Shown here: positions 1 through 32,000 of the stretch, one piece after another
How positions within the stretch are numbered: position 1 is the stretch's first letter
How the letters are laid out: the number at the start of each line of letters is the position of its first letter
Origin: Wallemia ichthyophaga EXF-994
Lineage: Eukaryota > Fungi > Basidiomycota
Direction of reading: 5' to 3'
Assembly (NCBI RefSeq): GCF_000400465.1
Contig: NW_008806282.1
Location: 90,001 to 122,000, forward strand
Length of the DNA: 32,000 nt
Notes under the pieces: model-generated
What the model was told of the DNA's origin: nothing
Database searches by the model: none
What the model saw: only the letters and a program-made list of their open reading frames with translations
Made by a program: the position numbers and the translations under genes

Positions 1-48
1 GTTGGATAGACAGATACAACGACCAAGATACTTTGAATAAAATAAAAA

Positions 49-1191
49 ATGGGCGGCGGTGATCTAAATATGAAAAAGAGCTGGCATCCTATGCTGATGA
101 AGAACCAGAGAGTGGTTTGGGATAAAGAGCAGGATGTTCTCCACGAGAAGAAGAAACTTGAGCAGTTGAGAAGGGAGAAGGAGGAGGAGAGGCAACTGCA
201 GCAACTGCAGCAATTACAACACGCTTCTACGGGCTCAGCACCTTCCGACAGAATGGAATGGATGTACGCTGCTCCTGCCACCGCTAACTCTTTAAACTCA
301 TCCGAAATGGAAGATTATCTCCTTGGCAAGAAGAGGGTTGATCATATTCTAAAGGGTGACGATGAGAAAGGGCTAGCGGGTCAGCAGCAACAGCAACCTC
401 AACAGCATCCCAACAATCCCCGTGACACCTCCTCTAAGATCAAACTAGACCCAATGCTCGCAATTAAACAACAAGAACAAGCTGCTTACGACGCTCTCCT
501 TAAAAACCCATTTAAACTTGGTCAGCTGAGGGAATCCGCAGGTCATTCATCCTCTTCCTCTAGAGCTGAAAAAGATGAACGCAAACAAGCTAGACATGAA
601 AAGAGGTTGTTCAAGGAGAGTTTAAGAGAGGGTAAAACACGTAATGATAGATTGGGTGATAGGTATGGTGATATAAGGGGTGATAGACGGAGTGGTAGAT
701 ACAGCGATAGATACAACGATAAATATAGCGATAAATATAGCGACAGATACAGTGACAGATACAGCGACAGATACAGCGACAAATACAGTGACAGATACAG
801 CGACAAATACAGTGATAGATACAACGATAGATACAACGACAGATACAACGATAGATATCGTGATAGTCATCGCTACTCCCCACCACCACGCAAGCATCAC
901 TCCCCATCACAGCATCCCCCAAATCCCTCCTCACAGTCTCGCGCTGATAAGTTGGCCGCTATGTCAGCTTCTGCCCAATCACTCCAATCCGAACGCGACA
1001 TTCGCCTCGCAGACATGCAACGCAAGGATGATGCCGAGAAGAAGCGTGACGATATTGCTAGATCCAGAGATGTGAAATATGGCAACCACAATCAATTCAT
1101 TGCAAACGAGCAACGTAAAGTTTATTCTGGAGATGGCGGTCTAGCTGAGCAAATGAGACGGAGGGGTGGTAACGGTGGTGGTGTAGTGTAA
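49..1191 (+). CDS. CWC25: Pre-mRNA splicing factor Cwc25 (380 aa, no intron needed)
   Basis: N-terminus MGGGDLNMKKSWHP and the later RMEWMY and DPMLAIK motifs match the Cwc25/CCDC49 family as I recall it. Low-complexity R/D/S/Y-rich C-terminal half. Confidence 0.92.
   Translation: MGGGDLNMKKSWHPMLMKNQRVVWDKEQDVLHEKKKLEQLRREKEEERQLQQLQQLQHASTGSAPSDRMEWMYAAPATANSLNSSEMEDYLLGKKRVDHILKGDDEKGLAGQQQQQPQQHPNNPRDTSSKIKLDPMLAIKQQEQAAYDALLKNPFKLGQLRESAGHSSSSSRAEKDERKQARHEKRLFKESLREGKTRNDRLGDRYGDIRGDRRSGRYSDRYNDKYSDKYSDRYSDRYSDRYSDKYSDRYSDKYSDRYNDRYNDRYNDRYRDSHRYSPPPRKHHSPSQHPPNPSSQSRADKLAAMSASAQSLQSERDIRLADMQRKDDAEKKRDDIARSRDVKYGNHNQFIANEQRKVYSGDGGLAEQMRRRGGNGGGVV
697..864 (+). repeat. Coding minisatellite: 14 x 12-bp units encoding [RK]Y[SNR]D inside CWC25
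   Basis: Units such as AGATACAGCGAC / AAATACAGTGAC counted directly. Protein reads RYSD RYND KYSD KYSD RYSD ... RYND RYRD. Confidence 0.97.
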
Positions 1192-1266
1192 TATAACAAT
1201 TAACATAAATATATTCATGTACTTGTAAATGTACATCTAATTCTATCTCCATTTAAACAACCCACT

Positions 1267-2811
1267 CTAAACACTAATCGTTTTGCAAATATTAAACCCA
1301 TCCGAGGCCGTAGACACAAAACAGCCGGGCACCTGCGCATGCCAGTGAACCTCTTTGATATCCTTCTGGCCTTGATGACAGAACATGAGTTGAGGAGGAA
1401 CGAGCTGCTCGACCTCGCTAGCCAACTCCTCCTGATCGAGCTCAACAGCGAGATCCCACAGGGTGACCTGATCGTCTGCACCTGAAGCAGCGAGGACCGA
1501 AGGCTCCTTATGATGCCACTCGATGCCCGTAATAGGACCTTTATGCCAATCGAACTGAGCAGCAGGCTGAGGGGCAGTGCTAGTACCTGGTTTGAAATTG
1601 CGCAAATCCCACACCTTTACCATTCCTTCATCACCCCCAGATGCCAGCAGATACTCCGTGTTTTTGTTCCAATTAATTACGTTCACATCCTCGCTATGTG
1701 CGTCGAGGACGCTGACGACAGCTGTGCGCGTGCGCACACGCGTATCCCATACGCGCACACTCCTGTCAGCAGAGCACGATGCGAATACGGTGCGTTCACT
1801 AGGCGACCACTGCAGGTCCTCAACGGAAGAGGTGTGCGAGGTGAATGGGGCGGGTGACGGGATATATCCGCTATCAGTGAAAGTAGAGTTGTGAATAACG
1901 CCCGCGCAGTCACCCGTCAGGAGCTGTCTCTCGCTCGCACCCTCGCGCGACCAGTCAAGCGCAAAACCCTCTTCGCTATGCGAGTTTATAGTGTAAAGAG
2001 GTTTATTATCGCGCGTCTTATCTACCATATACCCTGGATTAGCTAGTGCGAGTTGATGAGGACGGATGTTGAAGATGTGCACTTTGCCTGTATCTGCCCA
2101 GGTAGCAGCGAGATAAGGACGGTTGGGCATGCTAGTTGGATCAGTTGGTACGAAATTGTCTTCCACGCCCGCCACTCGGAATCGATTGATTCCACCGCGG
2201 TGCGCAATTGACTTGTACTCAAGTGTAGGCGTCTCATCTGCCGTCTCATCATCTTCTTCTTCGTCGCTGTCATCGTTCTGCTGCGTCTTCCATAAATTCC
2301 CCCAGCGCATTACGAGCACCTCATTCGCATCACCAGCCGCTTGCGTTCCCGTTGCTGCGTACATCTCTTGCGGATACGTACGGCGCTCCTCACCGCCCCC
2401 ATCGCGCAACAAGTCGAACGACAGACAAGGCCATGGAACAGACATCGTGTGCAGCATCTCGTAAACTGAGTTATCAGGCTCGAGTATTTCGTCTGGTTTG
2501 AGTTTATATTGGTGCGGTATGTAAGGCTGCGCGGATGGTGCTTGGGTGTCTCCTTCTTGGCCATTGTCGCCATTATCCACGCCGCCTATCTGCTCCATAT
2601 CGTCCATCTGCTCCACCCCATCCTCATCCTCATTCTCCCCGTCGTGTACCTCCCCGTCGCTCTCAAACTCATCCTCGTAGTTGTCCTCAAATTCTCCCAT
2701 CCCGTCTTCTCCTCCCCGGGAACCGTCGTGGCGCTCTTGTCCAGCGCGGCTCTTGGCTTGTGGCTGCTCTGCGCTGGCTGCTAATGGCGACGAGCGTCTC
2801 TTTGCTGGCAT
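1267..2811 (-). CDS. RRB1: Ribosome assembly WD40 protein Rrb1/GRWD1
   Basis: Acidic N-terminus, DNSVYEMLH...WPCLSFD (CAF1C/H4-binding-type) motif, WD repeats (SVEDLQWSPSE, DVNVISW-like, QLMFCHQGQKDIKEVHWH). Start taken at MPAKRR (ATG at 2811) rather than the ORF-track start at 2901. Confidence 0.9.
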   Translation of the reverse strand: MPAKRRSSPLAASAEQPQAKSRAGQERHDGSRGGEDGMGEFEDNYEDEFESDGEVHDGENEDEDGVEQMDDMEQIGGVDNGDNGQEGDTQAPSAQPYIPHQYKLKPDEILEPDNSVYEMLHTMSVPWPCLSFDLLRDGGGEERRTYPQEMYAATGTQAAGDANEVLVMRWGNLWKTQQNDDSDEEEDDETADETPTLEYKSIAHRGGINRFRVAGVEDNFVPTDPTSMPNRPYLAATWADTGKVHIFNIRPHQLALANPGYMVDKTRDNKPLYTINSHSEEGFALDWSREGASERQLLTGDCAGVIHNSTFTDSGYIPSPAPFTSHTSSVEDLQWSPSERTVFASCSADRSVRVWDTRVRTRTAVVSVLDAHSEDVNVINWNKNTEYLLASGGDEGMVKVWDLRNFKPGTSTAPQPAAQFDWHKGPITGIEWHHKEPSVLAASGADDQVTLWDLAVELDQEELASEVEQLVPPQLMFCHQGQKDIKEVHWHAQVPGCFVSTASDGFNICKTISV

Positions 2812-2961
2812 CTTGGTTGGTGGTCGTAGTCCGGAACAAGGCGTTGCAAAGGAAATGAAATTTGTGTTGCGAGTGCAAGTTGACATTAATAAAGATAACA
2901 ATTAAATAGTACATACGCCAACCACATAAACGCATCAAATACACACTCTTAACACGCTCAT

Positions 2962-5900
2962 TTACCCCACATTTGCCCTCTCTGGATCCTTCATCCTGTG
3001 CACCTTGACCTCCTTGCCCAGCGAGATACTCGACATGTCCTGTGGCGTGATGAGCACGTACTGTATCCCTGTCGACGATTTCGCAGTTTCGATCTGTTGA
3101 GCGAGCGCGTCAGCAATCACCTCACAACAAATCCCCACACACCATCATTTTCATACTGATTTTGCGGTTAACAGCATCCATAAACACCTATTATCCGCGT
3201 TAGTCATGTCCTGTACCCACGCACTCCACCCACATCGAACTCATCCAGACATCTGATAGGACATCCAATCGCCTCCCATAGCGATAGGAGGAGGCAGATT
3301 GTAGAGAAGCTCTTCTCTCCGCCCGACAGCGACTTGGGATCCTTATCGCGTCTCCCCTGCGTAGCGAGCTGGTCGTCCGTCTGCACCATCAAATCGAGAC
3401 GTCTTTCACTGTGGTTGAAGTTGATTGTCCCGTAATACCCACGCACCGAGAGATGAAACATGAATTGGTACTTGGCTCGCATAGCGATGTGTTTACGAAA
3501 CTGCAGCCATTTCTGGGTACGCAAGTCGAGTGCCTTTTTAAGTTGGCGGATAAACGCATTCATCTCGTTTATATCTTTGTGCGCGCTATCTACGGCATCC
3601 AAAGCTCTGTGGTACTCTGCCGTCACTGCCTCTATGCCTTGTCCACTCCTCTGCTGCCGCGCGTGCAAGGCTGTTTCTATGCCCTGTATGTCGCGCTGTA
3701 TGTCCGTGACTGTGCGTGTCGTGTTCACTCGCCCTGGACATATCTCGTCTGCTTGCTCGAATGCTAATTTCAAGTCCCTCTCCAGTCTCCCCAATTTACT
3801 CTCGAATACACCTACTTTTTCTGACTCCTGCTGTTTCTGCTTGCGCCGGTGGTTCAGTGCTGCCACTGCCTGGTTATTTGCGTTGTGCGCATGTTTCAAA
3901 TTTTCCTCTATGTTCTGCCGCGTCTTGTCGTAGTCTGCCAGCTGTCTCTTCACCTCACTCAAACGCTCCATGTGCGGTTGAATGGAACTATTCAGTTCGT
4001 GCTGTTTGCTCGCTATCGCTGCATACTGCTGCTGCACTTTGCCCACCTCCTCCTTTTGCTCTGTAATGGCGTCGTCGAGTGCGGATATGTTCACCGGCTG
4101 CACACTCTGCAGACTCTCTCTCAGCTGGTTGATCTTCTCTTCACAATTTCTCTTCTCGTTGTATGCGCGGTTCTGTTCGCCCTTGTGTCGCATTGCTTCC
4201 TGCCTCACCTCTTCCACCCTCGCTGATGTGCTCATCTCCTGTCTCTGAATTCCTTGGTAATTTGTTCTAGCTTCTTTCAGTCGCTCCTCGGCTATCCTGC
4301 GCGCTTCCGTGTAATCAGTCGTCAGTCGAGGCGCTCCCTTGTAAGGAGGGAGTGTAATAGTTGAGCTCCCCACACCACCGCCAACTTGGAATAGTCCATT
4401 TAGTACATAGCAGCTTGTCACATTGTTCGGTTGGTTTCTCATTATTTTGTCAGCATCTTGGCGATCTCTAACCAGTATTGACGACTCTGAACGCGATTGG
4501 TTGACCAGTATACACCTCACTTCGGATGATTCACACTTTAATACCCTATCGATGGTGACAAACTCGCTGGATGGCTCACCGTTCGAGAAATCAAATGTCC
4601 TTTCACCCATCTGAATTACACCCGATGACGCGCCGTGTCTTTTCAAAATACCAAGCAACTTCTTACGGTCTTGGAAGTTGCTACAGGCGAATGCATTGAG
4701 CGTTCCACCCAACACACTCTCCAAAACTTTGCTCCATTTGTTATCGACCAATTTGACATATCTACCGAGTGGGCCGATTGGCTTTTCATTCCACTGCTGT
4801 CTTTCAATCTCTCTGATAATCTCAGGCATCTTATTTCCAAATGCTGCCTGTCTGTCGTTTTGAGATGCTCGAATTTGGTTAATGTCCTGCTGCGATTGCT
4901 GGATGTTGCTCTCCCAACCACTCTTCTGTCTCTTGAGATCTGCAAACTCATTCGATAGCGCTTCAGATTGGTTTCTCATTTCATCCACGTTCGATAAGGC
5001 CTCGAGTTCACTCTGGTTGTGCAACTCTATTTGCTCCTGCAGCTCATCCATCTTGCGACGCGTTTCATCGTTCTGTGCATTGTGGTCGATTTGCAGACGT
5101 GCATACTCTTCATTCTTCTGGTTCTCGAAGTCTCTAATTGTCGTTTGGATTTCATTGAGATAGTGGTTTAAATCGGCTTCCTCCTTTCTGTTGTTTTGGA
5201 GCTTAGTTTTGTGCACTTTAAAGTGGTCGTTGAGCGCCTCCTTCTCCTTTCTGAGTGCATTTAGTTGTGAGTCCTCGTCCATTGTGATCGATTCATATTT
5301 CTGCACCTCGGCCTGTGTCTCCTGATAGTCCATCTCGGCCGTTTGGAGAGCCTCTTCAATGGCGACCATTCTCTGCCTCGCCACCTCGTAGTCCTTCTCT
5401 TCGGCGTCGATATCTCTCTGCATCGCGGCGGGCACTGACCACGCTAGCTCGTTCTTCAGTTCAAGCAGTTTGTGCTGCTGATCTCTCGCCTTGGTCGCCT
5501 CTTTGTATCGCGAGTGTGCTCTATTTGCAGCCTCTTCTAGCGCTGGCAGCCTCTCCTTCTTATGCACGGTTGCGTCTCTCGCACTTGAGATGTTTTCGGA
5601 TATAAGCTGGTATTCGTCCGAGAGCTGCGTGAGCTGTGTGCCCTTAAGGAAGAAGTCATACTTCTCCTTGGCATGGCTGGCACTCAGGAATTGTCTCGCT
5701 TGGTCCTGGCTGAGGACGTTCATTGGGTTGTCGACCTGTATCATAAAGTGGTCGCAGATTGCTGTCAACTCCTGGCGCGTTGTGCTCACTGTTTTCCCGC
5801 TCGCACTTTTCAGCTTGAGGGCGTTGCCGATATCCCTCACCGTGCGCTCCACAACGATCGTCTTGCCGTAAACATCCTGCTTGTATGCTTCAGTGCCTTC

Positions 5901-6487
5901 GTTCTTTAGTTTGAGAATGATTTGTGCCTGGCTGTGGAAATTGTTGAGTGATCAGCCTCCGCGAAGAAGACACACCAACCTCTGACCAGATTTAATAAAC
6001 GACTTCAAGCTGCTGCCTCTGTTCGTAGCTGTAGCTCTCCCACCCAGCGCCAGAGTTATCGCTGTGAGAATTGCTGATTTCCCAGAACCGTTATGACCGA
6101 TGATGAAGTTGAGCTGAGGGCCCAAGTCAACTGGTGCTGTCAGCTGGATGCTCTGGATAGCCACCTGCACGAAACTCACAGGATAAATACTTGTGGCACA
6201 TGAAATTGTACACCTCCACGTACTGGATAATTCCAGCAGCTGCGACTCTTCCCTTGCTTTTCTTCTGCGTCTGGTCCTGCCTCTGTTCCTGCGCCACTAT
6301 CTGCATCTGCGCCGCATCAATCTCCTCATCTTCTTCGAGCTGGTCGTCGTCTTCTGAATTACCACCCTTGTGCTGCTTGTGTGGCGGCTGGAGATTATTT
6401 TAGCGCGTAAAACACCAGTAAATCCCCACCCACGCCATCTGTATCCTCCTCCAACAACAATCCATTATCCCGTTTTCCGCGTTTCAT
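2962..6487 (-). CDS. SMC6: Structural maintenance of chromosomes protein 6, about 1095 aa, 6 exons
   Basis: NFMCH, Walker A GHNGSGKS, long coiled coils, LSGGEKSFSTICLLLSLW...CLDEFDVFMD C-terminal head. Hand-built introns 6388-6433, 6131-6179, 5932-5979, 3188-3233 and 3094-3142 (all GT-AG, 46-49 nt) give a continuous frame of 3288 nt. Confidence 0.93.
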
Positions 6488-6507
6488 TAGTGATGATAAC
6501 CGAGAAG

Positions 6508-6587
6508 ACGCGTGTGTCATCATCGAGGGTGGTGTTATACTTTTATCGTACACATTCTCATCTCAAGTTTCCTTTTGGTAAACGCGT
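6508..6587. promoter_or_regulatory. Two MCB-type ACGCGT boxes upstream of SMC6
   Basis: ACGCGT at 6508-6513 and 6582-6587, within 100 nt upstream of the SMC6 ATG. MCB boxes are established G1/S elements of fungal DNA replication and repair genes. The hexamer also occurs by chance elsewhere in the window. Confidence 0.45.
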
Positions 6588-7087
6588 TCTTTTACATGCA
6601 TCATTTCGGTCCTCGAAAACACACAGCAGCTAGTTCCTGTTCGCTCTGGGCCGTCGATAGCACACTTGATTGATAAATTCTCCTTTACTGCTATGTATTT
6701 TGTAGCTTTGAGCCGACTTAGTACAAATACAGCCTTCCTTTCACCTAAATCAGACTTTCCTGAACAATGAAAATTTCTGTTGCTGCCATTTGCAACACGA
6801 GCAATGGGTTAAGAACAAAGTAAAGACTTTCATGACATATTCATAGCATATTTTAACCGGTTCAAACAATCTGAAAAGGGTACGCATTGATATTTGTCTC
6901 CTGAATATATATGAACGTTTGCATTTGCAATATCAACAGCAGTGATATGAGAATGAAGAACAATTCGTTGGAAATTGACCTTCAATTACAATCGCCTACT
7001 GCCTTTGGTTGATTAGGGGCTCCCGCGCAAGTCAAATAGATTGACAGCCGGAGCTTCAAATCCATTCACTCTAAATCAATTACTCTC

Positions 7088-7129
7088 GATGTCATCGAAC
7101 TCTTCCATGTCGTCGACGTCAATACCCTT
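7088..7129 (-). repeat. Exact 42-bp second copy of the eEF3 3'-terminal coding sequence (7561-7602)
   Basis: GATGTCATCGAACTCTTCCATGTCGTCGACGTCAATACCCTT occurs identically at 7088-7129 and 7561-7602. On the minus strand it encodes [14 protein letters not shown]. Confidence 0.95.
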
Positions 7130-7557
7130 TTCCTCAGCTAAGAAAACCAAGCGTGTCAAACGTAACAGAATTGTCATCGACTTTAACTAGAATCGTCGCT
7201 TGATGCAAAGACTTCAAGAGTCAAGTTGTCTCATTTTATATTGCTACAAAATATTTGCTAACTATATTTTCTTGCTCAATCTTTTTGGAACAGTCTTTTC
7301 GCTCAAGCAAACGTCTTGAAAATCTTCTTTGTCAAACTTCTTTCTTGATAAATCTTCATTATCCTTGGACAATCACATACTCAAACTCATCGTGAGCATG
7401 TGTTTGCCTTGTGTGTTAATCAGTGTTAACAATATTCAGCATCAACAGCTAGTCATATCAACATCCTGCTTGTATTAAGCACTATGCCTGTCAGCTTCAA
7501 CGAGTAGACTAAACGAGTGAAATAAAAGATTCATAAAATAGAAGAATAGCTACACGA

Positions 7558-10500
7558 CTAGATGTCATCGAACTCTTCCATGTCGTCGACGTCAATACCC
7601 TTCTTCTTGAGCGCCATACGTTCCTTCTTCTTCTTTCTGAGCTCAGAGGCGTTCAATCTGGCCTGTTTCTTTTCGCTGACGATCTTGTTACCAAGGGCAT
7701 CAAACTTGTCTTCTTCATCGTCCTTCTTCTCAATCTTGGTCTTACCTTGACCTTCGACCTATAATGACGTCAGTGAGATATTTTCCAGAAAAGTGTGATA
7801 TTTCTACTTGCCCAATTATGACCTGATGCTTCCAAGTAACCGTCTCTCATTGCCCTGTGTAACGCTGTCAGTATTATTCACACTAGTAACAAGTGTCACC
7901 CACCAAACTTCGGAACAGATCGATTCGGAGAATTCTCTGTTGTGAGTGATGATCAAAACACCACCACCGAAGACCTTGAGGGCTTCAATGAGTGCTGCGA
8001 GTGACTCTCTGTCGAGATAGTTTGTTGGCTCATCCAAACAGATTACGTGTGGCTTTCTCCAGGTGGCAGCACCGAGAACAACCTTGACCTTTTGTCCACC
8101 AGAGAGACCTGCTTGGGTGTAAGAAATAGACTCTAAGATACTATATCACCATACCTCTCATGGTGTTGTGGGTGGTGAACTCTGACTCGAGACCAAAGTC
8201 CTCAAAGTGCTTCTCGATCTCCTTACGCACAAGTGGTCTCATCATACCGAGTCTCTGGGCCTCACGGGTGTCAACCTCCATGACCTTCTTCTCGAAACCT
8301 CTCTTGACGAGCTCGTCGCGAGAGAACCACATGTTGTCAGCAGAGGACATGCCCTTGAAGCCACACTCGTACTCGTAAGATTGCTTGAGCTTCTTACGGC
8401 CGACAATCTCCTCAATGTAGCGCTTCTGGCCTTCGATGATGACGACAGAGCCGTTCTTCATCTTCTCAGCCTCCTCCTCGGTGATTTGGCGCGTCTCCTT
8501 CATCATCTCCTCGAGATCCTCACCTGTCTGGTATCTCCAGAGCATGTACTCGAGTGGGGTCTTGTCGAGGTGGTTGTCGATGTGGTGGAAGGCGTGCTGG
8601 GCGACATATCCGATAACCAGGTTAGGGTGCTTCCATACCTCACCGCTAATGTTTGGCTCAATGTCACCGATGAGCAGCTTGACGAGCGTCGATTTACCCG
8701 CTCCGTTTGGTCCGAGGACGGCAACACGTGACGAGAGGGATACTTGCAGCGTTATGTCAAACAGCTGTTGCACCTTGGCGGTAGGGTACTGGAAGTTCAC
8801 CTTACGCATCTTGAGCAGCGACTTCTCCTTGGTCTTGACACCCTCCAACATTGGTGGCTCTGGGAGAATGAACTTGTACTCCTCGCTAGCGGCAATCTCG
8901 AAGAAGGACTTGGCCTCTGGGACGAGTTTAGCAAAGTTCTCGAGGTTACCTGGGTAACGCTTGATCTTGAACTTGCTCAAGTAGATGACGTCGGTGATGG
9001 TCTTGTTGAGGAACTCCGAGTCGTGGGACACAATGATGGAGGTACAGTGGGTGAGGGAGGTAAGGTAGTCAATGATCCATTGCACGTTCAACACATCCAA
9101 GTGGTTGGTTGGCTCATCGAGCAACAAGATGTCGGCCTTGAAGAGGATGGCTCTGGCCAAGGCAAGCTTCATCTTCCATCCACCAGAGAGAGAGCCGATG
9201 GACTCGTCTTGGCGCTCCTCACTGAAACCGACAGTGGCCAAACCTTGTCTGATCTCAGCTTCGTCAGCCTCAATACGCTTGTCAGCTTGGACGAATTGGA
9301 CAACAGTGGTGTCTTCCTCGCTACCGTCAATGTCGTGCTCGACGTAGAAGGTACGGACTTCGTCTGGTGATGGGAAACCTTCAACTTGACCATTTACAAT
9401 GGCTCTCATGAGAGTGGATTTACCGGTACCGTTACGACCAAGGAGACCGTATCTGTGACCTCTCTTAAGACGAAGGGTGGCGGTGTTGAGAAGAATCTTA
9501 GCACCGTAAGCCAATGAGAAGGTACAGTTACAGAGATCTTCACCCTCCTCTTCGTCAGGGAAGACGTGCTCAACCTCGGCATCGTCAGCGGAGGTCTTTT
9601 CGAGCAACTCCTTGACGACGGCCTTTGCTTGTGAGTTGACAGAGGCTGGGTCGACAGCGTTGAGTTGGAGAGAGATGAGCTGGACGAGAGCAGAAGTCCA
9701 CTCAGTTTCCTCACCGCAGCGAGCATTTGAAAGCTCTTGGCCGAGACGGGCAATGTATGCGACGAAGCAGTCGTCAGCCTTGGCGAGAGAGTCACCAGTG
9801 TTCTTGAGAGCGGCAACTAAGACATCAACAACGTGGTTGAGTTCGATGGTTTTGATTGGTGGGAGATCGGTACCATCCGAGTTTTCTGGTACGCTACCAA
9901 CTTGACGGAGCTTCTTGATAGCGCGGTTGACGACAGAACGTGCTTCTGGGTCAGCGACAGATTCCTCAATCTTGATAAGACCTGGAAGAAGCTTTGGAAG
10001 GAAAGGACGAACGATACGCTCGTTGTCGACGAGGGTGGACATGTTGTCGATAATGACAGCAGTCTTACGACGGAGAGCAGTTTGACGTTCAGCGAGACCA
10101 CGAGAGAGAAGAGGTTCCATGAGGGCAAGGGTTGGTGAGTCGACCTCAGAAACGAAAGTGGTAGCGGCCAAAACTTGGATAGTTGTTGGGACCTTTTCGA
10201 CTGGGTTGATGAGACATTCTTGGAGTGCAGGAATGAATTTTTCAATATCCTTGTTGTTGACCTGGAGTGGAATATTGGTTAGTACATCAAGATAGCCACT
10301 TCAAAACACCCTCACAAGAGAACAAAGCTTCTTCAAAGAAGAACGTGCAGCCTTCTTGACATCTGATTTGGTGTCCCACATAACTTCAGCAAGAACAGGC
10401 ATACAATCCGGCATGAGACGAGCCATTTGGTCAGGGACAGATACAACGAGCTTGTTGAGAACAGCCAAACCACCAGTCTTAATTTGCCATTTACCTGCGG

Positions 10501-10918
10501 TTCTGATTTGCTCGAGGAGTGGTGGCAAAATGAAGGCAGTGGCCCAGTTGTTCATGACTGCGACGAAATCTTCAACGGCCTTGACAGCAGCATCTCTAAC
10601 AGCATTGCTCTTATCAGCGAAAGCTTCCAAGAGAGCGCCAAAGACGTCGTGTTGGGTTGAAAGAAGGAGGTATGGCTCAACAGGAGTGAATTGGCCACCT
10701 GCGACGATAGCAGAGATCAATTCGGCTGCGCCCTGTCTAGCGGTTTCGTTCTTCTTTTCAGATAAACCGCCGAGGATAGATTCAGGGAGAGAGAGAGTGG
10801 CGACTGCAGCAGGGCCACCGTCCTTGATAACTTTTACAACAGCTTCTTGAGCTGCGTTACGCGCGGCTTTATCAGCGTTGAATATGGCTGAAGTGTCTAA
10901 CTGTCCCGGCGTAGGCAT
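7558..10918 (-). CDS. YEF3: Translation elongation factor 3 (HEAT repeats + two ABC domains with chromodomain insert), about 1052 aa, 5 exons
   Basis: [12 protein letters not shown] and GPNGAGKST Walker A motifs, [20 protein letters not shown]-rich tail. Start MPTPGQ at 10918. Introns 10262-10315, 8109-8154, 7855-7903 and 7759-7811 (GC-AG) give 3159 nt in frame. Confidence 0.96.
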
Positions 10919-11018
10919 TTCCTCGTGGTTCTTGGTTAAGAGAAGGTTGGAATCCAACTTGACGAGCTTGTGAGATAATTTTTTAAAATATTCCGGGAAG
11001 AGCGTGAAAACGGTGTAG

Positions 11019-11576
11019 ATGAGAGTGTACACGTATTTATTAAATAAAATACCAAAATTAAAGGACTGGTCGAGGTCAGATGCGTCTCCGGTGGCTGCTT
11101 TGGTCGGTGGAGATAAGCCCAGGCAGAAGGAAGCGAGAAGACAGGATGCTAGTGGACCAGAGAACAAGGAAATGTGGATGAGGCATGCTTCAAGGATTAA
11201 GAATAAATATCCAGATGGCTGGCAGCCAAAGAATAAGCTCAGTAGGGGAGCTATGAATGGTATAAAGGAGCTACACGATTATGATCGTGTGGAGTTTAGC
11301 GTGGAAAACTTGAGTAGGCGTTTTAAGAGATCTCCGGAGAGTATACGTAGGGTTCTCAAGAGTAATTGGGTGCCTAATCAACTCAGGGCCAGTGAGCAGA
11401 ATGAGCGAGCGGAAAGGGGAGTCACGAATGAATTAAATTCATCTCAATCATCTCGGCCGCCTCACGGTACACACGCATCTCACACTCACCCAAATCGCAA
11501 ATCATTCTCAGATAACGTAAACGCCATCAAACAATATCTATCAAAGCATCCATCAAAACACTCAAACTCAAGTTGA
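11019..11576 (+). CDS. RRG9: Neugrin/Rrg9-like mitochondrial protein
   Basis: W.PKNKLSR.AMNGIKELH...LSRRFKRSPESIRRVLKSNWVP matches the neugrin/Rrg9 core as I recall it. Confidence 0.75.
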   Translation: MRVYTYLLNKIPKLKDWSRSDASPVAALVGGDKPRQKEARRQDASGPENKEMWMRHASRIKNKYPDGWQPKNKLSRGAMNGIKELHDYDRVEFSVENLSRRFKRSPESIRRVLKSNWVPNQLRASEQNERAERGVTNELNSSQSSRPPHGTHASHTHPNRKSFSDNVNAIKQYLSKHPSKHSNSS

Positions 11577-11583
11577 ATGACTA

Positions 11584-12225
11584 TCACCAGTTATAATAAG
11601 GTACAGGGTTTATAATCTTTGGAGACTCCCTCACCACACCAGGTGATCTAGTTTTGTTGAGAATTTTCATCCACTTTTGGTCCTTTTGTTGAGATATTGA
11701 GGGGTGAGGGGTGAGTAGTATCTTAAGCCTAGACTGTGGATGCTGCTTAATACCAGTTCTCATCCTACCTTTAATATCAATTCTCTTATCAGGCGTACCT
11801 CTATTAACGTATGCTTGATTAACGACAAGGTTGTGTCTGTCAAGACCCTTGGCAATGGCATGATCTCTAGCCAGCACGAGAGTACTCTTGATTCTCTTAC
11901 TAGCCCTCTTTTCACTGAATTGCATCTGGAGAATAGCGCTATCTATTGGCTTATGGGCGATCTGTCTACCCAAATCGTTTAGTTTTTTATGAGAAATTTT
12001 AAACCAAGCGGTAGAATAGGAGTGAGAGGTGTGTGTCTGTGTTGGAATTGGTAAGGGCTTTGCAGTTGGCTGTATAAGTGAAGATGAAGTATCCTTTGGT
12101 GCTGGCTTCTCGCTCAACTCAGGCTGAGCTTCGAGCTGCTTAGAGAACTTCTGCAGCTGCTGACTAAACCAAGGGAGTTTAAATGCTGATGATCTAGTCG
12201 ACGTTGAGAATTGGCGAAGACTCAT
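11584..12225 (-). CDS. MRPL22: Mitochondrial ribosomal protein uL22m
   Basis: KISHKKLNDLGRQIAHKPIDSAILQMQFSEKRASKRIK...RIDIKGR.R.GI is the uL22 signature. Presequence-like N-terminus MSLRQFSTSTRSS (ATG 12225). Confidence 0.9.
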   Translation of the reverse strand: MSLRQFSTSTRSSAFKLPWFSQQLQKFSKQLEAQPELSEKPAPKDTSSSLIQPTAKPLPIPTQTHTSHSYSTAWFKISHKKLNDLGRQIAHKPIDSAILQMQFSEKRASKRIKSTLVLARDHAIAKGLDRHNLVVNQAYVNRGTPDKRIDIKGRMRTGIKQHPQSRLKILLTPHPSISQQKDQKWMKILNKTRSPGVVRESPKIINPVPYYNW

Positions 12226-12253
12226 GGGATGGTGGTTACAGACAACAACCAAG

Positions 12254-12612
12254 ATGGCGATATCGATTGGGAATATTTTCTACATTTCATTATTGCTGGT
12301 AAATTCTATTGCCATTTTAAATCAAGAGAGGTTTCTTAGTAGGAGTGCGTCGTATCCAGCCAGCCAGCCATCCCAGCTATTGACACACACTCCCAGTCGG
12401 TTGGACACAATCAAATAATATTTATCAAGATGAAAATATCAAGACGAGGCTAATTAATTTAATCTCAGCTGTTAGAACCCTGATGAGATGTGAGTCGCTA
12501 GATAGTTGGCACACTAACACACATTAACGCAAACATACACACACACACACACACAGTCCCCCTTATTATACTCAATATCATTGTAATCATTTATCAAATT
12601 ATACTCGGCTAG
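12254..12612 (+). CDS. YOS1: Yos1-like small ER/Golgi transport membrane protein, 79 aa, 3 exons (missed by the ORF track)
   Basis: Exons 12254-12344, 12397-12489 and 12557-12612 give MAISIGNIFYISLLLVNSIAILNQERFLSRIGW...IKTRLINLISAVRTLMRFPLIILNIIVIIYQIILG, the Yos1/IER3IP1 pattern. Confidence 0.92.
12537..12555 (+). repeat. (AC)9 microsatellite at the 3' end of YOS1 intron 2
   Basis: Read directly; it ends at the CAG acceptor (12556). Confidence 0.9.
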
Positions 12613-12990
12613 TGCTTAAGTGTCGGCCAGGACAATGACCCAATTTTTCAATTTTTAGAAATATCGGGAGATAACCTGGCCTGTATTTACTCTAGCCAAT
12701 AGAGTACACGCCGTCTATCATTATCATCATAGAGGCTTTTTTTAACTCTTAAACGGCTTAAAGCATCTCTTCATCGTTTTTCTCGCTTAAAAACCCCTCT
12801 TAACGCGGCTTAACCGGGGTTAACAGGGAGTCTTTTAGTGGGAATATTCCAAGTTACAGGTTAGCTCATTAAATCACCCAATATACCTACAAAGCACCCC
12901 AAATTACCTACAAACACGCGCATCAGTAAAGACCACAAACACGCGACTGTCTTTCTTTTGTCCAACTATTCCATTTAGTCTCAAACGGCC

Positions 12991-13954
12991 ATGACGACGT
13001 TGATCACGTGTATGCTCAGCGTACTGGGTGTATTGGTATGTGCAATCGCCCGCACTATACACCCTCCTTCGGATCTGATCATTGCTGTTCCCCCGCGCAT
13101 ACCCTTTAGTTAGTTTGAGTTGAATGTCGCTGGATCTCACCTCTAACACGCAACCAGACGCGCCATTTCAATGGGGTTACTCGTTTAATGATACAAACAG
13201 CCAACTCTTCCGTTTCGATTACACTCTTGCGCGGCTAATCGCCCCGTCGGGCGAATCCTCGTCCCAGCAGCCCAATGGGACACTTGCGCGGATGTTCCCC
13301 GACAACATTGACAAAAAGAGCACGCCGTATGAATTCAAGTTGCCAGAAGGCACGCAGAGTCATTCGTCGTATGGGAAGAGACGTGCAGAGCGAGGGGAGC
13401 ACACCATGCACACCATGCACACCATGCACACCATGCAAGCGCGTTCGAGCAACATCTATACCATAGACAAACAAGCAATCAACACCACCACCCCGCTCTG
13501 TTTAACCACGACCAACACATCCACACCGAGCTACTACGAATGGCACAACGCCACTGAACCTGGCCATTGGACTGTGGAAGTGCAGTCGATCCTCCTCTAT
13601 GGCAGCAATGGCTATGAAGAGAAAGGGAATGAGACGTGCATCTCACCACCCTTCGCGTATGAACGCGTGCACTCCGAGGCTCAATTTTCAGTGTCGACAC
13701 TCGATGTTGAACAAGTGGAAAAGGAGAGCGAGACTGGGGATGGTGGCACTGCTTCCATCACCACTACCACTACCACATCCACGTATTCCCCACAGACTAG
13801 CGCTTCAGCTACGCTCGTGCACACTTCCTTCTCTCCCTCGCCTACAGGTAACATACTTGTATCGGGGTATGACAGAGATGCAGCCGCGTCACAGAATCTC
13901 ACTCTCACTCTCACTCTCCTCTCACTCTCCTTTGTTATCTTATATCTCTTGTAA
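12991..13954 (+). CDS. Secreted, probably GPI-anchored S/T-rich cell-surface protein of unknown family, about 304 aa, 2 exons
   Basis: Upstream exon 12991-13108 encodes a signal-peptide-like MTTLITCMLSVLGVLVCAIA. Intron 13109-13157 (GTTAGT...CTAAC...CAG, 49 nt) joins it in frame to the 13124 ORF. S/T stretch and hydrophobic C-terminus LTLTLTLLSLSFVILYLL. Confidence 0.7.
13400..13437 (+). repeat. (CACACCATG)4 coding repeat, (HTM)4
   Basis: Four perfect 9-bp units read directly. Confidence 0.93.
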
Positions 13955-13986
13955 TCATATCCATTTCGTTCGTCACTACCATCATC

Positions 13987-16131
13987 ATGATGTCTAATCA
14001 GATAAACGGAGTCGCGGAGATGGGCTCGGAGATGGACAAGCGAGCGGAGATCGACGCTACTGGCCGAATGGCAGGGATGAGGGTGGACGATAGCGAGATA
14101 ACTGGCCATTTCGACAGAGATGGATGTGACGGTGGAGATGGCGACAACAACGGCGAGAACAACAACGATAATAACACCAGCAACAACGCAAACAACAGTA
14201 ACTCCACCCAGCGTCCACTCACGATAGTCTACTCGACAGAAACCGGCAATGCGCAAGACGTAGCAGAGCGATTAGGGCGACTAGGTGAGCGGTGGCGATG
14301 GGAAGTGAGGGTTTGCGAAGCGGATGAGTTCGACATCAATACTCTCCTCACAGCGCCGATAATTCTCTTCGTGCTCTCAACGACTGGCAACGGAGAGCAC
14401 AACCCCACTTTTCGCAGTCTGTGGCGGCAGCTGCTCAATTCACGTCTACCGTCGGATTTGCTGGATGGGCTGGTATATGGGGTGTTTGGGCTGGGCGACT
14501 CCTCGTATGCGCGTTTCAACTGGGCCGCTAAATCGCTCGATCGTCGGCTCGATAGTCTCGGTGCGCAGCGCGTCGTCGGCAGAGGCGATGGCGATGAGAG
14601 ACATTACATGGGATATGATGGTGTCTTTCTGCCGTGGTCCGGCGTTCTCTTCAACAACCTCAATCACCTCCTTCCCCTCCCCAAAGGCGTGGATAAGTTG
14701 GATGACGATTACCTCCCCCCACCGCGCGTCAAGATGGAGTGGCTGAATGGGAGCGGGAGTGGGAGTGGTAGTAAGAATAGCAGCTCTAGCAACACCACGA
14801 ACAACACCAACACACCACCAAATAATCCTAGCACGCCTTACACCTGCACACTTGACAGCAGCACGCGTCTCACATCCCCGTCATGGTGGCAGGATGTACG
14901 CCATCTAGTACTAAACACCCCACCCACTCTGCCCCCCTTCCGCGCCGGTGATGTAGCTGTGTTGCAGCCGCGCAACGAACCCAGCGCGATATCCAACCTC
15001 GTGCGCCAATTAGGGTGGGAGGAATGTGCGGATGAGTTATTGCTGCTTTGTGACAGGCAGTCTAGTCACTCTGATAACGCAAATCACGATACTCAAACTC
15101 ACACTACCCACCTCCCAAGCCCCCTGCAACGATACACCCACACACCCACCACACTGCGCCATCTACTCACATACCACTTATCGCCCTACGCGGTACCACG
15201 AACGACGTTCTTTGAGTACTTGGCACACTTCACCAGTAGCGACGTGGAGAGGGAGCGTCTACGTGAGTTCACCAGCGCACAAGGCGCCGATGAGCTGTAC
15301 GAGTATTGCGCACGTGTGCGCCGTACTGCCCCGGAAGTGCTCGATGACTTCAAGTCTGTTCGCATCCCGCCCCGGTATGCCCTCGACGTCTTCCCTCTTC
15401 TCCGCCCGCGCAAGTTTAGCATAGCGGGGAGCAAAAAGTCACATTCACACGCTCACGCCTCAAACCAGCTGCAGCTCTGTATCGCTCTCGTCAGGTACAA
15501 GACTAAACTGGCAAGGCCGCGCATGGGAATTTGCAGCGCTTGGTTGGAGAGTCTGAAGCAGGGCGACGAGGTGCATGTGGGCGTGGAGGAGGGGACTATT
15601 AGGGCACCGCGGCGTGTGAATGGGCATGAGGATGCGGATGAGCACGCTGATAATAACTTGACACACACACCTCCCCTTCTCCTCGTCGGGCCTGGTACTG
15701 GTGTGGCGCCGATGCGCGCACTGGTGCAAGAACGTGAGCGTGACATTCACACCCAACCAAGCGCACAAAACACCGCTCTCTATTTCGGTTGCAGATGCAG
15801 TGGAATGGACGAATTGTATGCAGATGAGATGCAGTCGCTCGCTAGGGCTGGACGGCTCCATTACCGCGTGGCGCACTCTCGCGATGACGTTCACGGTAAC
15901 AAGGAATACGTTCAGCACCTCCTCCAACAGGATGGAAAACGCGTCTATAATTGGCTCGTGGAGCGCAGCGGATATCTTTTCATTAGTGGCAGCTCGGGAC
16001 AGATGCCCAAGGGAGTTAGAAAAGCTGTCGCTAGTATCATCGAGAGGCTCGAAGGGGTGGATGAGAACACCGCGATGAGAAAAGTGGAGTATTTCGAAAG
16101 CATTGGGAGGATTGTGGAGGAGTGTTGGTAG
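13987..16131 (+). CDS. TAH18: NADPH-dependent diflavin oxidoreductase 1 (Tah18/NDOR1; cytosolic Fe-S assembly)
   Basis: Flavodoxin motifs IVYSTETGNAQDVAE, STTGNG, FGLGDSSY..FNWAAK.LDRRL; FAD/NADPH motifs PRKFSIA, GPGTGVAPMR, LYFGCR; terminal W (EECW). Exact start uncertain (several Met in the N-terminal extension). Confidence 0.92.
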   Translation: MMSNQINGVAEMGSEMDKRAEIDATGRMAGMRVDDSEITGHFDRDGCDGGDGDNNGENNNDNNTSNNANNSNSTQRPLTIVYSTETGNAQDVAERLGRLGERWRWEVRVCEADEFDINTLLTAPIILFVLSTTGNGEHNPTFRSLWRQLLNSRLPSDLLDGLVYGVFGLGDSSYARFNWAAKSLDRRLDSLGAQRVVGRGDGDERHYMGYDGVFLPWSGVLFNNLNHLLPLPKGVDKLDDDYLPPPRVKMEWLNGSGSGSGSKNSSSSNTTNNTNTPPNNPSTPYTCTLDSSTRLTSPSWWQDVRHLVLNTPPTLPPFRAGDVAVLQPRNEPSAISNLVRQLGWEECADELLLLCDRQSSHSDNANHDTQTHTTHLPSPLQRYTHTPTTLRHLLTYHLSPYAVPRTTFFEYLAHFTSSDVERERLREFTSAQGADELYEYCARVRRTAPEVLDDFKSVRIPPRYALDVFPLLRPRKFSIAGSKKSHSHAHASNQLQLCIALVRYKTKLARPRMGICSAWLESLKQGDEVHVGVEEGTIRAPRRVNGHEDADEHADNNLTHTPPLLLVGPGTGVAPMRALVQERERDIHTQPSAQNTALYFGCRCSGMDELYADEMQSLARAGRLHYRVAHSRDDVHGNKEYVQHLLQQDGKRVYNWLVERSGYLFISGSSGQMPKGVRKAVASIIERLEGVDENTAMRKVEYFESIGRIVEECW

Positions 16132-16221
16132 AAAGAGAAATATTGGTTAAAGATGCGTCGGTAGATGAAAAGGATAAAAGTACATGCATTGCAATTTATA
16201 GATAGATACATAGTCACATAA

Positions 16222-17051
16222 TTACATACCGTGAGCTCCAAATTTAGTTAGCGTATGCACAGGGAACGGACTGTCACATGTCGAGCAGCGTTGTGGGGGA
16301 TGGCAGAAAACTGGTCAAGGTGGATTAGCAAGACAAAGAAAATTTTCAAGCACGACCCACTACTAAGACAGACAGAGCAGATGTAAGCCATATCCACGAT
16401 ACGCTTATGGCAGAAACAGGCAGCTCTGAAATCGACCTTGTCAGAGCGTGGCTGGACGAGCTTATGCCTGAGGGCGTGGTTTGGGAGGAAAGCCATGATG
16501 AGATACTGGATGAGGCTATCAATGTACTTGACTTGTATGTAGTTACCGCCGGTGAGATGCGCTGCCTGTTGAAGGAAGATGGTGTTGCTGTTATACAGCT
16601 CGCACACGTCGACGAGTATCTTAGCTTTTTGTGCAGCAAAAATCGAGTTCATGAGGCTGACGTAGTGTGAAGGGACATCATCGGAGGTAGTGATTACGAG
16701 AATGCGGAAGGAGTGGGGGGAGTCTGAGCTGGCGCTGGCTTCGTTTAGCTTCCGGTTGATGTGGCAGAGCGACTGGGCGAGAGTGGTGGCTAGCGTGGCT
16801 TTGACGGGTTTATCCGTGCGATAGAAATCCCGCACACACTCCACAAACACCTCAGAGAGCTGGCTGAAGTTTGCGTCATCTTCGTGCGTATCGAAAAGAA
16901 TCTTATTATTGAGGTGCACCGAGGCTGAATTCAAGTCGGAATTACTTAAATGCAAATTAATAAATACGAGCAGCTGCTTCAACGAAGATAGAGAAACATT
17001 TTTATTTTTCAACTCAAGGACCACGCTCAGATGGTTTGACGTGGTCGCCAT
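16222..17051 (-). CDS. TFB4: TFIIH subunit Tfb4/p34, about 259 aa, 2 exons
   Basis: LMNSIFAAQK, FLQQAAHLTGGNY, VDFRAACFCHKRIVDMAYICSVCLS; intron 16311-16360 completes the zinc finger IFCHPPQRCSTC. Confidence 0.92.
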
Positions 17052-17093
17052 CGCTGTTACGGAGCAACGTCCAACACCCGGAATACGCGAGAG

Positions 17094-19754
17094 ATGAGAA
17101 TTTGGGCATTAATTCTGGCACTGATTTATACCGTCTATGCCACGAGCATCCTCAGCATCGACCTCGGCAGCGACTCGCTAAAGATTGGTCTCATCGGCAG
17201 CGGGAATCTCGACGTCGTCCTCGATAAAGACAGCTCACGGAAGCTGCAGTCGACTGTTGGCTTTAAGGGCGATGACAGACTCTTCGGTAAGCAGGCACTC
17301 CAGAACAGCAACAAAAATCCAGACACCAGCTATCCTCATCTCAAAATGCTCATTGGGAAGACTGCTGAGGCTGACAGCACACAGCGTTGGGAAGCGATAT
17401 TCCCCGCAGTAGACAACAGCGTCACTGACAGAGGCACGCTCCAGCTGCACTCGCATAAAGACGCGTATGCGATCGAAGAACTCCTGGCTATGCAATTCCA
17501 CTACGCCAGACAGCTCGCTCAGATGCAAAGTGGTGAGACTATAAAGGATGTCGTATTGACTGTGGGTAGCTAATGTGTTGTACACTTTCTCTAACTTCTT
17601 TCACAGCTCCCGCCTTACTTCTCTACCTACGAAAGACAGGCTGTGTTGGACGCAGTCAATTTGGCAGCTCTCCAGCCAATCGCTCTTATCAATGATGGCA
17701 CTGCTGTCGCCGTCAACTACGCAATGACCCGTTCGTTTGACTCTACTCCAGCTTCGTACGTTATATACGACGCAGGCGCGTCCTCACTTAGCGCAACTTT
17801 CGTTGAAATATCCTCCCACTCTCCACCCAAGAAGCGCTTCGGCAGCAAGCAGAACACTACCGAAATCAACGTTATTGGCACTGCATACGATGACAGCGTT
17901 GGTGGTGTTGACCTTGATCACCGTCTGCGCGATATCCTCGCAGACGCCTTCGAGCAGCAGCACAACCTCGACCAAAGCTGGCGAGGCAATGCACGTGCAT
18001 GGAACAAGCTTCTTGTGGAGGCTAATCGCGTCAAGCATATACTCTCCGCCAATTCAGAATCCCAGGCGACAATCGAAGGTCTGCACGATGAGCTTGATTT
18101 TAAGAGCACAGTGAGTAGGGAGCAGTTCAAGGCAGCTATCGAAGACTACCAAATGAGGTGGTCGGCGCCAATTTCTGAAGTACTCGCTAAGACTGGTAGG
18201 GGTATTGATGGTGTTGACGCTGTTATTCTTACCGGTGGTGCCTCTCGCATCCCTATCATTCAATCGCAAGTCAGAGCGTTTGTGGGCGATGACAAAATTA
18301 GCACATCTGTTAATGCAGATGAGAGTGCTGTCTTGGGTGCTGCTTTCTACGGCGCTACATTCAGTAAATCGTTCAGAACTAAACCTCTCACAGTACACGA
18401 GGCTAGCGTGTACTCAATGGAGGGTGTGGGAATGGACGTGAGTGAGCATGGCACTCTGCTTTGGAAGGAGGGCGCTTCTCTCCCAACCAACAATACCATC
18501 TCTCTCCCACCTAGAGATGCGACAGTGGTGGTAAAATACACCGCAGACTCCATTCCACACGACCAACAGGCTGCTTACATGCAGCTTAATGTGACGGGTG
18601 TGGATGGAGCGCTCGCCGAAATGAACCTCAGCTATGAAGAAGCTGCTGCTGCGAATGTGAGAGTGGATATAGGTGTGGAACACACGTCATTCTCGCTCGT
18701 TCTTCCTACCGCTGCCGAGCTCGTTGTACCTGCTCCAGCTTCGCACGACGGTCTCACAGGCAAGCTGAAAGAATGGTTTAGCGTGGGAGCAGGTGGAGCA
18801 AAAGGAGAAGAAAAGAATGAAAACGGCACTACTACAGACAGCACAACACCTACACCCCCACACGCACAAGAAAAGAGGATCAAGTTGACGCTCTCAAGTC
18901 TTCCAGCCTCGCTTCAGCCGATGACGGTGGACCTGAAGGGGGAGTCTATGAACAAGCTGATGGCGCTCAACTACGCAGAGGCAATGGAAGGGCTTCGCGA
19001 GGAGACATTCAATGGCTTTGAAAGTAAGCTGTATATGTTGAAGGCATTGATAGAGAACGTAGACGGGAAATATGACGCGTTCCATAACGCCACGCTGCCA
19101 GAGGAAATGCGAGCGCTGGAAAGTGCACACGCAACAGCACTCACATGGCTCGATGAGGAGGGATGGTCAGCTACACTGGAGCAGATTCAGAAGGAGGCGA
19201 CTAAGATTGGAGCCATCGAACAACCAGTTAAGGAACGTATTAGGAATGGGCAGGTGAAGGCAGCTGCTTTAGGTGACCTCCAGAAGGCATTGTTTGCAGG
19301 TAGGACTTTCCTCAAGGAGGCGAGAAAGAACTTGACAACCACGGATGAGTCGAGATATTCATTCAAAGAGGTCGACGAATTCGAGGCTCACCTCTTCCAG
19401 ACCGAGAACTGGCTCAGGCCGCTGATGCGCAAGGATGGAGAGGCAAAACCATGGGAAGAAGGGGCATATACGGCGACTGAGTTGGAAGTCGCTGGGAGGA
19501 GTGTACAGGATTTCTTTATGGAATTGACTGAGAGGCTGCCAAGGAAGGCTGAGGAGAGTGTTACAGAGAGTGCTACGGAGAGCAGCCAGAGCACAACATC
19601 TGCACCTGCATCTGAAGCCAGCTCCTCAGGCACTCATTCAGACAACTCTTCAGGTACTCAAGACACACCAGGCACTCCAACACCACCAAACAAAAGCAAG
19701 TCAAGTGAGTCAGGTGAGACAGAGAAAAACCACCACAGCCACGATGAACTATAA
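17094..19754 (+). CDS. LHS1: ER-lumenal atypical Hsp70 / nucleotide-exchange factor (Lhs1/GRP170/HYOU1), about 871 aa, 2 exons
   Basis: Signal peptide, SIDLGSDSLK, LINDGTAVAVNY, YDAGASS, ILTGGASRIP, VNADESAVLGAAFY and C-terminal HDEL. Intron 17562-17606. Confidence 0.92.
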
Positions 19755-19993
19755 AAGAGAGATGCATTTATTTAATTTTAGATTTCATTATCAGTTGACG
19801 TGGGTTGGCATGTGATAGATACCGCAGCTGGCGAGATGTTTGGTGAATGAAGTGAATGAGTAACACACAGCAGCTGCTAGCGGTGACAAACATCCGAAAT
19901 TATTGGGGATCGTGTGATTATAATAAATCCGCGTTGGGTTTAAATTGCTCTAAACGCACTCTCACCTCAACAACCAACACGAAATAAGAAAAA

Positions 19994-20995
19994 ATGGTTT
20001 TAATTAAAGCAGCTATCTGTGGTGCAGGCGGTGGAATTGGTCAGCCATTATCCCTCCTCACTGCGCAAAACCCACATATCGGTGAAGTCTCTCTGTTTGA
20101 TGTTGTCCCATCAGTACACGGTGTCGCTGCCGATTTATCCCACTTGGACGGCACAGCTGTTGTAAAGGGCTACACTAAGGAGAATGATGGTTTGAAGCAC
20201 GCTCTCACCGGTGCAAATGTCGTCATTATACCTGCAGGTGTTCCACGTAAGCCTGGGATGACTCGTGATGACCTCTTCAAGATCAACGCATCTATTTGCC
20301 GTGATTTGGCCACTGGTATTGCCGATTACGCTCCAGATGCCATCGTCGGTGTCGTATCAAACCCTGTCAACTCCACCGTTCCTGTCTTTGTTGAGACTCT
20401 CAAAGCAAAGGGCGTCTTTAACGCTCGCAAGGTCTTCGGTGTCACCACCCTCGATATCGTTAGATCATCCAAGTTCGTCGCTGAGGTCCTCGGTAAGCCT
20501 AACGAGGCTCCTCAATACACTATCCCTGTTATCGGTGGTCACTCAGGCAAAACTATCATACCTGTTATCAGCCAGTCTCAGCCAAAGGTCGATATCTCCG
20601 GCGACAAACTCAACACTCTCGTCAACAGAATTCAATTCGGTGGTGACGAAGTTGTTAAGGCTAAAGATGGTGCTGGTTCAGCGACCCTTTCAATGGCATA
20701 CGCTGGTTCTAAGTTTTTGAACGCTGTCGTTAGCTCCGTCTACGCTGATAAACCTAGCGTCATCCAAGCTTACGTATACCTCCCTGAGTTGCCAGGTGGT
20801 GACGCCATCAAGAATGACATTGGAAAGGATGTCTCTTACTTCTCCGTTTCCCTCCAGCTCGGTAAGAGCGGTGTTGAGAAAGTTCTCCCTGTTGGTCCAC
20901 TCAGCGACTACGAGAAGGGTCTCCTTCAAGAGGCTCTCCCTGAATTAGACGCTTCCATTGTCAAGGGTGTTGGTTTCGGAAAGAGTTCACTTTAG
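19994..20995 (+). CDS. MDH: NAD-dependent malate dehydrogenase without mitochondrial presequence; ends in -KSSL
   Basis: GAGGGIGQPLSLL, IPAGVPRKPGMTRDDLF, NPVNSTVP, GVTTLDIVR, GGHSG, GSATLSMAYAG. Confidence 0.95.
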   Translation: MVLIKAAICGAGGGIGQPLSLLTAQNPHIGEVSLFDVVPSVHGVAADLSHLDGTAVVKGYTKENDGLKHALTGANVVIIPAGVPRKPGMTRDDLFKINASICRDLATGIADYAPDAIVGVVSNPVNSTVPVFVETLKAKGVFNARKVFGVTTLDIVRSSKFVAEVLGKPNEAPQYTIPVIGGHSGKTIIPVISQSQPKVDISGDKLNTLVNRIQFGGDEVVKAKDGAGSATLSMAYAGSKFLNAVVSSVYADKPSVIQAYVYLPELPGGDAIKNDIGKDVSYFSVSLQLGKSGVEKVLPVGPLSDYEKGLLQEALPELDASIVKGVGFGKSSL

Positions 20996-21088
20996 GTATG
21001 ACAGTGGTTTGTATTGTTACTGAAGTATGCATGAAATATATCAATCGCAGTGTGCAAATAAGAGTTGTGTTGGTAGTTAAAATTAGTA

Positions 21089-22664
21089 TCAAAATCCAAA
21101 TGCTTCGACTTGATGAGTCTTGAAATGTCTATAGGTGTCCCCTTTCTCGCAGATCAAATGGCGATCAATGAAGGGGTTGAGGAAAATGCCATGCTCGTCA
21201 TACTTGTGGATAATTTCCATGAACTTGGGCAGCCCGCTGTACTTTTCACCAACTTCTTGAGGTGTTTGTGTGGAATGCTTAGCCCAATGCGCTCTACCGT
21301 TATATTTACGGAGGATATCTTCGAAGGTTCTGAATATCCTTCTATAGCGTACACGACAATTGAATGGTTTGTATTTGATCAGGCCAATCCACATGAAGTG
21401 AGTTTCTACTTGATTGCCCACGTGTTTGTTAGCAGGGGAAAGTAAGATATCGTCAGCCTTCGAAATGCGCACTTCGAGTGGAAAATCAACGTCATTCTCA
21501 TCCACCAGCCATTCATTGAGCTCCAACATACACTCGTAAGCCTGAGACAGAGGCACAGACCATTCGGTAGTGTATTGCAAAAGACCGCAGTCCATGTTGA
21601 AAATGTTGCACGAGGTGTCTGTGCGCTGTTGGTGCTGTCCAAACACACACCGCCACGCCAGGTGGCTGAGAAGGGGAGCGATAGCGGGCACGTACCGCTT
21701 CACCAGCAGCAGTGGCTGGAGAAGAAAGCTAAAGAGTGTGCTAGAGACAGGCGCTTGCGGTTGGTATTTTTCAGTGTTTTGTGCGGCTTTATACGACTGC
21801 ATCAGACTAACTCCTCCCGTCTGGGGCAGCCAGAACGCCTTAACATAGGGCGCAGTGCGCCACCGGTCGAGCCAGGAAGAGGGACTGCTGGTGTACTCGT
21901 CGAACGACATTGCCGTTGTGACTTGATGCAGGTTGAATTTCTCCTCCACGCTCAGCACCACGCTGAGAATGATGCCTGTCGCGCCGAGGGAGCACAACGT
22001 AGCGTTGAAGAGGTGTGGGTGGAGTGTGCGTGAGCACTCTAGCACCTCACCACTAGCTACGAGGATAGAGAGGGAGTGGACGTACGATGACATGCAGTGG
22101 TGGTCGATCCCGCTGCCGTGCGTGGCTGTCGCAAGGCAGCCAGCTATAGTCTGATCGGAAATAGACCCGAGGATCGGCATGGCAAGGTTGTTAACGTCGA
22201 GTGCCTGATTGATATCCCTCAACAATGTGCCTGAGTGGGTGGTGATCGTGCGGTCTTCTTTGTCTATCTGTAGAGGAGTGCAGAGTGAGAAAGTATCATA
22301 TGAAAAGCACTTGACGCACACTTATCACACCTGCTATTCCCGACATTATTACTATCCAACCCTCGCTGCATGCTAGGTCAGAGGGCGAGTGCCACACGCC
22401 CATGGCTCGCACTCGCACCCTTGCCCTGCGGGCTGCTTCTACGATGAGCTGCGTGTCGGCGATCGTGTGCGGCGTGTATATCCGCTCAGGCGTCGCTTCG
22501 AATGTCCTTGCCCAGTTTTGTAGCTTGTGTGTGGGAGTACCTTGGAAAGCGCTGATTCGGTGCTCTAGTTGCTCATCTGAAATTTTCTTCAAGTCGCTCA
22601 ATACCATAATTTCCTGCATCGCCATCGCTATCGCCACCGATGATGCACTGAACGACGAAGACAT
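21089..22664 (-). CDS. ALO1: FAD-linked sugar 1,4-lactone oxidase (D-arabinono-1,4-lactone oxidase / GULO family), 2 exons
   Basis: QNWARTF, RAMGVWHSPSD, LGSISDQTIAGCLATATHG, LCSLGATGII, FPLEVR, GRAHWAK. Intron 22268-22319. Start Met uncertain. Confidence 0.9.
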
Positions 22665-22793
22665 CGGGTGTTTTCGTGATAGTAACTAAAACAAAAATTC
22701 ACTCTTTTTTTAAAACAAAAGACTAGCAAGGAGTACATACAAGTTATTGTACGAGTTACCGCACGACTTGTCGCAACTCATACCACCACATCC

Positions 22794-23396
22794 ATGGCAC
22801 ACCACGCCCAAGACTCGGAAATAGCGCGGCACAGGCGCAGAATAACAGCGTACCACGCTTACATACAGCCAGTCTTGAAGGCATTGAAGGATACACATGA
22901 GGTTAGTGTGCCCTACACGTTGCGTTCCAAGGTCTGCAACCAGGCGTGGAGAGAGAAGCTGGGGGAGACGGTAAACCAGTACCCGCGCTCGACAAAGACT
23001 ACGATAGAGCTACAGCAAATAGCTTGGGAAGATATACAAAACAATTTCGATAGTTTCATCCGTGATTTGAGACGCAGACTGGATCAGTATGCTCTGGTGA
23101 ACATGAGGACAAGTGTGGATCCGAAAGATGGGCTCAGTCTGGCTGATTGGGATTACGAAACTCATATGAACCAAATCGTGGACAGACTAGACAAAGAACA
23201 GCCAGATACACCGTCTCAAAGCAAAATTTCACTCGCAGAAGGACTCTGGAAGGTTAGGAAATATGTTCGTAGTGAGGAATTCATCGAACAAGAAGAGGAG
23301 AATCTCAAGGAGGCGACTGTAAGGTTGGAGTTGGATACTGTCAGGGGGATCAAAGGGATACAGCAGCAGGTAAAGAAGGCAAGAGTGGGTGTTTAG
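22794..23396 (+). CDS. Hypothetical protein, 200 aa, predicted helical
   Basis: Uninterrupted ORF occupying a gene-sized slot divergent from ALO1. No family recognised. Confidence 0.6.
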   Translation: MAHHAQDSEIARHRRRITAYHAYIQPVLKALKDTHEVSVPYTLRSKVCNQAWREKLGETVNQYPRSTKTTIELQQIAWEDIQNNFDSFIRDLRRRLDQYALVNMRTSVDPKDGLSLADWDYETHMNQIVDRLDKEQPDTPSQSKISLAEGLWKVRKYVRSEEFIEQEEENLKEATVRLELDTVRGIKGIQQQVKKARVGV

Positions 23397-23500
23397 TGGG
23401 TTGTTAGTGTATTCTATAGCAGTTTCTGTATTAATGTTTATAATATCCTATACCCAATACCCATTCGTTTTTCACCTGCGCTGATGGGCGATAGCAGATA

Positions 23501-24405
23501 ATGCGTAAGTAAACGCACTTAAAAGAAAGCAAGATAATTACAAGCACCATGCAGCAAAACAAAAGAATAAAGATACCACACGGAAGCTTTCGGCGTATAA
23601 TCTATTCATGAAACACGTCCTGCAATCACTCAAGCAGAGCCACGGGAGTGTGAGCTATGGGCACAGATTTAAAGCGTCTGCCCGTCTTTGGACGCAGAGG
23701 ATGGAGATGACAGCTGTGGATATATCCACCAAAACGAAGACACCTGTTGGTGCACTCTCGAAGCAACTCATTCAGGAGAGGACATGGGAGGGAGCTCAGC
23801 GTGATATGGGAGTCATTCTTATTCATCTTGCACAGTCAGTAGAGTATAGCGCCAGACTGGAGGCAGAGGCAGAGGCAGGACATTACATGCACAGCAACGT
23901 ACCGAGAGCTAACAGCGAGTATAATAGACATATGCAGAGTACACTGGCACAGCTCAAGGAAATTCAGTCAGACACGCCATATCAAACTAGATTTAAATTG
24001 GCGGCGAGTATGTGGCAGGAAAGGAAGAAGGAGAGGAGTGAGAGGAGAGGAGGGAAGAAGAGGGACTATATCCCAGTTTATAGCGATGTTGACGAGGAAG
24101 ACATTGTGTTGCAAGGACCATCTTCAAGTATACATCCGGGAAGGATACCAATGGGATATTACGATGGTGAGTTTGGTAATGACTTGAACTTGAAATCATC
24201 AATGGCGTCATCAATGCTATCAACAACGATACCACCAACAACAACGACGCCATCGATACCTTGGCAATACACGTGGGTAGCTATACCACCATTCCCAGAA
24301 GCAGAAGCAGAAGGAGAAGCAGCAGCAGAAGAGAATAGATATAACGGAAATGAAGACGATACAAATACGCTCAACGACTACAAAGACTATTTGGATGAAA
24401 TATGA
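23501..24405 (+). CDS. Protein with two YABBY/HMG-box-like domains and an acidic tail, about 284 aa, 2 exons
   Basis: ATG at 23501 plus intron 23505-23554 (GTAAGT...CAG, 50 nt) extends the 23608 ORF to MPKQKNKDTTRKLSAYNLFMKHVLQSLK...RFKASARLW. Second copy: RANSEYNRHMQSTLAQLKE...RFKLAASMW. Confidence 0.7.
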
Positions 24406-24435
24406 ATAAATATTATACCTTTTACAAAGACAGTG

Positions 24436-24790
24436 ATGCGGGTGACAATCAATCAATGGAGAGCATTTAGTCATTGGAAGTGGAATGGGTGTGATACAGA
24501 CGATCTCTGTGGGATATGCCAGAATTACCTTGATAACTCTTGTCCGAATTGCAGTCTACCTGGAGATGATTGTCCGTTGAGTGAGTTAAAGTGCAGCGAT
24601 TAGAAAACGCGTTGTTAACGCGTAAATTAGTCTGGGGGAAGTGTAACCACTCATTCCACATGCACTGTATACTCAAATGGCTCTCACTTGAATCGAGTAA
24701 AGGTCAATGCCCAATGGATAGGCAGCAGTGGGGTAAATAGTAATTACTCATCCAATCCAGCTAACAAAGCGCTTTATAGAAACCCAATAA
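24436..24790 (+). CDS. APC11: Anaphase-promoting complex RING-H2 subunit Apc11, 85 aa, 3 exons (missed by the ORF track)
   Basis: Exons 24436-24580, 24631-24732 and 24780-24790 give MRVTINQWRAFSHWKW...LCGICQNYLDNSCPNCSLPGDDCPLIWGKCNHSFHMHCILKWL...QCPMDRQQWETQ. Confidence 0.94.
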
Positions 24791-24824
24791 TATTTATTCC
24801 TTTATACCTTGTACTATTACCACC

Positions 24825-26306
24825 ATGAGCATCACTAGCGATTCCCGGAGTTTTATCTCCGCGGAATCTAAAGCGCAACCCTCTAATTTGGTTATAAATG
24901 TTGATTACTCACCCCACTTTATCCGCTCCTACCGCGAGTGCATTGCAGATCTCCACCTGCAGTCATACGAGATTGATTCACACGTCGATAGCCCCCGATT
25001 GATGCCGACTAGAAACACGATAAACACCGCACATACCCCACGCCACACAAATACCACTCAAGGCAGTATCTTGGACAAGCTGAACAACGTACAGCCTATC
25101 TCCACTCAAGACCTCATGCTGAGAATTAGACCACAGAGTGCATCTACAGACCATTTAATAAGTTTGGAAGATGCAGAAGACTCAGAAGACGCAGAAGACG
25201 CAAAGACAAAGACAGACCACGCAAAGGGCAGTGTCGATTTCAGACACGACATACTATATCAAGCCATTAATGCCAGTTTCGGTGACACAACACCTAACAA
25301 TTTTCTAAACACAGACCCATCCAAGTCTTTGAGCGGTGGTACTAGGCATAGTACTAAAGCGGGTGATTCGAATTATTCATACAAATCGGCAAAATCGGCA
25401 AAATCGGCTAGATCGACCAAGTCATTAAAACACACTCCCACACCTACAACACGCACATCATCGCTATTATCATCCCCTCCCAAATCAACACACAAACCAC
25501 AAATGGGCGTACAAGTTACTCACTTAAAAATACCGCAGCAGCGCATACACGGCACTCCCACTATCCACAAGTCTCTCTCTACTCCTCTCCTCAGCGACCA
25601 GGACAGCGAGGTGTTGGATTCGCCTACACCCCCACCTGTGCCGATGAAGGAGGCACCGCGTGCGAAGACACAATCTTACTCATGCTCAAGCTCTGCTAAA
25701 AAACCCGAACGCTCTATATTTAATGAAATACATGCTCCAATACCTAGTCATAGTAGAAGTCACAGTCCCACTCAAACTCCTACTCCCGCTCTCAAAACGA
25801 GTGCGATCGATCGACGCAACAGACCACCAGCTCTCGAGTTAAGGCAATCGACTCATCGACAAATTGAAAGCAAGCTGGGTTGTTTGCAGGAGCAGAAAAA
25901 GGCACAGGAAAAGTCTGAAAAACAGTCTGAGGTGCAGTCTCAAAAGCAAGACAAACACAACAGCCATAAGCTCCCACCAGACACAACGACTCTGCCCTCT
26001 GAACACCCACCATACCTACCTCCACCCCCCATACCCCCCTTACCACAATCCACCGCCATTTTATCAAATTCTTTCACTCGAAATGTCCCAAGTAGACTGA
26101 AAGATGCACCAAAACTGACGAGGATGCGCTCAGAAACTCTGCCTTCTCCCACCACCCCAATCCATTCTATCAAACATCGCCCTACTTCTTCACCTACCAC
26201 CACCGATCAATACTCTGTGACTAGATTGAGAGGTATGCTTGAGCAGCATGTAGCGCAGGAGAGGAGCATGTGGCATAGCATTACATCCAATACCCGTCAT
26301 TCTTAA
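24825..26306 (+). CDS. Hypothetical S/T/P-rich, largely disordered protein, 493 aa
   Basis: Long uninterrupted ORF with low-complexity composition, (KSA)3 and EDAED repeats, and a short helical C-terminal segment. No family recognised. Confidence 0.7.
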   Translation: MSITSDSRSFISAESKAQPSNLVINVDYSPHFIRSYRECIADLHLQSYEIDSHVDSPRLMPTRNTINTAHTPRHTNTTQGSILDKLNNVQPISTQDLMLRIRPQSASTDHLISLEDAEDSEDAEDAKTKTDHAKGSVDFRHDILYQAINASFGDTTPNNFLNTDPSKSLSGGTRHSTKAGDSNYSYKSAKSAKSARSTKSLKHTPTPTTRTSSLLSSPPKSTHKPQMGVQVTHLKIPQQRIHGTPTIHKSLSTPLLSDQDSEVLDSPTPPPVPMKEAPRAKTQSYSCSSSAKKPERSIFNEIHAPIPSHSRSHSPTQTPTPALKTSAIDRRNRPPALELRQSTHRQIESKLGCLQEQKKAQEKSEKQSEVQSQKQDKHNSHKLPPDTTTLPSEHPPYLPPPPIPPLPQSTAILSNSFTRNVPSRLKDAPKLTRMRSETLPSPTTPIHSIKHRPTSSPTTTDQYSVTRLRGMLEQHVAQERSMWHSITSNTRHS

Positions 26307-26360
26307 TTTCATTGCAACCATTGTAGTTATTTCTAGGATATCTTAATTACTTAATATACA

Positions 26361-27764
26361 TTATTCTAAAACAACATGCTTGATCGTGAATTTGTGAATA
26401 ACAGCTATAATGGGATCACTGAAAGACTTGGATGATTTAACAACAAGACTTTCTAATTTAGGAAGTGATTTGAGCAGCAGTTCGCCGTCGAGTATTGCAG
26501 GCTGGTAAGTGATGCTCCTCTCCATATCGTCGTATAGCGATGAAGTGTTATCGCGTGGTCTGTTGTCGACCGTGTTAGTCTGCTCGTAAGTGCATCTAGT
26601 TAGAGTGAGGTGGGTAACATTCCTCAAACAGCCTTCGTTACACTGCAGTGGAAACCCAAATGTGCAATTCTCGATTGAGATTTGGTGCAACTCCTGTGAT
26701 CGGAGCATACCCAAAAACCACGAAACGTTGCAAACACTATCGAGAAATACGACCCGCAGTTTGCGCACATTCAGCTGATTTGCGAATGCCCGGTTATCTC
26801 GAAACCACTTGAGGGTCGCTCTGTCCATAGCGAAGCTGCTGTTTTTCATCTTGATCGTATACAGCTCGGGACACTGGATGAGACAGCTAAATGTGACGGC
26901 TGACCTGTTGCGGGATTCTACAACTGCTGTGCGTGTCGGCTGCAAGTACGGCGCCCCTGGTATCGTTGTATGCTCCATCGCGACGTCTTTACCCTCCAGC
27001 TGCAGGTTGTGGGAGAGGGTGGACATGATGGTATCTGCGTCGCCTTTCAGCCTCCAATTGAGGAGGTGTAGATCGCTTGGGAAGGTAGTGAGGTGGTACA
27101 CTTCCGCCTCATTCAATCCGATAAGCTGCGAGTAATTGCGCATCCTCAGTTTCTTACATGTCAAACCAAATAGAGACTCAGTGAGGGTGAGTATGAAACC
27201 CTTTTTTTCGCTGTTGAATGGGCCTCCGTAGTAATTCACCTCAATCAGCTCAAATGGACGGTTTGGCGAGACGTCGAGCAGCTGAAAGAAGAATCCCTTC
27301 AAGAACATCCTATTGTACGCGCGTATACACAGCTTCACACTTCTTATATACCCGCACCGCTCAATGTGGCTTTGGAATCTGCCGCGTAGATTCGACATAT
27401 TCGCGTCGAAGCTCACTTTGCCTACGTTTTCATCTGTGGATATGAACGTGTTGACGTATACGTAATTTGTATTTATCGCGCGATACCATGCTCTGTTCAC
27501 CAGCTTGCCGTTGTGGGCTGCACTGGGGCCGTTATTCTCGTGGCAGAGATATCCGAAGACAAGTTCGATGAGCTCGTTGGGGAGTCTTTTTAGAGGATCC
27601 TTGTGCCATTTGTGCGCTTTTTTTGTGGATAGGCTGGCCATACCTTTCTGATATACACGAGTGAATAAGTGATTCACGCAAACAGCACAGGTACACACTT
27701 TTTCTACATCTTTATCAGACTGCCCTGATTTGCAGGGTTTACGTGGTTTGGACCGCGTGTCCAT
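26361..27764 (-). CDS. F-box protein with a probable LRR/RNI-like C-terminal region
   Basis: DPLKRLPNELIELVFGYL is an F-box motif, followed by LxxLxL-type repeats. Start taken at MDTRSK (27764). Possible stop-free 51-nt intron 27648-27698. Confidence 0.7.
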   Translation of the reverse strand: MDTRSKPRKPCKSGQSDKDVEKVCTCAVCVNHLFTRVYQKGMASLSTKKAHKWHKDPLKRLPNELIELVFGYLCHENNGPSAAHNGKLVNRAWYRAINTNYVYVNTFISTDENVGKVSFDANMSNLRGRFQSHIERCGYIRSVKLCIRAYNRMFLKGFFFQLLDVSPNRPFELIEVNYYGGPFNSEKKGFILTLTESLFGLTCKKLRMRNYSQLIGLNEAEVYHLTTFPSDLHLLNWRLKGDADTIMSTLSHNLQLEGKDVAMEHTTIPGAPYLQPTRTAVVESRNRSAVTFSCLIQCPELYTIKMKNSSFAMDRATLKWFRDNRAFANQLNVRKLRVVFLDSVCNVSWFLGMLRSQELHQISIENCTFGFPLQCNEGCLRNVTHLTLTRCTYEQTNTVDNRPRDNTSSLYDDMERSITYQPAILDGELLLKSLPKLESLVVKSSKSFSDPIIAVIHKFTIKHVVLE

Positions 27765-27844
27765 GTCTGATGATGGCCGAGTCGGTTGAAGATTGATAAC
27801 AAGATAAGATTCATAAACATTCATAAAAGTCAGAGGTACATAAG

Positions 27845-30631
27845 CTAATGCCATCCACCACCTGGATAGCCTGGGTAACCGCCTGGGTATCCTTGCGGTG
27901 GTCTTGGTGGTGGTTGATAAGGGTGCACTGAATGCTCCGGATGCCCTTGATAACCACCATAACCAGGATATACACCATACCTACCATGGGAAGGCATTTC
28001 CATTGGAGGCGGCATCGGTGGTGGCATTGCTGACGGCATAGGTGGTCCTTGCATAGGCATTGGCGGTGGATTATACATTCCAGGTTTCGGTGGCTGGCCA
28101 TATGGCACATGCCCACCCGGTCCACCACCAGGCATACCCATTCCCATACCAGGCATCCCCATTGGCGGTGGGCTTGAGTATGCACCCGGTCCCGGCATAT
28201 ATCCTGGGTCGGGCATAGGTGGGGGCTCGGCGTATGGCATGTAGGGCGTGTGGCGCCCAGGTGGGGTGGGTGGTTTCGTGACGTGTCGTCCATGATACGC
28301 AGCTGGTGGGTATGGAGAGTGTGAGTGTGAGTGTGAGTGCTGCAATGATGGTGTTGATGTTGATGGTCTCGAATGCGTCGGTGGTGGTGGCGCTGGCTGT
28401 TTGCTGTCATTATCCTTCTTGCCCCCACCGCTGTCATTTTTCATTGCTCCTATACCCAAATTAGCTATCGAACTAAGCAATGAGGAATTCTTGCCACCAC
28501 CGCCATCGCCCTGTCCACTGCCACCTTGATTCCCACCGCCACCACGACCCTCAGCATCTCCACCGCCGGCATTTGCGGGCGAGGCATTTGTGTTGATCAG
28601 CCCCCATAATCCTCCGCTCGTAAACTCATTAACTCCCTCCTGACTATTGCCGTATGGATCATTAACCGTTTGGACATGTGTATGAACCTTGTTGGATGAG
28701 TCCATGCAGCTCTGTTTGTTCAAAGCACGCTCAATTTGGTCTATCTTGGGCCCTTGTGCCTTGACCCACTTCTTCATGAACTCGCCCATCTTCGTCTGTA
28801 TCTTGCTATCCTCATTAGCGAAGTATGGGTGATGTATTACTTCCAGAATCTCGTCGATTATACTGTCAGGATTTTCCTGGTTGCCCCAAGCTTCAACAAT
28901 TCTCTTGGTCGTTTGGCTAACTGCAATTTGAGCCAAGTTCCCGCAAGGGTTGTTCAGAAGGTGATCGAAATGGTCCTTGGCGAGACCAGTGTGCGTTGGA
29001 TCTGAACAGTTTGGATCAGTGTATACCTCCAATTGGTTTTTTGTTGCTAAAAGCTCTTCTGAACCCTTACCAATCGAGCTCTTGGCCTGCTTGATAAGAG
29101 GATCAATGAATGGCTCGAGAGTGGAGTAAATAAAGACGGCGATCGAGTTGGATATCTTTTCTACTAACGCGCTCAAACCTGGAATTTTATCTATTGTCAC
29201 TTCGATTGTCTTTGACACTCTGTCTCGGAAACACAGTATCTGCCATAGAACAGCGTATTGTTCCTGGGGGCTCATTTGATCAGGGGATCTCGACGTCGAG
29301 CGGAGGTTGCTGACGTCCTCGAATTCTCTGTTGAGTGAGCGTTGTCCACCGCCACTGTTGCTATCTGTGGTACTCCTAGTGAGTGGAACCTTAGAGCTAA
29401 CTCCGTCTAATTGGAAGATGAGGTCCCTGAGTGTGTCGATGATTGAATTTCCCCCACTTCCTGGCTGACCGCGTGACTTTGTAGTAGAACGATTCACTTC
29501 ATTATGAAGATCTGAGACGGATGCTGAGGTAAGCTTGTCACCAGCTTCACCTAATACACTGGCTGGTGGGTGTCTGAGTTGGGCTGGCAAGCTATTAGAA
29601 GCCACCCACCCATGAAATCCATACCACCAAATGATCCTGTTACTATTGGGGGTACGTTTTCGCCGCTAGGAGCACGTATTCTTACATTTTCACCAACATG
29701 TGGAAACACATCGGTAAGCCCAAGTTTGTAAAGGTAGATTTCAGCAAAATTGGAGTGCGCAGAAAAGTCAGCTAATGTATGGCAGCTTGTACCGAGCCAA
29801 CGAAACGCTTCGAACTCATCTTTGCTGTTTTTAGAGTTCTTATACCTTCTTCCATACTCGATGCAGAGACGTAAGCGTTCACGAACGAGGGCAGTGGAAG
29901 TATCACAAACGCTCTCATTAGCGATGTAGTTCTTCATGCCAGTGCGCGGATCAATTTCCAATTCAATTTGTTGAACAGGTCCTCTGAGACGTTCATCGTA
30001 CTGTTTCGCATCATCGGGGTAGCCTGTGTGTGGGTTAGATGGACGCAAGTAACATGACCACTACCAGCCTTTTGGATTATCAATGTGTTCTGTGGGGAGA
30101 TAAACGCCTAAGCGCTCATCGGTCACTTCAAACTCTTCCGTCGCGTAACCGAAAGCCAAGAAGGACATGACCATGACGATGTTGAGGATTGTCTGCTTAT
30201 TTATCTTGGACAAAGCAGCTGTGTCATTCGCTTGTGAATAATCGCGGAGAAAATCGTAGAAGTAGATGCGCTTGACATCAAGGCTCGTGAATTTGGTACG
30301 CGTCACAGCGGATAGAATACCGCTACCAGACTTCTTATAAAGATCTGCGAGTGCATCCATAATATCACCATGCCGGAATTTCTTTCTGAATTACCTGAGC
30401 AACAGTTTGACTTATCGGAGTAGGTACTTACCCCTGCTTAACCTGAGCATCGGTTTGACGTATCGGGGTAGATACTTACCTCTATACTAGCGTATGAAGG
30501 ACTGATAGCTGTGAGATTTCCGAGATTTCCGAGTCTGATGACTAGTCCACGTACATATTACCAGCACCAAATGCACTGGCTGTAGTTAACAACACGGCCA
30601 CGATCAAGAGCAGAATAACGCCATTTCTCAT
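27845..30631 (-). CDS. het-C: Het-C domain protein with signal peptide and long P/G/Y/M-rich tail, about 849 aa, 6 exons including a 2-nt exon
   Basis: AFGAGNIPSY..IEGKKFRHGDI, RIYFYDFLRDYSQA.D, EHIDNPKGY, GMKNYIANE, HTLADFSAHSNFAE, DPTHTGLAKDHF. Introns 30502-30554, 30434-30479, 30386-30431, 30024-30068 (GC-AG) and 29563-29609 give 2550 nt in frame. Confidence 0.9.
30386..30479 (-). repeat. Direct repeat of two 46-nt introns (38/46 identical) separated by GG
   Basis: GTAAGTATCTACCCCGATACGTCAAACCGATGCTCAGGTTAAGCAG | GG | GTAAGTACCTACTCCGATAAGTCAAACTGTTGCTCAGGTAATTCAG on the minus strand. Confidence 0.93.
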
Positions 30632-30726
30632 TTTGACTGTCAGTGACAGAGTGAGTGCAATAACCTCAGTGTCATCGACGTACAAAATGGAAAAAATAAA
30701 AATCAAGATATACAATTCGTTATAAA

Positions 30727-31171
30727 TCAGCATTGAAACAAATGCAGTCGAGCATTGGCCGTAGCTTCCTTGGATTTCTTTGATGGACCAACGTCATTAT
30801 CTGTCCAAGGGCGCTTCCTTAGCTCTTTATCTCCGCAACTGTTGCAGCGAGTGTAATTTCCATTACCATACAAAGTGCGCTCAGCTATGTTGTTATTCTT
30901 ACAATCAAGATTTGCTTTGTTATGATGTGTTGATTGGTGTGTCTTGGTTTTATGTTGATATTGAAGTGAAATTAATTTGAATATGATTGCGAGAAAGACG
31001 CCGTTCAATACCCACTTTTAAGTACTGGATATGATTTGGTACACTTGATAAACCCAAAATAATCACCCCCAACGAGGCGGACGTTACACGATGGACTGAG
31101 ACATAGTCGAAAACATACGCATATGCACAAACACAAACAGCCACTGGCACAATGACTGGGAGTGCTGACAA
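30727..31171 (-). other. Unassigned short overlapping ORFs (one hydrophobic), possibly exons of a spliced gene or a relic
   Basis: ORF 30950-31171 has hydrophobic stretches (LPVIVPVAVCVCAYAYVF; LGVIILGLS) and there are nearby GTAAGG/GTGGGT donor-like sites. I could not build a consistent gene model. Confidence 0.2.
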
Positions 31172-32000
31172 GCTCTTTGCTTCAACAAAGCTAAATCGAA
31201 GATGTATCTATGTCGATCTAATGCAGTATGACCTTACCAAAACCAATGAACTGTTTCTGCATGTGATTATAAAGCACAAGATCCATCCTGTTGCCGAGAG
31301 AGCAGTTGTGTTGTTCAGCTTTTGCTAAATCCAACTCAATACGACATCATCTTTTCCGCCGTGATAACAGCACTTTGAGAACATCTTAAGCCTCGCATTA
31401 TTCAAGGTATGGATCGTTTACTGGTAGCCCGTTGCTCTAGACCTTCTTGCCAATTAACAGCCTGCAGAGAGCTGGAATAGTTATGTGTATTGCTATCTTG
31501 GGATATATATATCTGGGCTATTTCCGCTTTACAGAATGCTGCTTGGCGTGTACGAGTAAGCCAAGTCAGAACACCACAGTAAACCGCGAAAGAAATGGAA
31601 TATTGAATTCGAGTGAAACATCACATTTTGTGATCCAATTTATTATATAAACCATTCAACGCCCCTATTCAATCGAAGCATGCCGCCTCGACCAAGCCGC
31701 TAGGCTATCCATGAGCAGATGTGTGGCGGTCCAAACAGCCAACTTTCGGAGAAAATACCCGAGCTTCACGTACTTTAGCCACCCAGCTCCGCTCTGGAAA
31801 ATTTACCATTTCACTTTCTGCAGTCACAGAGAAGATGATTGCACTTAGAATAGTATTCGGATCAAAGTTCTATCAATGAATTATTGAAAGATGCTTATAA
31901 TGTGTGAAGAGAAAAGACACATGGAACATTGTGTATGATCAGCTTCGAGCCATTACTCAGTACGATATTTTTCATGAAAGACATAGTCGCATACGTAAAC

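Follow-up and report, generated by a model that had tools for sequence, protein, structure and literature searches.

Downstream of the gene for translation elongation factor 3 (eEF3) in Wallemia ichthyophaga EXF-994, the last 14 codons of the gene occur a second time, in a position and register that raise the question of whether the copy serves as an alternative last exon. A sequence-only reading of the region had offered two answers: a regulated isoform with a swapped tail, or a fragment recently left by repair or retro-copying. We analyzed the surrounding 32-kb stretch of DNA (the window) on scaffold KE007232.1, along with other strains and species; comparative and population data favor a recent nonfunctional ectopic copy and leave the regulated tail-swap isoform unsupported. 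We are fairly confident that the element is a ~45-nt ectopic duplicate, taken from the eEF3 stop and the 14 codons before it, neutrally drifted, and not a conserved coding exon; most likely, it arose in this lineage as a short ectopic duplication or as a patch left by templated repair, and has no function. The features involved are as follows.

7558..10918, minus strand: eEF3 gene (rebuilt gene model, five exons, 1052-aa product)
10918-10316, 10261-8155, 8108-7904, 7854-7812, and 7758-7558, minus strand: eEF3 exons of the rebuilt model
7740..7748, minus strand: donor-like AAG/GTAAGA inside the last exon, in codons for Gln-Gly-Lys-Thr
7558..7602, minus strand: parental repeat unit, made up of the TAG stop and the 14 eEF3 codons before it (repeat search, local alignment)
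7130..7557, minus strand: spacer between the copies, eEF3 3'UTR and then intergenic DNA, without an ORF of >51 aa or similarity to the gene
7138..7162, minus strand: acceptor-like motif CGTTTGACACGCTTGGTTTTCTTAG, with a TTGAC branch-like site and AG/C
7079..7137, minus strand: exon proposed by the sequence-only reading, with single nucleotide polymorphisms (SNPs) among strains at 7135 and 7087
7085..7129, minus strand: ectopic downstream copy of the eEF3 end, identical to the parent over 42 nt in the reference (7088-7129) and over 45 nt, TAG included, in most strains
6488..7084, minus strand: remaining intergenic DNA, up to the SMC6 gene (start annotated at 6487)

The rebuilt gene model has introns of 54, 46, 49, and 53 nt and a TAG stop at 7560-7558 on the minus strand. 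Exon 2 is 94% identical to the eEF3 of Wallemia mellicola (P0121), which carries HEAT_EF3_N, HEAT_EF3_GNC1, and two ABC_tran domains, and the C-terminal tail can be aligned with 120 fungal eEF3 tails; PF00385 (chromo) is also seen in eEF3 homologues. On this identity and tail alignment, we assign the host gene to eEF3, an ABCF translation elongation factor with a basic C-terminal extension. The poly-K/R tract of the tail is conserved across the fungal alignment and falls in the eEF1A-binding region (PMC6723617). Wallemia proteins continue into a distinctive acidic end (GIDVDD...), in which W. ichthyophaga, alone among the Wallemia compared, has two extra residues, EF: the tail reads MEEFDDI in W. 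ichthyophaga, MEDDI in Wallemia hederae and in the relative L023 sp., and LEDDI in W. mellicola. The annotated eEF3 coding sequence (CDS) terminates at 7558 in every W. ichthyophaga strain locus, and none uses the putative exon.

A repeat search aligned 7085-7134 with 7558-7607 as a direct repeat of 50 nt at 94% identity and confirmed the exact 42-nt core noticed earlier (7088-7129 = 7561-7602); by local alignment, similarity reaches ~55 nt (7085-7138 versus 7558-7612) with one indel. Chance is excluded as the origin of the 42-nt repeat, because no other repeat of ≥28 nt exists in the whole 32-kb window. The copy lies 470 nt downstream of the parental gene end, in the same orientation. Homology sought in its two flanks did not exceed chance (scores of 11 and 13, compared with shuffle nulls of 10.6 ± 1.4 and 11.0 ± 1.4), so that an exact copy of 42 to 45 nt stands between flanks no better than shuffled sequence, as expected of an ectopic duplication. 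We considered whether the entire last exon had long ago been duplicated in tandem and dropped the idea, since no degenerate homology extends beyond the core. The 3' edge of the identity is the stop codon, an observation that speaks against a neutral duplicate insofar as it is also expected if only coding sequence mattered.

A 3'UTR block directly downstream of the gene (7556-7506) can be aligned with the 3'UTR of L023, a relative found among Logan contigs (z = 3.9), which identifies 7558-7602 as the original gene end; neither a poly(A) tract nor a 3'UTR is attached to the downstream copy. We searched the spacer for an unannotated gene or RNA and found no ORF of >51 aa and no tblastx conservation; a SNORA32-like match was below threshold (27.9 bits versus a gathering score of 60) and was not reproduced in relatives. 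Protein look-ups of an 882-aa SMC ORF and a 59-aa ORF returned no match.

The downstream copy is real. Eight W. ichthyophaga strain loci (L024-L031), each assembled independently, contain it, and the Logan contigs, built at k = 31 from other read sets, agree: one (L019) breaks off at 7573, after exactly 30 nt of the parental repeat, and two (L032 and L033) begin at 7114 (...GATGACATCTAG/AGTAATTGA), exactly 30 nt before the end of the 45-nt copy. De Bruijn graph contigs break at repeats longer than k, and breaks 30 nt into each copy are as expected of such a graph. The 42-bp copy is thus present in sister strains and concordant with reads, a point that the sequence-only reading had left to be settled. 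The reference is a short-read SOAPdenovo assembly whose K of 21 is below the repeat length, which would permit an artefact of assembly, but the same structure with its own SNPs in eight strain assemblies, together with the breaks in other reads, refutes this and brings its probability close to nil.

No copy of the tail was found downstream of eEF3 in four other Wallemia lineages, for which we scanned intergenic regions of 3621 nt (W. hederae), 682 nt (L023 sp.), 775 nt (W. mellicola), and about 1200 nt (the P0254 species): their scores fall within shuffle nulls, while the W. ichthyophaga window scores 45. In W. hederae, 36 nt of the intergenic region match the copy at 75%, but they belong to a long ORF of the opposite strand, and the match was judged to be chance; Pfam gave no match for the W. 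hederae intergenic ORFs. Outgroup intergenic DNA cannot be aligned to the eEF3-SMC6 intergenic region. The copy includes the W. ichthyophaga-specific EF codons, which argues that it is young and indicates that it arose within the W. ichthyophaga lineage, after the Glu-Phe insertion in the acidic tail. It is therefore both lineage specific and real in independent data, being present in eight assemblies and the Logan contigs and absent elsewhere.

Variation among strains bears directly on the proposed reading frame. On the minus strand, position 7087 is T in six of nine W. ichthyophaga sequences, giving a TAG stop as in the parent; G is found only in the reference haplotype, which has GAG in the copy against TAG in the gene, while most strains have TAG in both. 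Because most sequences keep the parental stop, the ending ESN followed by a stop, which had been proposed for the isoform, is a SNP of the reference haplotype: it holds there and not in most strains. Position 7135 is also polymorphic (E/K), and its nonreference allele is the parental base. With these two SNPs (E/K at 7135 and stop/E at 7087), the putative exon has a SNP density of 2/59, compared with 1/1782 in the eEF3 CDS (Fisher P = 0.003) and 14/1011 in intergenic DNA (P = 0.22 versus the exon). Tested by SNP density, purifying selection on the coding sequence of the putative exon was not seen; the copy evolves at the intergenic rate and appears to be drifting neutrally.

Strain E3P91 (L036; assembly GCA_004918235.1) has, at the syntenic site, only a degenerate 3' half of the copy, identical at 18 of 26 positions (69%), with an in-frame TAA directly before it, 552 nt of unrelated sequence further upstream, and no acceptor in register. 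The adjoining flank is ~98% identical, and eight of the nine differences lie within the stretch over which the other strains match the parent. This version already has the two lineage-specific codons and is 31% diverged, at a locus whose overall divergence is 2.7%. E3P91 may represent either the preinsertion site or a later rearrangement; its unrelated 552 nt may be a transposon that entered a formerly perfect copy or ancestral DNA lost from the main lineage. Polymorphisms of the copy thus alter or abolish the proposed reading frame.

The splice signals that had suggested an exon do exist in the sequence: both the donor-like AAG/GTAAGA and, upstream of the copy, the acceptor-like site TTGAC...TTTTCTTAG/ are present, and from the rebuilt gene model we reproduced the in-frame join of last-exon base 7746 to first exon base 7137, the peptide proposed for it, and the implied intron of 608 nt. 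The length of that intron, already flagged as far above the norm, is about 10 times that of the 46- to 54-nt introns of eEF3; the mean intron in the W. ichthyophaga genome is 61 to 68 nt (PMC3849046, PMC6738226). The putative acceptor has TTGAC versus the CTRAC of eEF3 introns and AG/C versus their AG/G. Relaxed acceptor-like sites number nine in the 1070-nt intergenic region, compared with a shuffle expectation of 7.8 ± 3.2, or about one per 120 nt by chance; the one in question is 8 nt upstream of the copy, and by a rough estimate, the odds of finding one so near and in frame are a few percent. GTAAG occurs five times in the eEF3 CDS, and the donor-like GGTCAAGGTAAGACC is kept as coding sequence in W. 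hederae, L023 sp., and the P0254 species, all of which are without the downstream copy. We regard the GGTAAG within the exon and the acceptor-like site in frame with it as probable coincidences of common motifs.

Searches for products were negative throughout. We looked up three conceivable protein forms, with the N-terminus taken from the rebuilt model, by exact match in a collection of 15 billion proteins: the normal form, VEGQ-AEEK...ESN, and KKK-AEEK...ESN, the last via an internal G/GTATTG donor. None matched, the normal eEF3 form included. The alternative junction had no match in JGI metagenome and metatranscriptome contigs, a collection uninformative here because the tail core itself was not matched either, and the supplements of PMC3849046 contain no entry for the eEF3 gene.

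A genuine newborn alternative last exon, spliced from the 7746/7745 donor to the 7138/7137 acceptor, would yield an isoform that lacks a 49-aa basic segment, including the poly-Lys/Arg tract, and keeps the acidic end. The in-frame join, the strong donor consensus, the plausible acceptor-like site, and the perfect identity of 42 to 45 nt with the parent all speak for it, as does the report of alternative splicing in 15% of W. ichthyophaga genes, although that splicing is mostly intron retention, with one case of exon skipping (PMC3849046, PMC6738226), and also occurs at alternative 5' or 3' sites (PMC3849046). Nonetheless, we regard such an exon as very unlikely: the copy is missing from four other Wallemia lineages, its end (stop or ESN) and second codon are polymorphic at neutral SNP density, in E3P91 a TAA interrupts the frame and no acceptor falls in register, species that lack the copy still conserve the donor motif as coding sequence, and the intron would be 608 nt rather than 46 to 54 nt. 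Moreover, splicing would delete a fungal-conserved poly-K/R tract in the eEF1A-binding region (PMC6723617), and the resulting end is found in no annotation and no database protein. More improbable still is a recently gained, usable terminal exon giving a minor, perhaps stress- or salinity-dependent isoform that would lack the poly-Lys/Arg eEF1A-binding tract.

Two other histories would account for the repeat without an exon. The segment could be an older duplicate in which gene conversion, recurrent or recent, has kept the core the same as the parent, with E3P91 preserving the old, diverged state; the 69%-identical 3' half at the syntenic site next to a ~98%-identical flank, and the clustering of eight of nine E3P91 differences within the tract otherwise identical to the parent, speak for such a history. 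We consider it unlikely, given that neither flank of the copy retains residual similarity, that the lineage-specific codons in the E3P91 version mean it cannot be very old, and that 31% divergence is hard to square with neutral decay at a locus diverged by 2.7%. This history overlaps with templated repair and implies no function. Alternatively, the direct repeats, which bracket a 428-nt AT-rich segment, could be a long target-site duplication around a ~430-nt mobile element, such as a non-LTR retroelement. This is extremely doubtful, because the orthologous 3'UTR (L023, z = 3.9) follows the first repeat and not the second; the spacer has no poly(A), terminal repeats, or ORF, and no other match in the window; and a target-site duplication of 45 nt would be exceptional.

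The neutral ectopic duplicate would have originated in a DNA-level event near the eEF3 gene, likely when replication or the repair of a double-strand break involved a template switch or a templated fill-in, for which short homeology may have been the seed. The duplicate would have landed in the eEF3-SMC6 intergenic region within the W. ichthyophaga lineage and presumably has drifted neutrally since. Purine-rich AAG/GAA runs flank the junctions on both sides, leaving microhomology ambiguous. A templated DNA-level event is likelier than a retro-copy, a transposon target-site duplication, or the remnant of a decayed large duplication; for the retro-copy, this follows from the absence of a 3'UTR or poly(A), the 470-nt distance, and the shared orientation. 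Of the "repair or retro-copied fragment" first suggested, repair or duplication from a DNA template thus survives, and retro-copying fits less well.

The locus is a caution that a gene end copied exactly and in frame, and accompanied by plausible splice motifs, can mimic an alternative exon; here, population and sister-species data indicate that the copy is a neutral relic. Small and well dated, it exemplifies a 45-nt ectopic duplication in a very compact, repeat-poor fungal genome, and ancestral and derived alleles of the copy can be polarized against the parent. Should transcripts use the copy, exon birth by microduplication could be seen here with unusual clarity, in an obligate halophile, and in a form that removes a conserved basic tract from an essential fungal translation factor.

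Among known systems, the parental tail is an ordinary fungal eEF3 C-terminal extension, a basic poly-K/R tract and then an acidic end, and differs in the Wallemia GIDVDD... sequence and the EF residues of W. ichthyophaga. The copy resembles the alternative last exons that produce tail-swap isoforms in animals and plants in that it lies downstream, is in frame, looks like an exon, and has both an acceptor-like site and a stop of its own; unlike them, it shows neither conservation nor purifying selection, and it would require an intron 10 times as long as is usual in this gene. Like gene-fragment pseudogenes, it is a nonfunctional partial CDS copy that gathers stop losses or gains and nonsynonymous SNPs, but 45 nt is far below the typical size of duplicated or processed fragments, and the copy adjoins its parent without a 3'UTR or poly(A). 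It also resembles the short templated insertions or local duplications of the SDSA/MMBIR type that break repair or replication template switching leaves behind: a patch of tens of nucleotides with its template a few hundred base pairs away in the same orientation, no flank homology, lineage specificity, and later neutral drift. It differs from those footprints in that junction microhomology is ambiguous and, as the comparison with E3P91 suggests, the putative repair event may have been coupled to a larger indel.

The element downstream of the translation elongation factor 3 (eEF3) gene is a young, species-specific ectopic duplicate of ∼45 nt, derived from the terminal stretch of the eEF3 coding sequence, stop codon included, and it evolves neutrally. 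The observation behind it, made from sequence alone, was confirmed in every particular: a repeat search recovered the exact recurrence of the last 14 eEF3 codons, and our rebuilt gene model bears out the proposed 7746-to-7137 join as in frame, with a 608-nt intron. Of the explanations then offered, a tail-swap isoform or a recent repair or retro-copied fragment, the recent ectopic copy stands, being lineage specific and drifting neutrally; the isoform fails comparative tests.

Features of the eEF3 3′ region (window positions)
10918-10316, 10261-8155, 8108-7904, 7854-7812, and 7758-7558, minus strand: eEF3 exons in the rebuilt model (product, 1052 aa; four introns of 54, 46, 49, and 53 nt)
7561-7602, minus strand: last 14 eEF3 codons (parental tail)
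7088-7129, minus strand: downstream copy, an exact match to 7561-7602
7079-7137, minus strand: putative alternative last exon

The window is identical to the EXF-994 reference (L031; GCA_000400465.1, KE007232.1) across 9487 nt. W. mellicola eEF3 is 94% identical to exon 2, the downstream gene, SMC6, matches a W. ichthyophaga protein at 100% identity, and the order L22-neugrin-eEF3-SMC6 is common to Wallemia. Annotated eEF3 models end at 7558 in all W. ichthyophaga strain loci. Many deposited models, 1261 to 1356 aa in length (loci L024-L028, L030, and L031 [gene 1..1930/1934]; proteins P0243-P0247) carry Ribosomal_L22 (PF00237) plus eEF3 domains; in these, the upstream L22 gene seems to have been wrongly fused with eEF3 across the opposite-strand neugrin gene.

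The downstream copy is real. It is present in eight independently assembled strain loci (L024-L031), and Logan assemblies (k = 31) of unrelated runs agree. An eEF3-side Logan contig (L019) ends at 7573, having covered exactly 30 nt of the parental repeat; SMC6-side contigs (L032 and L033), whose break position we predicted before inspecting them, start at 7114, so that exactly the last 30 nt of a 45-nt copy are included, and read GATGACATCTAG followed directly by AGTAATTGA. Breaks 30 nt into each copy are the signature of a de Bruijn graph branch at a repeat longer than k. Local alignment extends the similarity to ∼55 nt with one indel, beyond which both flanks score at the level of shuffled sequence; no other repeat of ≥28 nt occurs in the 32-kb window. 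Between the copies, 7204-7295 (plus strand) weakly resembles an H/ACA snoRNA (Rfam SNORA32; E = 0.078, with 27.9 bits where the gathering score is 60). A 53-nt, 72% match in the W. mellicola intergenic region overlaps this stretch, but Rfam searches of W. mellicola and L023, a further Wallemia lineage, returned no corresponding match, and the similarity is probably due to chance.

The 50 nt past the annotated eEF3 stop align to the L023 3′ untranslated region (UTR) (z = 3.9), and sequence following the downstream copy matches no examined relative's 3′UTR; thus, the upstream copy is the true gene end and the downstream copy is ectopic. The same asymmetry disfavors a target-site-duplication model. 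We found no tail copy downstream of eEF3 in W. hederae (the sister species), the Logan relative L023, W. mellicola, or the metagenomic P0254 species, where scores fell within shuffle nulls, versus 45 in the window. The acidic tail ends differ, being 13 residues in W. ichthyophaga, 11 in W. hederae and L023, GIDVDDLEDDI in W. mellicola, and GVDVEELDDL in the P0254 species. Compared with W. hederae, L023, and W. mellicola, W. ichthyophaga eEF3 carries a lineage-specific Glu-Phe insertion (7561-7581); since the copy has these codons, it arose within the W. ichthyophaga lineage. Its origin was probably a repair event involving local template switching or templated fill-in.

Several observations concern these relatives themselves. 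The W. hederae eEF3-SMC6 intergenic region (L022, 2557-6177) spans 3.6 kb and holds unannotated opposite-strand ORFs of 306, 292, and 146 aa, all lacking Pfam matches; the region could represent either an inserted element or an overlooked gene. Two of the lineages turn up in public read sets and metagenomes: the P0254 type (L010-L018; tail GVDVEELDDL, intronless 3′ eEF3), represented by ∼30 ENA and Logan contigs, and L023, from SRR25399871, which is related to both W. ichthyophaga and W. hederae.

Among nine W. ichthyophaga sequences, position 7087 (minus strand), the base after the 42-mer, is T in six and G in three (the window, its own record L031, and L026). In most strains the copy therefore reads ATC TAG, with the parental stop and 45 nt of identity; the "ESN" reading-frame end results from a derived SNP of the reference haplotype. 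At 7135 the nonreference allele is again the parental base, and the proposed second codon is Glu or Lys. The putative exon segment drifts like noncoding DNA: its variant density differs from that of the eEF3 coding sequence (Fisher's exact test, p = 0.003) and not from that of intergenic DNA (p = 0.22).

Variant sites by segment
Putative exon: 2 sites in 59 nt
Rest of the intergenic region: 14 sites in 1011 nt
eEF3 coding sequence: 1 site in 1782 nt

In strain E3P91 (L036; GCA_004918235.1, SPOE01000039.1), SMC6 and the proximal intergenic region share 97.3% identity with the window; the 2.7% divergence (L036, 1-640) is ∼7 to 20 times the reported species-wide SNP density of 0.13 to 0.40% (PMC6738226). 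Homology ends at about 7108, leaving only the 3′ half of the copy (ATCGAGGAGTATGACGTTATCTACAG, 18/26 identical); the adjacent 54 nt have a single mismatch. An in-frame TAA lies directly upstream of the half-copy, and the 552 nt upstream of it, to the contig end, match nothing among retrieved sequences. E3P91 may retain an ancestral, chance-homeologous site at which the main lineage gained a 45-nt patch by templated repair, possibly with a deletion; or the perfect copy may be ancestral, with E3P91 rearranged inside it and bearing clustered mutations. On either reading, the putative exon is not conserved within W. ichthyophaga. E3P78, whose contig is of nearly E3P91 length, may share the variant.

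Despite its in-frame join, an alternative last exon in any appreciable use is very unlikely, having failed each of the comparative tests available, and a regulated isoform using it is less probable still. The proposed donor GGTCAAGGTAAGACC is Gln-Gly-Lys-Thr coding sequence conserved in three species lacking the copy, and the eEF3 coding sequence contains five GTAAG motifs. The acceptor-like site has TTGAC and AG/C, versus CTAAC, CTTAC, or CTGAC and AG/G in eEF3 introns; relaxed acceptor-like sites number 9 in the 1070-nt intergenic region, against 7.8 ± 3.2 by shuffling.

The authentic introns vary across the genus. The last (7759-7811, minus strand) has a GC donor (TGG/GCAAGT...TATAG/G), as in W. 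hederae (GCGCGT); L023 (GTTAGT) and W. mellicola (GTCAGT) have GT donors. Gene predictors forbidding GC-AG introns would mis-model this 3′ end. The 49-nt intron (7855-7903, between SEVW and AMRDG) is absent in W. mellicola (L001, about 7990-8010), and the P0254 species has none in the 3′ 1.7 kb of eEF3 (L010, 5001-6695), indicating intron gain or loss within Wallemia.

Introns in W. ichthyophaga average 61 to 68 nt, and its reported alternative splicing is mainly intron retention or alternative 5′ or 3′ sites, with one exon-skipping event (PMC3849046; PMC6738226). If made, the hypothetical isoform would lose 49 residues, including a poly-K/R tract kept in all 100-plus fungal eEF3 tails inspected. 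On the ribosome, the last 68 residues of eEF3 are disordered (PMC7957392), and in yeast the poly-K/R tract lies within the eEF1A-binding region (PMC6723617).

Follow-up and report, generated by a model that had tools for sequence, protein, structure and literature searches.

Paralogous twin introns around a predicted two-nucleotide exon in the het-C homologue of Wallemia ichthyophaga

The het-C homologue and its twin introns

The window analysed here, a stretch of 32,000 nucleotides from the salt-loving fungus Wallemia ichthyophaga EXF-994, carries a het-C homologue on its minus strand (27845..30631). Its full-length match to Pfam Het-C (PF07217) is significant, at E=1.4e-190 and 635 bits, and pairs residues 6-570 with positions 3-559 of the 561 in the profile. 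The spliced model comprises 6 exons with an uninterrupted frame of 849 aa and a TAG stop at 27847-27845, and is 95% identical to the public W. ichthyophaga models, from which it differs only at introns that those models misplace. The feature under study is located in the 5' part of this gene, whose elements are as follows.

30555..30631, minus strand: exon 1, signal-peptide-like N-terminus through FGAGN + AT
30502..30554, minus strand: intron 1, GTACGT...TATCAG, 53 nt, phase 2
30480..30501, minus strand: exon 2, 22 nt, T CCT TCA TAC GCT AGT ATA GAG = (I)PSYASIE
30479-30434, minus strand: twin intron A, 46 nt, GTAAGT...GCAG, phase 0 after a Glu codon, sequence GTAAGTATCTACCCCGATACGTCAAACCGATGCTCAGGTTAAGCAG
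30433-30432, minus strand: GG, proposed 2-nt exon, first two bases of the Gly codon GG|A
30431-30386, minus strand: twin intron B, 46 nt, GTAAGT...TTCAG, phase 2 inside the Gly codon, sequence GTAAGTACCTACTCCGATAAGTCAAACTGTTGCTCAGGTAATTCAG
30069..30385, minus strand: exon 4, A AAG AAA TTC CGG CAT GGT GAT ... AAA G
30024..30068, minus strand: GC-AG intron, G|GCTGGT...CACACAG|GC, phase 1
29563..29609, minus strand: intron, GTGGGT...CACCAG, 47 nt, phase 1, with CTCAG 12 nt from its 3' end
27848..29562, minus strand: last exon, including a Pro/Gly/Met-rich low-complexity C-terminal tail

The introns of W. ichthyophaga het-C other than the twin measure 45-53 nt, and much of the surrounding structure is shared with the sister lineage L009. 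The exon 1 junction AT|T (Ile) has the same position and phase there, exon 4 retains 85% amino acid identity, and exon 2 differs by four synonymous changes and one non-synonymous change, which suggests that it is under purifying selection in the frame used. Intron 1, with CTCAC 10 nt before its 3' end and a 9-nt tandem (GAGATTTCC x2.3), is spliced otherwise in several public models, yielding an extra LGNLGNLTAIS. Removal of the GC-AG intron is required for NPKG-YPDD, the reading in all relatives; its L009 counterpart begins with GT (G|GTTGGT), and the two are homologous by local alignment, with a score reached by 0/2000 shuffles.

Coordinates and identity of the twin agree with the earlier note on this DNA, which had described two 46-nt GT-AG introns matching at 38/46 positions and separated by GG only, and a repeat search returned the region as a direct repeat of 48 nt with a period of 48. 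When one copy was compared with the 32-kb window (blastn-short), its partner was recovered at E=3.8e-6 and everything else at no better than about 0.2, a similarity well beyond chance. The twins and GG are present in seven independent W. ichthyophaga assemblies (the window plus L002, L003 and L010-L013), with a single SNP among them at 30439 in intron A (A in the window, G in L002/L003), so an assembly artefact, which the earlier note had named as a possible refutation, is ruled out. An opposite-strand feature was rejected as well: none of the plus-strand ORFs of 30 aa or longer overlaps the twins, and no Rfam family lies at the site. The comparison supports the interpretation of introns A and B as paralogous copies of one another.

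Splicing of the twin and status of the two-nucleotide exon

With both introns removed and GG kept, the product reads ...PSYASIE-G-KKFRHGDI within the open 849-aa frame, and removal of all 94 nt, with loss of GG, yields E-KEIPAW-stop, a stop after 6 codons; both outcomes had been predicted from the letters alone. The site, GCAG|GG|GTAAGT, places a canonical acceptor and donor around a candidate micro-exon of <=3 nt whose GG is needed for frame. When all GT/GC-AG combinations were enumerated, three other in-frame isoforms emerged besides the 2-nt exon, two of them used by public annotations, and the description of the 2-nt exon as "obligatory" therefore has to be dropped. One of the three, an 11-nt exon (GTTAAGCAGGG; intron A shortened to 37 nt and ending at CTCAG) that adds VKQ/VEQ, had been anticipated as adding VKQ; the other two had been overlooked, namely a 5-nt exon CAGGG (intron A of 43 nt, ending at TAAG) that adds Q, and a single 98-nt intron from donor 30479 to AAAG 30382 that deletes G-K. 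The junctions expected in mRNA are as follows.

2-nt exon: GCTAGTATAGAG-GG-AAAGAAATTCCGG (ATAGAG-GG-AAAGAAATT)
5-nt exon: GCTAGTATAGAG-CAGGG-AAAGAAATT
11-nt exon: GCTAGTATAGAG-GTTAAGCAGGG-AAAGAAATT
94 nt removed, frameshift: GCTAGTATAGAG-AAAGAAATTCCGG
98-nt intron: GCTAGTATAGAG-AAATTCCGGCATGG (ATAGAG-AAATTCC)

Conservation of the protein discriminates among these products. The spacing from FGAG to RHG is 13 residues in 126 of the 136 sequences that have the motif, and the 10 exceptions are all Wallemia gene models that mis-splice this very region; W. mellicola and L009 read E-G-K-A-F-R-H-G from uninterrupted DNA. The length of E-G-K-x-F-R-H-G-D, which the earlier note had given as typical of Het-C, is thus borne out in every homologue outside the mis-modelled Wallemia entries, and among the enumerated models only the 2-nt exon restores it. 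From this conservation we infer that GG is used as an exon of two nucleotides.

A single 98-nt intron (...SIE-KFRHGD), its internal sites being leftovers of an intronic duplication, would be in frame, with a canonical donor and one splicing event. The spacing would then fall to 11 residues, and the spliceosome would have to pass over a better CAG 4 nt upstream, whose use frameshifts. Furthermore, GG + AAAG align with the Gly-Lys codons of the relatives (GGA AAA / GGC AAA), as expected only if these bases still code, and we regard this structure as highly improbable.

Both twins contain a pentamer close to the 3' end that bears on the choice of acceptor.

30443..30447, minus strand: CTCAG in intron A, 10 nt upstream of the 3' end; likely branch site, and acceptor of the public 11-nt-exon models
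30395..30399, minus strand: CTCAG in intron B, 10 nt upstream of the 3' end; likely branch site

An identical TGCTCAGGT element occurs in introns A and B at equal distance from the end, and a CT[AC]A[CG]-type motif is found 9-12 nt before the 3' splice site in ten other het-C introns from three Wallemia lineages. The argument covers these approximately ten introns of het-C only, as a de novo intron catalogue of the window contained too many false positives. CTCAG is therefore likely to be a branch site and not an acceptor, with its A as the predicted branch point in either intron. In intron B an acceptor at this point would create a stop (GGG TAA), so that this intron must skip it; every in-frame solution with the GTAAGT donor needs an acceptor beyond the CTCAG of intron B, either CAG (30386), as in the three solutions retaining G-K, or AAAG (30382), four bases on.

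The public GenBank models (21 strains and the reference EXF-994) choose a 5- or 11-nt exon and never GG alone. On this alternative the main mRNA would contain either micro-exon as a lineage-specific insertion of one or three residues. Both versions are in frame, such exons are less extreme than one of 2 nt, and the CTCAG of intron A is the first AG after a possible branch-like GUCAA 12 nt upstream. Nonetheless, we consider it unlikely, given that the insertion would strike a motif whose length does not vary among 126 homologues, both sister lineages included, and that intron B shares the CTCAG that it has to skip. The acceptor of the 5-nt exon is GAG, the weakest type, in L002/L003, and with the 11-nt exon the SNP at 30439 would mean K->E. 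Neither can the models themselves carry much weight, since predictors cannot emit 2-nt exons and the same models are demonstrably wrong at two other het-C introns. The GC-AG intron at NPKG|Y is skipped or mistranslated, and this error together with that at intron 1 marks the models as ab initio artefacts rather than transcript-verified structures; in total, all public het-C models, those of EXF-994 and of the 21 population genomes, contain errors at as many as three introns.

We favor, at a probability of roughly 0.65, a reading in which paralogous 46-nt U2-type introns (GTAAGT ... CTCAG-N9 ... CAG) interrupt GAG|GG|A AAG and are both removed, leaving GG exonic. Introns A and B would each be recognized and removed separately by intron definition, probably sequentially rather than simultaneously, because the acceptor of A overlaps the U1 binding site of the donor of B and joint assembly is unlikely. 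The product GAG-GG-AAAG would retain GG as a constitutive 2-nt exon and encode ...FGAGNIPSYASIE-G-KKFRHGD.... Expected by-products are transcripts in which donor A is joined to acceptor B, with 94 nt out and a frame shifted into a stop, and transcripts in which CTCAG or TAAG of intron A generates the 11- or 5-nt exon, adding residues to a motif of invariant length. Exons of two nucleotides are extremely rare. A constitutive exon of a single nucleotide has been demonstrated in Arabidopsis APC11 (PMC4674806), which makes one of two nucleotides feasible. Full-length and N-terminal protein searches of the protein collection yielded no cDNA-derived W. ichthyophaga het-C sequence, and neither the gapped junction pattern nor the 5' 27 nt of the intron, with variable positions made degenerate, matched JGI metagenome contigs; RNA-seq exists for W. 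ichthyophaga (PMC3849046). Standard aligners do not place exons as short as 2 nt.

Polarity, age and origin of the twin

The locus was compared with that of W. mellicola and of the sister lineage L009 (recovered from SRR25399871), for which the tree (W. mellicola,(W. ichthyophaga, L009)) was obtained with support of 100/99. Neither relative has an intron at the twin site, and both share a phase-1 intron, HG^D, at a position that is uninterrupted in W. ichthyophaga.

30368..30369, minus strand: site of the ancestral phase-1 intron (Gly codon of HGD), contiguous CAT GGT GAT in W. ichthyophaga

This position lies 17 nt downstream of intron B, and the introns at E^G (19 nt upstream of HG^D) and at GG^A (17 nt upstream) occur in W. 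ichthyophaga only. The comparison shows a genus ancestor with no intron at the twin site and a phase-1 intron 17 nt downstream, and a W. ichthyophaga lineage in which the HG^D intron was lost precisely and the twin appeared. The ancient origin that conservation in distant relatives would have implied is not seen, and the twin is regarded as a lineage-specific gain because the two closest relatives have no intron there; a search of the protein collection for a relative closer than L009 returned none.

Of the earlier proposal that the twin is a candidate recent intron gain, the gain stands and the recency does not. The copies differ at 8/46 positions (17%; JC 0.20) and are fixed in all seven assemblies, while W. 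ichthyophaga strains differ by only 0.2-0.34%, which argues against a recent event; fourfold sites compared with L009 differ at 45/82 (JC about 1.0). Intron sliding via shifted splice sites was ruled out, as the intervening 17 nt encode the same residues in all lineages. Local alignment of the twins to the ancestral HG^D intron scored no better than shuffles (p about 0.5-0.7), in a test of low power given that one of two orthologous intron pairs compared with L009 (intron 1) also failed and only the GC-AG intron at NPKG passed.

The origin of new spliceosomal introns is largely unresolved, and cases in which parent and daughter introns are both visible are rare. Here, the present sequence exceeds any functional one-intron ancestor by exactly 46 nt, that is, one intron length. 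Single tandem duplications of 46 or 48 nt were worked through and none yields X-I-GG-I-Y from a functional ancestor. For a gain of the Rogers type, the period (48 nt) does not equal the intron (46 nt), and an ancestor with one unit would lack 2 nt and be read out of frame; the objection that a plain 48-nt duplication breaks the frame was accordingly correct, and tandem genomic duplication fits only with an added 2-nt deletion. The arrangement calls for one of two histories: insertion of a precise 46-nt copy of the intron at a distance of 2 nt, or duplication with later deletion of 2 nt.

In the favored reading, one twin would have been copied from the other exactly over the length of the intron and inserted at a distance of 2 nt, and a fitting process would be reverse splicing into a nearby AG|G followed by reverse transcription and recombination. 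The other route concerns the origin only. An intron with two adjacent exon bases would have been duplicated in tandem over 48 nt (X-I-GG-I-GG-Y or X-GG-I-GG-I-Y), splicing at the outer sites would have been tolerated, and two nucleotides would later have been deleted, with no intron-specific transposition involved. The 48-nt period points in this direction, as do the two bases before both repeat units, which match too (AG/AG). Such duplications and small deletions are common mutations, an intermediate spliced at the outer sites stays in frame as derived from the sequence, and among mechanisms of intron gain only tandem genomic duplication is described as having been demonstrated by experiment in vivo (PMC8469720). 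Set against this, three events (gain, duplication and an exact 2-nt deletion) are needed instead of two for copy insertion, and under intron-defined splicing of short introns the intermediate would mostly lose both copies and shift the frame. The copy boundaries also match GT...AG exactly, and no intermediate was found in the two relatives examined. We hold duplication with subsequent deletion to be possible, though short of an even chance. The earlier suggestion that an intron copy was inserted 2 nt from its template is retained in part: the paralogy holds, the copying would be the process behind it, and duplication plus deletion is kept as its alternative.

A more specific scenario, to which we give little credence, is transposition in cis. 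After excision, the HGD-Gly intron would have been inserted again into its own transcript, 17-19 nt further upstream, and fixed via cDNA, with the relocated intron then copied again 2 nt away, creating the first known paralogous pair around a constitutive 2-nt exon in a fungus. Fixation through cDNA would also explain the precise loss of the HG^D intron.

The label "introner-like", which the earlier note had attached to the twin, found no backing. It would make the two introns members of a dispersed mobile family inserted twice side by side, and the copies are indeed 83% identical and seamless in a formerly continuous exon, as reported for fungal introner-like elements. However, the 32-kb window contains no third copy (blastn-short, nhmmer) and no other intron-sized close tandem pair, and two independent insertions 2 nt apart are very improbable. 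At 46 nt the twins are shorter than the species mean of 61 bp, whereas introner-like elements exceed regular introns, and no stable fold was detected (z = -2.04 and -0.55 for the copies taken singly and -0.98 for the whole block of 94 nt). Repeats make up 1.67% of the compact genome (PMC3849046, also the source of the mean intron length). Membership in such a family is very unlikely.

Relation to known systems and implications

The closest likeness is to the 1-nt exon of Arabidopsis APC11 (PMC4674806), with which the het-C site shares one or two coding bases between canonical splice sites, a frame-keeping role and omission by automatic annotation; the het-C case differs in being fungal, in having paralogous flanking introns and in that its exon is predicted. 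Fungal stwintrons, described by Flipphi, Fekete and co-workers (PMC5639578, PMC7138796, PMC8469720), likewise comprise two U2 introns in one place, removed by consecutive reactions, with a duplicated donor element and seamless lineage-specific integration. In stwintrons, however, the external intron has one of its splice elements split by the internal one, and the two are not separated by any exon base, whereas A and B are two bases apart and each have a complete GTAAGT donor, a branch-like motif and a CAG acceptor of their own, and removing either creates no new splice element. Zero-nucleotide ratchet points of Drosophila (bioRxiv 10.1101/006163, PMC8605326) also present an acceptor followed almost at once by a donor, as in CAG|GG|GTAAGT. 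They leave no base in the mRNA and act in very long introns; in het-C, GG separates AG from GT, two nucleotides would be kept and the introns are 46 nt long.

Near intron pairs (Lehmann et al. 2010, PMC2891723) are defined by positions <32 nt apart, the ancient one being absent where the novel one is present, and this is what was found for the het-C twin and HG^D, the ancient intron being gone where novel positions 17-19 nt away exist. The twin departs from that pattern in that sliding is excluded and that two novel positions 2 nt apart coexist in one gene, a situation which Lehmann et al. considered very unlikely. Introner-like elements of Dothideomycetes (PMC3609843, PMC4457414) share with the twin near-identical introns placed seamlessly at new positions, but occur as copies in many unrelated genes, with greater length and a stable fold, compared with two adjacent copies in 32 kb here.

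The case limits the mechanisms by which the introns could have arisen, since a single tandem duplication and boundary sliding are excluded: both copies are recognizable, the insertion is base-exact, two relatives preserve the ancestral state free of the intron, and the older intron at a distance of 17 nt has gone from the lineage that gained the twin. It also serves as a warning for annotation, in that pipelines disallowing GC-AG introns and micro-exons misread this gene. Should cDNA confirm GG, only one constitutive exon named in the literature examined would be smaller, and the short-intron spliceosomes of fungi would be able to handle two introns with sterically overlapping splice sites.

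The twin introns and their gene

On the minus strand, joined exons 30631-30555, 30501-30480, GG, 30385-30069, 30023-29610 and 29562-27848 encode an uninterrupted 849-aa protein with a Pfam Het-C match over full length (E=1.4e-190). The top database match of this protein is the W. ichthyophaga het-C homologue (95% identity), every difference falling at mis-modelled introns, and the second-best is from W. mellicola (60%). The introns that matter here are as follows.

Introns and proposed microexon in the 5' part of het-C (window coordinates)
30502-30554, minus strand: intron 1, in which the 9-nt GAGATTTCC is repeated in tandem (x2.3) and two AGs lie close together (CACAG, TATCAG)
30479-30434, minus strand: intron A, 46 nt, GTAAGTATCTACCCCGATACGTCAAACCGATGCTCAGGTTAAGCAG
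30433-30432, minus strand: GG between introns A and B
30431-30386, minus strand: intron B, 46 nt, GTAAGTACCTACTCCGATAAGTCAAACTGTTGCTCAGGTAATTCAG
30024-30068, minus strand: GC-AG intron G^GCTGGT...CACACAG^GC, at NPKG^Y

As the earlier note had it, introns A and B are paralogous, with 38 of 46 positions identical and a mutual match at E=3.8e-6; in a repeat search they came up as a direct repeat of 48 nt and period 48. When each copy was searched against the window, its sole real match was the other copy, the rest being chance 8-12-mers, and an nhmmer profile built from both found no third copy there below E=0.5. Except for a coding low-complexity repeat (28493-28567), the 32-kb window held no other close tandem repeat of intron size. 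On the plus strand, the twin introns are not overlapped by any ORF of 30 aa or longer; a search of Rfam gave no family at their site. An assembly artefact was ruled out, as introns and GG are identical in two GenBank W. ichthyophaga assemblies (L002, L003) and four Logan assemblies from separate sequencing runs (L010-L013); the sole variation in the twin region across these and the window is a SNP (A or G) at 30439, in intron A. Overall, the window is 99.7-99.8% identical to the two GenBank assemblies across 7.2 kb.

The C-terminal third of Het-C (27848-28600, minus strand) is Gly-rich and then passes into a Pro/Met/Gly/Tyr-rich low-complexity tail outside the Pfam domain, which has diverged strongly from W. 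mellicola (40% identity). Directly downstream lies a 493-codon open frame (26502-27980, minus strand, frame 2), which in the GenBank loci is a 450-aa neighbour gene lacking a Pfam match. The order Tle1-like lipase domain protein, dienelactone hydrolase, het-C is kept in three Wallemia lineages (L001, L002, L009), the two upstream genes lying outside the window or at its edge; many W. mellicola GenBank models fuse hydrolase and Het-C (about 1020-1050 aa; e.g. P0002, 1036 aa).

Splicing of the twin site

Enumeration of all GT/GC...AG combinations, with one or two introns, joining exon 2 in frame to FRHGDIMDAL gave four in-frame solutions that use strong GTAAGT donors, so the 2-nt exon cannot be called obligatory, as it had been.

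In-frame solutions, with product and FGAG...RHG spacing in residues
Removal of both 46-nt introns with GG retained: SIE-G-KKF, 13
Intron A ending at TAAG, 5-nt exon CAGGG: SIE-Q-G-KKF, 14
Intron A ending at CTCAG, 11-nt exon GTTAAGCAGGG: SIE-VKQ-G-KKF, 16
Single intron of 98 nt, with AAAG (30382) as acceptor: SIE-KF, 11

Two earlier predictions held: removing exactly 94 nt as one intron shifts the frame to a stop after six codons, and the internal CTCAG acceptor offers an in-frame alternative adding VKQ. Because the changes in the 22-nt exon 2 relative to L009, the locus of a closer relative (Logan assembly of SRR25399871), are mostly synonymous (four, with one non-synonymous), the N-terminal exons are under selection in the SIE frame and must join the rest in frame.

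Of 136 retrieved sequences with the motif, 126 show a spacing of 13 residues from FGAG to RHG, the ten exceptions all being Wallemia gene models (eight from W. ichthyophaga, at 14, 16 or 27, and two from W. mellicola, at 22). Uninterrupted DNA encodes E-G-K-A-F-R-H-G in both W. mellicola and L009, and the GG and following AAAG of the window align with their Gly and Lys codons. Only the GG-keeping pattern gives 13 residues, and on this comparison the 2-nt exon would be needed for a conserved Het-C protein, as first proposed. The main rival is that the annotated 5- or 11-nt exon is used instead; both are in frame, but they stretch the spacing to 14 and 16, and the public W. ichthyophaga models containing them are ab initio artefacts, wrong at two further het-C introns. 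At NPKG^Y the W. ichthyophaga intron is GC-AG (the homology to its L009 counterpart, which has a GT donor, is detectable), so that every public model avoids it, either skipping 26 conserved residues (ATEEFEVTDERLGVYLPTEHIDNPKG) or replacing VYLPTEHIDNPKG with NTLIIQKAGS; at intron 1, several use different splice sites, which puts LGNLGNLTAIS inside the conserved FGAGNIPS motif. The protein collection held no cDNA-derived W. ichthyophaga fragment across the twin site, and a gapped splice-junction pattern had no match in JGI contigs; W. ichthyophaga RNA-seq exists (PMC3849046). We consider the 2-nt exon the most likely functional isoform, with a probability of about 0.65-0.7.

None of the canonical solutions lets intron B use its own CTCAG, which as an acceptor gives GGG TAA. 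A 9-nt element (TGCTCAGGT) is identical in both introns at equal distance from the intron end, and CT[AC]A[CG] lies 9-12 nt before the acceptor in about ten other het-C introns of three Wallemia lineages, the set on which the motif argument is based; an intron catalogue made de novo from the window had too much noise for proper statistics. Given this placement and the skipping by intron B, CTCAG in the twin introns is better read as a predicted branch site than as an acceptor.

Lineage and age of the twin introns

W. mellicola (L001: ...GTAGAAGGAAAAGCTTTTAGACATG^gtaagc...(46 nt)...aaag^GTGATATC) lacks an intron at E^G and instead has one, in phase 1, inside the Gly codon of HGD (HG^D); the arrangement is the same in L009 (...GTCGAAGGCAAAGCATTTAGACATG^gtgagt...(89 nt)...cttcag^GTGATATT), whose exon 3 is 85% identical to that of W. 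ichthyophaga at the protein level. The Het-C core gave the maximum-likelihood tree (W. mellicola,(W. ichthyophaga, L009)), with support 100/99. From this tree and the HG^D intron common to W. mellicola and L009, HG^D is ancestral for the genus and the twin introns are derived, in agreement with the intron gain proposed earlier. W. ichthyophaga has precisely lost HG^D (30372-30364 reads CAT GGT GAT without a break) and has all remaining het-C intron positions in common with L009.

Among five outgroups, Puccinia coronata (L008, 430-527) carries an unrelated 98-nt phase-0 intron exactly at the E^ boundary of intron A (LE^DK), absent from Cryptococcus, Meredithblackwellia, Tilletia and Grifola; along this stretch, nearly every basidiomycete lineage has its introns at different positions. 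As both Wallemia sister lineages are intron-free at E^, the Puccinia intron probably arose in parallel, at an AG^G site that favours gain. Intron turnover in het-C is high within Wallemia: additional introns occur in W. mellicola around VYF^GNWLRDYSQ (L001 3000-3500), and NPKG^Y and FM^A, which W. ichthyophaga and L009 share, are missing there, the W. mellicola 73-562 block forming one contiguous tblastn HSP. The Het-C branch is about three times longer in W. ichthyophaga than in L009 (0.14 vs 0.042 changes per site), which suggests faster protein evolution in this obligate halophile.

The earlier description of the gain as recent does not fit the divergences. The copies differ at 8/46 sites (JC 0.20), whereas fourfold-degenerate sites differ at 45/82 between W. 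ichthyophaga and L009 (JC about 1.0; NG86 dS is saturated) and W. ichthyophaga strains by only 0.2-0.34%. The copying event is much younger than the L009 split and far older than the present population; the twin introns are lineage-specific, not recent.

Origin and comparison with known phenomena

With GG and AAAG both inherited from the ancestral exon, the gene of today is the ancestral GAG GGA AAG into which two 46-nt GT...AG sequences have been inserted exactly, with 2 nt between them. Relative to a one-intron ancestor that could have functioned (X-I-GG-Y or X-GG-I-Y), today's X-I-GG-I-Y is longer by one intron length, 46 nt, whereas the repeat has a period of 48 nt. No one-step tandem duplication, whether of 46 or of 48 nt, yields this structure: with a 48-nt unit the ancestor would have lacked 2 nt and been out of frame. 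The earlier note was right to exclude a plain 48-nt tandem duplication. A seamless, intron-specific copy may have landed 2 nt away from the intron it was copied from, as would be expected from reverse splicing or intron transposition, both discussed for fungal introns (PMC8469720, PMC3443670, PMC10996645). Alternatively, a 48-nt tandem duplication, tolerated by splicing at the outer sites, may have been followed by a 2-nt deletion. We give seamless copying somewhat more weight, since it takes fewer events and the copy boundaries fall on splice sites. That HG^D, 17 nt from the twin site, was precisely lost in this very lineage suggests that one cDNA-mediated relocation took place; similarity of the twins to the HG^D introns of W. 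mellicola and L009 was not detectable, in a test that had little power. Sliding of the intron boundaries can be excluded, as the 17 bases in between code for identical residues in all three lineages.

The label introner-like, applied earlier, was set aside against the defining features in PMC3609843: the copy number is two, at least locally, the length is below the W. ichthyophaga mean and the folds are unremarkable (z = -2.0, -0.55, -0.98). A stwintron is ruled out, each intron being complete with two exon bases left between them; a recursive-splicing ratchet point is similar, but here 2 nt are retained. The intron positions of W. ichthyophaga and its relatives fit a near intron pair (Lehmann et al., PMC2891723), although in W. 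ichthyophaga het-C two positions 2 nt apart coexist, and those authors regarded such coexistence in one gene as very unlikely. The nearest precedent for the GG exon is the constitutive 1-nt exon of Arabidopsis APC11 (PMC4674806), before which, according to that paper, the smallest constitutive exon known was 6 nt.
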